A stretch of DNA of 63,631 nt, filler included, from Octopus bimaculoides (taxonomy: Eukaryota), in the NCBI RefSeq assembly GCF_001194135.2. It is 7 parts of 7 records of this genome, joined end to end, with 100 filler letters (N's around TTAATTAATTAA, not from the genome) between each part and the next. Parts side by side here need not be neighbours in the genome. Positions count along the whole stretch, not along the records: positions 1 to 12,656 come from NC_068986.1; 6 more parts are not named here. The stretch is one strand, 5' to 3'. The notes under the pieces were generated by a model. That model was given only the letters and a program-made list of their open reading frames with translations. It had not been told where the DNA came from and ran no database searches. A program made the translations under genes and the position numbers. This document shows, one piece after another, positions 1 to 63,631 of the stretch (positions are counted from its first letter, which is position 1; every line of letters starts with the position of its first letter).

Positions 1-148
1 AATCACGTGTTTTCACGAATGTACTAACGAGATTTGCTCAGATATTCTCATTTAAATATGAATAGGTGATTACGGGCGGTTTTGGGCGGCTTGGTTACAT
101 GAACCAAAATTTTTTCGGGCGGCTTTGGGCGGTTTGGTAACGAAAGGG
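1..148. mobile_element. piggyBac-like DNA transposon/MITE terminus
   Basis: Ends ...CGAAAGGG followed by TTAA (149-152), i.e. the TTAA-CCC end rule. Two subterminal GGGCGG-Y-TTTGGGCGG repeats at ~74-89 and ~117-132. It abuts Tx1 sequence exactly at a TTAA that is uninterrupted in the sister copy (CCCTTAAGCGAGCC at ~6091-6104). Confidence 0.7.
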
Positions 149-2180
149 TTAAGCGAGCCACAAAATACAAGTCAGTTAGATTTAGTATAGGCTTAGCTAA
201 GAAGGAATGTAGCATAGGCGATGGTCTAGTTAAGGAGTTAGATAAAGCCATGGAGAATGGTAATGCGGACCGGGTGAAGGCCAAGAGACTGGAATTAAAC
301 CAGCACCTCGAAAGCCAACACAAGGGAAGTATTATCAGAGCAAAAATACGTGCAATGGGTTGCGAAGGAATCAAAGCTGCTGGATGGGCCCCGAGTGGTG
401 GAGGCTCAACGGAGTAATGACTCCATCATTCGGTCTGTGGCGAACCTGCAGGGCGTATTGGTAGACGATCCCGAGATGTGTGAGGCCTTTCAGGAGCACT
501 TCGCTCGGCTTTTTGGGAGTGATGGCAAGCCGCGTGGTAGGGAAGACCTCGAGAGCTTCCTTGCCAGGCTGCCACGCCTCTCGGGGCCGAATGCAGAGGC
601 TTGTGAGGGACCGATCACGACTGAGGAGATAATCGAGGTGTTGATGAACTGTGGGAGGGGCAAATTGCCGGGACTCGATGGCCTACCCTATGAATTATAT
701 AAAAGTATGCCAGACTTGCTCAGACACCTGTTGGCTTGTGTGTACACAAACTGGCAACAGAATGGGTTTATTCCCAGATCTGTGCGCCGGGGAGTGGTGA
801 CACTAGTCAGGAAGGACCCGAGCAAGGGGGATTGTTTAGATAACTTTAGGCCCATCACTCTGTTAAATACAGAAGTGAAGATTTTGGCCAAGGTATTAGC
901 GAAAAGGTTGGCGCATGTCGCGGATGGTGTGATCGGGGAGGCACAGACATGTGCCATCCCGGGTAGGACCATCCAGGATAATCTCCATCTTATATGCTAT
1001 ATCATAGAGAGGTTTGGGGCTAAGACTGGCAGAGGGGTGGCTTTGGTGCATTTAGACCAAGCTAAGGCTTTCGATAGGGTCGACCATCGATACCTGATGA
1101 GTGTTCTTGCAAGGTTTGGATACTCCTGGATGGTGATTGGATGTGGTCTCTGTTTGCAAGACAAATGTTCCCCAAGTTCGCCAGTATGGGCGCAAAGGAA
1201 TCTTGGTGCTTTCACAGTCCGAGGTTGAGTTTGTGGTACACGGAGTGCCATAAGGCTCTCCTGTTACTCTGACGCTTGGGCAATGCCAGTGGCAGGGGTT
1301 CTACAGCATTCTTTTACAGAGGGTTAGTAGAGGCAGAATGTGACGATGGCCTGGGATGACTCTGGGTCTTGGATCTATTGAACTCGACAGCCTGTTCTTT
1401 CGTACATCCGGGTTGAAGTCGTTGGATAATTTCCAAATGTCTTTGACCTGGCAATGTTACAGAGGAGCCTTACCCTTTCACGATAAACTCGCAAGACATG
1501 GTATGCAGATATCACCGACCTGACCAAGATGCGAGCAGTATAGGGAAACCGTCCCGCACGCTGTTGTCCAGTGTTCGGGAGTCTCTGAAATGTGGGTTTA
1601 CGTGGAACACCTGTTGTCCAGTGAAGGAAGAGTACAGTTGTCAGCTGAGTCAATTATAAAAATTGACCCGCCAAGTTTGTTATCAAACGAAGGTAAGAAA
1701 TGTTTCCTCACTATAATAGCAGTAGCGAAAGAGGTAGTGTGGAAGACAAGAATGAAAGGGACCAAGACGGGTATTTTCATATCCAGCCAACACCTGGTAA
1801 GATATTTTTCTTTTCATTTGAAAAGAAAAATATGGCTGGAGAGGAAATGTCTGTCGGAGAAAGTGATACAAACAAGATGGAAGTATGTCACTTGAGAGTT
1901 GCGAGTGAAAGATTCCAAATGAATATGCCATAAGTGTCTTTAAAAGTGCCAGTGGTGGGATGGGGCTTGTGGGATCGGAGCATAACCCATTCCCCACTTC
2001 ATCTTTTTGTGTTGCTTTGTTTACTGTATGTCTTATCATTCGATTTTTCCGATTTCACCAATTTTATCATATTCAGATTTTTAATTGTTTCATCTTTAAT
2101 GTAATCCCATTGTTTTAATCTGACCCCAATCAGATTGTGTTGTCCCTTCTTTGTTTAGCCCCTGGTGGGTAATAAAGAGA
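149..2180 (+). mobile_element. Tx1/L1-clade non-LTR retrotransposon, ORF2 3' part (RT plus C-terminal domain), decayed
   Basis: ORF 350-1228 has LPGLDGLPYELY, FRPITLLNTEVKILAK, QTCAIPGRTIQDN and LDQAKAFDRVDH. C-terminal ORF 1590-1895 is followed by a T-rich 3'UTR ending AATAAAGA (~2171-2178). Frameshifts and internal deletions. Confidence 0.88.
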
Positions 2181-2184
2181 TCAT

Positions 2185-3830
2185 ATGTGTAATTCTGCAT
2201 TCGAAGTAAAAAGAGCCATGATGTAATGTATTAGGTCCATTTGTTTTTACATGTATGTTAACATCGTATTATGTCACTGTAACCTTTTTATATTTTTTCC
2301 TCTCTTTCTATACAATGAACATTCTGATGAAGGGAGTGTCTAATTTCTAATATGGGTACTGAAACGGTTCGTAGATGAAAACTTTTAGCATTACCTATGT
2401 ATTGTACGGTTTTTTTTTTGATATGGTATATATACATATCCTTTTCTAATGTACACGTTTTTAATGTAATACATATAAATTTATATCATATCATATCATA
2501 TCATATATATTTACCCACTACATGTTAAATCATACTGTATGTTTATAAATTGTAATGTATTGTCTTAAATTGTCAAATATTTTTATACAACTGGGAAACT
2601 ATGCATGTTTATAAATATTTTTAAATAAATATTTTAAACATTCATGATATTTCTGAAGTTTATATCATTGTATATGCCTGTATACTTTATTTTACCTTAC
2701 TTTTTAGACATTTTAGAGACTTAAAACTATATATTTATTGATTCTTGAATGAATTGAACACACCCGCACACACACATATATTAAATCTTGTGTTGGATAT
2801 ACGGTATTGTTCCTGTGGTTTCCACCCTTATGCATCCATTCTTACTATAATTTGAATTCTAGCTCATGCTGAGCACTTCAACTCTAGCCCGTTTTTATGT
2901 ATTGTTATATCAACAATATCTAATTATACAAAAAATTACAGTTTATACTCAGCTCGTTGGAGCACTTCAAAACGGACTGGATAAAATGGAGAAACAACAT
3001 TTGGGAATCTCTACTAGAAATATACCAATCCCACCCAAGAATATATATATGGAAACTCTCCTACAAAAAACGAGTGAGTTTATTAATAGACTTAGATGGC
3101 GTGCTTTTTACCTCGATATGTCCAGAAATTCAAGGATAACGAAAGAACCCAGCCTAATAGGCAATCGAGCTGAACCTGAAATCTCTGAAAATTTTAATTT
3201 AAAATCTTACAGGAACACTCCACCAAACTCCGATCTTGCAAAGTTTGAAAAAGACTTAATACACATGATAAAAAAACCTTAAATATTCAAACCATGTATC
3301 AATTGATCCAGAATCAATTACAAAAAACAATAGTTAGTCTCAAGAATGATCCCAATCTACACGTACTTTCAGATAAAAATGGAAATATCTACTCTGTGCC
3401 CTTCGAAACCTACGACAAGCTAATCTCCAAGGAACTTCATACCAAGTATAAAATTGATAAAAAATCGGCTCCGTGTGATATAAACAATAGACATTACAAA
3501 CTAATTTCGAAATCGGGAATATTAGATCGAACACAACCGTATGATCCTAAAACTCCACACTGCACATTAAAGGACCATAAGAATGACTTTCTTGCCAAAC
3601 CAACAATACACTTAATCTGCCCAACAAAATCTCACTTGGGTACAATTAGCAAACGTATTCTACATCGGATTATCCCAATGATAAAGAAAAAAACACAACT
3701 CGCTCTATGGGAATCAACAAATAATGTTATAGTTTGGTTCCATAAACATGAGCATAATAAGACTTCATCTTTCGTACAGTTTGATATTTCGAATTATTAC
3801 TCATCGATCTCCCCAATTTTATTTTTGGAA
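2185..3830 (+). mobile_element. Penelope-like element (PLE), 5' region plus N-half of RT, 3'-truncated
   Basis: ORFs 2866-3282 and 3294-: STRNIPIPPKNIY, FINRLRWRAF, LSDKNGNIY, LKDHK, FVQFDISNYYSSI. Upstream are a hammerhead-like motif, an AT-rich spacer and an acceptor-like TACTCAG (2946-2952) before ATG 2986. Confidence 0.85.
2317..2380 (+). ncRNA. Type I hammerhead ribozyme-like motif (degenerate) in PLE 5' region
   Basis: CTGATGA (2324-2330) ... GAAA (2361-2364), C-G-GTT-C-G stem III, GTA triplet (2371-2373), stem I CATT/GATG. Stem II pairs weakly. PLEs are known to carry such motifs. Confidence 0.6.
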
Positions 3831-6427
3831 AAATTGTTACAGTTAGTGAAACCGGCAACGGTTTCCCTGTGTAGGGAAACCTACATGATGGCAGATATGA
3901 GGAGCGAACGAACAGAACAAGAAATCGAAAGAATATGTGAGATTAGGTTAATTCCGGACGAAGATGAACAACCGAGAATTATAAGAAATCAGCCAGCAAC
4001 GTCGAATAGAAATATAAACATAAAAAGCCTTAAAATAATGGAATCAAATGAAAAAGAAAAGGAAAAAACAACAAGAAAAAAGTTAGACCTTGCAGCGGTG
4101 GCTGGTGCCAAACAAAGAAAAGTAAACCTGAGCAACACAGAGAAGCATAAGCAAATAATGAAAAGGGAGGGTCACGGTGTCATTGCAACCCCTCCCCAAA
4201 GTTTCCTGGCAAAAATAGAAAGGGAGACTATCATCTTTAAAACATACAACACAAAAGAGAGGAAAATAGATTACGTCTCAGAAGCAGAGATTGAGAAGTG
4301 CCTAAAGCCTGTATGGCAAAAAAATCACTTACATCGCCAGAGGCAAGAGATATGCTACTGTTGAGGTGAGAATGGAGTCAAAGTAAACTGCCCAACTCCA
4401 TTCAGTGGAGCCTCTGAAGACAGAAAATGCGGTTCTCCTACCACTGCACATAGGTAGGAGAACATCGCAAATAACGATCAACNNNNNNNNNNNNNNNNNN
4501 NNNNNNNNNNNNNNNNNNNNNNNNNNNNATTGGATGCAACTGTTATTGAGCCAAGACTGTGGTAACGGCCAGGCCCTGAAAGTAATAATACAGGTGGAAC
4601 AGACCACACTAGAAGAGATAATCAAAAGTTTTGAGGTTGGTGGGACACGACTGGTTGTGTCAGTGGAAGGCCGCCAACCTCATTGCTTCCAGTGTGGGAA
4701 GAAGGGCCACCTCAGGGTGGACTGTAAACAGAACATAGCGGAGAAAAAAACCAGCCAGGAAGAAACGGAGGAAAAAAGAAAGGAACCTGAAGTAGTGGAG
4801 GAGAAACAAAAGGAACAGGAAGCTAAAAAGGAACCAACACCAGTTGCAGTGGAAAAGGCTAGAGAGGGTTGGACTACTGTGTCCAATAAAAGAAAATTGA
4901 AACAACCCTCCCCAACAAAAAACAAGCAAGAACAGAAAAAAACCAAAAAGCGGGAACCCAAAGAAAAAACAGTTGCTACATGGTGGTTTGAACCACAAAC
5001 AGAGAGCTTATGAACCACCTGACAACTATCGAAAAAAGAAAAGTGAGAAAAATAGAATCAAAAAATGGCAAAGCCATTTATAGAACAAGGAAATTATTCA
5101 ACGTATTTAACAACAACTACAGAAATGATGTTGGAGCCCCAAGATTGGACTATGTTCCAACTATGTCGGAGAATTTTATACCTCCAACTCCACAGGCCTC
5201 AAATGGAGTGGAAAAGGCGGGGGTTTCCCCGCCTCCAGACACCGACTAAGGTAAGACATTCATGGCTATTCGTATTGGTTGTTTAAATGTACGCTGCCTG
5301 TCGTCGAGTTGGAAGCAAGGGCGCTTCCTAAATGACATCATGTCGCGAAATTTGGATGCGATTGCTGCCACAGAAACCCGGATAAGCAGGCCAAGAGATC
5401 TGCTCCCCCTCTTGAACGCCTACGAGAGATACGTCTCTCCATATCTTTCAGGAGGCGGGGGGTGGGGGTGTTGGTCTTTATAAAAAGGGACCATGTTCCT
5501 GAGGTAAAGTCTGTCTTTATTGATCCAGAAGGCAGGCTGGTCGTCCTGGATTTCACATTCTGTTGTGGTAAAACAGTCAGGTTTATGCACCCATTTCAAC
5601 TGGTTTACAGAGGCAATATTTCCGTGACTTCAAGAAATTCCTTGCTACGTCGCATTCTTTAGTCGTGTTAGGTGACTTCAACACAATTGACGACGAGCGT
5701 GTTGATTGTGTCGGCTCGAGAACAGACAGAACTGCGAATCCTGGCTTTCGGGATCTGCTCAGCCACTTTCAGCTGGTAGACCCGTATAGGCTGGAACACC
5801 CAAAAGCTCCACTGTGGACATGTTCAAGTAGCAATGGGTCTTCCAGGTCTTATTTAGATAGGATATTGATAACAAAAATGGGATAAAGATATAGTTAAGT
5901 GTCCACAGTTTTACCCAGTCAGCTACAGTGACCACAAACGAGCTGACTGTAGATAAGATGTATAGACAGGTATCTGGCTACTGGAAACTCAATAAGTCCT
6001 TATTGGCGATTAAGGAGTACAGAAAGCGGATCAAGTTAATAATTCAAAGGGCTTTAACAAGTACCATCATTACTAATAAATGGTGATATACCCTTAAGCG
6101 AGCCACAAAATACAAGTCAGTTAGATTTAGTATAGGCTTAGCTAAGAAGGAATGTAGCATAGGCAATGATCTAGTTAAGAAGCTAGAGAAAGCCATGGAG
6201 AATGGTAATGCGGACCGGGTGAAGGCCAAGAGACTGGAATTAAACCAGCACCTCGAAAGCCAACACATGGGAAGTATTATCAGAGCAAAAATACGTGCAA
6301 TTGGTTTGCAAAGGAAACAAAGCTGCTGGATGGGCCCGAGTGGTGGAGGCTCAAAGGGGTAATAACTCCATTAATCGAACTGTGGCGAACCTTCAAGGCG
6401 TTTTGATAAACGAACCCAAGGAGATGT
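3831..6427 (+). mobile_element. Tx1/L1-clade element with 5'UTR, ORF1 (CCHC knuckle) and APE endonuclease; 3'-truncated before RT
   Basis: ATG 3885. ORF 4405-5013 has CFQCGKKGHLRVDC. ORF2 from 5262: RIGCLNVR, ATETR, LGDFN, SYLDRIL, YSDHK, GYWKLN. 6093-6427 is near-identical to 149-480. Confidence 0.88.
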
Positions 6428-6916
6428 ATAATAATAATAATAACTATTCACCTCAACAGAAATATAAAAACAATAAAAATTGCTCATGCAAAAATAAAAA
6501 AATATGCCCTTTACAAGGCCATTGTAAAAGACTTAATATAGTATATAAATGCATAGTCACAGTAATTAATAATTCACATAAAATGGTATACATAGGGAGT
6601 TCTATTAATTTTAAACGAAGATATCTAGCGCATATACATTCATTTAAATAATAATACAACTTCATTAGCCACAGACATACAGAAACTCAATAAAAATGAA
6701 ATTAATTATAAATTGGACTGGTCAATAATAGATTCTGTCATACCATATACACATAAATCAAATAATTGCCGTTTATGCACATTAGAATCACTGCATATAT
6801 TACTATATAAATTTGACAATTTAATAAATTACAAGTCAGACGCGATATCATCATGTAAACATAGGTACTACAAAACCTTTAAATATTATTATAGATCCAA
6901 AAATAAGGTAGAATAG
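6428..6916 (+). mobile_element. PLE GIY-YIG endonuclease 3' fragment
   Basis: CSCKNKKICPLQGHC, VYKCIV..YIGSS.NFKRRY..H, then WSII..NNCRLCTLE..LIN.KSD..SSCKH. One stop interrupts it. Starts at an (ATA)n run. Confidence 0.85.
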
Positions 6917-7066
6917 AAAAAATACGTGTGTATTTGTATAAGCATTTGTATCGATATGTAAAAAAAGCATGTATATATGTGTGCATGTGTATATGTATAC
7001 ATATATATATATATATATGTATACATATACACATGAACGCATATATACATATATACTTTTTTATCA

Positions 7067-9372
7067 TTGGCTCTTCGAGCATTTCATACAGGCTGCATTA
7101 TGAATAAATACTGTTTGGGTTTTTCAACGAAGAATGTCCCCATGCCTTCGAAGAAAGCATATATGGAGTCGCTTATCCACAAAACCACTGAATTTATTAA
7201 TAGACTAATATGGCGTGTTTTCTTTTACGAGCTAAAAAGGAAAGATGGAACCAGAAAGGGTACTGTGGAAAATGACCAACCTGATTTGAGAAATTCCTAC
7301 AACCTCAAATCCTATAGGAACCCACCATCTAACCCCGATGTCGCTAAGTTCGAGCGTGATTTGCTGAATATGATTAAGAAATTGAAGTTCTCTAGCTATA
7401 CGAATCAATTCCAGAAATTGCTATCTGATAAAATATCGGAGATGAGATCCTCTCCAAATCTGCATGTACTATCGGATAAAACTAGTAATATCTATTCAGT
7501 ACCACCTGACCTTTATGATAAACTGATAATGAAGGAATTGAATTCCGGATACAAGCATGCTAAAAAGGATGCGTTAAATAGCATTAATGAGAACCAATTA
7601 GAGATCATATCAAATTTAGGCTTATTGGATAGAACCCAGCCTTACACTCCTAAAACCCCACATGCTCTTTTAAAGGACCATAAACTTGATTTTATGTCAA
7701 ACCCATCGATTAGATTAATATGTCCGACCAAATCGGATTTGAGCCGAATTAGCAAATCGGTAATCGACCGTATTATTCCTGTTATAAGAGGCAAGGTTCA
7801 ACTCCCATTATGGACTTTTACAGGGGATGTCATTATCTGGTTTGATTCCCTTAGGGATAAAACATCTCTTAGCTTCCTATAATTCGATATTTTGAATTAC
7901 TATAACTCGATATCCCCCATACTATTAAATAAGGCCTTGATTTTCGCCCGAAAAATTTTTTGATTTATCAAGTATGGACATTGACATTATCTTAGCTGCT
8001 AGGGAGACCCTTATATCATACAACGAAGTTGAATGGCAAAGGGTGGACTCAACAGGTTTTTTTGATATTACTATGGGGTCATCAGATTCCGCACAGATGA
8101 CGGACCTAGTCGGGCTATACCTCCTTTCGCAAATTAAGGCCAGTTTTCCCCTTCTTACTGGTGGACTATAAAGGAATGATGCCCTTTTAGCAGTAAGGGG
8201 TAGATCTAAATCTGTTTTAAATAGGTTGAGGACTTCTTCAACCTAGATATTATATTTGATATTAACTCCAGGAAAATAAATCTCCTGGACATGACATTGT
8301 GCCTGGATAATGGTCTATTTTGCCCATTCTGTAAACCTAATAAATCTCTGTCATATTTAAACGTTTCATCAAATCGTCCAATATCTACAATAGATAGTAT
8401 TGTTACGGGCATTTCGATTAGAATATCAAATCTATCATCAAACGAAGAAATTTTTAACCAGCACGCGCCAGTTTATAATAACGCTCTTGAGGCAAGCAGC
8501 TTCAAAACCAGAATTTCATATATACCTAACACAAGATTTAAAAATAAGATGGCAGGTTCACCACCCAACTATATTGTGTTCGATCGGTGTGGAGGTAAGA
8601 CATTTTTTAGTAGTAACCGTTGTAAGCAATTTTTTAGAAACAGGACTGGGAACGATGGAAATATAAATAAAAATAAAAATAAGGACACTTTCAATAGGCA
8701 TACGATACAGGAAAATACTAATATGGGGATATTTAAAACAAAAGTTTCGCGACCCAGAATAAGAGAAGTAATTTGGTTCACCCCCCCCCCNNNNNNNNNN
8801 NNTTCCCTCAGGGTAAGAAATTTACCAAAAATGTTTTTTAAGATCCTGGAAAATAATTTTCCTAGGGACCACAAATACTATAGTATTTGTAACAGGTCTA
8901 CAATTAAGTGTTCCTACTCTGGAATGCCTAATTTAGCATCCATTATTGCCTCTTTAAATAGAAACAAGATAAATAAGTTAAAGCTATGCGAATATCCGTC
9001 TAAGGGATACCCTGTTTCTAATAAAACCAACTATAAACCACACAACGATAGTGGGACGGGCTCTTCATTCCCTCGGATTGTGCCTAAATCTGGGAATGAG
9101 ATAAGTGAAATGGCTGATAAGAATAAATTTGTAAGGGCGGTGACTAACGTTGGAAATAATCTTAAGGGTGGCCGTAAAAAATTATGTAATTGTAGAGAAC
9201 CTTTTTTTATGTCCTCTCAGCGGACTTTGTTTGTCCACAAACGTCGTGTATAAATGCATAGTCAGAGACAAGGACAAACAAAATAAGTTTTATATTGGAA
9301 GTTCAGTGAATTTTAAAGCCAGGTATAGAGCACACATGAGTTCTTTCTCAAATGAGAAATATCATAATTCAG
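7067..9372 (+). mobile_element. Penelope-like element, near-complete RT plus start of GIY-YIG, decayed
   Basis: LGFSTKNVP, FDILNYYNSI, DITMGSSDSAQMTDLVGLYLL, GGL*RNDA (YRDD position), LLDMTL, IWFTPP, CPLSGLC..VYKC..YIGSS. Acceptor-like TTCATACAG (7083-7091) before ATG 7100. Confidence 0.9.
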
Positions 9373-11375
9373 CTGCGGTCTAAAAGGCCATATCAGGTTG
9401 GACTATAAGACCAAAGAGCAAGAAGAAGCGGTGGATGAATCAAATGAAGAGGCACCTGTAACAACACAAGAACCAGAGACAACACCAAGGTCGACCAGAG
9501 AACACTAAGGTCGACAGAAGAGAGTGAAGAGAAAGATAGAGAGGAGGGGTGGTCGTCTGTACTTAAAAAAAAAAGAAAAAAACACAGACCGCCCCCACCA
9601 AACTAAATCTTAAAAAAAAAAGAGTGAAGAGGAAAATGAAAATACATATATGGCCATCAAGGCCTCTAATAATAGACTTTTGAACTGTTTGGCAGCTATT
9701 GCGTCTGCCAAACGAGTAGAAAAAACAACTTCAAAAGACTTTTTCATTTATAAGATAGGCCAGAAGGATTACGGACGGATTAAGTCCGAATTCTTTTATG
9801 ATGTAGGCCCTCTCAGGATGGATTTTTCTCCATACATTTACGAGGGCTGTCCAAATACGGGAAGACCCCGAGGAAAGGAGAAGGAAAAAGAAGAATCGCC
9901 GAACCAGTGATGCGAGGTAAGTGATGGAGTCAATTCATGTAGGTTATTTAAATGTGCATAGCCTGGTGACAGGCTGGAAGCAAGGTCGTTTCCTTAATGG
10001 CATCAGGTTGCGTGATTTGGATGTTGTTGTTGCTACAGAGACCCGGTTGAGAGGGCCAAGAGATCTGCTCCCCCTGTTGAATGGCTACGAGAGTTTTTTT
10101 CTCTCCAGGCTGTCCTTCTAGGGGGAGTGGGGTGTTGGTCCTATTAAAAAGAAACCAGGTTTCTGAGAAAAAGTTAATTTTTTCAGATCCAGAAGGTAGG
10201 CTGGTCGTCATGGACTTGACGCTCAGCCATGGTAAAGTTTTCAGACTGGTTGCAATTTATGCACCCCACCCAACCCGGCAAAGTGATTTTTTTCGGTATC
10301 TAGAGAAGTTTCTCAGTACATCACATTCTTTAGTTGTGCTAGGAGACTTCAACACAATTAGCGAGGCACGTGTAGATTATGTTGGCTCAAATACTACTAG
10401 AAAAGGTAATTCTTGCTTCCTGGATCTGCTAAGCCGGTTTGAGCTGGCAGACCCTTATAGGTTGGAATTTCCGAACACTCCAATGTGGACTTGGTCAAAT
10501 AGTGACGGATCTTCCAGGTCATACATAGTGTTAATTAGAAAAGTAAATAGAAATATAGCTAAGTGTCTACAGTTTTACCCAGTCAGCTACAGTGATCATA
10601 AAATGATCACTTGGAGGCTCGACATAGATAAGCGATATACTAGAGGCTCCAGCTACTGGAAACTTAATACGTCCCTTATGGCGATTAAGGAGTACAGAGA
10701 TCGGATTAGTTTGTTGATTCAGAGGGCATTAACCGGCGCCATTATTAATAATAAATGGTGGTATGCCCTCAAACGAGCCATTAAATGTGAGTCTGTTAGA
10801 TATAGCATAAGTTTAGTGGCCAGAGAGCGTAGGAGGGAAACAGTTTTAGTTAAGGAATTAGAGGAAGCAATGAGAACTGGCTCTGCGACTCAGGTGACGG
10901 CCAAGAGACTGGCATTAAACCAGCACCTCGAAGCCAAACACATGGGTTGCATTGTCAGGGCTAGAATTCATGCTATGGGTTGTGAGGGAATCAAGGCCGC
11001 AGGATGGACCCAAGTGGTGGAAGCCCAACGTGGTAATGATGCTACAATTCGATCTTTGACGAACCAACAAGGTAAGTTGATAAACGAACCCGAGGAGATG
11101 TGTGAGCCTTTTCAGGAGCACTTTGCCCAGCTTTTCGATGGGGGCGGCAGGCCAGATAGCAGGAGGGACCTAACGGACTTCCTCGCCGGGCTGCCACGTC
11201 TGTTGGTGCAGGACGTGAAGAGCTGTGAAGGGCCGATCACACCTGAGGAAGTAATTGAGGTGATGGCAGACTGCAGCGCGGGTAAGCTGCCAGGACTGGA
11301 TGGTTTACCCTACGAGTTGTATAAAAGTATGCCAGACTTGTTCGGACACCTACTGGCAAATGTCTACACAAACTA
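9372..11375 (+). mobile_element. Tx1/L1-clade element (second subfamily): ORF1 from zinc knuckle, APE, start of RT; truncated at both ends
   Basis: Begins CGLKGHIRLDY (knuckle remnant). ORF2 from 9924: VGYLNVH, ATETR, LGDFN, YSDHK, SYWKLN, KLPGLDGLPYELYK. Clearly more diverged from the other two Tx1 copies than they are from each other. Confidence 0.87.
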
Positions 11376-12427
11376 CATAAAATATGGGGAATGTTTTTAA
11401 TTTGACCCGACTGAAGTTTAAAACGAAGGTTTTTACTTCACTTATTAGGGAACTTTTGTATGCTGACGATTGTGATCTTGTCAGTCATTCTGAAATAGGT
11501 CTGCAATTTCTTGTATCTGCATTTGATGCAGCTTGTGATGATTTTGGCCTGACCATCAAGCTGAAAACAACAGCTGTAATGTATCAACCTGTGCATGTTG
11601 CTGTTTGTAACCCCACTAAAATTTTTGTTCAGAGAAAGTTACTTGAGGTTGTCAATTCATTTGTCTACTTGGGAAACTCTGTTCAAGATGATGGAAATCT
11701 TGATACGGAAATACACCTGCGAATTCAAAGGGCAGCAAAAGCATTTGGTGGCTTGGAGTCGCACGTCTGGCGTCAGCGACATATAAATAACAATACAAAG
11801 CTGGCTCTTTACAAATCATTTGTCTTACCATCCCTATTGTATCCCTGTGAAACTTGGACTTGTTATGAAAGGCATTTTAAACTGTTAGTACAATTCCACC
11901 AAAAATGCCTTTGTCATATTTTAAAAATTAAATGGAATTCTTTTACTCCAAACAGAGATATCCTTGCATCTGCAGGCATCCCCTCAATTAAAGCTATGAT
12001 TTTGAGGAACCAATTGAGATGGTGTGGCCATATTGTTCGAATGGCAGATGAACGCATGCCGAAACAGCTGTTTTATGGTGAGCTTGCAGAGGGGAAACGA
12101 TATCGGCATAAACCTAAAAAAAAGGTTTAAAGATGGCATAAGGACTACTATGAAGTCACTTGGAATGGCTCCAGAAGATATAGAAACCCTCGCTTCAGAT
12201 CGAGTTGGATGGCGAACAAATGTGTGGAATGGAATGAAAGCATTTGAAAAGGCCAGAATAATGCAAGGAAAGTCAGGTATACATCTAAAGATGTATAACC
12301 CACTTTCTACTAAAGTGGTGACCCCGACTAAGGAATGACTGCAACCACGACGATCTGGACTGGTCAGCATCATCATTGGTATGAGCAACACGAGTTTCCA
12401 GCCGCCGACGCCATCATCATCATCATA
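11376..12427 (+). mobile_element. RTE-clade (BovB-like) LINE, 5'-truncated, with (CAT)n tail
   Basis: YIKY..GNVFNLTRLK, ELLYADDC, FVYLGNS, SLLYPCETWT, LRWCGHIVRM, PKQLFYGEL..GKR..KP. Tail CATCATCATCATCAT at ~12409-12426. Confidence 0.9.
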
Positions 12428-12700
12428 ACTAACGACTTTTTGAACAATTTCACAGTGAGATATTGACTCTATAGCATTTCCGACTATACAAACTCACATT
12501 GTGCCAAGCTGACACAGACGTTTTTTTCTTTCTTTCTGACTATTATTTTCCATTTTCTTTCAGCACGTCAAGGTGGGTTTTCAAAAAAAAAAAAAAGAAA
12601 AAATTTTTTTTTTCCCGCAGACAGTACAAGCTCACAACTAAACACACTACAAAAAANNNNNNNNNNNNNNNNNNNNNNNNNNNNNNNNNNNNNNNNNNNN

Positions 12701-12712
12701 TTAATTAATTAA
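12701..12712. other. Synthetic scaffold-gap linker TTAATTAATTAA (44 N + 12 nt + 44 N)
   Basis: The same 100-nt construct occurs at 12701, 33640, 45213, 49171, 56901 and 60133. It gives stop codons in all six frames. Confidence 0.95.
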
Positions 12713-12756
12713 NNNNNNNNNNNNNNNNNNNNNNNNNNNNNNNNNNNNNNNNNNNN

Positions 12757-13005
12757 AAAAGACACCATTTCGAGCATGGCCGTTGCCAGTACCTCCTGAC
12801 TGGCCTTTGTGCAGGTGACACGTAAAAGCACCTACTACACTCTCTGAGTGGTTGGCGTTAGGAAGGGCATCCAGCTGTAGAAACTCTGCCAAATTTAGAT
12901 TGGAGCCTGGTGTTGCCATCTGGTTTCACCAGTCCTCAGTCAAGTCGTCCAACCCATGCTAGCATGGAAAGCGGACGTTAAACGATGATGATGATGATGA
13001 TGATG

Positions 13006-13007
<2 letters not shown>
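12757..13007 (+). mobile_element. 3'UTR fragment of the RTE-like LINE at 35520-37775, (GAT)n tail
   Basis: GGTTGGCGTTAGGAAGGGCATCCAGCTGTAGAAAC...GCATGGAAAGCGGACGTTAAACGATGATGAT matches the reverse complement of 35520-35700. Related fragments lie near 15350-15550, 22600-22800, 26440-26750, 39960-40280 and 53410-53780. Confidence 0.75.
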
Positions 13008-13044
<37 letters not shown>

Positions 13045-13099
13045 ATTACATATGTATATATGCATATATATTTCATCTTGTGCAACCTTTAATCCAGGC

Positions 13100-13600
13100 A
13101 CAACTTTTTACTTTTCTCTTTTTTCCCTTCTCCATCTGTTTTCTTACCTTGTTCCTTTCTGTAGAAGAAAATAAGTTCGAAACGTCAAAAACTCTTCTAT
13201 TTTTCTGAGTGTCAAACTAACATACCTTAATCATTGTTCCCCAACCTGTCTCTGTCTTTTGTTTGTTTGTTTTTTGATGTCTCAGTATATATGTACTAAT
13301 ACGTATATATGTATCTATATATACACACATATATATATATGTATCTGTGTGTTTATATGTATCTGTGTTTATATGTGTGTGTGTGTGTGTGTGTGTCTGT
13401 GTCACCATGATTGACTGCTAACTCCAAAAGTTTTTTATTTTCTCTCTGTTTATTTCCTGATGTTCGTTTCTGTTGAAGAGCATAGGCTTGAAATGTAAAA
13501 GACTTTCTCAACTTCCCAAGCATCAAACTAATACACCTGTTTGTTGTTTATACACCTGTCTTTGTCTTTTGTTTTTCTGTAAATTGTCCAATTCCACCTA
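13100..13600 (+). repeat. Two diverged copies of a short T-rich repeat carrying a CTGTWGAA-hairpin-GAAAYGT motif
   Basis: Motifs at 13159-13185 and 13470-13496. Each is followed by homologous ..AAACTAA..ACC..ACCTGTC..TGTCTTTTG sequence; (TG)/(TA) microsatellite lies between. Confidence 0.65.
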
Positions 13601-13867
13601 TCCTACAACCATTCTGATGAGAAACTACTGCCATTGCCAAGTACTACTTTGGTATACGTTATGTACAATGGTGGATGAAGTGGTGCCTGAGGCAAAAAAA
13701 ACAAATGCAGAGTTTGAGATACCTATGGAGTTCCTTTGCTAAAAAATTGGAGAGTATTTGGAGATGGACCCAGATGGATTTAGAATCTAGATTGAAAATA
13801 TGTAACTGTCATGAATTAAAGCATATGATGATGATTGTCTGTGATTAAATCAATCAAACTATTGTAT

Positions 13868-14270
13868 AGGCGCAGGAGTGGCTGCGTGGTAAGTAGATTA
13901 CTTACCAACCACATGGTTCCGGGTTCAGTCCCACTGCATGGCACTTTGGGTAAGTGTCTTCCACTATAGCCTCGGACCGACCAAAGCCTTATGAGTGGAT
14001 TTGGTAGACGGAAACTTAAAGAAGCCCGTCGTATATATGTATATGCATATATATGTGTGTGTGTTTGTGTGTCTGTGTTTGTCACCCCCAACATTGCTTG
14101 ACAACCGATGCTGGTGTGTTTACGTTCCCGTGACTTAGTGGTTCGGCAAAAGAGACTGATAGAATAAGTACTAGGCTTACAAAGAATAAGTCCTGGGGTT
14201 GATTTGCTCAACTAAAGGCGGTGCCCCAGCATGGCCGCAGTCAAATGACTGAAACAAGTAAAAGAGAAAA
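13868..14270 (+). mobile_element. tRNA-head CORE-type SINE (family A) with internal microsatellite
   Basis: A-box TGGCTGCGTGG, B-box GGTTCAGTCCC, CORE-like GGCAC..TGGG.AAGTGTCTT, internal (TA/TG)n, tail CAGTCAAATGACTGAAACAAGTAAAAGA. Confidence 0.85.
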
Positions 14271-16886
14271 GATATTTAGAGTGCATATTTACAATATGCA
14301 CTCTAAAGAAATTAGTAGTCTGAAAAATTATAATCGTATTAACAATTTATTCCAGACATTCACTCATTTAAATACAACTCTATTCAACAGATCTTTGTAA
14401 CTTACTGTAATAGCCACATCACTATCTGTTATTTACAGAAATATGTATACGTCCATACTTCTAGTTTATAATAACAAATATTTAATGTGAACCAATAATT
14501 CTGCATCATATCAAATAGAAAGAATCTTTTAATTTAAAAGTAACACACACACATATCATCATCATCATCAACACCATCATTTTAACATCTACGTTTCCAT
14601 GCCTGGTCTGATGAAAGTAAGTTGGGGCAGAGTTTTTTTTAAAGTTGTATACCGTTCCTGTCACCAATCTACTCCTGTTTTCAAGTGAGGTAAGAATAAT
14701 TTTCTAGTCTACTGAACAATGAACAGCTCAGACATGTTTACACAAAGAACTGAAAACAAACAATATATGAATGAACCTCTTGTATTCAACTATCATTTAT
14801 GTCAAGTTATGTCAAGAAGAAGCCCAGACATATTTTCGTGGTGGACTGCAAGCAGATGACATTGCCATTGTTCACTCCCAGCCCAAAGCTCCTGCAGTCT
14901 ACCAACCATGTCATTTCTCTCTCTTGTCTTCTCTTCTGCTTGCCCTTCTCTTCCTCTACTGCTACTTGCCCTGCTCTCACTCTCTTCTGCATGCCTTTAT
15001 CTCCCTCAACTCAAAGCTCCTTGCTCATCTACCCTTCAACCCTACCATTTTGGAAGTCTGCCTTCCCCCATCTCCCATTTTTTCACCCTCCTTCCCATAC
15101 AAACTTTCAAATCAGTTCTTCACTCACATTGTGCCTCAAGGTCCATCTAGGCACTTCATCATCCTTATCTATCTTTTGCACCTTTAACTATTCATTTTCT
15201 CTTTCTTTCGCCTTCCCCTGCTAGGGGTGAGTAGCCATGCAAGTTCTCTTCAAGAACCTGTACTAACCCCACTTCTCATAGTTCAATCTCCTCATCCACT
15301 AGCATGAAGTTACCCACCCCCACTCCCCAGGGTTTGTATTTCTGCAAGCTGCATGGCAACATCAATAGTGCAATTGACACAAAAAAACACCCAGTCCATA
15401 CTATAAAGTGGTTGGCATTAGGAAGGACATCCAGCTGTAAAAACCATACCAAAACAGACATTGGAGCACAACGTGGTCCTTGAATACACTGCATCCTGTC
15501 AAACCGTCCAATCCATGCCCCCATTAAATACGAATGTTAAATGATGTTGATGATGACGACAACAGCAGTAATGACAACAATGATGAGACAATGACTTTGG
15601 CAACATCAACGATGGCAACAACAACAATCCTTCTGTTTTATCTTAACATTCAACCTTAAATTTTGTCATCATAAAACAAGACATTTCTACTATAAGCCTA
15701 AACTACTACACTACACCTTAAATTTTGTACTGGGTTGTTTCACATTCTTCAGTTATTGCCAAATATTCAAAACAACCATGTTCTGAGGTCACATTATTTT
15801 CATTGGTTCACACTATTATAGTTCAAGACTAGACTATAGCTGGTGCAAAGTACAAGGGCTACTCATAAACTCTTTATCTGTCTACTTGAAGAAAGCTGAC
15901 TGATGTAAACAAGAAAACTTTTCTTCATATACTGAACATTACAGTGTGGTACATACAAGTATTCAATGACATAGTTTTCCACACAAACATATTTTATCAT
16001 TGATCAAATTTTTTCATTTGTGTTGGATTCAGTAAAAACTGAAAATAATTATTATTTACATGAATTTAATAACTTGACCTGATATTCAAAAACAATTTCA
16101 ACATCATATTATCAGCTGTATTGCAAGATAAAAGTACATTCTTACTAAAAATTATTCTTTGGTAAAGCACAATAAGTTTTATTGTAAATGCTTAATAAAA
16201 GATTCATTAGAACTTGTTCAACTGATATTGTTCTTCCATCTTTGATCATTTCTTAGTTTTCAAGAAATTATTTCCTGTATTGTCTTTGCGAAAGTGCAAC
16301 ATACTAATATTTTTTTCTCTCTTTTTTATATATTCCCAGAGACAGTTTCTTAAAATTCAACTGTTTTTTTGGTAGGGTGTTTTTTTTTGTTTTGTGGGGG
16401 GGGGGTATTTTTTTCTTTTTTCTTACCTGATAAACTGATTAAATATTTAGTTTCTAGAAGTTTTTATTGAATTTTTCCATTTGTTCTTTTACTGCTGGTG
16501 ACTGTTTGTTCTGATTGTTGTCCTTATCTGAAATCTCAATCATTATATCTATTGCAAATAAATATTTTATACTGAGTCTTTAAAAAGACATTTTCAAGTT
16601 TTCAGCAAATAATTTTTTTTCTTTTACTAAATTCTTGTCTTTTTTTTCTGCAACAACTTATGTATATTTCTACTATCATTATGATTATTTCTCATTTTCT
16701 TCTTCTTTTGCACTCTTTCGTTTTTTTTTTTTGCCTTCCTATTGTTATCTTCTTTATTCTTTTGTTCATCCTGTTTCCCTCCTGTTATCACCTGCTTGGT
16801 CTGTTGCATCTTTTGGTAAAATCTAGAAGGCTTCTAGTTTCAAGTGTACTGTCATACACAGACAAATGAAAAGTAAATATAAAATA

Positions 16887-17047
16887 TAGGTGCAAGCTTG
16901 ACTGTATGGTAAGAAACGTGTTTCCTAAACACATGGTTCCAGGTTCAGTCCCACTGTGTGGCACCTTGGGCAAATGTTCTCAACTTGGAAATAGATTTGG
17001 TAGACAAAAACACAAAGAAGTCAGTCATGTGTGAATGTGTGTGTGTG

Positions 17048-17137
<90 letters not shown>

Positions 17138-17307
17138 TTTGTGTCTGTGTTTGCGACCACTGCTTGATGACCTGTGTCGATGTGTTTCCACTCCCATAAC
17201 TTAGTGGTTTTGCAAAAGTGACCAATAGAATAAGTGCCAGGCTTTAAAAAAATAAAAATAAGTATTGAGATTAATTCATTCTAATGATTGAAACAAGTGA
17301 AAGATAA
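16887..17307 (+). mobile_element. SINE family A with long internal (GT)n
   Basis: Same head, CORE and tail as 13868-14270; (GT)n at ~17030-17135. Confidence 0.8.
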
Positions 17308-17564
17308 TGATGAAAAAAGGATATAAAATTCTTTGTTTAGCTACAAATGCTGTGATGTTTCTAAGTTACTTCTCAGGATCCTCCATTCTTAACAACAAAA
17401 CCTCCCTTCCATCAACATGGGTTGGTTGATTAAAGGGAGAATCCAAAAGCTGTTTAAATGTTGGCTATATACATATAAAGTTTGAATTTTATCATCATTT
17501 CCTATTTAGATATGGACAAGGGCAAATAACAGTGAAATTAATATGTAAGATAGGAAAATACTTT

Positions 17565-17775
17565 TTTCTAATATTGGTGCAAAGCCTGAAATTTTGAGGA
17601 GGTGGGGAGTCAATTGCTTTAACCCCAGTACTTAACAGGTATTTATTTTATCAACCCTGAATGAAAGGCAAAGTCTATTTTGGTGGAATCTGAACTCAGA
17701 ATGTAAAAAGTTGGAAGAAATGCTGCTACGTATTTTGTTCAATATATTAATGATTCTGCTAGCTCACCACATTGG
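17565..17775 (-). mobile_element. SINE family C
   Basis: ATGAAAGGCAAAGTC..GGAAT.TGAACTCAGAA core shared with the array at 54751-55948. Other singletons near 20190-20408 (-), 25285-25440 (+), 32170-32360 (-) and 53990-54190 (-). Confidence 0.7.
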
Positions 17776-18534
17776 AAAATAGGATTCTGCTAATAACACA
17801 TTAGTAATTTATGTAGTTTTGTATCCTTGTTTGTATATTTACTACTTACTGAATTCTAGTGTAGGATGAGTTATTTCTTAATATTGTAGAAAATTGGTTG
17901 GTAGAGGGCACCTAAGTAATGTAATTCAGACAAAGAGTAGACTGAAAAAGAGCATCAAATTTATGAACTCTTTGTGAGGTTTCTCTGAGTTCATACAGCA
18001 AGTACAGTTTCACATTAATACACACAGTATTTTAATCTGTTCCAAGTGTGTATATTAATTCAAACAATAATTGTTGATGAAAAGATGAAATTTCTCTACA
18101 GGAACAATAGGTTGCATGATGTTGTATAATGTTTGCTTAGAAAGTTTCTGACAGTGTAATATGGACAGAGATCCAAGAATGATCCACCGGATATGCTTGA
18201 AAAATAAGTTCTTTCGAAATAAGAAAAACTTCAGAAGCATATTCTGTTCTTGTATAATATGGAATGTATATAAAAGTGTTCCTAGGTAGGACTGAAACTA
18301 AAATGTTTTGAATATTTTAAATAATTGATTTCCAATGAGCTATTGAAAAGTTTTGTGTTGTTTGAAATGCTGGCTTTGGTCAGTGTTTTTCTATTTCTGA
18401 TTTCCATTTGCTGTCAGTTCTGATGAAGAAAAGAATAACACTGTACTACTCCATATCACTATCCTCCTTCCCCTCATCTTTCTCCTTGTTATTGTTATTG
18501 TTCTTATTGTAGTATTACTTGTACACCATATGAT

Positions 18535-18810
18535 CACATGATCAACCAGACTACTGGCTGTTGCTATACATCACTAATCACAATGAACTTGCATCATTTT
18601 TAGCTTTCAAATGATGCCTGTTTGGTGAGCAGACCAACAGTCCCCTGATCAGAAGACTAGTTCATTGTAGGTGGCCTATTTACAGCTGAGTGGACTGGAG
18701 CAACATGAAATGAAGTGTTTTGCTCAATAACACAATATATCACCCAGTCCAGGAATCAAACCCACGATCTAGCAATCATGAGTGCAACACCCTAACCACT
18801 AGGCCATGCA
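18535..18810 (-). mobile_element. tRNA/CORE-type SINE, diverged
   Basis: GAGTGGACTGGAGCAACATGAAATGAAGTGTTTTGCTCAA..CCAGGAATCAAACCC..CCACTAGGCCATGC; head shared with family D at 35360-35490. Confidence 0.6.
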
Positions 18811-20189
18811 CTTTCACTATACCATGTAGTAGATGTAACTTCCTCATAAGCTGATTCTATCATTCAAGTTTCAATTCTCAATTGTAACCAGTTCATCTCT
18901 GTATCAGCATCTGACAGAACCTGTGCAATTTTCCTTTCTCTATAAATCAGATATTTTGTGGTGACAAGAAATTATTATTGGCTATTCTACTGACAAGTGA
19001 ATCTATGAAACAATTTCAATTCCTGATTGATTCATTTCACTTTACTTACATCATTAACAGAAAAATACAAAACTATTACACCCAGTCGTTTCCTCTTCCT
19101 TAAACTTTGTATTTTTTCCTAACATTTAAACCTTGTTTCACTCATTCCTATTACTCAAACCCAATAAATATATTTATAGCCTGAAGCCTTTATATTCAGT
19201 TTATGTATCAACTGGTCCAGTAGGCTGGTTTATTTGCAAGTAACATAAACAAGTATTTATTCTGTATTGATTGGAAAAAACAAAAATGTGATTGCAAAAA
19301 GCAATCAAAGGTTTTTGTTTTCAATTGAGGCCATTATTTTTATATATTACTAGAAGGGTAAAAAATAGAAAGAATTCTCAGAAGATTAAAAAAGAAGACC
19401 AGGTAGTTGGTAAATTTAATAAGAAATGCGTATAGTCTTCTATAAATTGTCTTGTGATGGGCTTTCTTTTTTACTCTCACCGTTCTATTTTATTATATGT
19501 CAAATCAATAAAGATAAAACTTTAAATTTACACATCACTTTTAGAACATATGTGAGAATTATTATCTGTCACTCCATTTAGTTTTGTTTGTAATTTAAAT
19601 GGAGCATCTTTTTTTTTTCTCATAGAATTTAGTAAAAGTCATCTAATCTACTTTAACTTTTTAACTGCTATAATGAATATAAATGAATTTTTTTATTTTC
19701 TACATTATTTATATTGAATAATCATTACTGATTACTTTTGACTTATACTTTGGAGTGGGTGGAGGCATTGTTACATTTATACTTTTCTCAGGGAAATTCA
19801 TAAACTAGTTGAGATGAATTAATCTCAAATTGAAATCAAATCTATGTTACTGATTCAGTGTTTACTCTACGGAGTTCACTACTGTTTAATTACCATTATC
19901 TCATCATCATTAGAATCACAATTATTCATATAATCAGAATCTCAGAGGCAATAGACATGATAAAACTAGAACATTTAGATATTTTTTTTAAGTAGTTTTG
20001 TACATTATTGCACAGACTTCTTGTCCACCTTCATTTTAATTTGTTTTTTATCCCCCCGGAACAGTTAAACCAGATACTAGTAATACACTAAATTCATTTT
20101 AATTATTACCCTTCCCACTTCAAAGACTGAAAGAAGTTTATATTATCAACCTGACATACATTATCTACATATTTTTTCTATTAAATATT

Positions 20190-20408
20190 AATAATCCTTT
20201 CTATGAGAGACACAAAGCCTGAAATTTGAGGGAAAAGGAACAGTGGATTACATCAACCCCAGGGCTCAACTGGTACTTATTTCATCAACTCCAAAATAAT
20301 GAAAGGCAAAGTCTACCTGGGTGGAACTTAAAGTCAGAACATAAAGACAGGTGAAATGCCACTAAACATTTTGTCTGGGATGCTAAGAATTCTGCCAGCT
20401 TACCACTT
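20190..20408 (-). mobile_element. SINE family C between ~107-bp imperfect direct repeats
   Basis: Family C core. Flanks 20072-20180 and 20415-20520 align with each other. Confidence 0.7.
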
Positions 20409-21169
20409 TAAACTAGATACTAATAATACACTAAACTTATTTAGATTATGATTCTCCCCTTCAAAGCTAGAAGAAAAATCTGTACTATTATGTTCACCTA
20501 CATTATCTACATATTTTCTAATGAAGATGAGTGATTAATTCAATACAATCTTATTACATTGACAACAACATATAAATTCAAAAATTACAGCTGCTTTCTG
20601 TATCATCTCACAACCATTCATTGAAAATTGCCATCTTTTAAATATGCTCTCTTGTGCACTGAATGCCATTTATTTTCTGATGGCTAGGTTTGCATAAAGT
20701 TCAGATAAAGCCTAGAATCTAATGAAGTAAGCCACAGCAGATTGTGAGCTACAAAGTTTATATCTACTCTCTACTAAAAAAAAAAAAATGTTTGCCTAGT
20801 TTGAAAGCTGTGTGATTGATATTGTAGATCTTCATAGTGACTTAACCCAACTATAATTTATTGAAGACAATCTATTTTGAATAGTGTGTATGTATTTTTA
20901 TATATGACTCAGTATATTTTATTATACTTAATATTTTTTTGTCCGCCCACATCCACACTCCTTAAGCTTACATATACCAGCAGATTGCTTCTTGATGCGT
21001 AGATATATTTGTATTAGAAATATTTTTCTTTCAGATGCTAGAAGCTGCAGATGTTCAGTCATACATACACCTACTTCAATGACTAATTGGCCAAAATCTA
21101 CTGTCTTTTCTTTTGTACTTGCATTTTTTTTATTTTCACATGAGTGCATTCTATTATTTTGAGAGTATA

Positions 21170-21338
21170 TATAATACATACACACACACACACATATATG
21201 TATACACACATACTTACATACACACACACAAACATACACAAGCATACATATATACATCCACACATGTGTATGTGCATATATATGTGTGTGTGTGAATATA
21301 CATATCTGTGTGTGTGTCTATGTGTGTGTATATATATA

Positions 21339-21428
<90 letters not shown>

Positions 21429-21440
21429 TGTATATATATG

Positions 21441-21473
<33 letters not shown>

Positions 21474-21950
21474 GTATATATGTATATATATATGTATGTG
21501 TATATATGTATGTGTGTNNNNNNNNNNNNNNNNNNNNNNNNNNNNNNNNNNNNNNNNNNNNNNNNNNNNNNNNNNNNNNNNNNNNNNNNNNNNNNNNNNN
21601 NNNNNNNNNNNNNNNNNNNNNNNNNNNNNNNNNNNNNNNNNNNNNNNNNNNNNNNNNNNNNNNNNNNNNNNNNNNNNNNNNNNNNNNNNNNNNNNNNNNN
21701 NNNNNNNNNNNNNNNNNNNNNNNNNNNNNNNNNNNNNNNNNNNNNNNNNNNNNNNNNNNNNNNNNNNNNNNNNNNNNNNNNNNNNNNNNNNNNNNNNNNN
21801 NNNNNNNNNNNNNNNNNNNNNNNNNNNNNNNNNNNNNNNNNNNNNNNNNNNNATATTTATGTATATATATATATATATATTTATGTATATATATATATAT
21901 ATATTTATGTATATATATATATATATATATATTTATGTATATATATATAC
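21170..21950. repeat. Compound (CA)/(TG)/(TA)/(TATG) microsatellite spanning an N gap
   Basis: Directly visible. Similar tracts at 23190-23760, 28028-28160, 33195-33352, 34200-34620, 39440-39735, 43665-43760, 49875-49926, 50690-50860, 60189-60243 and 61985-62046. Confidence 0.95.
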
Positions 21951-21959
21951 ACAAAGAGA

Positions 21960-22200
21960 AGGTCCCTGTCATTCGTCAATGAGGTAGTCTGCAAGAAGGT
22001 GTCATAAAATCGGTCTTTCTGTCCATCAGGTGGCCCTGGCTGAGGAGTATAGGCTGAGATAATGGTTGCTAACCCATGATGAAGCACTAATCTAATCTTA
22101 AGTATTCTGTCACATACTTTGACTACCTCGATTACCTTATCAACCCATTTCTCTGCAAGAAGTATACCCACAAGACACCCCAGCAGAAACCAAGGCTGCA
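21960..22200 (-). mobile_element. RTE-like LINE APE endonuclease fragment
   Basis: VGILLAEKWVDKVIEVVKVCDRILKIRL..ISAYTPQ.G..KDRFYD. Confidence 0.8.
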
Positions 22201-22420
22201 ATTTAGGGACTGTATCAAGTCCTCATTAAAGGCCTGTGACATGCAGGAGACTGACTGGGAGAACAATGCCTGTCATCGCCACAGATGGAGGAAGTAGGTT
22301 AAGGAGGGGGTCAACACTTTTGAGAGAGCATGTATTCATCATAAAGAACTTAAGTGTGCTGCTCGAAAGTGCACTGCTGGTGTAGTGAATGGGGACAGCT
22401 TGGTCTGTAATGTTTTCAGT
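22200..22420 (+). mobile_element. RTE (BovB-like) 3' fragment
   Basis: Translates FRDCIKSSLKACDM..DWE..A..R.RWR..V..G...FE, homologous to the end of 11376-12427. Confidence 0.6.
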
Positions 22421-23731
22421 TGTGTACGTTTGTCAAGAGCAGGGCAGATTAGCCACCAATATAGACGCAAATGCAAAATATAAGTTATTCTCAGGGTGCA
22501 CAATGTTCCTGAAGTTCAGCAATGGTCTTCCTCGGTCATGAGTGGAGAACCATCATATATATGTATATATATATATATATATGGGAATATGGGATATCAT
22601 TATCATTATTATCATCGTTTACCATCCACGTTCTATGCTGGTATGGGTTGGATGGTTTGACAGGCTAGAGAACTGCATTGAGCTTCATTGTCTGCTTTGG
22701 TATGGTTTCTAAAGCTGAATGCCTTTCCTAACCCTAACCCCTTTTCAGAGTATACTGGATCTTTTTGTGTGTGTGTGTGTGTATGTATCAGCACTAGTGA
22801 GACCACCAAGTAACTCACAAGATAACAGCCTTCAAATGAGTGGTCATGCAGAGGAAGATGGCTTTGAGCTATGTGCTAAAATGCTAAAGTGTTATAGATG
22901 GACAGGAACAAGTGATTTGTTTTAGAGGAGATACATGGCTAACCCAGCACAAGAGGGAGTAAAGGTTGTAGAAATGAGCTGTCAGGATGTACCCTGAAAG
23001 TACATGAAGTTAGATAACAAGAGAGTGTGAAAAGAGAATGACAGACATGAGGATAGAAATGAATGCAATGAATGATGAACATGGATGGAGGTATGGTTAT
23101 TGGTGAATGTCAGTTTGGGGGAAGTTAAGAGAAAATAGGGGTGGGTCAAGGAGGAGGAAATGATGGGTAGCAATACATAAAAAGCTGATACATATCTATC
23201 TATCTATCTATNNNNNNNNNNNNNNNNNNNNNNNNNNNNNNNNNNNNNNNNNNNNNNNNNNNNNNNNNNNNNNNNNNNNNNNNNNNNNNNNNNNNNNNNN
23301 NNNNNNNNNNNNNNNNNNNNNNNNNNNNNNNNNNNNNNNNNNNNNNNNNNNNNNNNNNNNNNNNNNNNNNNNNNNNNNNNNNNNNNNNNNNNNNNNNNNN
23401 NNNNNNNNNNNNNNNNNNNNNNNNNNNNNNNNNNNNNNNNNNNNNNNNNNNNNNNNNNNNNNNNNNNNNNNNNNNNNNNNNNNNNNNNNNNNNNNNNNNN
23501 NNNNNNNNNNNNNNNNNNNNNNNNNNNNNNNNNNNNNNNNNNNNNNNNNNNNNNNNNNNNNNNNNNNNNNNNNNNNNNNNNNNNNNNNNNNNNNNNNNNN
23601 NNNNNNNNNNNNNNNNNNNNNNNNNNNNNNNNNNNNNNNNNNNNNNNNNNNNNNNNNNNNNNNNNNNNNNNNNNNNNNNNNNNNNNNNNNNNNNNNNNNN
23701 NNNNNNNNNNNNNNNNNNNNNNNNNNNNNNN

Positions 23732-23765
<34 letters not shown>

Positions 23766-26700
23766 ACTTGGGGATGGTCATATTGCCAGTTTAGCCAATA
23801 TATATGTATGTAGATATGTACATGTACATGAGTAGGTTTTTTGTGTGTCCTTGTCTTAAGATCTAACAAATTTATTCATGCGGCATAGGTCAGCCTGGAA
23901 CTACAGTACAAGTCATTTGCCCAAGGTGCTGTGCACTGAGACAGAACCCAAAATCCACATGGTTCTGAAGCAAACTACTTAGCCACTCAGCCATGTCTGT
24001 GTTACTTTTGTAGTTCAAGATATTGTGATCTCTAAATTAACTATATTTTCATGTAGAAAGTGTTATTTGTGAATTAATTGGTGTTCTAAGAATTTTCATT
24101 CCCATATGCTATGTATTCCTTTTCTTCTCATCAAATTACATAATACACCACCCCAGAAACCTAGTTTCAATTGCACACTATTTCAGATGTTTATAGAATA
24201 GTGCATTGAATATATTAGTTCATTTTTATATCTTAAATGTTTCTGCAAACTCAATGTTAATATTTAATTAATAGAAAAATAGAAACTATGTTTTGAGAAG
24301 CTAAACTGAAAAAACTCCATTCTTTCACCAAATATCTGTTTAATCTGATTAGATTTACAGTGATAAATCATTTTGACTAAGCAGAGTTCAGCAAGAACAC
24401 AAGAGCAGTAATTTTTCTTTGTTTTATTTTTGGATTCATTTATTATTTTTGTGTCTAGTTTACTTTTGTTTCTTTAAAATAAATTACTAGAAATATTGGT
24501 ATAATTAATTTAGTTTTTAATTCAGTAAACGCATATGATAGAGAGCATTATCTTGTGTATATTGGAAAAAATAGGTTTTACGTCTCCTAATACTTCATTT
24601 CAGTCTTAATTTACACCAGACAACTGTAATTTATGAAGTCAAAACTATTGCAATAAACTTCCAACAAATTATTTAACTTTTCACTTATATTTTTCTGTTG
24701 CAATTCTTCTGAGAAATCAATGAAAATATTAAGAACATAGTGATAAAAAAAAAAGTGTAAAAGAAAAATTGGTTTGAAAATCTTTAACTCATATTTCTGT
24801 ATTTTGCTTGAAGCATTACTTCCTGCAAGACATTAACTAAGGGAAAAAAAACTCACTTGGTTTTTATTAAGTTAATATTTCTTTCTTTTGGTTTCTTGGT
24901 AGTTACTTTACTAATTTTACATATGTTACTGCTAACACCACATCGCAACATAGTTCCATCATCATCACCATCGTCATTATCAGATTCATATTCTTCTTTT
25001 ATATATTTTACTAGAATACGCTAGGTGGGTTTACAGTACAACAGCTTTGTACCTGTCTTGTGTCAGCTCCTTACTCAGAGCTCTCAGTTCTACTACAACT
25101 CCTTTTTCACAGATCACTCTTCATCTGCCTCCATTGCCTGGCTCTGTTTCCTTCCCAAACCTGTCAGTACTTGATTTTCTCTTATCTAATCAATGTGATA
25201 TCACAGAATTAAGGTTGAAAGCTGGCAGAACTATTTGCACACTGAACAGAATGCTCAGTGACATTTCATCCATCTTTACATTCTAAGTTCAGATTCTTCT
25301 AAGGTTGACTTTGCCTTTCATCCTTTCTGTGGTCAATACAATAAGTACCAGTTAAACACTGGGGATCAATGTAATGGACTTACAACACCACTGAAATTGC
25401 TGGCCTCGTGCCACAATTTGAAACCAATATGATACCACAGATGCCTCATGAAGGAATTCCATACAGCTGGTAAACCTGCTTAAAATATCAGCTAAATATC
25501 CCTCATATCACTCTATACCAAAGGGTATGAACCATTGCTTAATGTAGTTCTATATATTCCTAGAAAAAGGCAGGATGGTTATGGTTAGAATACGTTTTCT
25601 TTATGATAAGCCTGCTAGATCTAGGCTGATATGGACAGCAACACCAGCTGTTACTTGATTTCTGAGTATGTTTGTGTTTTATCTTTCTTGTGCACATCCT
25701 TCAAATCCTGTTTATATCATCTTTCTCCAATCACTTCAAATCCCATTTTTATATTCTCAGGTGTCACTTCTATTCAACATCACACATTTTACACTTGTGT
25801 ACATTAAATTAAAAGAACATCAGGAAATCTGTTAAAACTGGCAGAATATTATTCTTTCAATGTTTTCTTCTGATATTCTTTGGATTAGAAGATATCTATA
25901 CTACTTACTGAAACTGGAATTGTCAGTCCTTACAAGATTACAGATGCTAAGCAGTGTAATGGTATGTTTGCAACTAAAATAGTAAACCATTTCGGAAATG
26001 TAATGGAATTAGCCACAGAATGCAAGCACTAAACAGATTTCATAATAGATAATCAAATAGATTAGTTGTCTTGTGAACTGATTGAAGAAGAAATCTTTCG
26101 TTCATTTGTTTTATGTTCATTTTACATAAATTTTTTGCTTGCATTGGTTAGACAAATATATCATTTGAAGCATTGCTTTCCACTTGGATGCCCTTCTTGA
26201 TACTAATCCTGTTTTTCAAATAAGGGATCAATTATTCTGCACAACTTTGAAGGGACAAAGAAAGATGATTTGTAAATGGAACAAACAGACAACAATGCTG
26301 TCTGCCACACAGTCATACATATAAACAAATGCAGCTGTAAACAGACACATGTGCATGCATGCATGCACACAAACATGCATGTCTGTCTGTTTGTCTCTTT
26401 CTCTCTTCCTATGGAGGCAAAGTGGCTGAGCTATGTTTGAGCATTGGGCCTCATGGAGGAAATGACCAAGACCGTTGGCATTATGTCATGCTTGAGAAGA
26501 AGCCCCATCAAGCCAAGCAAAATCACAGTCATGGTAGATACCAGTGTCACACAAATTGGCACCCATGCCGGTGGCATGTAAAAGCACCCATTACACACTA
26601 AGAGTGGTTGGTGTTAGGAAGGTCATCCAACCATAGAAACCATGCCAAATCATACTGGAGTCTGGTGCAGCCTTCCAGTTTGCTAGCCCTGGTCAAACCG

Positions 26701-28028
26701 TCCAACACATGCCAGCATAGACAACAGACATTAAATGATGATGATGATGATGATATATATTTGTGACAAGCTTCTTTCAATTTCCATATACCAAATCCAA
26801 TATCAAGGCTTTCAGTAGTTTGCAACTGTAGCAAGTGACAATTGCCCAAGGTTTTGTACAGTGGGACTAAAACTAACAAATGAAAAAGAACAAGTTAGTC
26901 CTATAATACATTGGCCAGCAGGCTTAAGGTTAAACTGAATTTAATTATACTTATGAACACTGAATCTTTGAGTTAGAAATATACACCCTCAACTCAAAGA
27001 TTGACCACGAATTTGTTCGTATATGTGCATATGCTGGAGAAAGCACATTGCAAGCACTGGAAGATAGTTGGACAATACACAATTCAAAATGTAGTCTAGG
27101 TGTGAGAAACAGGAAAGATGAGACTAAGAATTTTAAATTATTTTAGAATTCTGTTCCTTGCAGATTTTAGTAAATATTGATTAACTTGGACTATGTACAA
27201 GGCAAATTTTTCTAGGAGAAAAAACTGTATTGAATTAATACATTAGTACCTGTTATTTACTTGAAATGAAGATAATATACAAAAACAAAGTCAATACTCT
27301 TGGGATTTGAACTCTGAATATAGAGAGATAAAACTAATGATTAATATGAAAATACATTTACTGTAGAATAAAGTTTTGAAGAAAAATCATTTCTAAAAGA
27401 GGGTGGCATAAAGTTAAGAAGCTGCCAATGGATTTTAGATCTGGCTTATTACTAACTTTACTCTCAACGACATCATTTTGTTGTTTCAAACTATATTTAA
27501 GTTTTGAAACCTTTTCCACAATTATGATGAATGAAATTATCAAAATATGGTAAAGTAGCTATTTCAGGTGAACGAACACAAAAGTCTCAGTGCAAAATAC
27601 ATACATACATGCTTATATACTTACATGCATACATATATATATAAAATATATAAGAGAAACAAAGGGAGAATTTTTAATATAGAAATACATAAAGTAACTC
27701 TGTAAATGATGGAAAGACAGAGAATAATTCTTAATATATAAAAGCAGAAAGGTAATTTTCAATATGAAAAGATGCAGGGTAATTTTCAATTTGACTGCAA
27801 GTCATAGTAATTTGATTGATGATGGAAAGCTTGCTTTTTTTGGCATGATGTCCATAAACTTATTGATTTAGAACCTTTATGGGAAAAAGTATACAAAGAA
27901 GCATTCATGAATCAATTTCCTTATAATCTCAAAGATAAATATATCCAATATATTTTAATCATTCCTAACCAAGAAAATGTAGTGTAGCAACATATTAAAT
28001 TGATATATGTTTCTCACAATATGGTTAA

Positions 28029-28084
<56 letters not shown>

Positions 28085-28874
28085 TTGAGTGTCATAGCTT
28101 TCTTGTATATATATGTGTGTATGTATGTATGCATGTATGTCTATGTATATGGGTGTGTATATGAAAGCATGTACTTACATTATCTAAAATGACTAATAAA
28201 TGATGACTTACATATGTATCCATGCATACTAGTCAACATATACACATGTTACATACATACATGTATGTATTTATGCATGCAGCTATATATATGCAGGTAT
28301 ATTTAAATCAAAACTACAAAGTTTGTAGACAGGGAAAAGAAATAGATACACACACACACACACACACACACCAGAAACATAAGTTGTGTGTCATTTAGAT
28401 AAAACAAATGTTTTTCAACTGGTTTGCCATATATGTAATAGACATAAGTTATACTGTCTATTGCTATGTAAACTTTCATATTCTCAATTAACTAAAAGCC
28501 TGCTTAAATGAATATGGAAAAATGACTGTTCACAAAATCTACTTTGTGAGTCTTGGTTTTATCAGTGTTTTCAAAGTTAGGACAGTGCAAATGACAAGCA
28601 GTATTTTCTATACACAAATAGGAACTGTCTAGAATATACTTATATGATTTGAATACACTAAATACTGTAATATTCTACCAAAGTAACTTATGTTGGGTCA
28701 GAAGGGTATGGCAAAACCAAACACATCTGATTCAAAGTTTAATCTTTATTTGCTTTCTTAGTAATATCTTTGCATCTTTCAGGTATAACAACTTAAGGGA
28801 AGAATTCTGTTCCAAAGTTCAATTTACAAGCTGGTTTTTATTAAAGTATATATATGTCTGTGTGGGTGTGTGCA

Positions 28875-28904
<30 letters not shown>

Positions 28905-28908
<4 letters not shown>

Positions 28909-29300
28909 GGCACCTTGAGCAAGTGTTTTCTACTATAGCCTCAGGCTGGTCAAAGCCTCATGAGTGGATTTGGTTGATGGAAACTGAAAGAAGCCCATCA
29001 TNNNNNNNNNNNNNNNNNNNNNNNNNNNNNNNNNNNNNNNNNNNNNNNNNNNNNNNNNNNNNNNNNNNNNNNNNNNNNNNNNNNNNNNNNNNNNNNNNNN
29101 NNNNNNNNNNNNNNNNNNNNNNNNNNNNNTATATATATATATATTTGTGTGTTTGTTCTTCCCACCATCGTTTGACAACCGATGTTGGTGTGTTTATGTC
29201 CCTGTAATTTAGCAGTTTGGCAAAGAGATCAATAGAATAAGTCTTGGGGTTGATTTGATCGACTAAAACTCTTCAAATGACTGAAACAAGTAAAAGAATA
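28905..29300 (+). mobile_element. SINE family A (N gap at internal microsatellite)
   Basis: GGCACCTTGAGCAAGTG..GGATTTGG..GAAACTGAAAGAAGCC, gap, tail ..AAATGACTGAAACAAGTAAAAGA. Confidence 0.78.
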
Positions 29301-30736
29301 TATATTATTTTTCCATTGTGTAAAAGAATCAAAATATCACAAATGTCAGGGAAGAAAGTAATTTCCATTCATTATGTTCAGAATCTTAAATGTTAAATTT
29401 TAACTTACAAGAAGAAAATGGATGTTTCATGATGTAATTGATTTGTTAATCAAAAAAAAAAAAAAAGAAAGCTGTAGTGAACTTCAGCCCATTTGTGTAC
29501 TCTACTGATTGACACATTCTTTATGTGCAAAATCTTAAAGAGCATCCAACTATAGAAAACTCTGCCCAAACATACTTTCATTTCACCCATGCAAGCATGA
29601 ATGATAATCATTGCTGGATTAATCATTAAGCAAAATAATTATGTGCTTAGGGCAACAAGGGAGGTGGGGCACTACAGAAACGGTAAATGGTTTACAGGAC
29701 AAAAGAAATCACTTTAAACTTATTAAAATAATATTCAGGATGCCTTATCTCTACTAAGTATAGAACTAGATGTATTACATAAGATTAATTTTGAGGTTCT
29801 GATTGAAGATTTTGCAATTAAAAAAGCAGAAAACTTTACAAATATAAATAAAATGAAGGTATACAGAAATAACCATTATTTTCCATCTTATTGTTAGTTT
29901 TGTTTCATTTTGAAAAATAAAAATTTATTTCATGGTTTATTGTTTATAGTTTGAATTACATATATATGGAAGTACCAAAATCTTTTAAGTGCTTAGGGTT
30001 TCTATGTGTCTTAAACCAACTGTGGTGACAATAACAACAATGATGAAATAATATTGGTCCTATTGAGTGGTGCATGAGAAGTAACACATTGTCTCTATAT
30101 AAATGTATATCTAATGTTTCAAACTTATTATTTTAATGTCTAGGATGTACAACCCAATGATTTCATATATCTCAGCACTATGAAAGTAGCCCATACAACT
30201 GTTAAATTCACTGAGATTGGGATTTTTTCCACCTATGGAAATTTTGTCAAATAGTAGTGTCTTTCCCTCACTTTCACTTTTAATATGCTATTTCTTGACA
30301 AATATTTTTAGGTGAAGTGCTGATGAGTAAGTTTTCAGAAATGGTAAGATAACTCAATGATATCAAATTAAGCAAACCTACAATTACTTTTATCACTAAT
30401 GTTGTTGAATCAACTGGCTATAACATTATTCATTATTCCATTGTCAGAGATTGGTGATTTTCCTGACTGTGACAGTTATATTATTGAAAATGTGTTACTA
30501 ATTAATCTGATTTCACTCTTGGCTGGGTTAATTAATCTTCATTTTGGTTTGGAATTAAAGTTCCCTTTATGATCTTTTAATGTGATATATGCTAATGCAT
30601 GGCTAAATATTCTATACTTTAATCTAGTTTTAAGTTCATTACTATATCTTTGACTACATTATTAATATTGTTGTATGTGTGCAAACTGGCTTTTCTCTAT
30701 ATTTCAGTGGTATTGTTATATAAGAGATTGGTGCAT

Positions 30737-30902
30737 CAAATTCCAACATCAAAAATATTATGACATCAAGTAAAACTAAAAATCAATATAAAGAAGATAG
30801 TGGTCATCATCATCAAATGTTGATTAATTTGATGATAATGATGACCATTACATTGATTTTTAGTTTTACTTGATGTCATAATATTTTTGATGTTGGAATT
30901 TG
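30737..30902. repeat. Perfect 51-bp inverted repeat with nested inner stem (166-nt fold-back)
   Basis: 30737-30787 is the exact reverse complement of 30852-30902. Inner TGGTCATCATCATCAAAT / ATTTGATGATAATGATGACCA stem. Confidence 0.95.
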
Positions 30903-31230
30903 GTTTCTATTAGACAATAATAGAGGCAAATTTACATCTTATACTAAAACTACTAAATGCTGGTGAGTCACTTTCGTTGGTATTGTAAAAATATATTTTC
31001 CAACTCATTCACCTGATAACACCAAATAATCCAGATGAACACAATCCTTGGTACACCATCATCAATATATCTCCCTCTCATCATATCAATTTGTCCTATA
31101 CAAATAATAGAAGTCTATAAACCCCCTCACAAGCATACAACCATCAACATAATCATATAACCACTACCTGAAAACTTAAACAAACTTATAAAGGATATTT
31201 TTGATTATATATTTTTAATGTTTTTAATAT

Positions 31231-31422
31231 AGGAGCAGGCATGGCTGTGTGGTAGGAATTTTACTTTCCAACAACATGGTTCCAGGTTTATCCCACTGCA
31301 TGACATCTTGAATAAGTGTCCTCTACTATAGCTTCAAGCCAACCAAAACCTTGTGAGTGGATTTAATAAACGGAAACTGAAAGAAGACTGTTGTGTGTGT
31401 GGGTGGGTGTGGGTGTGTGTGT

Positions 31423-31503
<81 letters not shown>

Positions 31504-31700
31504 TCCTCCCACCACCACTTGACAACTGATGTTGGTATGTTTATATTTTTGCAACTTAGTGGTTCATCAAAAGAGGCCAAATAGAATAAGTATCAGGCTT
31601 AAAAATGAAAACATAAGTACTGGAGTCAATTCATTCAACTAAAGATTCTTCAGGGCAGTACCCCAGCATGGCTACAATCAAGTAACTGAAACAAGTAAAT
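31231..31700 (+). mobile_element. SINE family A with internal (GT)n
   Basis: Head GCAGGCATGGCTGTGTGGTA, (GT)n ~31392-31500, standard tail. Confidence 0.8.
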
Positions 31701-32753
31701 GGTAAAACGAAACCACTTCATACAATAATTATTGGTTGATACCGAGCCGTTTCTGAATGAGTTTTATAAATTATGTTATACCATTAGTCAAAAACTATTG
31801 ATCTTGACCACTGAGAATATTCTGTTATATATGAGAAATATATCATTATAAATCGTCAGTGATTTCACATGCAAAATTATAACTCACTGTGCTGTATATA
31901 GTGATTATATTCATTATGTCACAAATAAATATGTCTTCTTTACAATTACTTCAAATTTCATGATAAAAAGAGCACTCATCAGATGATAATGATTTGATAG
32001 AAGGCTGTCTCTTGAATACTAGGTTTATTTTAAGGATTTTCATCAAAGCCATCCTGTTGTCAATATCTTCTTGAGAATGCACATGGTAAGATATCAGTGG
32101 ATTGGTTGGTGTTATGGATTAAGTAACAGAATAGCAAAGTGTTGTGTTCATGAATAATTTTGTTAATAAATATACATCCATCTATTTGCTTCTAATTTAG
32201 GTACAAAACCATTTTAGGAGGGGAAGGTTAGTTAATATCATCTCCTCCAGTATTTTACTAGTACTTTGAAAAAAATGAAAAGTAAAGTTAAACTTGGCAG
32301 GATTTGTACAAATGTAAAGAACCAAAAGAAATACTGCCAGACACTTTTCCAACATTTTTGTCAATTGACCACCCTGCGATTTAAATATTTGATCATTTTA
32401 CATTTAGCCAAACTGCAAATTAGCACAAACAAGGCCCCCAGGAAAATCAGTGGTTTGGACCCTAAAGTATTTACTTGTTAACAGCAAGCCACAGCATACA
32501 TAGATCAGAATTAGGCCCCTAGACTCATGCAGCCCCAAGGCAAATCAATGCCCTGGATTCTATAGCTTTTATTTATTCATAGCAAGCCACAATATATATA
32601 TAGATCAGATTTGGGTGTGAGGCCCCTGGACAACTGTTCAATGTGTCCATGCCTTAAGATACTACTGAATACAAATAGTACTCATTGCTCATTTAATTTC
32701 TCATAAGTAGCTGTAAGCTACAACTCTCTCTCTCACTCTCCCTTCTTCCCTCC

Positions 32754-32796
<43 letters not shown>

Positions 32797-33354
32797 TCTC
32801 TCTCCCTCTCTCTCTCTCTGATCTAGTAAGCACTTCTGATGAGTCGGTAAAGACAAGTAAAACTAAACAAGTTGTGTAACCAAACAGCAAGGTTTTGAAT
32901 GCATGGGCATATGAAAATTATATACAATGTATTTAATAAGCAAATGTTTAATCATGGTGAGAAAGTATAAACTGTGGATAAAACCCAGGACCTTTTACAG
33001 CTGAAGGAAAGGTTCATTTCAACTAGTTTTGTCTTCTTTGTGACATATCAGGAAAGTTAAGGTGAACACAACTGCTTAAGAACAACCCAAACAATTATTA
33101 AGTTTAAAAAAATCTTACACAATTGTAAATAGGTGAATGACAGGGATGTAATAAAAGCTGTATCAACAGAATGTTGTTTTAAATAAATATACATTTGTGT
33201 GTGTGTGCGTGTGTGTGTGTGTACATAAAAGAATCTCTCATACTAAATATATGCATATTTGCATATATGTATATGTATGTATATATATATATGTGTGTGT
33301 GTGTATTTATATATATATATATATATGTATGTATATATATATATGTGTGTGTTC

Positions 33355-33595
33355 AATCAAGCAATATGCATGGTGCTTACTGAAACGCATCTAACACCTA
33401 ATGTAGCAGATGCGGAGATAAACATACCAGAGTATGCCGTGCTCCGAACAGACAGGAGGGATAGAAGTCATGGGGGAGTTGCAATGTACATCCGAGAAGA
33501 TGTCACACCCCTACTACTCCTATCACACTCAAACTCTATCTGTGATACTTTAATAGTACACATAAAACAGATTGATGTAGTTGTATGCTCAACAT
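33355..33595 (+). mobile_element. CR1/L2-type LINE APE endonuclease fragment
   Basis: LTETHL..AEINIPEY..LRTDR..RSHGGVAMYIRE. Ends at a scaffold gap. Confidence 0.8.
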
Positions 33596-33734
33596 NNNNN
33601 NNNNNNNNNNNNNNNNNNNNNNNNNNNNNNNNNNNNNNNTTAATTAATTAANNNNNNNNNNNNNNNNNNNNNNNNNNNNNNNNNNNNNNNNNNNNTATAT
33701 ATATATATATATATTTACCATCATCATCATAGAT

Positions 33735-34170
33735 GATGCAGGCATGGCTGTGTGGTAAGAAGGCTTGCTTCCCCACCATGGTTTTGGGTTCAGTCCCACA
33801 GCATAGCATCTTGGGCAAGTGTCTTCTGTTATAGCCTCAGGCTGATCAAAGCCTTGTGAGTGGATTTGGTAGACAGAAACTGAAAGAAGCCTGTTGTATA
33901 TTTATGTGTGTGTGTGTGTGTGCATGCATATATCTACGTGTGTGTGTGTGTGTGCCTTTCTATTTGTATTTGCCCCCCCCCCCCTCACCATTTGACAATC
34001 AGTATTGGTGTGTTTATGTCCACATAACTTAGCGACATAGTTAAAGAGATCAATGGAGTAAGTACTAAGCTTAAGAAATAAGTCTTGGGGTCAATTTTTT
34101 CGACTAAAGCCCTTTCAAGGCAGTGCTCCTGCATGGCCACAGTCAAATGACTGAAACAAGTAAAAGAATA
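33735..34170 (+). mobile_element. SINE family A
   Basis: Same head, CORE, internal (TG)n and tail. Confidence 0.8.
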
Positions 34171-35081
34171 AAATAATAAAAGAATCATCATCATTATGTT
34201 GATATAGATAAGTAGATAGATAGATAGATAGATAGGCAGACAGATAGATATAAAGATAGATAGNNNNNNNNNNNNNNNNNNNNNNNNNNNNNNNNNNNNN
34301 NNNNNNNNNNNNNNNNNNNNNNNNNNNNNNNNNNNNNNNNNNNNNNNNNNNNNNNNNNNNNNNNNNNNNNNNNNNNNNNNNNNNNNNNNNNNNNNNNNNN
34401 NNNNNNNNNNNNNNNNNNNNNNNNNNNNNNNNNNNNNNNNNNNNNNNNNNNNNNNNNNNNNNNNNNTATATATATATATATATAGATAGATAGATAGATA
34501 GATAGACAGATAGATATAAAGATGGATAGATTGACAGACAGACAGACAGATAGCTACAAAGATAGATAGATAAACAGATAGATAGATAAATATATACATT
34601 ATATATTTTTGTATATATGTATGTGTCTGTGTGAGTGTATACACATACGCATAGAAGTAGAAACTTGAGGAGTACTTTTCTTCAGATGAATAGCTAACTT
34701 GCTATGGAGCCTATCAAGGCAGTCACTTACAATAAGATTTCCCCAGAGGTGTTACCCAGCATTCTTGTGTTTGGCCAAAAGGCCGTATTCATTCCGTCTG
34801 CATCACTCGTTTCAAACTACATTTGTTTACTTTCGTACGTTTCTATTGTTTTGTTTGCTCATGTCCTATTTCTCCACAAATTTTGTGAGTGCCGCCAATG
34901 TATGAAGCTCTCAGTCTTATCATTAAAAGCATGAAACTGTGTATCAGCATTTCAGTTGATAATTGATGAAGAATTAGGGTCTTTCTGTGTCTGTGTTATG
35001 TGTACGTTTTTAATGCATTTTTCATTTATAGAGTATATGTGTGTGTGTGTGTGTATGTACATTCACATACATGTGTGTGTA

Positions 35082-35154
<73 letters not shown>

Positions 35155-35184
35155 ATGTATGCATGTGTATATTTATACATAAAG

Positions 35185-35490
35185 ACCCCCTTTGGTCATG
35201 AATGACCATGTGATTGCACCAAGAAAGTTTCCCCTCCAAGGCGCAAGTCCAGGTAAGGTTGTTTATGGAAGACCAGCTTCCCCTCTCCACACCTTCAATG
35301 TTGTTCAAGGGAAAGGAAAAGGCTGATACAACTTGGCACCAGTAACATTGCAACTTATTTCTACACCTGAGTGGACTGGAGAAGCATGAAATAAAGTGCT
35401 TTGCTCAAGAACACAATACACAGCCCAGTCTGGGAATCAAACTCACAACCTCACTACTGTAAGCCTAATGTTCTAAACACTGAGCCATGC
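35185..35490 (-). mobile_element. SINE family D
   Basis: Reverse complement of 56340-56640 (CCTTTCCCTTG..CTGGTCTTCCATAAACAACCTT.CCTGGACTTG). Another copy at 49280-49490 (+). Confidence 0.75.
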
Positions 35491-35519
35491 ACATTCTATA
35501 TATATATATATACATATAT

Positions 35520-37775
35520 GCGTGTATCATCATCATCGTCATTTACTGTCCGCTTTCCATGCTAGCATGGGTTGGACAATTTGACTGAGGACTGGTGAAC
35601 CGGATGGCTGCACCAGGTTCCAATCTGATCTGGCAGTTTCTACAGCTGGATGCCCTTCCTAATGCCAACCACTCCGAGAGTGTAGTGAGTGCTTTTACAT
35701 GCCACCGGCATCAGGGCCAGTCACACGGTACTGGCAATGGCCACACTCAAAATGGTGTTTTTTATGTGCCACCTGCACAGGAGTCAATCCAGCGGCACTG
35801 GCAACAACCACGCTTGACCTTGCTCGAATGATTTTCTAACATGCCACCGGCACAAGTGCCAGTAAGGCAATGCTGGTAACAATCATACTCAAATGGTGCT
35901 ATATACGGGCCAGTAGCATTGAAGCCAGACAGCTGCTCTGGCAATGATCACACTCAGACAGTGCTGTTAGTGCTCCACTGGCACAGATGTCAGTCATCAA
36001 ATTTGGTTCAATTACGATTTCGATTTCATTTGCCCCAACAGGTCTTTGCAAGCAGAATTTAGTGTCCAATGAAGGAGAGGTTGGCATGGGTGCCAGTCGT
36101 CGAAGTTGGTTCGATTTCGATTTCAAAATTCACTTGCCTCAACAGGTCTTCGCAAGCAGAGTTTAGTTTCCAATGAAGTAAAGATACGAATAAGTGAGCT
36201 GGCTACACCCCTGGTAAAGGCCACGGGTTATGGTCTCACTTGTCTTGCCGGGTCTTCTCACGTACTGCATATTTCCAAAGGTCCACTAGTCATTGCCTCA
36301 GTGAAGCCTAAAGTTCGAAGGTTGTGCTTTACCACCTCATTTCAGGTCTTCTTGGGTCTACTTCTTCCACAGGTTCCCTCAACCGTTAGGGTGTGGCACT
36401 TTTGCACACAGCTATCCTCATCCATTCTTGCTACATGACCGTACTGGTGCAGTTGTCTCTCTTACACACCACAACTGATGCTTCTTAGGTCTAACTTTTC
36501 TTTCAAAGTACTTACACTCTGTTGAGTATGCACACTGACATTACACATTCATCAGAGCGTACTGGTTTCGTTTCTTGTGTGCTTACACATCTCCTCAGCA
36601 GTCACGGCCCATGTTTCACTGCCATGTAGCATGGCGGTTCGTACACATGTGTCACACAGTCTGCCTTTTACTCTGAGCGAGAGGCCCTTTGTCGCCAGCA
36701 GAAGTAAGAGCTCTCTGAACTTTGCCCAGGCTATTTTTATTGTAGCAGCTACACTTTCAGCGCACCCTCCCCCGCTACTGACTTGGTCACCTAGGTAACG
36801 GAAGCTATCAACTACTTCAAGTTTTTCTCCCTGGAATGTGGCAGAAGTTGTTCTCTGCACATTTTCAGTGTTTATTGCTCCTGAACATCTGCCACATACA
36901 AAAACTATCTTGCTAGTTAGCCTTCCTTTGATATTGCTGTACCTCTTATGTGTCCATAGCTTACACTGGGTACAACTTATGGAGTTTCTACCTATGCCTT
37001 TTCTACAGATAGAGCTGGGCCATCTACCTGAAGGGGGTTGTGTTTTGTCTACCTTCCTACTTATTAGGACTTTGGTTTTAGCTAGGTTGACTCTAAGGCC
37101 CTTCGATTCTAGTCCTTGCTTCCACACCTGAAACTTCTTTAGTTCTGATAGTGACTCAGCAATTAGGGCAAGGTCATCAGCATCAAGGAGCTCCCAGGGG
37201 CATCCCATCTTGAATTCCTCTGTTATTGCCTTGAGGACTATGATAAATAGGAGGGGGCTGAGGACTGAACCTTGGTGGACCCCAACCTCAACCTGGAATT
37301 CTTCACTGTACTCGTTGCCAACCCTCACCTTACTGACAGCGTCCCTGTACATGGTTTGCACAGCTCTCACTAACCATTCATCTATCCTTAGTTTCCTCAT
37401 TGACCACCAGATGAGGGATTGGGGGATCCTGTCAAAGGCTTTCTCCATGTCAACGAAAGCCAGGTACAGAGGTTTATCTTTGGCTAGGTATTTCTCCTGC
37501 AGCTGTCTTACCAGAAGTATAGCATCAATGGTGCTTTTCTCTGGAACGAACCCAAACTACATCTCATCCAAACTGACTCTCTCCCTAATTAGTTGGGCTA
37601 TGACCCTCTCAGTGACCTTCATTACTTGGTCCAGCAGCTTGATACCTCTGTAATTGTTTGTGTCTAAAGCATCACCTCTACCTTTGTAGCAGTTGACTAT
37701 GGTGCTGCTACACCAGTCATTGGGTATGACTCCTTCGTGTATCACCTGATTAACTATACGGGTGACTAGGCTATA
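35520..37775 (-). mobile_element. RTE-like LINE, 5'-truncated: RT with Cys/His insert, long subrepeated 3'UTR, (GAT)n tail
   Basis: ORFs 37557-37790 and 36552-37448: NYRGIKLL, MEKAFDRIP, GVHQGSVLSPLLF, ADDL, FRYLG, MLHGSETWA. Sequence continues into the UTR family that ends at the (CAT)n run at ~35527-35540 on +. Confidence 0.88.
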
Positions 37776-38220
37776 GAGTATGTATATCATTATTCAGTTT
37801 TGCTTCAAGATTTCTTGCCAATAGAGATGGAGCTGGTTTCTAACCTAGATTCAAGGCTCCTTCATTGGAATTTCAACATCAACAGTGTATTTTAGTATAT
37901 GTGCAGATTTGTATGTTTGAATGTACTTGTGTATATTATGTTGGGTCACTTGTGAGGTCTCTTATGTGTGCTACTGGTAACATGGAATCCAATACAACTT
38001 TCTGTAAGGTTGGGTCATCAGTGACTAAGCCAGCATCCATACCAGGCTAACTTGGTGAGAAGAGTAGCTAGAACCTCAGCAAGACCAAAAACAACATCTT
38101 TCAAAAAGGATGGATAAACCCTGTGTAGGCACAATGACTATCTAGCAACAATACAAGTGCTTAGATGTTCGGAATTGTAATAGGTCATTCTGATATAAAA
38201 CCAAATATGTGGGAAATAGC

Positions 38221-38587
38221 ATTGCTGTAGTTAAAGCACATGATTGTATACACATATACTGGTAGAGACTACAATCATTTGAAAACTCTGATCGAGAATT
38301 CCTTTTACTTATGTCAATTTTGGTAGTTTTCATTGCCTCATCAGTAAGGAGTGGCTTGACTTCAGCAGATTCCAGACTTAATTCTCTATCAGTATATGTT
38401 TCCACCATAAGAATTTCTGAATGGGTGAAAACATATTATACTGACAGAGAATTAAGTCCAGAATCTACCGTAAACAAGCCAGTCCTCACTGATGACATTA
38501 GTTTGAGGAATTCTCAATCAGTGTTCTCAGATGATTATAGTCTCTACCAGCATATATGCATACAATTATGTGCTTTGATAACAGCAT
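38221..38587. repeat. Imperfect long inverted repeat (~190/165-bp arms, 12-nt loop)
   Basis: 38233-38270 vs 38539-38576 match 34/38 as reverse complements. The opposite-strand ORFs 38142-38408 and 38311-38613 translate to similar text (YTDRELS..KP.LTD..SLYQ..CIQ.CAL). Confidence 0.92.
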
Positions 38588-39594
38588 TAGAGCATTTTAG
38601 CTCTTATTTCTAGCAATGTAGGTGTTTCTAACATCCTAGTCATATTTAATGATAATTATAGTTTTCCTTTTAGGTTAAACATTCCACCTGTTTCAGCCAT
38701 TGGATTGCACCCATGCTAGGACACTACCTTGAAGAGTTTAATTGAAAAAAAATCAACCCCAGTACATTTTTTTCAGCCTGGAAATTATTCTATTAGTCTC
38801 TTTTGCCAAACTGCAGGGTTATGGGGTGGAAAAACAAATCAACACCGGTTATTAAATAGTGGTAGAGAAAAACACAGAGATGCGTACACACACACTCACA
38901 CACACACACATAAACACACTCACACACACACGCATGCTATTTTTTTAAAATCTAACCATCCTAAATTTATTCTTATTGTGCTTGATAATTATAACAACAA
39001 TCACTTTAGGCATTTGTTCAGTGAGCCTATATGTATATGAATATGGGGGTGCATGTTTCTTGGTGTGTGAAAACATTTGTATGTATATACATATTTGTAT
39101 ATGATTGTATGTATGTGAGCGTGTATATGAATGTATGTGTGTCTATTCACATGAAAATACAAATCATTACACATATATCTTAGACAGTAAAAAGACGGTA
39201 TATTCAAACATGCCTCTAAACATAGCTACTAATTTCCAGTTCTGTGTAGTTTGCACTGATTTACTTTTGTCATATTTTAAATTCTGAAATACAATTGACA
39301 ACCCACAACTACCTTCTCTACTTCAGAAGCAGAACTTTCAATTACCTTCCCAAACTTATAAATATTACAGGTTCCTTCATTCTTGTAGTGATCAGCCAGC
39401 CTTCAGGCAAAATTGAGCAGATTGCAATTTTTTTGATATAAACACACACACATACACACACACGCACACACACCTGCACAAAAGCACACACATGTACGCT
39501 CACATACATACACTCACACACACATATGTGCATGCATGCAAACACACACGAGCTCTCTCCCCCCTCCCCCACACACTCACATGCATACACACTT

Positions 39595-39640
<46 letters not shown>

Positions 39641-39670
39641 TCTTTCTCTACCTCTCTCTCTGTGTCTCTC

Positions 39671-39707
<37 letters not shown>

Positions 39708-40366
39708 TTTACATGCACATACACACGTACACACACAAAACATCATCCTTGTTTTAACACTCCTTTTTATACTTGCTTGGGTCAGACAGCATTTGTTGAG
39801 GCAGATTTTCTGCAGCCAGATCTCCTTCCTGTCACCAACCCTCACCTACTGCCAAGCAAAGTAATGTTTCACCATGCCCAGGTATGATTCCAGAGAAGAT
39901 TGAGAACATATGGCCCAACTTGTATGACTGGTGATGCTTGTTTATAACTATCATGTGATGTGAAGACAAGGAGGCACAACTCTGTTTTGCTGTACTCAAG
40001 AAGACTCATGCTCCACAGGAAAATAATTAATGCTGCTCCCCTTGCTGAAGAGGACTGGCCTGCAAGAGCCCTGTGTTGGTGCCATGTAAAAAGAACATAT
40101 GTTGGTGCCACTGTGCAAGTGCTACGTAAAAAGCACCCAGCACACTTTGTAAAGTGGTTGGTGCAAGGAAGGGCATCCAGCCATAGAAACCAAATGAAAT
40201 TAGGCTAGAACCTGGTGTAGCTCTCCTGCTTACCTAGCTCTGGTCAAACCATTCATCCATGCCAGCGTGGAAGACAGATGTTAAATAATCATGATGATGC
40301 TACATACACACATACATACGTACATACATACGTACGTGCGTACATACATACATACATACATATATA

Positions 40367-42084
40367 TGAGGATGGGTTGAAAAGTTCATAGGTTGACTAT
40401 AAAGAAGTGATGCTGAACTGTGAGATCTTGTATGCATTAGTTTAAACACTAAATTCGACAACTGGCACCCATGCCAACGTCGTCTCCTTCATTGGACATG
40501 AAACTCGGCTTGCGAAGACCTGTTGGGGCTAGTGAAAATGAAATCGTGATGGCACCTGTGCCCAGCGTCGCCTTCCTGGCACTTGTGCCGGTGGCACATG
40601 TAAAGACATTCGAATGAGATCGTTGCCAGTGCCACTGAACTGGCTCCTGTGCAGCTGGCACGTAAAATACACCATTTTAAGCATGGCCGTTGCCAGTACT
40701 GCCTGACTGGCCCTTGTGCCGGTGGCACGTAAAAGCACCCACTACTCTCTCGGAGTGGTTGGCATTAGGAAGGGCATCCAGCTGTAGAAACTCTGCCAAA
40801 TCAGATTGGAGCCTGGTGTAGCCATTTGGTTCACCAGTCCTCAGTCAAATCATTCAACCCATGCTAGCATGGAAAGCGGACGTTAAACGATGATGATGAT
40901 GATGATGATGATGATATTGTTTCTCTTCAGCTAAACTGATATCTGACTGTTCAAACAAAATTTCAAAAGTAACTAGTAGCAACTTCTCTTGAAAATGGAC
41001 AAAATTTGACTTCATGGTGTTATCAAATACCCGCAGAAAATAGCCTTTACTTCCAATGATGGTCATACTGACCTGACATTAGGGGATGATTCTCCAGCTT
41101 TATCAGTTGTGCAAAAGTGAACAGTTGAATTTAGAACGGGAATGGAAAGTCTTGAAGATGTCCCAAGCTCTGGATGCTCTGCAACTGCCACCATTGGGGA
41201 AAACATTGATCATGTTCACTACTTACTGACAGATGGATGATAGGTGATTGACTATAAATCAAATAGCTAATGCTATTAGCATATCCCTTGAGTGAGCTGA
41301 GAATTTTCTGCACAACAAACTTGGCATGATAAAGGCTTCTGCCACATCTGACACCTAATCAAAAGTGCACCAGGCTGATCATGTCATGGAAAATCTGACA
41401 TTGTTTGAGGCAGGCCCAATTGGATTCTCTGAATGTTTCCTAAGCCAGGATGCATGTTGGGTTTATCACTTTGAGTCAGAGACAAAGAGACAATCCATGC
41501 AGTGGATACACCCACCTCACCTTCTTCAAAAATAGCCAAGGTGTTTCATCTGTAGGGAAAGCGAAGGCCTCAGGTTTTTTGGAATACAAAAGGCATCATG
41601 TTTATTCACTATCTTGAAAGGAGCCAAACCATCAATAATAAGTACTATGCCAATTTGCTGAGGCAGTTACAAAAGGCTATCAAGATCAAACGCCCAGAAA
41701 AACTGAGGAAAGGGGTCTTGTTTCATCAGGACAATGCTCCAGCGCACAAGTCCTTGGTTTTAATGGCTGCAGTGCATTACTGGCTTTGAACTGGCTGATC
41801 ACCCTCCCTAAGGTCCTGATGTGGCCCCATCTTACTATCATCTGTTCCATAACATGGGAAAACATTCGACTGGGGACCAGTATCTCAGTGATGATGATGT
41901 CATATCTGCTTTTGATGACGTTTTTGAAAAACAGGATGAAAGCTTGTTGACCAATAGGATCTGCAACACTGATGGAAGAAGTGAGTGGGTCACAAGGTGA
42001 GGACTATGTTGAAAAATAAACCCCATTTGGTCACATTCCATGAGAGTATTTTGGACAGCCTATGAACTTTTCAGCTGACCTTCA
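40367..42084 (+). mobile_element. Tc1/mariner transposon, full span but decayed, TA target duplication
   Basis: TIRs TGAGGATGGGTTGAAAAGTTCATAGG and CCTATGAACTTTTCAGCTGACCTTCA, both flanked by TA. Transposase text includes VLFHQDNAPAH and HPP..PDVAPSYYHLF. Confidence 0.9.
40456..40915 (+). mobile_element. RTE-like LINE 3'UTR fragment inserted into the mariner
   Basis: Family UTR with (GAT)n tail. It interrupts mariner 5' sequence that is contiguous in the copy at 58455-58978. Confidence 0.8.
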
Positions 42085-43684
42085 TACAAATATAGAAATT
42101 CAAAGATTCAAAGTGAGCTCACAATAAGCTCGTTGTCTGGTGCATGGTAATAGAGAAACAGTGGTTAGCACAAGGATATAATCTCACTATTGTTCTGAAA
42201 ATCCAAGAATCATAGTGGTGGAGTCTGGTTTTTTGATTGTTTTGACTTGTTCTGAATGTTCTGATGTGTAGTCTGTTTGTTATGTTACCTAATAGTTCCA
42301 TGCTGGCAATGAAAAGTAAGTCTAGCAATGATTATAAATGGTTGAATGAAACAGTATGGTCAAGACATTAATAGATAACAGGAGGTGCAGGCTTTGTTTG
42401 GCAGAGAAAAGATTCAATTTGAAATATTCCCTTCCTTCAGAGATCTACCTGAAGTTTATAAATGAGGATTTTTCTTTTTACCCTTATGAACACCAGTACA
42501 TTTCAGCCAGCTTGTTGGCTACACCCTAAGTATAAGGGTTGGCTCTTCCTCCATTGAAGTTTCCCCCACCACTAATAAGGAATTAGTATAATGTTCTTCC
42601 CACACTCAGCCTTTATACATATATAAACCTATTCATATTCATGTATGTTTACTCTTTTCTACCTCTCCCATGTGCCTCTATCCAACAATGTTCTTACCCA
42701 TCTCCACTTTACAGATATTACATGAACTGGAGTGGACCTTTTGCAACACAAATCCTAGCATGCAGGTCACTGGCTAAAAGGGACTCATTGAAAGAGCATA
42801 ACCCTGATGGGCTAAATGAGCCAGCCTGTTTCTTTACATTAATACATGTAAGTGTGTATGTGTATGTATGTGCATGTGTGTTTGCATATGTGTGTATGAT
42901 TCTGTCAACATTTCTGAATCAAATCATGTTACGTAAAAAACCTACTCATCTTTGATGATCTGACAATAAGTCTTGATTATGTAATGTACATTATGCACCT
43001 AATTATCACCTTGTGTCAATGGCATGTAAGATGGTGTGACTAAATATCTTACAAGCAATCTCTTATGTTCCCTTTTCTTTTTACTTGTAATTTGTGAAAC
43101 ACTCAAACCCCGGTTTCATAACAAATGATACAGATACAACACGAATGGGAATACACATGGTGTTCTGAATACTGGTTATTTGTCATGCAATTTAAAGTTT
43201 AAATAAGCACTAGATGAATACATACATGGAAAAAGGGTATCAACAGCTAAACAATTGGTATTGGGTCAGATTATAACATGTATATATTTCTCAAAGCATG
43301 AGAATAAAATTGCATGTTACAGGAATTTAGATCACAAGAGGTCAATAAAAGGTAGGTTGAGGAATGTTCATAATGGGTGTGATATATGTTGTTATTCTCC
43401 CAGAACAGTTTTAGAGTAATTCTAAGTTATTCATATTAAATAGTTGGTAAAGCTGGTCATCATAGGTAGAGGCCATTGCTAGTTAAGAAGGAAGAAGATA
43501 AACAGATAGCCCTTACAATTGTTTCAAGAACAGATGTTCAGAAGGTGCAGCCCCTGCCAGCAGTTGGTAGCCAACATTTTAGATGCAATCTATTCCATGA
43601 TTGGAGGAGCCCAAATTGTGTGTACCTATTATCTTATGCTATCAAGCATAAAGTTACTTGAAATTTAGATAGATAGATAGATAA

Positions 43685-43719
<35 letters not shown>

Positions 43720-44118
43720 CATACATACATACATACATACATACATGTACACACATATAGCTAGGTGTATGTGTATTATATGTTAATATGAATTTTATGA
43801 GTATATGTATATGTTTGAGTGCATATGTACCTGTTTGTATGCGTTTGTGGGAACAAATATTAAAGTATCTTTCTTTATGAAAGTTCAGATCTCAGAGGTT
43901 CATGTGCTATATATGCAATTTTTAGATATTAAGTTCATAGCATCGTGCCATGTATTATTCTTGTTTAACATTTTGCTTTTATCATTGTTGGCATTACCAT
44001 CTTACTACTTATATTCATATAAATTTTACATACATTTTCATTTCTATTATTATTTATCACTGCCTCCATTGCCTGGTTCCTCGCTCCACCATACCACACA
44101 CACACACACACACACACA

Positions 44119-45145
44119 TATAAAACCGGCCAACAAGGGTGGAGCCGTGGTGGTGTGGCACGTGGACCTCTACAAGGTGGAAACTCTCCACCAACTTCAA
44201 GACACCTCCTTCTACTGCCCTCTGCCCTCTGACCCCACACCCAGCTACCAACAGACTGTGTCCTCTACTATCCATGACTTCATATCCTCCTCCCGTCTCC
44301 CCCCACCGCCTCCAACCTCATTGTCCACACCCCTCGCACTCCCACAATTTACTTACTCCCCAAAATCCACAAACCTAACAACTCTGGCTGCCCCATCGTC
44401 TCCGCCTGCAACTGCCCCACCGAACTCATCTCCAGATATCTTGACTGTGTCCTTTCCCCCACTAGTGGCTTCCCTCCCCTCTCACATCTATGTGTTTCAT
44501 TTGTTCAACTCTTTCTCCTTCCCTCCTGGCCCCTCTAAACTTCTTTTCACTCTCGACATCCACAGCCTTTACACGGTGATCCCTCACCACGAGGGGCTGC
44601 ATGCACTCCAACATTTCCTTGACCTTCGACCCAACCTGACCCACATTCGTTCATCTGGCCGAACTTGTCCTCTCACTCAACTGCTTCTCGTTCACAGGTG
44701 ATTTTTACCAGCAGTTCTTGGGAGTGGCAATGGGAACGAGAATGGGTCCTTACTATGCGAATCTGTTCATTGGCTACGTTGAGGCCCAAATACACACATA
44801 TATATATTATATACATATATATCTATTTCACTGGTCCCACTCCTAAACTATATGGCCGTTATATTGACAACTGTATCGGTGCAACCTCACTCTCCCACGA
44901 ACAACTAGACTCCTTCCTCTCTTTTGTCAAATCTTTCCATCCTGCCCTCCACTTCTCCTGTACTATCTCTGACACTTCTGTCTCCTTTCTTGACATTTCG
45001 GTCAGCATTCATCACTCCACTCTCACCACCGCCATCCACCATCCACTACAAACACACAGACTCACACTCATACCTCAACTTCTCCTCCCACCCTAAACAC
45101 ACCAAGCTCTCTGTCCCCTATTCCCAATTCCTCCATCTACACAGC
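44119..45145 (+). mobile_element. Penelope-like element RT fragment (different PLE lineage, YIDD-type)
   Basis: Across frameshifts: IKPANKGGAVVVW, LFTLDIHSLYT.IPH.EGL, GVAMGTRMGPYYANLF, YGRYIDN, FLDI, YKHTDSHSYL. Confidence 0.85.
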
Positions 45146-45269
45146 CAGAGAGAGGAAAGAAGAAAGATNNNNNNNNNNNNNNNNNNNNNNNNNNNNNNNN
45201 NNNNNNNNNNNNTTAATTAATTAANNNNNNNNNNNNNNNNNNNNNNNNNNNNNNNNNNNNNNNNNNNNT

Positions 45270-45555
45270 ATATATTCTCTTTACTTGTTTCAGTCATTTG
45301 ACTGTGGCCATGCTGGAGCACTGCCTTTAGTCGAGCAGATCGACCCCAGGACTTATTCTTTGTAAGCCTAGTGCTTATTCTATCAGTATACACATATATA
45401 TATACATATATACGACGGGCTTCTTTCAGCTTCTGTCTACCAAATCTTTGGTACCAAGGCTTTGGTCGGCCTGAGGCTATAGTAGAAGACGCTTGCCCAA
45501 ACTGTCACGCAGTGGGAATGAACCCGGAACTATGTGGTTGGTAAGCAAGCTACTT
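45270..45555 (-). mobile_element. SINE family A body; head separated by a Tx1 insertion
   Basis: Family A reverse complement up to ...AAGCAAGCTACTT (45555). The missing head 13-mer ACAGCCACTCCTG is at 46161-46173. Confidence 0.8.
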
Positions 45556-46160
45556 TATTTCTTAAATATTTGCCATAAAAGCATTACAAAGAGGGGACGA
45601 ACAAGGACAGGCAAACATAAAAGAGTGAAGTAGCTGTAGCGATTAAAAAATCAACGATTTAAAAATACAATAATAATTTGATTATATTTATAATGTCTGA
45701 TTAAAGCATTGCTCATTACAGATGCAATTTGTAATGGCTTTCCTGAAGGACAGGCATCCGACCACCAGGGTAAACCCCTTGCTTTTTCTTTCCCTTGTTT
45801 TTGGCTCCCACTTACCTGGTGCGAAACACTCCCAGCTTCCTCGCCACAGTCTTCCATCTTCTCATGAATCTGTCTCGCGACAGATACCTCTTCTCCAGCC
45901 TGATCTTACTACTGAGGTGTTAACAAATAAAAGTTAACCAACCCCTGGCCAGATACAAAGGTATCCGTCACTGTGCCTCTTACACGTGTCTTCCATACTG
46001 TTTCTTTCAGTACGGCTACTACGCAGGAAAAGCAAGCCTTCTTTTCCCTGTTGAGGGAAGGAGGCGGCACAATCTCGATGATAGATTCAGCTGATAGCTG
46101 TACTCTTCCCATCGATGACAACAGTTGTTCTGTGAAAACTATCAGTTTCGTTAATTCCGG
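45556..46160 (-). mobile_element. Tx1/L1-clade 3' fragment with 3'UTR
   Basis: EQLLSSMGRVQLSAESIIEIVPP..AVLKETVWKTR is homologous to 1590-1895. Ends in AAGAAATAAAG on the minus strand. Confidence 0.85.
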
Positions 46161-46174
46161 ACAGCCACTCCTGA

Positions 46175-46341
46175 TATCACAGTATTCAATAAAATGAAGA
46201 TATTTTAATCACAAAGGCACCTAGGTAGAGTTGAGGATAGCATACCTGTGTACTAACAGTGTGTACAGACACCCATGTGCTTACTAAAGCATATACAAAT
46301 TTGTTCTTACAGTTACACATACCTCAGCCCATTTGTGTAAT

Positions 46342-46382
<41 letters not shown>

Positions 46383-48140
46383 AGAAGTGTACAGTATTAT
46401 ATATCCATCACGGCTGATCTTACCAATCAGTTTCGCACAAGGGGTATGACAGAGTGTTAGGTAACAACCTGGTTATATAACTCTATGCTCATCAGAGGTA
46501 GCTGATATAGAATGAAATATGGCGACTCTCTATTGTTGGAGGTGAAAGGACACATCCGGTTTGTGGTTGCTGTGAAAAGATGACGAAACAAACTGGGTAG
46601 GGGATGTAGTTAAGAGACTGAGACATTGTCACTGGGTTGGTTATGTTGTAAGTTGGTAAGAGCTATCATGAAGTGTTTGTGTGAACTGTATGCATCTTTC
46701 AGGTTGGTGTTCTTGAGGGAATGGGACATGTGTAGTAGTACGATATGTATAACTTTTCCAGGCGATGTAGGCATCCATTATTGTGTTCACTAGTGTGTTT
46801 TCTTTCTGTATTGGTTAAGGTCGTGGGGATTTTATGTGTGCATGCAGTGTGTGTAGGGGTACAATGTGTGTGTGGGAGTTTATATTGGAGGTGGTGCGAA
46901 ACAGTCTATTTGGTAGGTGTCCGCTGTGTTGGGGTATGTGTGTTTGTATGTGGGTGCATTAGTGAATGCCTGGTCAAACTCTTTGCTGTACTCCAGAATA
47001 TTGGTGGAGAGATGAGGCTACGGGGCTGGTGGTTGTAGTCATGATGGAGCGTGCAGCTATGATAGGATGAATTTCCTTTCGTGTGGGCAAGGATTAAACA
47101 CTTCACTTTTGCTATTCAGGTAAATGCCTGGGTACTGGATGCTCTTTAAAATCGCTCTTTTCTCTGTGGGGTATAACCTGCACTTCCTGCTGCTATTGAA
47201 GTATAGTTTACATCTCTCTAGGATCTTCCACTTTATTTTGTACTCGGTGGCGCTTTCTTTCAAAGACCAAATGTGCTTGGCCAAGGTTGTAGCGTTGCAT
47301 CTCTCCAGGATGTTAAAGGAGGACTTGTGGTTGTTAAAGTGGGTTCTGAAGGGGCCTTCAGTTGTTCCTACATACTTTCACATGTTTAATTGCCCATTTG
47401 GTCCTATAACTGTTACCTCTACCTCATATACGAAGGTCTCTGTGTTACAGTGGCCATTCAGTGGACATGTTGTGTTACCTCTACGTGAGCACCCTGCCTG
47501 TGTCTTGGGTGTGGGCCTACTTACTAAATTTTTTTCCACATTAGGGGCACAGCTAAAGGAAATTCTCAGAGTATTCCTATTGAATATTTTGTTGAATGTA
47601 TTTGTATGGGGTAAGTGCTTATTAACTAAGCTAAGAAAAATCTTACCTACTTGGGTTTTAACACTGAAAGAGAAGGGTAGTTTAAACTACAATACTTCCC
47701 CGTGTTGCTTTCTCTTGGAGGGGTTAGGTTCTGGCATGTGACTAATCCTGTCCTTAAAATCACTGGCAGCCAGGGCTTCATTGTAGTACGGGGTGGCAGC
47801 ATCAAAAATCTCTTTGCTTGAAGATAAGCTGGAGAATCTTCTGCTGACACCCTTTACCAGGTTCTTGAAAACTATGGTTGGATGACAGAAACCTGTGCTA
47901 ATGTATGATAGCTTCTCATTTGGCTTTCTAAAGGGTCTATAGGCACCAGGGTCACATCAAGGAAATCCACTATTCTTAGGTTGGTTTCTACAGTCCAAGG
48001 GAGTTCATAGTGCTGGTGATGTCCTTTCTAAGTCTCTCTAGCATGTGGCCATTTGCCTCTCTTGATATTGCTGGTGCATCATTCCTGTAGAGGCCAAAGC
48101 TAGTTGAAGGGAATGTTCTTTTGAGTACGTTTAGGATGTT
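46175..48140 (-). mobile_element. Penelope-like element, RT C-half plus GIY-YIG plus 3' terminal repeat region
   Basis: FGLYRNDA, VDFLDVTL, CPLNGHC, KHIWSLK..IKWKIL..KCRLY..LNSKSE..CPH..KF. Downstream are a hammerhead and an AG/GTATGT donor (46321-46322). Confidence 0.87.
46407..46506 (-). ncRNA. Type I hammerhead ribozyme motif
   Basis: Minus strand: ATCAGCTACCT-CTGATGA-GCATAG...CTTGTGC-GAAA-CTGATTG-GTA-AGATCAGCCGTGAT. Intact core, paired stem II base, bulged extended stem I, GUA cleavage triplet. Confidence 0.72.
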
Positions 48141-48805
48141 TATAAACACACACATACATACATACACACACATACATATAAATGTATGTGTATATATATA
48201 TATATATATATATNNNNNNNNNNATATATATATATATATATATACAAGAGTTATGGAATGGAGTAAGATCCAGGCTACATATGTTTAATAGCAAGTGGAA
48301 CCTTAGAAGTGGTAAAAATCCAAGCGAGGTGTATACTGCAGGCTTCTCTTCAGGCCAAGTTTATCTTGATTGAATTAAAGGTCACATTGTTGCAAGGAGG
48401 CACATGTTGACACATGGAAGATTCAATCAGAATGTGTAGAATGCTCTGTAGGAGTAGAGAATATAAATGTAGCGAGAAATAAATATTAAAAGAAGGAAAA
48501 AAGAAAATATAAGGGAGTGAGAGGAAAGTAAAGTCATTTGACAGGTAGTAAACAATAGGGCTGTTTTGGCTGAGTCACAAAATTTAGCATGGGGGGTGGT
48601 ATTTGAAGAAAAGATAATTTGAAGGGAAGAGAGTGGGGAAATATTTTTGATCAAGGGGGAGAAAGAAAGTTTGTATGAAGAAAGGAAGATAAAGTGAGGA
48701 ATTTAAACATGGTCATTTGACCAGTGGCATTCAATAGGGCTATTTTAGCTAGATCACAAAAATTAGCAAGGGAAGTGGTATTAGGATATATATATATATA
48801 TATAT

Positions 48806-48900
48806 ACTAGCAGAAATACCCGGCTTTGCCCGGGTTAAAGAGAATAATGAAATCTAAAAACGCCGTCTAGACTACGCAACCCTCAACTGTTAGTAGCTAC
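48806..48900 (+). mobile_element. Possible non-autonomous Helitron-like (Lep1-type) terminus
   Basis: T-ACTAG-CAGAAATA-CCCGGC-TTT-GCCCGGG hairpin start after (TA)n. Based on recalled terminal structure only. Confidence 0.4.
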
Positions 48901-49245
48901 GATACCATATTTCTACATTAATAACTCTCCAATCCATGCCAGCATGGAACATAGACATTAAGTGGAATGCCAGTCTCTCATCTAGGAGGGCCTTGAAATC
49001 AATGTTACCAACTGGGGACTATGTGTGTCGTAGTGATAATAAAAAGACCCAAAGGAGGTCTGCAACAAAATAATTTTACTCAACACTTTGCAAGTGAATC
49101 AGTGGAGGCAAAGATGCGTCTCATTTNNNNNNNNNNNNNNNNNNNNNNNNNNNNNNNNNNNNNNNNNNNNTTAATTAATTAANNNNNNNNNNNNNNNNNN
49201 NNNNNNNNNNNNNNNNNNNNNNNNNNACATATATATATATATATG

Positions 49246-49278
<33 letters not shown>

Positions 49279-49877
49279 CAATCACTCAGCTGTAGAAATG
49301 AGTTGCAACATTGCTGATATCAAGCTGTATCGACCTTTGCCTTTCCCTTGGATATCATTGGTGGTGTGGAGAAGGGAGGCTGGTGTATATGGTTGACTTC
49401 TGGTCTTCCATAAACACACTTGCCTGGACTTGTGCCTGGGAGGGTAACTTTCTAGGGGCAACCCTATGGTTATTCGTGATTGAGTTATGTGTGATTGGTG
49501 GGGTCTTTATCCTGTGATAATACAGAAGGGTTTCCAACATAGTGATGGCTTGAGGAGAGTTTTCTACAGCATCTGAGTAGCCCCTAATTGATTCTGCTGT
49601 TTGGTGCAAGAGCATCTCTGATGGGGATTTTTCACATTTCACCATGTTAACATGTAGGGTCAGAACATGGTCAGAAAACTATTATACCAATGATTGGAAG
49701 CAATTATACTACATGCATACATACATGTATGTGTGTCGTTGTTGGTGTGTATTCTTGTAAATGAGCTGGCAGGGGTGGGTGGGGTGGAGATAAGGAAAGG
49801 CTTCCACCCACAGAAAATCTGCCCCAACAAATTTCATTTGGTTCATGCAAGCAAGGAAAAGAAGACATTAAATGATA

Positions 49878-49918
<41 letters not shown>

Positions 49919-50688
49919 TATATATANNNNNNNNNNNNNNNNNNNNNNNNNNNNNNNNNNNNNNNNNNNNNNNNNNNNNNNNNNNNNNNNNNNNNNNNNN
50001 NNNNNNNNNNNNNNNNNNNNNNNNNNNNNNNNNNNNNNNNNNNNNNNNNNNNNNNNNNNNNNNNNNNNNNNNNNNNNNNNNNNNNNNNNNNNNNNNNNNN
50101 NNNNNNNNNNNNNNNNNNNNNNNNNNNNNNNNNNNNNNNNNNNNNNNNNNNNNNNNNNNNNNNNNNNNNNNNNNNNNNNNNNNNNNNNNNNNNNNNNNNN
50201 NNNNNNNNNNNNNNNNNNNNNNNNNNNNNNNNNNNNNNNNNNNNNNNNNNNNNNNNNNNNNNNNNNNNNNNNNNNNNNNNNNNNNNNNNNNNNNNNNNNN
50301 NNNNNNNNNNNNNNNNNNNNNNNNNNNNNNNNNNNNNNNNNNNNNNNNNNNNNNNNNNNNNNNNNNNNNNNNNNNNNNNNNNNNNNNNNNNNNNNNNNNN
50401 NNNNNNNNNNNNNNNNNNNNNNNNNNNNNNNNNNNNNNNNNNNNNNNNNNNNNNNNNNNNNNNNNNNNNNNNNNNNNNNNNNNNNNNNNNNNNNNNNNNN
50501 NNNNNNNNNNNNNNNNNNNNNNNNNNNNNNNNNNNNNNNNNNNNNNNNNNNNNNNNNNNNNNNNNNNNNNNNNNNTACAATTTTAATATCAAAGATCACT
50601 ATGGATCACACAGGTTGTAATCCTTTGAAACATATGTAGGAATAAAGTATGCAATTATAACATGCGTTTTCTCCAATCCTTAAATTCT

Positions 50689-50722
<34 letters not shown>

Positions 50723-52297
50723 TACACACACACACACACTCTTTCTATCTCTCCTTCTTTCTCTCTCTCCTTCTCTCTCCCCCTCTCCTCTCTCTCTCAC
50801 CTTCTCTCTCTTTCTCGCCTTCTCTCTCTCTCTCTCTCTCTCCCCCCCTCTCTTATATGCACACACGTAAATACTCCTGCAGGCACAGATACAGTTTTCC
50901 TTCTTCCTGAAAATATTGATATTAAATCTTTTTTCGTAATGATGTGTTTGTTCATAAACAAGTCTAATCTCTAATGGTTTGGTGTTTGTGGATGTGTTTT
51001 GTGTTGATTTTCTCTGTGTGTGTGTGTGTATATATGTGTGTGTGTATATATATGTGTGTGACTGTATGTATGTATTTGCGGGTGTGTATGTTTGTTGCGT
51101 GTGTGTGTAACTATATATGTATTTGTGTGTGCACATGTATATGGTATAATGTTTGTGTCTTTTTTTTTTCTCAGCTAATTTTTCATTCCTGCCAGCATCC
51201 TCCTCCATTTCCATCCCCACCTCATTTCCATCCCCCCTCCATTTCCATCGCCCTGTTTCAATCCCCCTCCTTTTCCATCCCACCTCCATTGCCACCCCCT
51301 TTTTCTGCCCCCTTTCGTTTCCCTTCTTCTCCCTCTGTTTCCCTTCCGCTCTCTCTCTCTGTTTCCCTTCCTCTCTCTCTCTCTCTCTGTGTTTCCCTTC
51401 CTCCCGCTCCATTTCCCTTCCTCTCCCTCTGTTTCCACCCCCTCCGTTTCAATCCCCCCTCCATTTCCATTCCACCTCTGTTGCCCCTGCCTGTTGCATC
51501 CGCCCTCCGTTTCTCTACCCCGTTTCCCTCCCCCTCCATCCTTACTTTCCCCTAAATCGACATTTCATTACACACAGATATTCGGACCATTACTTTAGAA
51601 AACGGTGTGAAACTCAGGAATTCTTTGTTGCATTAATATTCCCTGATATTTTCTGGTTGGCGTTGTGCCAACCATTCTAATTTGGTCCATTTTATAAACT
51701 CAATCTCACTAATTAGTGAGGCTGTTTCTTGATTAGTGGTGGTTTCAATTAGTTATTGTTTAGCCCTAGGTCAATCTTTATCAAGCAGACACCCTATGCT
51801 CCAAAGTGTTCTAGCCATGACCATCAAGACGTTTATGTTGCTGTTGTTTGTTACAGCTGAGAGTCATTCCAACTAATTGGTTCCTAATTGCAGCCAGGCA
51901 GACTGAGCCATTTGAAGACAAATGTCTGTTATTTATGGTTTAATCAGAGGATGAAGAGCAGCATAAACTGTGACCTTTTCAAAGGGATTCCACAATTAGT
52001 TAGGGAATGGGCTACCTTCAAAATGGTGATCTGCTGTGAACGCTTACAAGAGAGTGGGTTCCAGTAAAAGATCTGATATTAAACCAGGATACAGACTAAG
52101 CCCCAAGAACAGGAATGGTAGATTCCGATGTGCTTCCATCTATTTTCTTTTTATTAAATTTTCCCCCTAAAACTGTGGTCAACCTGAAGCTATGGCAGAA
52201 GACATTTACTCAAGGAACTGTGGCATGAGTTTGAACCAGAAGCCACACAATCATGCCTGTATCCACGAAATATTCTGAAGCTGTAATATAGTGTATT

Positions 52298-52714
52298 CTT
52301 AACCCCTTTTGTTTGAGGGTTTTAATTTAGATCATTTTGACCCTCACCCTTTCTGTTGAAATACACTGACTTTGTGTTGATTACTTTTGTAAACAAGAAC
52401 TTAGTACAAAAACTTCGTCCTTATTAAAATGGTGTTTGGAACATAAATTAACTTGGAATTTTGAATAAAAGTTTTAATTTAGATAACTAACCATTTTCTT
52501 ACCATTTTTCTGTTGAAACACAATGCCATTGTTTCAATTCATTTTGAAAATTATCAAGAATTTACTAAAATAACTTTGTTATTATCAAAGCTGGTGTTTG
52601 GAACATAAATTATCACAGAATTTTGATGGAAAGTTTTAAATAAAATTGTTTTATAACAGGATAGCTGTATCATAGAATTAGGGATGGTCTCTGGTGGGTT
52701 GGCATCAAAAGAAT
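52298..52714. mobile_element. Degenerate TTAA-type (piggyBac-like) MITE with internal tandem duplication
   Basis: Left TTAACCCCTTTT, right GGTTGGCATCAAAAGAATTA. GGTGTTTGGAACATAAATTA..ATTTTG..AAGTTTTAA occurs twice (~52430 and ~52593). Confidence 0.5.
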
Positions 52715-53120
52715 TAGTGTTTTTTTTTTGTTTTTTTTTAGAAGACCTATTTGTCTGTGCTGCTTTTGTTTCTTATGAAGACTTCTCTACCCCGATGTCA
52801 TCATGGAATAGTTCCAGACAGTTCTGTTCATTAAATATTTTAAAACCAATCAAATAACCATTAATTAAGGTTATATTTACTTTGGCGATAATGAAGTACC
52901 TAATTCTTTTATCGGTTCAAGTCCTTGGACAGCAGCCATATCAGGACACTGCTTATAAAGAATTTCATCAGTCACATTGACCACACTGCATATTTCATGG
53001 TCAAGTTACCTTTCATATACCTTGTGGTACAATTTTACTTTGCCACACACACACACACACACACACACGTAATAGAATCTGTTTATAATCCCTATTACTA
53101 ACGATTTTTTCTTTTTTCAG

Positions 53121-53218
53121 GATATTGATTGGATTAACACAGAAAAACATGTGTTTGAGACGGCAACTAATTATCCGTTTTTGGTTGGTCTTCATTCCTG
53201 TTTCCAGTCTCTCAGTCG
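53121..53218 (+). CDS. aPKC: Atypical protein kinase C, kinase-domain exon
   Basis: TTTTTTCAG acceptor and GTAAGT donor. Translates [32 protein letters not shown](R), matching a[26 protein letters not shown]. Ends in phase 2. Confidence 0.95.
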
Positions 53219-54204
53219 GTAAGTGGAATTCTGGCATTGATTAAGTCTACTGTAGTTTCTGGCATACAAGTCAGAATTTGCAGCCAAAAGAAAGGTAGAT
53301 CAACTTATACACCAAGATGACTTTGGAAGACCAAAAATTCCATCTAAAATGCAGCAAGATTTGGAGAGATGATGATTATGATGGTGATGTTTGAATATTT
53401 ACTTTACATCATCATCATCATCATCATCGTTTAACGTCCGCTTTCCATGCTGGCATGGGTTGGACGGTTTGATTGAAGACTGGCAAGCCAGAAGGCTGCA
53501 ACAGGCTCCAATCTGTTCTGGCAAGGTTTTTACAGCTGGATGCCCTTCCTAACACCAACCACTGAGAGTGCAGCGGGTGGATTTTTATGTGCCACCAGCA
53601 TGGAGGCCAATCAAGCGGCACTGTCATCGACCACGCTTGAATGGTGATTTTACGTGCCACTAGCATGGGTGCCAGTCGGATGGCACTGGCATCGGCCACG
53701 ACAACGATTTCATTTGACTCAACAAGCCTTCTCAAGCACAGCATATTGCCCGATGATTGAAGGGTACTTTGAAATGGGCCAGTTATGCAAAGCTTTGTTG
53801 ACTTGTATTCTAGCAAAGACGGTAGGATGGTGCTTGTCCATAAGTATTAACTATTTGCTCGTCTTAGATGTATCTAATTATTATATCGTCTTGCTGAAGG
53901 TCCTATTTAACAGTGGATGTTGAAGGGGACTCTTTAGCTCAATCAAAGAGGTTGGTGAGGGAGACAGAAAATGTCCTTTTTATTCATCTATTTGTATGGG
54001 AAAGGAAGCCAGGTATGAATAAATGCACAAAGACGATATCTGGAGGAGGAGGTCGATTACATCAACCAGAGTGCTCAGCTTGTACTCAATTTGTTGAATC
54101 CCAAAGCCCTGAAGGCGAAGTTGACGTTGGCTGAATTTGAACTCAGAACTTAGAGAGTCACAAGAAATGCTACCAAAGCATTTTGTCGACTGTCCTTGTA
54201 TTCT

Positions 54205-54660
54205 TTGTTTTAGTCAAACAGATCGACCCCAGGACTTATTCTTTGTAAGCCTAGTACATACTCTATTGGTCTCTTTTGTCGAACCGCTAAGTGACGGGAG
54301 ACGTAAACACACCAATATCAGTTGTCAAGTGATGGTTGAGGGACAAACACAGCTAGACAAGCACAAACAGACAAGCNNNNNNNNNNNNNNNNNNNNNNNN
54401 NNNNNNNNNNNNNNNNNNNNNNNNNNNNNNNNNNNNNNNNNNNNNNNNNNNNNNNNNNNNNNNNNNNNNNNNNNNNNNNNNNNTATATATAAATATATAT
54501 AAATATGATGGGATTCTTTCGGTTTCTGTCTACCAAATCCACTCACAAGGCTTTGGTTGGCTATAGTAGAAGACACTTGCCCAAGGTACCATGCAGCGGG
54601 ACTGAACTCAGAACCATGTGGTTGGAAAGCAAGCTACTTACCACAGCCATGCCTGCACCT
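54205..54660 (-). mobile_element. SINE family A (N gap at internal microsatellite)
   Basis: Reverse complement of family A tail, CORE and head. Confidence 0.78.
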
Positions 54661-54720
54661 ATGTTAACAATTCTGCCAGATCACTGCTCTAAAAATAATA
54701 GTAACAACAACAACAACAAC

Positions 54721-54750
<30 letters not shown>

Positions 54751-54753
<3 letters not shown>

Positions 54754-55947
54754 CCTTTCTACTATAGGCACAAGGCCTGGATCTTGTGGGGAGGCTGACA
54801 ATCGATCACATTGACCCTGGTACTCAACTGGTACTTAATTTATTGACCCCAAAATGATGAAAGGCAAAGTCAACCTCAGCGGAATTTGAACTCGGAATGC
54901 AGCGATGGGTGAAATACCACTAAGCATTTCGCCTGGCTTGCTAACAATTCTGCCAGCCTGCCACCTTAATAATAATAATAATAATGATAATAATAATGAT
55001 GGTATCTAATTAAGGCCCTAGACCAATGATTTTGAGGGTCATGTATTATTTGATGTAATTCGCATCAGTACTAGACAGTAATAATAATAATAATAATAGT
55101 AATAATAATAATCCTTTCCCCTATTGACACAAGGCCTAACATTTTGGGGGGCTTTTGGGGCTAGTTGATTATGTTGACTCCAGTATTCATCTGGTACTTA
55201 TTTTATTGACCCCGCCGAAGGGGACGAAAGGTAAAGTTGACCTCAGCAGAATTTGAACTCGCAATATTAATGAATCTGTTAATGAATCTGCCGGCTTGCC
55301 ACCTTAACAACAACAACAACAACAATAATAATAATAAAGATAGTTCTTTCTATTATAGGCACAAAGCCTGAACGTTGCGGGAGGGTGCTAGTCGATTACA
55401 TTGACCACCAGTATTTCACTGGTACTTATTTCATTGACCCCCCAAAGAGATGAAAGGCAAAGTTGACCCTAGTGGAAGTTAAAATATGATGATAATAATT
55501 ATAATCCTTTCTACTATAGGCACAAGGCCTGAAATTTTTGGGGAGGGGACTAGTTGATTACATCGACACCAGTACAGAACTGGTACTTAATTTTATTGAC
55601 TCCAAAAGATAAAAGGTAAAGTCGATCTCGGTGGAATTTGAACTCAGAACATAAGGGTTTTGCCTGCTAAGGGTTTTGCCTGGCGCTCTAATGGTTCTGC
55701 CAGCTCGTATTGTATTATTTGTAATAATGATAATCTTTTATACTCTAGGCATAAGGCCTGAAATTTTGGGGGAGGGGGGGCAGTCGATTAGATTGACCCC
55801 AGTACACAACTGGTACTTAATTTATCGACCCCAAAAGGATGGAAGGCAAAGACGATCTCAGCAGAATTTGAACTCAGAACGTAAAGACAGACGAAATACC
55901 GCTAAGCATTTCGCCCGGTGTGCTAATGTTTCTGCCAGCTCGCCGCC

Positions 55948-55948
<1 letters not shown>
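54751..55948 (-). repeat. Head-to-tail array of at least 5 family C SINEs separated by (AAT)n/(AAC)n
   Basis: Units start at ~54751, 55110, 55343, 55503 and 55731, all in the same orientation with ..CTACTATAGGCACAAGGCCTG..GGTACTTA..GAAAGGCAAAGT..GAATTTGAACTC; mutually diverged. Confidence 0.9.
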
Positions 55949-56006
<58 letters not shown>

Positions 56007-56061
56007 GATATTAATAATTTGTAATAATAATACAAATATTTATTCCTTTTTGCTCCTTCAG

Positions 56062-56198
56062 TTTGTTCTTTGTGATTGAGTTTGTCAATGGTGGAGATTT
56101 GATGTTCCATATGCAGCAACAAAGAAGGTTGGCAGAGGATCATGCCCGCTTCTATGCAGCTGAAATATCTTTGGCCCTTAACTTTCTACATGAACGAG
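56062..56198 (+). CDS. aPKC: Atypical protein kinase C, next kinase-domain exon
   Basis: CTCCTTCAG acceptor and GTGAG donor. The first base completes the Arg codon from 53217-53218. Translates [45 protein letters not shown](G). Confidence 0.96.
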
Positions 56199-56282
56199 GT
56201 GAGGGGTTTAACTTTTTCTGTGTCCCATGTGCATGCATGTGGGTGTGTGAGCATGTGTTTTGTGCATCTTCTTTCTTTTTCT

Positions 56283-56320
<38 letters not shown>

Positions 56321-56339
56321 CATATGAGCTTCTGTTTAT

Positions 56340-56856
56340 GTACCTCATGAGGTAGTGAGTTCAATTCCTGGACCGGGCTGTGTGTTGTGATCTTGAGCAA
56401 GACACTTCATTTCACATTGCTCCAGTTCACTTATCTGTAGAAATGAGTTGCGACGTCACAGGTGCCAAGCTGTATCGGCTCCTTTGCATTTCCTTTGGAT
56501 AACATCAGTCGCGTGGAGAGTGGAGGCTGGTATGCATGGGCGACTGCTGGTCTTCCATAAACAACCTTGCCTGGACTTGTGCCTCGGAGGGGAACTTCCT
56601 AGGTGCAACCCCATGATCATTCATAGCCTAAGGGGGTCTTTACTCTTTGTATACACACACACACACACACATGTATATGTATGTATATCCAGTTCTCAGA
56701 CCAGGCTGTGTTGTGTCCTTGAGCAAGACACTTTATTTCACGTTGCTCCAGTTAACTCAGCTGTAGAAAAGAGTTGCGACGTCACTGGTGCCAAGCTGTA
56801 TTGGCCCCTTTGCCTTTCCCTTGGATAAGATCAGTGGCATGAAGAAGGGAGGCTGT
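56340..56856 (+). mobile_element. Two tandem family D SINE copies
   Basis: GGCTGTGTGTTGTG.TCTTGAGCAAGACACTT..GAGTTGCGACGTCAC.GGTGCCAAGCTGTAT at ~56377 and ~56704; the second is cut by a gap. Confidence 0.8.
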
Positions 56857-56946
56857 NNNNNNNNNNNNNNNNNNNNNNNNNNNNNNNNNNNNNNNNNNNN
56901 TTAATTAATTAANNNNNNNNNNNNNNNNNNNNNNNNNNNNNNNNNN

Positions 56947-58318
56947 NNNNNNNNNNATCCACGCACTATCTAGACGAGGGAAGAATTCCCTCGCAGTGGA
57001 AAGAGTCAAATACCACCCTGTTATATAAGAAGAGCGATAGAGAAGATCTAAAGAACTACCGACCCATATTCCTGCTGTCTCACGTGTACAAGCTGTTCAC
57101 AAAGATAATTCTGAACAGGTTATCACGTTATCTCGACGAACAACAACCGAAGGAGCAAGCCGTCTTCCGGAAGAACTACAGCACGATGGACCCTATATTT
57201 ACTCTAACACAACTGCTTGAGTGAGCGAATGAGTACAAGCTGCCTCTTTGCATTGCGTTTGTAAACTATGAGAAAGCCTTCAACAGCGTCGAAACCAACG
57301 CAGTGCTGAACTCGCTACAGAGGCAGGGAGTCGAGGCGCAATATGTACAACTGCACAGAGAGGCAAATTCCGGATGCACCACTGACATAGCTCTGCTATC
57401 ATCTCCCGTACGAGTGCCCGTCGAGAAGGGAGTGAAGCAAGGAGATACGACCTCTCCAAAACTTTTCACCGCATGTCTCGAGCAGAGGCATCAACTGGCA
57501 AGGCGGTGTCAACATCAATGGCGAGCTATTCTCCCACCTCCGTTTCGCTGATGATATCGTAATCATCGCTGAAACCACGGATCAGCTTCAGACCATGCTG
57601 ACGGAGCTCGACATCAAAAGCTCTGCAGTAGGTCTCAAGATGAACCGCATGAAAACGAAGTTCATGCGGTCCGACAACGTACCAACAGGTCAAATGACGG
57701 TCAGCAATGATGAAATAGAGGAGATAAAGGAATATGTCTACCTGGGACAGGAAGTGAATATGTGCCGAGACATCGAAAAGATCTCGCGGAGAATATGGGC
57801 CGGATGGAAGGCGTTTAATGGCATAAGGAATGTGCTCAAAGGAAGGCTGGACAGGACCACCGCGCCATCCTTATAAAGAGCACAGTTCTACCTGCAATGT
57901 TATATGGTAGTGAAACACGGGCTACAACAAAGAAAGAAGAGCAGAGATTGGTAACGGCTCAAAGAGCCATGGAGAGGTCAATGCTTGGAATTTCGTTGAG
58001 AGAGTACATCAGTAGCGAGGTCATCAGACAGAAGTCCGGCGTGAGGGATGTCTTCGTAGAATATATACGCAGTAAGTTTAGATGGGCTGGACACGTCGCC
58101 CGGCTCACCGATAATCGGTGGACCCGCGCAGTTGTCGAGTGGTACCCGCGCGAGCGGAAACAACCACTCGGAAGGCCTCCAAGACGGTGGAGTTACGATT
58201 TTAGGAGGGTAATTGGGACCACGTGGATGAGGAAGGCGCGATCCAGAGAGGAGTGGACAGCGTGCTGTGACCAGCGGTGTCAAATGGACGTCCGACGGAC
58301 TGGTCGGTCAAGCGTGTC
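56947..58318 (+). mobile_element. RTE-clade LINE (RT to 3' end), decayed
   Basis: KNYRPI.LLSHVYKLFTK, NYEKAFNSVE, KGVKQGDTTSPKLF, LRFADDI, EYVYLGQ, LYGSET, FRWAGHVARLTDNRW, GRPPRRW. Confidence 0.9.
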
Positions 58319-58454
58319 TGTGGAGTGCTCAACTACTTGCACGTTAATTTCACGAACTGATTGTTCCGTTGATCGGATCAACTGGAATCCTCGTCGTTGT
58401 AACCGACGGAGTGCCAGTTATAATGTATGTGTATGTGTATATAATCAGTACATA

Positions 58455-58978
58455 TACCCACCGAGCAGAAACCATCGTCATGCCAAATTCATTCTGCAGA
58501 ATATTCTGAACTTTCTCACAGGATATGTTAATAACATTGGCTATTTGATTTCTAGTCAATTGTCTGTCATCAAATCTGCAGGTGGTGACAACAATAAATG
58601 TTTTCCTTGGTGTTGGCAGCTGCAAGACGTCCGGACCATAGGAGATCTTCAAGACTCTCCTTTCTCCTAAATTCAGCTGCCCACTTTTGCACTGTTTATA
58701 AAGCTGGAGCATCATCTCCTAATGTAGCGACCATGTCAGCATGAATGCTCTTGGCGGCTAAAGCTTTTTCCTGAAGGTACTCTATAACACCACAATGCCA
58801 AATTTTGTCCATTTTCAACACAAGATGCTAGTTACTTTTGAAATGTTCTTTGAACAGTCAGTTTACAGGGAAAGAAACAGTGGAATAATCAAAAGAGTTG
58901 AAATTAATGTATGCAAGACTTCACAGCCCTAGCATCACTCCTTCCTAATCAACCTATAAACTTTTCAGCTAGCCCTTG
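58455..58978 (-). mobile_element. mariner 5' fragment (same family as 40367-42084)
   Basis: TIR CCTATAAACTTTTCAGCTAGCCCTTG plus TA. ORF 58350-58715 has QIANVINIS..GMTMVSARWV. Confidence 0.85.
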
Positions 58979-59084
58979 TATATTTAAAATATATGCCTAT
59001 ATACATATATATGTATATGGGTTTGTAGGAGTATGCGTGCGTGCGAATATGCGTGTATAATGTATGTATATATAGCTTTATTTT

Positions 59085-59430
59085 TTGTTTTGTTTCAGTC
59101 ATTTGACTGTGACCATGCTGGAGCACTACCCAGTCAAAGGTTTTGACTGAACAAATCGACCTCAGGACTTGTTAAGCCAAGTACTTATTCTATCGGTCTC
59201 TTTTGTCGAACAGCTATTACGCGGGATGTAAGCACACCAACACCGGTAGTCAATAGATGGGGAAACACTGACACAAAGACACGCATGCATAGATATATAC
59301 ATATGCGATGGGATTCATTTAGTTACCGTCTACCAAATCCACTCACAAGGCTTTGGTTAGCCCGAGGCTATAGTAGAGGCGCCACTCAATGAGACTGAAC
59401 CCGGAGCCATGTGGTTGAGAAGCAAGAATG
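59085..59430 (-). mobile_element. SINE family A
   Basis: TTTCAGTCATTTGACTGTG..GTCTACCAAATCCACTCACAAGGCTTTGG..GAGACTGAACCCGG. Further copies at 59770-60075 (+) and 61118-61460 (+). Confidence 0.78.
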
Positions 59431-60188
59431 CACCTAATGGTTTTGTGGAGACCCAGGGCAGGCTTTACCATAGCTCATTTTATCATATGGTTTTTAAATG
59501 CAAATTAAAAAAGCAAAAGATAACCCTCAGAACAAATTAACCAGTGGCCTCACATTGACATATGTTCATAAATCTATAGTCAATCAAATCGGCCTCTGGT
59601 ATTTATTTTATTGATCTTAGCAGGATTTCGATTTGGAAAATAAATAGCAGGTGCTTAATCAAATACTAAAGTTTGTATCACTAACATCAATCAAGTTTGG
59701 TTGGTCATAGATGATACAGGATTAAAGAATAGCATTATGGTTCAAGAAAAGAAAGGATAGATTGATATGTAGGCGTCAACACAGCTGTGTGATAAAACGC
59801 TTCCTTCTCAACCACATGGTTCTGTGTTCAGTCTCACTGCGTGGCACCTTGGGCAAATATCTTCTACTTTGGCCTCGGGCCAACCAAAGCCTTTGTGAGT
59901 AGATTTGGTAGACGGAAAATGAAAGACACCCGTCATATATACACGTATGCGTGTGTGTCACCAACGGTTGACAACCGGTAGTGGTGTGTTTACATCCTGG
60001 TAACTTAGCAGTTCGGCAAAAATGACCAATATAATAAATATGAGCTTCAAAAAATAAATCCTGGGGTTGATCTTTTTTTCCCACTAAANNNNNNNNNNNN
60101 NNNNNNNNNNNNNNNNNNNNNNNNNNNNNNNNTTAATTAATTAANNNNNNNNNNNNNNNNNNNNNNNNNNNNNNNNNNNNNNNNNNNN

Positions 60189-60245
<57 letters not shown>

Positions 60246-61479
60246 GTTATTAAATGAGAATACTGAGTTATTTTCTTTATATATAGACTCTCATTGTAGA
60301 ATATGTAAACAGTATAAAAACGCATTCCTCTCGTGTTCATTCATGCTTTTTTCTGTTTTATCTAAGAGTAAATAATGAAGCTGAGAGTTTTATTTAGAGT
60401 TTTTTCACTTTCATTGGGTACCACCTTATTTGTTTCTGAGCTTGTGGAGTTTTGACGCTCCATTTTTCGCAATTTTTATGCATTAAATACAAAGTACGCA
60501 TTCCTCTTTTAACCTCCGACTTCCACTTAGCTTTCATTCTTTCGAAGGTTGGGAAAATAAAATATCCATCAAGTTGTAGGATGATCGATATATTCGACTC
60601 TTCCTTATAAATTTATGGCCTTGTGCATTCTCCACTCACTGTTGTTGTTGCTGTTGTGGTGGTGGTGGTATTTATGCTTATTATTTATAATATGAGAAAT
60701 AATACAAGATGTTCCCTTTCGTCATAAAAAGTAGATATAACTTAGAGAACATTCATAGAAATTTCGAAGTTAACAAAGATGTTCATCGTTTGGGAAAATG
60801 TTTAACAAAATTGTTCACCAGAAGACATGCCTGGAAGTATTGTGTTAACACGTTGTTCAAGAATAACGTAATGTGTTTAAGGTTAACGAAAAATATACGT
60901 TTAACTGTGTAAAAATACCCTAATAAAATTTACAAATTCTAGTATTTTTATTTTATGGAACCCATCTATGCCTATAGAAATGGTTATTTATCACTCCAGT
61001 TGTGCCAATTACAAATGGAATAATTCTTTAATTAATATATATACGTGTGTGTATGTGTATGTGTGTGTATGTGCGTGTGTGTGTATTCATTTATATATAT
61101 ATATATATATATATATGGAGGTAGTCGTGACTGTGTGGTAAGAAGCTTGTTTCCAAACCACATGGATTCGAGTTCAGTCTCACTATAGATAGCCTCGGAC
61201 AGACCAAAGCCTTGTGAGTGGATTCCTTTGACGGAAACTGAAAAGGAGGCCGTCCTGTATATATGTGTGTGTGTTTATCTTTGTGCCAGTGTTGGTGTGT
61301 TTACGTCCCGTAACATAAGCGGCTCGGCAAAAGAGACCGATAGAATAAGTACCAGGCTCAAAAATATAAGTCCTGGGTTCGATCCATTCGACTAAAATAA
61401 TTCCTCAAGGCGGTGCCCCAGCATGGCCGCAGTCTAATGATTGAAACAAGTAAAAGAAAATCAACATAACACTGCATCT

Positions 61480-61825
61480 AAAATTGAGGCGAGTAAAATG
61501 TTAATTTATGCCAATTGTCCTTGGACGATATACACAGCTATGGAGAAAAAGATAGAAGCTTTTGAGATATGAGTATCTCACAGATTGAGTAGGATAAGCT
61601 GGAAAGGCAGGGTAAAAATGCTGCAGTACAAGAAAAAAATGAGAGTCCAAAGACAGCTTTTGTTGAGAATCAAGTACAGAAAGTTATATTTTGGTCATTG
61701 TCTATGACTAACCGAAAAGGAAGTGTTGGGGGAAAGAGAGCGGATTGATGGCATCGAAGAATGGACTGGAAACAATAGCTTGGCTGATTGTATGGCGACT
61801 CTTGGACAGAGGGACGGCAACTGAC
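61480..61825 (+). mobile_element. LINE (RTE-like) C-terminal fragment, heavily decayed
   Basis: WTI...MEKKIEAFE..RISW..RK.YFGH..WIDGIEEWTG-like text across frames. Confidence 0.6.
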
Positions 61826-61981
61826 AAATGAGGATTTTTTTAATTGCCAAAATTTAAAATGGCTTTTAATTCAACAACTAGTTCAGGGTAATTTCATAAC
61901 TTTTCTGTTCACCTCTACCCCAAAAGCAACCATTTGGTATTTTTTCAGTCGCTAATCAATATATCCTCCTCCTCTTCCCCG

Positions 61982-62047
<66 letters not shown>

Positions 62048-62071
62048 GCATGACTTAGTGATTAGGATGTT

Positions 62072-63327
62072 TGTTGTAAGGTATTAGTAATAATAGTACA
62101 TCCTTCCCATGTGATGAATAAAATAACCTAGTCACTATAAGTAAAGAGAAGCACGTGAAGTACCAGAGTACGTAGTAGGCAGTCAGATTGTCGTGTCTTT
62201 ACTAGTTTAATTAAGTATACTGTATACCAAAGTGAGCGTTATAACAGTCCAACATTTTAAGTGGCAACGAGGATAAGCCAATTCATGTGGAGTTAATAGA
62301 AACTTGAAGAGGAGTTAATAAACTCACAAAGTTGGTGTACGAATTTTACGAAAAATCGTAAAAGTATTGAAAATTCTTCGGCAGGTCTGATCGAGTTGCA
62401 AAACAGCAACAACAACAGCTGAAAGAACAACAACAATAGCAGATACACCTGCAAGAGCAACAACAGAAGCAGCAACAACAACAAATAATATTACAGCAAC
62501 AAATGCTGCAATTGCTGAAGTCATCAGGAAATTCAGAAAAAAATGTTTTCACCAGACTATGTTGCGAACTCGATAACAGAGTTCAAATACAAACCTGACG
62601 AAGGAGTTACCTTCGAAGCATACTACAGAAGATATGAGTAAATTTTCGCGAAAAAATGTACAAATTGGGACGACGAGATGAAAACGCGCTTAATATTGAG
62701 AAAACTGGCGGCAACAGAACATGAACGATACAGTAATTATGTACTCCCAAGAAAACTTTCGGACATAAACTTTTATGACACAATAGATATATTGTGTAAA
62801 ATTTTCAGTGAAAAAATCTCCTTCTTCAACACACGTTGGAAGTGTCTGAACATAGGGAAAAACAACGACGAGGATTACATCACACATGCTGGTAGAGTAA
62901 ACAGGGAATGCGAAAAGTTAAAGCTGGACGAATTAACGCCAGATATGTTTAAATGCCTGATTTTTACACGGGAACTAACTACAGAAAAAGACGCAAAAGT
63001 TAGAACTAGAATTGTCGCTAAGCTGGAACAAAACCAGGAGGTAATCCTACAACAAATGCCAGAAGAATATGAAGGAATAGTCAAATGAAGACACGACACA
63101 GGAAATTGAACGTAAGGATTGTTTCCAAACAAGTGCGAAATAACCAGAATAGAGATGAAACTTTTTCTAAAAAGCACAACAAAAATCAGGAAATAAACAC
63201 ATGTAGAGGTAGACACATGAGGATAAATTGTCCATTTAAAAAAGCGGAGTACTTTCGTTGTGGAAATATTGGAAATGTAGAACATATAAAGACGCAATGT
63301 AGAAAGATGACAAACGCCAGAACATAG
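62072..63327 (+). mobile_element. Ty3/Gypsy LTR retrotransposon: 5' LTR, PBS and gag, truncated
   Basis: LTR 62072-62254 is bounded by TGTTG...CAACA. PBS TGGCAACGAGGAT (62262-62274) matches 12/13 to the tRNA-Ser(GCU) 3' complement TGGCGACGAGGAT. Gag: Q-rich N-terminus, TFEAYYRRYE, RWKCL, RECE, zinc-knuckle remnants. Confidence 0.85.
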
Positions 63328-63385
63328 TTGCCTTCTATAATCTATCCACCCAACAACTAAATTCTTCCTCCTTACTCGTACCTCG
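63328..63385 (-). mobile_element. Possible tiny R4/Dong-type RT remnant
   Basis: RRKNLVVGWIDYRR resembles the RKNL..AWIDY.KAYD RT motif; very short. Confidence 0.35.
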
Positions 63386-63631
63386 TCACCATCTGGTCCG
63401 GGGCATTGTAGTTCGGTATTTTCTAAATCATCTCTTTTATTATTATTATTATTATTATTAGTCAAAACGAAGAGCGCGATTTTAGATGTTTTATTTTTTT
63501 AACAACATTTCGACAGAACGTCTGTCTTTCTCAAGTTCAAACCAAAAGGTGATTAAAAATTCAAAATTTCAGAAACTAAACGTAGACTATGAACGTGAGT
63601 AATCAGCGTCCATACGTTGATAGAATGACAT

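What the first reader, a model, noticed from the sequence alone, without database searches (positions are those of the whole stretch)
149..12427. 12-kb gapless chain of seven co-oriented retroelement fragments from three unrelated classes, mostly 3'-truncated
Seen: Tx1, PLE, Tx1, GIY-YIG, PLE, Tx1 and RTE abut with essentially no host DNA, all on +. If orientations were independent this is (1/2)^6 = 1/64, or 1/32 if the GIY-YIG piece belongs to the first PLE; orientations are mixed elsewhere in the window. Four pieces (PLE 3830, Tx1 6427, PLE 9372, Tx1 11375) lack their 3' ends, and the missing halves are not found downstream. Established: non-LTR copies are normally 5'-truncated with intact 3' ends. 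Inference, three options: (a) one RT reaction started on the RTE tail and serially template-jumped onto broken (e.g. piRNA-sliced) Tx1 and Penelope RNAs; (b) a uni-strand piRNA-cluster-like TE trap; (c) Russian-doll nesting followed by deletion.
Basis: partly seen in the sequence, partly recalled or inferred. Interest (0 to 1): 0.75.

Follow-up and report, generated by a model that had tools for sequence, protein, structure and literature searches.

The report
Same-strand pile-up of retroelement fragments
This 12.6-kb stretch of an octopus-type genome is a dense pile of broken LINE and Penelope-like retroelements that all point the same way; it is most likely ordinary repeated insertion of mobile elements into one another, not a single exotic copying event.

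Summary
The described pieces are real. There are three L1/Tx1-type LINE fragments, three Penelope-like (PLE) fragments and one RTE-like LINE 3' half. All lie on the + strand. Four butt joints carry no filler: 3851-3885 (not 3830), 6427, about 9368 and 11374/5. Four pieces do lack their 3' parts. Both assembly gaps lie inside single elements with collinear flanks. "Gapless" is not shown everywhere: 1896-2985, 6917-7099 and 12428-12656 are unassigned non-coding DNA. "Three unrelated classes" is overstated, because Tx1 and RTE are both LINEs. The source looks like an octopus; the Octopus vulgaris genome is about 66% repeats. Six or seven co-oriented elements (1/32-1/64) are expected many times per genome by chance. 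My best reading (about 0.6) is stepwise nested or adjacent insertions, trimmed by at least one deletion or cut by the piece's edge. Serial template jumping (about 0.05) fails a hallmark of known chimeras, in which upstream partners keep intact 3' ends. No target-site duplication was found, and known chimeras have at most three parts. A one-strand piRNA-cluster trap and assembly chimerism cannot be tested here. Coding-damage "ages" are inconclusive. Interest is low.

The parts
1..149 (.). Left flank, unassigned. It contains four copies of a GGGCGG(C)TTT(T)GG motif.
   Evidence: Homology of Tx1#1 to Tx1#2 starts abruptly at 150. A tandem motif is reported. No similarity to the right flank was found.
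150..2185 (+). Tx1#1: a 5'-truncated L1/Tx1-type LINE with RT, the ORF2 C-terminus, a stop at 1893-1895 and AATAAA at 2171-2176. The 3' boundary is not verifiable.
   Evidence: RVT_1 at nt ~830-1126. Human L1 ORF2p residues 373-639, E=1e-25. 92% identity to Tx1#2 over 149-479. At least 6 coding disruptions.
2186..2985 (.). AT-rich (~28% GC) non-coding DNA of unknown origin. It could be Tx1 3'UTR, PLE#1 5'UTR/pLTR or host DNA.
   Evidence: Composition. No PLE or Tx1 protein homology. No hammerhead or other Rfam family. No significant similarity to the region upstream of PLE#2.
2986..3884 (+). PLE#1: a Penelope-like element from the ORF start to about aa 288-300 of ~806 (early RT). It is 3'-truncated. 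Homology is certain to 3851 and possible to 3884.
   Evidence: tblastn with P0007 gives aa 1-98 and 108-288; P0011 and P0012 extend to 3881/3893. Twin hairpins lie at 3848-3881.
3885..6427 (+). Tx1#2: it starts at or near the ORF1 ATG and has ORF1 (CCHC), a spacer and the APE part of ORF2. It is 3'-truncated before the RT core. It contains assembly gap 4483-4528.
   Evidence: ORF1 homologues P0052 and P0057. zf-CCHC. APE is a second stretch. Alignments to Tx1#1 and Tx1#3 both end at 6427. 4 frameshifts plus 2 stops in 5456-6426.
6428..6968 (+). PLE-G: a 5'-truncated PLE 3' end with GIY-YIG and the complete C-terminus (stop 6914-6916), plus a short 3' non-coding stretch.
   Evidence: P0007 aa 660-713 and 722-806. 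It belongs to a different lineage from PLE#2: pS 0.78, pN 0.33.
6969..7056 (.). (TG/TA)n microsatellite between PLE-G and PLE#2.
   Evidence: TRF. It produces sub-threshold miRNA-family hits in Rfam.
7100..9372 (+). PLE#2: a Penelope-like element from the ORF start to aa ~718 of 806. It lacks the last ~88 aa and the 3'UTR. It contains assembly gap 8791-8802.
   Evidence: P0007 aa 1-288, 290-381, 388-614 and 668-718. 2 stops plus 3 frameshifts. A weak Pfam GIY-YIG hit.
9368..11374 (+). Tx1#3: a separate Tx1 lineage. It is 5'-truncated at the ORF1 CCHC knuckle and 3'-truncated just before the RT core. About 5 nt (TTCAG) is shared with the end of PLE#2.
   Evidence: P0057 aa 270-328 aligns at 9368-9574. 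Exo_endo_phos at nt ~10114-10521. An intact 439-aa ORF at 10081-11400. dN/dS 0.22-0.26 against Tx1#1 and Tx1#2. The alignment to Tx1#1 ends at 11374.
11375..12427 (+). RTE-like LINE: 5'-truncated just upstream of the YADD motif. It has the RT C-terminal half, a decayed C2H2 finger and then (CAT)5, the presumed 3' end.
   Evidence: Homologues carry RVT_1 plus C-terminal C2H2. The peptide matches the N-terminus of Octopus vulgaris P0047. (CAT)5 at 12412-12426. Clade assignment to RTE was not independently tested.
12428..12656 (.). Right flank, unassigned. It ends in A14GA6T10 (12583-12613). It is not the continuation of Tx1#3.
   Evidence: No similarity to the rest of Tx1#1 or to the left flank beyond the shuffle level. 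Only a 7-mer ACAAACT recurs at 12488.

Best explanation
This is a transposon-dense patch built stepwise. At least six independent target-primed retroelement insertions landed inside or next to one another in DNA where insertions are tolerated: three Tx1-type LINEs from two lineages, PLEs from at least two lineages, and one RTE-like LINE. Each later element is 5'-truncated or 5'-complete and cuts its host. Read from the left, one therefore sees a run of hosts that 'lack their 3' ends', each butt-joined to the 5' end of the next guest. The hosts' 3' remainders either lie beyond the end of this 12.6-kb piece or were removed by one or more deletions, including insertion-associated target deletions. 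The shared orientation is chance (about 1/32), or a modest regional orientation filter such as an intron or a one-strand transcribed unit. SHOWN: the identity, strand and extent of the pieces, the sharp joints and the separate lineages. INFERRED: the order of events, the deletions and the reason for co-orientation.
For: All four sharp joints have the form '3'-truncated upstream element | 5'-truncated or 5'-complete downstream element'. That is the left-hand junction expected for a target-primed insertion into an older element. The joints carry 0-5 nt of overlap and no filler. The pieces come from distinct lineages that diverged under purifying selection: PLE#1 and PLE-G against PLE#2 show saturated pS with pN ~0.3, and Tx1#3 against Tx1#1/#2 gives dN/dS ~0.25. 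Tx1#1 and Tx1#2 are one family (93% identity), each with a private frameshift, so they decayed separately in place. Tx1#2's APE region has 6 disruptions where Tx1#3 has 0-1, which suggests different ages. The host looks like an octopus. In the Octopus vulgaris genome ~66% is repeats, with abundant L1-Tx1, RTE and Penelope families and TE hotspots (PMC13282606). PLEs are known for 5' truncation and tandem or complex arrangements (PMC8557442).
Against: No host element is seen to resume after its guest within the piece. After the presumed RTE 3' end at 12427, the next 229 bp are not Tx1#3. After the PLE-G stop, PLE#2 follows rather than Tx1#2. So pure nesting needs either an RTE 3'UTR longer than assumed, further insertions, or deletions. 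No target-site duplications were found. The coding-damage load is statistically homogeneous across pieces (0.7-5.2/kb, chi-square ~4.2, 6 d.f.), so a single age is not excluded. Co-orientation of six elements is only a 3% outcome for a pre-specified locus.
Confidence: 0.6

Rival explanations
1. One-strand piRNA-cluster-like trap. The stepwise accretion is the same, but the locus is a transcribed small-RNA source in which insertions of one orientation are retained by selection. That selection would explain the co-orientation.
For: Six or seven fragments from several active families lie on one strand, with dense truncated TE content. Molluscs express piRNAs widely from TE-rich clusters (PMC6128900).
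Against: No small-RNA data, promoter or cluster extent is available. 12.6 kb is too short to show a regional bias. Chance alone predicts many such runs in a 66%-repeat genome. Mollusc clusters described so far are enriched for other TE types such as Gypsy, DNA transposons and R2.
Confidence: 0.15
2. Assembly chimera. Some joints are mis-joins or collapsed repeats in a gapped, probably short-read-based scaffold made entirely of repeats.
For: The piece contains two estimated-size N gaps, and one of them is oversized by ~12 nt relative to homologues. It consists only of multi-copy TEs, including two 93%-identical Tx1 pieces that overlap by 330 bp in family coordinates. An 11-bp perfect inverted repeat lies 20 nt before gap 1. 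PLE structures are noted to cause WGS assembly problems (PMC8557442).
Against: The four critical joints lie inside continuous sequence, not at N gaps. The elements joined share no long common sequence that would mislead an assembler. Both gaps have collinear flanks within one element.
Confidence: 0.12
3. Serial template jumping. One reverse-transcription run primed on the RTE tail switched successively onto Tx1, PLE, Tx1, PLE and Tx1 RNAs, and the whole 12-kb cDNA integrated at once.
For: The parts are co-oriented and fused directly with 0-5 nt overlaps. The downstream partners are 5'-truncated. Coding damage is not significantly heterogeneous. LINE RTs are documented to make bi- and tripartite chimeras (PMC2104539; bioRxiv 10.1101/2025.02.02.635956).
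Against: In documented chimeras the upstream parts are full-length copies with intact 3' ends. Here four upstream partners are cut internally. No direct repeat flanks 150 and 12427. Five or six jumps and a 12-kb cDNA exceed the known maximum of two jumps. The model needs ad hoc broken acceptor RNAs. Tx1#2 carries 6 disruptions against 0-1 in the homologous part of Tx1#3.
Confidence: 0.05

Closest known systems
Nested transposable-element clusters ('Russian dolls', as resolved by defragmentation tools such as REANNOTATE, PMC2672092)
   Same: Fragments of several families abut directly. Interrupted hosts end exactly where a guest's 5' end begins. The guests are 5'-truncated, as non-LTR and PLE insertions usually are.
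   Different: No host is seen to resume on the far side of its guest inside the piece. No target-site duplications were found. All layers share one orientation.
LINE-mediated template-switch chimeric retroelements (U6/L1; the WEIRD/Mg-SINE/MGL tripartite element; PMC2104539)
   Same: Direct head-to-tail fusion of different retrotranscripts in one orientation. The 3'-most part is a 5'-truncated LINE.
   Different: Known cases have two or three parts. Their upstream parts keep complete 3' ends, and the whole is flanked by a 10-20-bp duplication. Here there are six or seven parts, four upstream parts are 3'-truncated, and no duplication was found.
Uni-strand piRNA clusters (flamenco-type)
   Same: Dense, truncated fragments of many retroelements that share an orientation.
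   Different: Only 12.6 kb is visible. No small-RNA, transcription or boundary evidence is available. Membership is untestable here.
Penelope-like element partial tandems (pLTR architecture; PMC8557442)
   Same: A 5'-truncated PLE 3' end (PLE-G) sits immediately upstream of a PLE that has its ORF start (PLE#2). This is the layout typical of PLE insertions.
   Different: The two belong to different lineages (pS saturated, pN 0.33), so they are not a copy pair from one element. No hammerhead ribozyme was detected.

Membership tests
LINE template-switch chimera | [quoted passage not shown] | tested here: not met
   PLE#1 stops at aa ~288-300 of 806 and PLE#2 at aa 718 of 806. Tx1#2 and Tx1#3 stop before the RT core. 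Only Tx1#1 and PLE-G keep their 3' coding ends.
LINE template-switch chimera | Parts directly joined in the same transcriptional orientation, with downstream parts 5'-truncated | tested here: met
   Sharp joints at 6427, ~9368 and 11374/5. PLE-G, Tx1#3 and RTE are 5'-truncated. All are on +.
LINE template-switch chimera | The whole chimera is flanked by a short target-site duplication | tested here: inconclusive
   No repeat of 7 nt or more links the sequence before 150 to the sequence after Tx1#1's 3' region. The two outer flanks show no similarity above shuffle level. The true ends of a putative chimera are uncertain.
Nested TE insertion | The host element resumes collinearly after the guest's 3' end | tested here: not met
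   12428-12656 is not Tx1#3, and 6917-7099 is not Tx1#2. PLE#1 (aa 1-~295) and PLE-G (aa ~645-806) are collinear and co-oriented around Tx1#2, but ~345 aa are missing and a shared family could not be tested. The region beyond 12656 is unavailable.
Nested TE insertion | The guest is younger than the host | tested here: inconclusive
   Minimum coding disruptions per kb are Tx1#3 0.7, PLE#2 ~2.2, RTE 2.9, Tx1#2 ~4 and PLE#1 1.2. The order is partly consistent (Tx1#3 younger than PLE#2) and partly not. The counts are too small to decide.
Uni-strand piRNA cluster | Strand-biased production of piRNAs from a long transcribed unit | not testable with these tools
   No small-RNA or expression data are available, and only 12.6 kb of sequence is visible.
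Penelope-like element partial tandem (pLTR) | The upstream truncated copy and the downstream copy derive from the same element | tested here: not met
   PLE-G against PLE#2 over 49 codons gives pS 0.78 and pN 0.33, with 55% aa identity.
Penelope-like elements (class assignment of the three PLE pieces) | [quoted passage not shown] | tested here: met
   Collinear alignment to the 806-aa ORF P0007 and to Argonauta hians proteins, E down to 1e-193. A GIY-YIG motif region is present; the Pfam hit is weak, E=0.1.
L1/Tx1-type LINE (assignment of the three Tx1 pieces) | ORF1 with a CCHC knuckle, plus ORF2 with an APE endonuclease and an L1-like RT | tested here: met
   Placement in the Tx1 clade rather than L1 proper was not tested phylogenetically.
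RTE clade LINE (assignment of the last piece) | Phylogenetic placement of the RT in the RTE clade, with a short 3'UTR ending in short tandem repeats | not tested
   Only the RT C-terminal half, a C2H2 tail shared with unnamed homologues and a terminal (CAT)5 are seen. This is consistent with RTE but not diagnostic.

The most novel reading that the evidence does not exclude
All or part of the chain (for example Tx1#3|RTE, or PLE#2|Tx1#3|RTE) is a single cDNA. A LINE reverse transcriptase would have made it by jumping repeatedly onto internally broken retroelement RNAs. That would extend template-switch chimeras from three parts to as many as six or seven and show that acceptor RNAs need not have intact 3' ends.
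Probability: 0.05. Interest if true: 0.7.

Novelty: already known. Interest (0 to 1): 0.15.

Why it matters
If the ordinary reading is right, this is one more example of how repeat-rich cephalopod genomes build up TE clusters. Its main value is practical: truncated, co-oriented fragments should be defragmented before anyone infers unusual mechanisms. It would matter only if comparative or long-read data showed that the whole chain arrived at once. In that case it would be the most complex template-switch retrocopy known. It would also matter if small RNAs showed the locus to be a one-strand piRNA source in a cephalopod.

Tried and rejected
(1) I tried to retrieve the source contig to see beyond 12656. 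Exact-protein look-ups of four window ORFs, two of which span junctions, found nothing. The Octopus vulgaris locus of P0047 gave no DNA because the gene range exceeds 100 kb.

Pasted frames gave only APE and RVT_1. I did not scan the third + frame or the whole minus frames; only minus ORFs of 84 aa or more were scanned, and they were negative.

(3) Rfam found no hammerhead ribozyme or SINE-like RNA. The only hits were microsatellite artefacts. No tRNA was found.

(4) Searches for target-site duplications around Tx1#1, PLE-G, RTE and the whole chain gave only a 7-mer, ACAAACT, at 11368 and 12488. Tx1 sequence does not follow the second copy, so I rejected it.

(5) I tested whether PLE-G plus PLE#2 is a canonical PLE partial tandem. 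I rejected this because they are different lineages.

(6) I considered whether PLE#1 and PLE-G are two halves of one PLE that hosts Tx1#2. They are collinear and co-oriented, but they do not overlap, so a shared family cannot be tested. I keep this only as a possibility.

(7) I used coding damage as an age test. Tx1#2 against Tx1#3 is suggestive (6 against 0-1 disruptions), but overall heterogeneity is not significant.

The organism was inferred later.


Full report
**What the piece is.** The piece is 12,656 nt long, with N runs at 4483-4528 (46 nt) and 8791-8802 (12 nt). GC content ranges from 26% to 52%. The sequence is eukaryotic. The RTE-like peptide closely matches (70% identity by BLASTP) the N-terminus of an Octopus vulgaris protein, P0047. 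The PLE pieces find their named relatives in the cephalopod Argonauta hians. I therefore treat the source as an octopus-type cephalopod. The recent O. vulgaris repeat annotation reports 66% repeats and 12.9% LINEs. It also reports many L1-Tx1, RTE and Penelope families, with full-length copies averaging about 5 kb, and TE hotspots (PMC13282606).

**Assembly gaps (tested first).**
- Gap 8791-8802 lies inside PLE#2. A single tblastn HSP of the full-length PLE protein P0007 (aa 388-614) crosses it in one frame: WFTPPP[XXXX]SLRVRN against WFNPPFSIRVKN. The flanks are collinear and almost contiguous, and the N run is about 12 nt too long.
- Gap 4483-4528 lies inside ORF1 of Tx1#2. One HSP of ORF1 protein P0057 (aa 137-302) crosses it, with about 16-24 residues unaccounted for. 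The flanks are collinear in one gene, but the frame relation cannot be known.
- Neither gap coincides with a junction between elements.

**Identity and extent of the pieces.** Self-comparison and junction alignments define three LINE pieces.
- Tx1#1 runs from 150 to about 2185.
- Tx1#2 runs from 3885 to 6427.
- Tx1#3 runs from about 9368 to 11374.
- Together they carry an APE domain and RVT_1, an L1 ORF2p-like RT (E=1e-25 to human ORF2p residues 373-639), and an ORF1 with a CCHC knuckle and recognisable ORF1 homologues.
- Tx1#1 and Tx1#2 are one family. They are 92-93% identical over a 330-bp overlap, with dN/dS 0.63, and each has a private 1-nt insertion.
- Tx1#3 is a separate lineage: 72% identity and dN/dS about 0.25.

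Three PLE pieces map onto the 806-aa ORF P0007.
- PLE#1 covers aa 1-288 (2986-3851, possibly to 3884).
- PLE-G covers aa 660-806 including the stop codon (6481-6916, starting at 6428).
- PLE#2 covers aa 1-718 (7100-9362/9372).
- Synonymous sites between PLE#1 and PLE#2, and between PLE-G and PLE#2, are saturated (pS 0.85 and 0.78), while pN is about 0.3. These are different lineages.
- PLE-G plus PLE#2 therefore has the layout of a PLE partial tandem (PMC8557442) but is not one.

The last piece (11375 to about 12427) is the C-terminal half of a non-LTR RT, starting just before YADD. It has a decayed C2H2 tail like its homologues and a terminal (CAT)5. RTE is a reasonable label for it, but I did not test that label independently. 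Nothing was detected on the minus strand among its ORFs.

**Junctions.**
- Alignments of Tx1#2 to both other Tx1 copies stop exactly at 6427, where an (ATA)5 run of PLE-G begins.
- The alignment of Tx1#3 to Tx1#1 stops at 11374.
- PLE#2 homology ends at 9362-9373 and Tx1#3 ORF1 homology starts at 9368. This leaves about 5 nt (TTCAG) attributable to either element.
P0052 shows that the Tx1#2 ORF1 start codon lies at about 3885, so Tx1#2 is almost full-length at its 5' end.
- The 2185 'junction' cannot be verified. The stretch 1896-2985 is non-coding, and 2186-2985 is 28% GC with no homology to anything available.
- The chain is therefore gapless at four joints, not throughout.

**Missing 3' parts.** PLE#1, Tx1#2, PLE#2 and Tx1#3 all lack their 3' parts, and these are not found downstream in the piece. 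The 229 bp after the presumed RTE end are not Tx1. What lies beyond 12656 could not be examined.

**Significance of the co-orientation.** Six independent elements (seven if PLE-G is counted separately) share a strand with probability 1/32 (or 1/64). In a multi-gigabase genome (my estimate from general knowledge) that is two-thirds repeats, with TE hotspots, many such runs are expected. The locus was also picked after the fact. I did not and could not count them genome-wide.

**Mechanism.**
- Every sharp joint has the same form: an upstream element cut internally, followed by an element that is 5'-truncated or 5'-complete. This is what the left side of successive target-primed insertions into older elements looks like. 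The alternative source of such joints is deletion.
- The simplest account is therefore stepwise accretion. The 3' remainders would lie to the right of the piece or be lost by deletion.
- At least one deletion, or a longer RTE 3'UTR than assumed, is needed, because Tx1#3 does not resume after 12427.
- PLE#1 and PLE-G are collinear and co-oriented around Tx1#2. They could be the two ends of one PLE, with a single deletion creating the 6427 joint. This cannot be tested without overlap or a consensus.

**The template-jump model.**
- It shares co-orientation and direct fusion with known LINE chimeras.
- Those chimeras are defined by full-length upstream parts and a flanking target-site duplication, and they reach at most three parts (PMC2104539).
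- Here four upstream parts are internally cut, and no duplication was found.
- Coding damage gives little help. Tx1#2 has 4 frameshifts and 2 stops where Tx1#3 has none. Minimum-disruption counts across all pieces range from 0.7 to 5.2 per kb and are not significantly heterogeneous (my chi-square is about 4.2 with 6 d.f.).
- A common age is therefore not excluded, and the model survives only at low probability.

**Other rivals.** A one-strand piRNA cluster would use the same accretion mechanism plus selection on orientation. Molluscs do have TE-rich piRNA clusters (PMC6128900), but nothing here tests that idea. Assembly chimerism is possible in a gapped, all-repeat scaffold. However, the critical joints lie within continuous sequence, and the joined elements share no long common sequence.

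**Verdict.** This is a known kind of structure and of low interest. That changes only if comparative or long-read data show that the chain arrived in one step.

Noticed in passing
window 3294-4364: A 356-aa open reading frame runs in frame from the PLE#1 N-terminal domain straight into Tx1#2 ORF1. This chimeric ORF was created by the junction and is probably fortuitous (a 1-in-3 chance).
   Followed up: partly
window 3848-3881: Two adjacent hairpins share the motif GAAACC/GGTTTC (GAAACCG-GCAA-CGGTTTC and GGTTTCCCT-GTGT-AGGGAAACC). They sit exactly at the PLE#1/Tx1#2 joint. The DNA fold z-score is -3.7. They could be a templated or fold-back repair footprint, or part of PLE#1 with an 8-aa deletion.
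   Followed up: partly
window 4432-4463: A perfect 11-bp inverted repeat (GTTCTCCTACC / GGTAGGAGAAC, 10-nt loop) lies inside Tx1#2 ORF1, 20 nt before assembly gap 1. It makes the minus strand encode a look-alike peptide. It may be why the assembly broke there.
   Followed up: partly
window 149-479 and 6094-6427: Tx1#1 starts 330 bp before the point where Tx1#2 stops, in family coordinates. The two are 93% identical, and each has its own private 1-nt insertion. Together they would make one near-complete element, although Tx1#1 lies upstream.
   Followed up: yes
window 6969-7056: A (TG/TA)n microsatellite gives sub-threshold Rfam hits on both strands to mir-297, mir-466 and other miRNA families. 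This is a low-complexity artefact, not a miRNA gene.
   Followed up: yes
window 12024-12338 (RTE C-terminus) and protein P0047: The RTE C-terminal peptide closely matches (70% identity by BLASTP) the first ~80 residues of an annotated Octopus vulgaris 'hypothetical protein' that otherwise has F5/8 type C domains. That gene model begins in an RTE fragment, either by exonisation or by annotation chimera.
   Followed up: no
window 68-140 and 12583-12613: The left flank carries four copies of GGGCGG(C)TTT(T)GG. The right flank ends in A14GA6 followed directly by T10. Neither was identified, and the A-run could be the tail of a further + strand retroposon.
   Followed up: no
window 9477-9515 and 7729-7775: Short tandem duplications lie inside coding remnants: 20 bp x2 in the Tx1#3 ORF1 tail and 24 bp x2 in PLE#2.
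   Followed up: no
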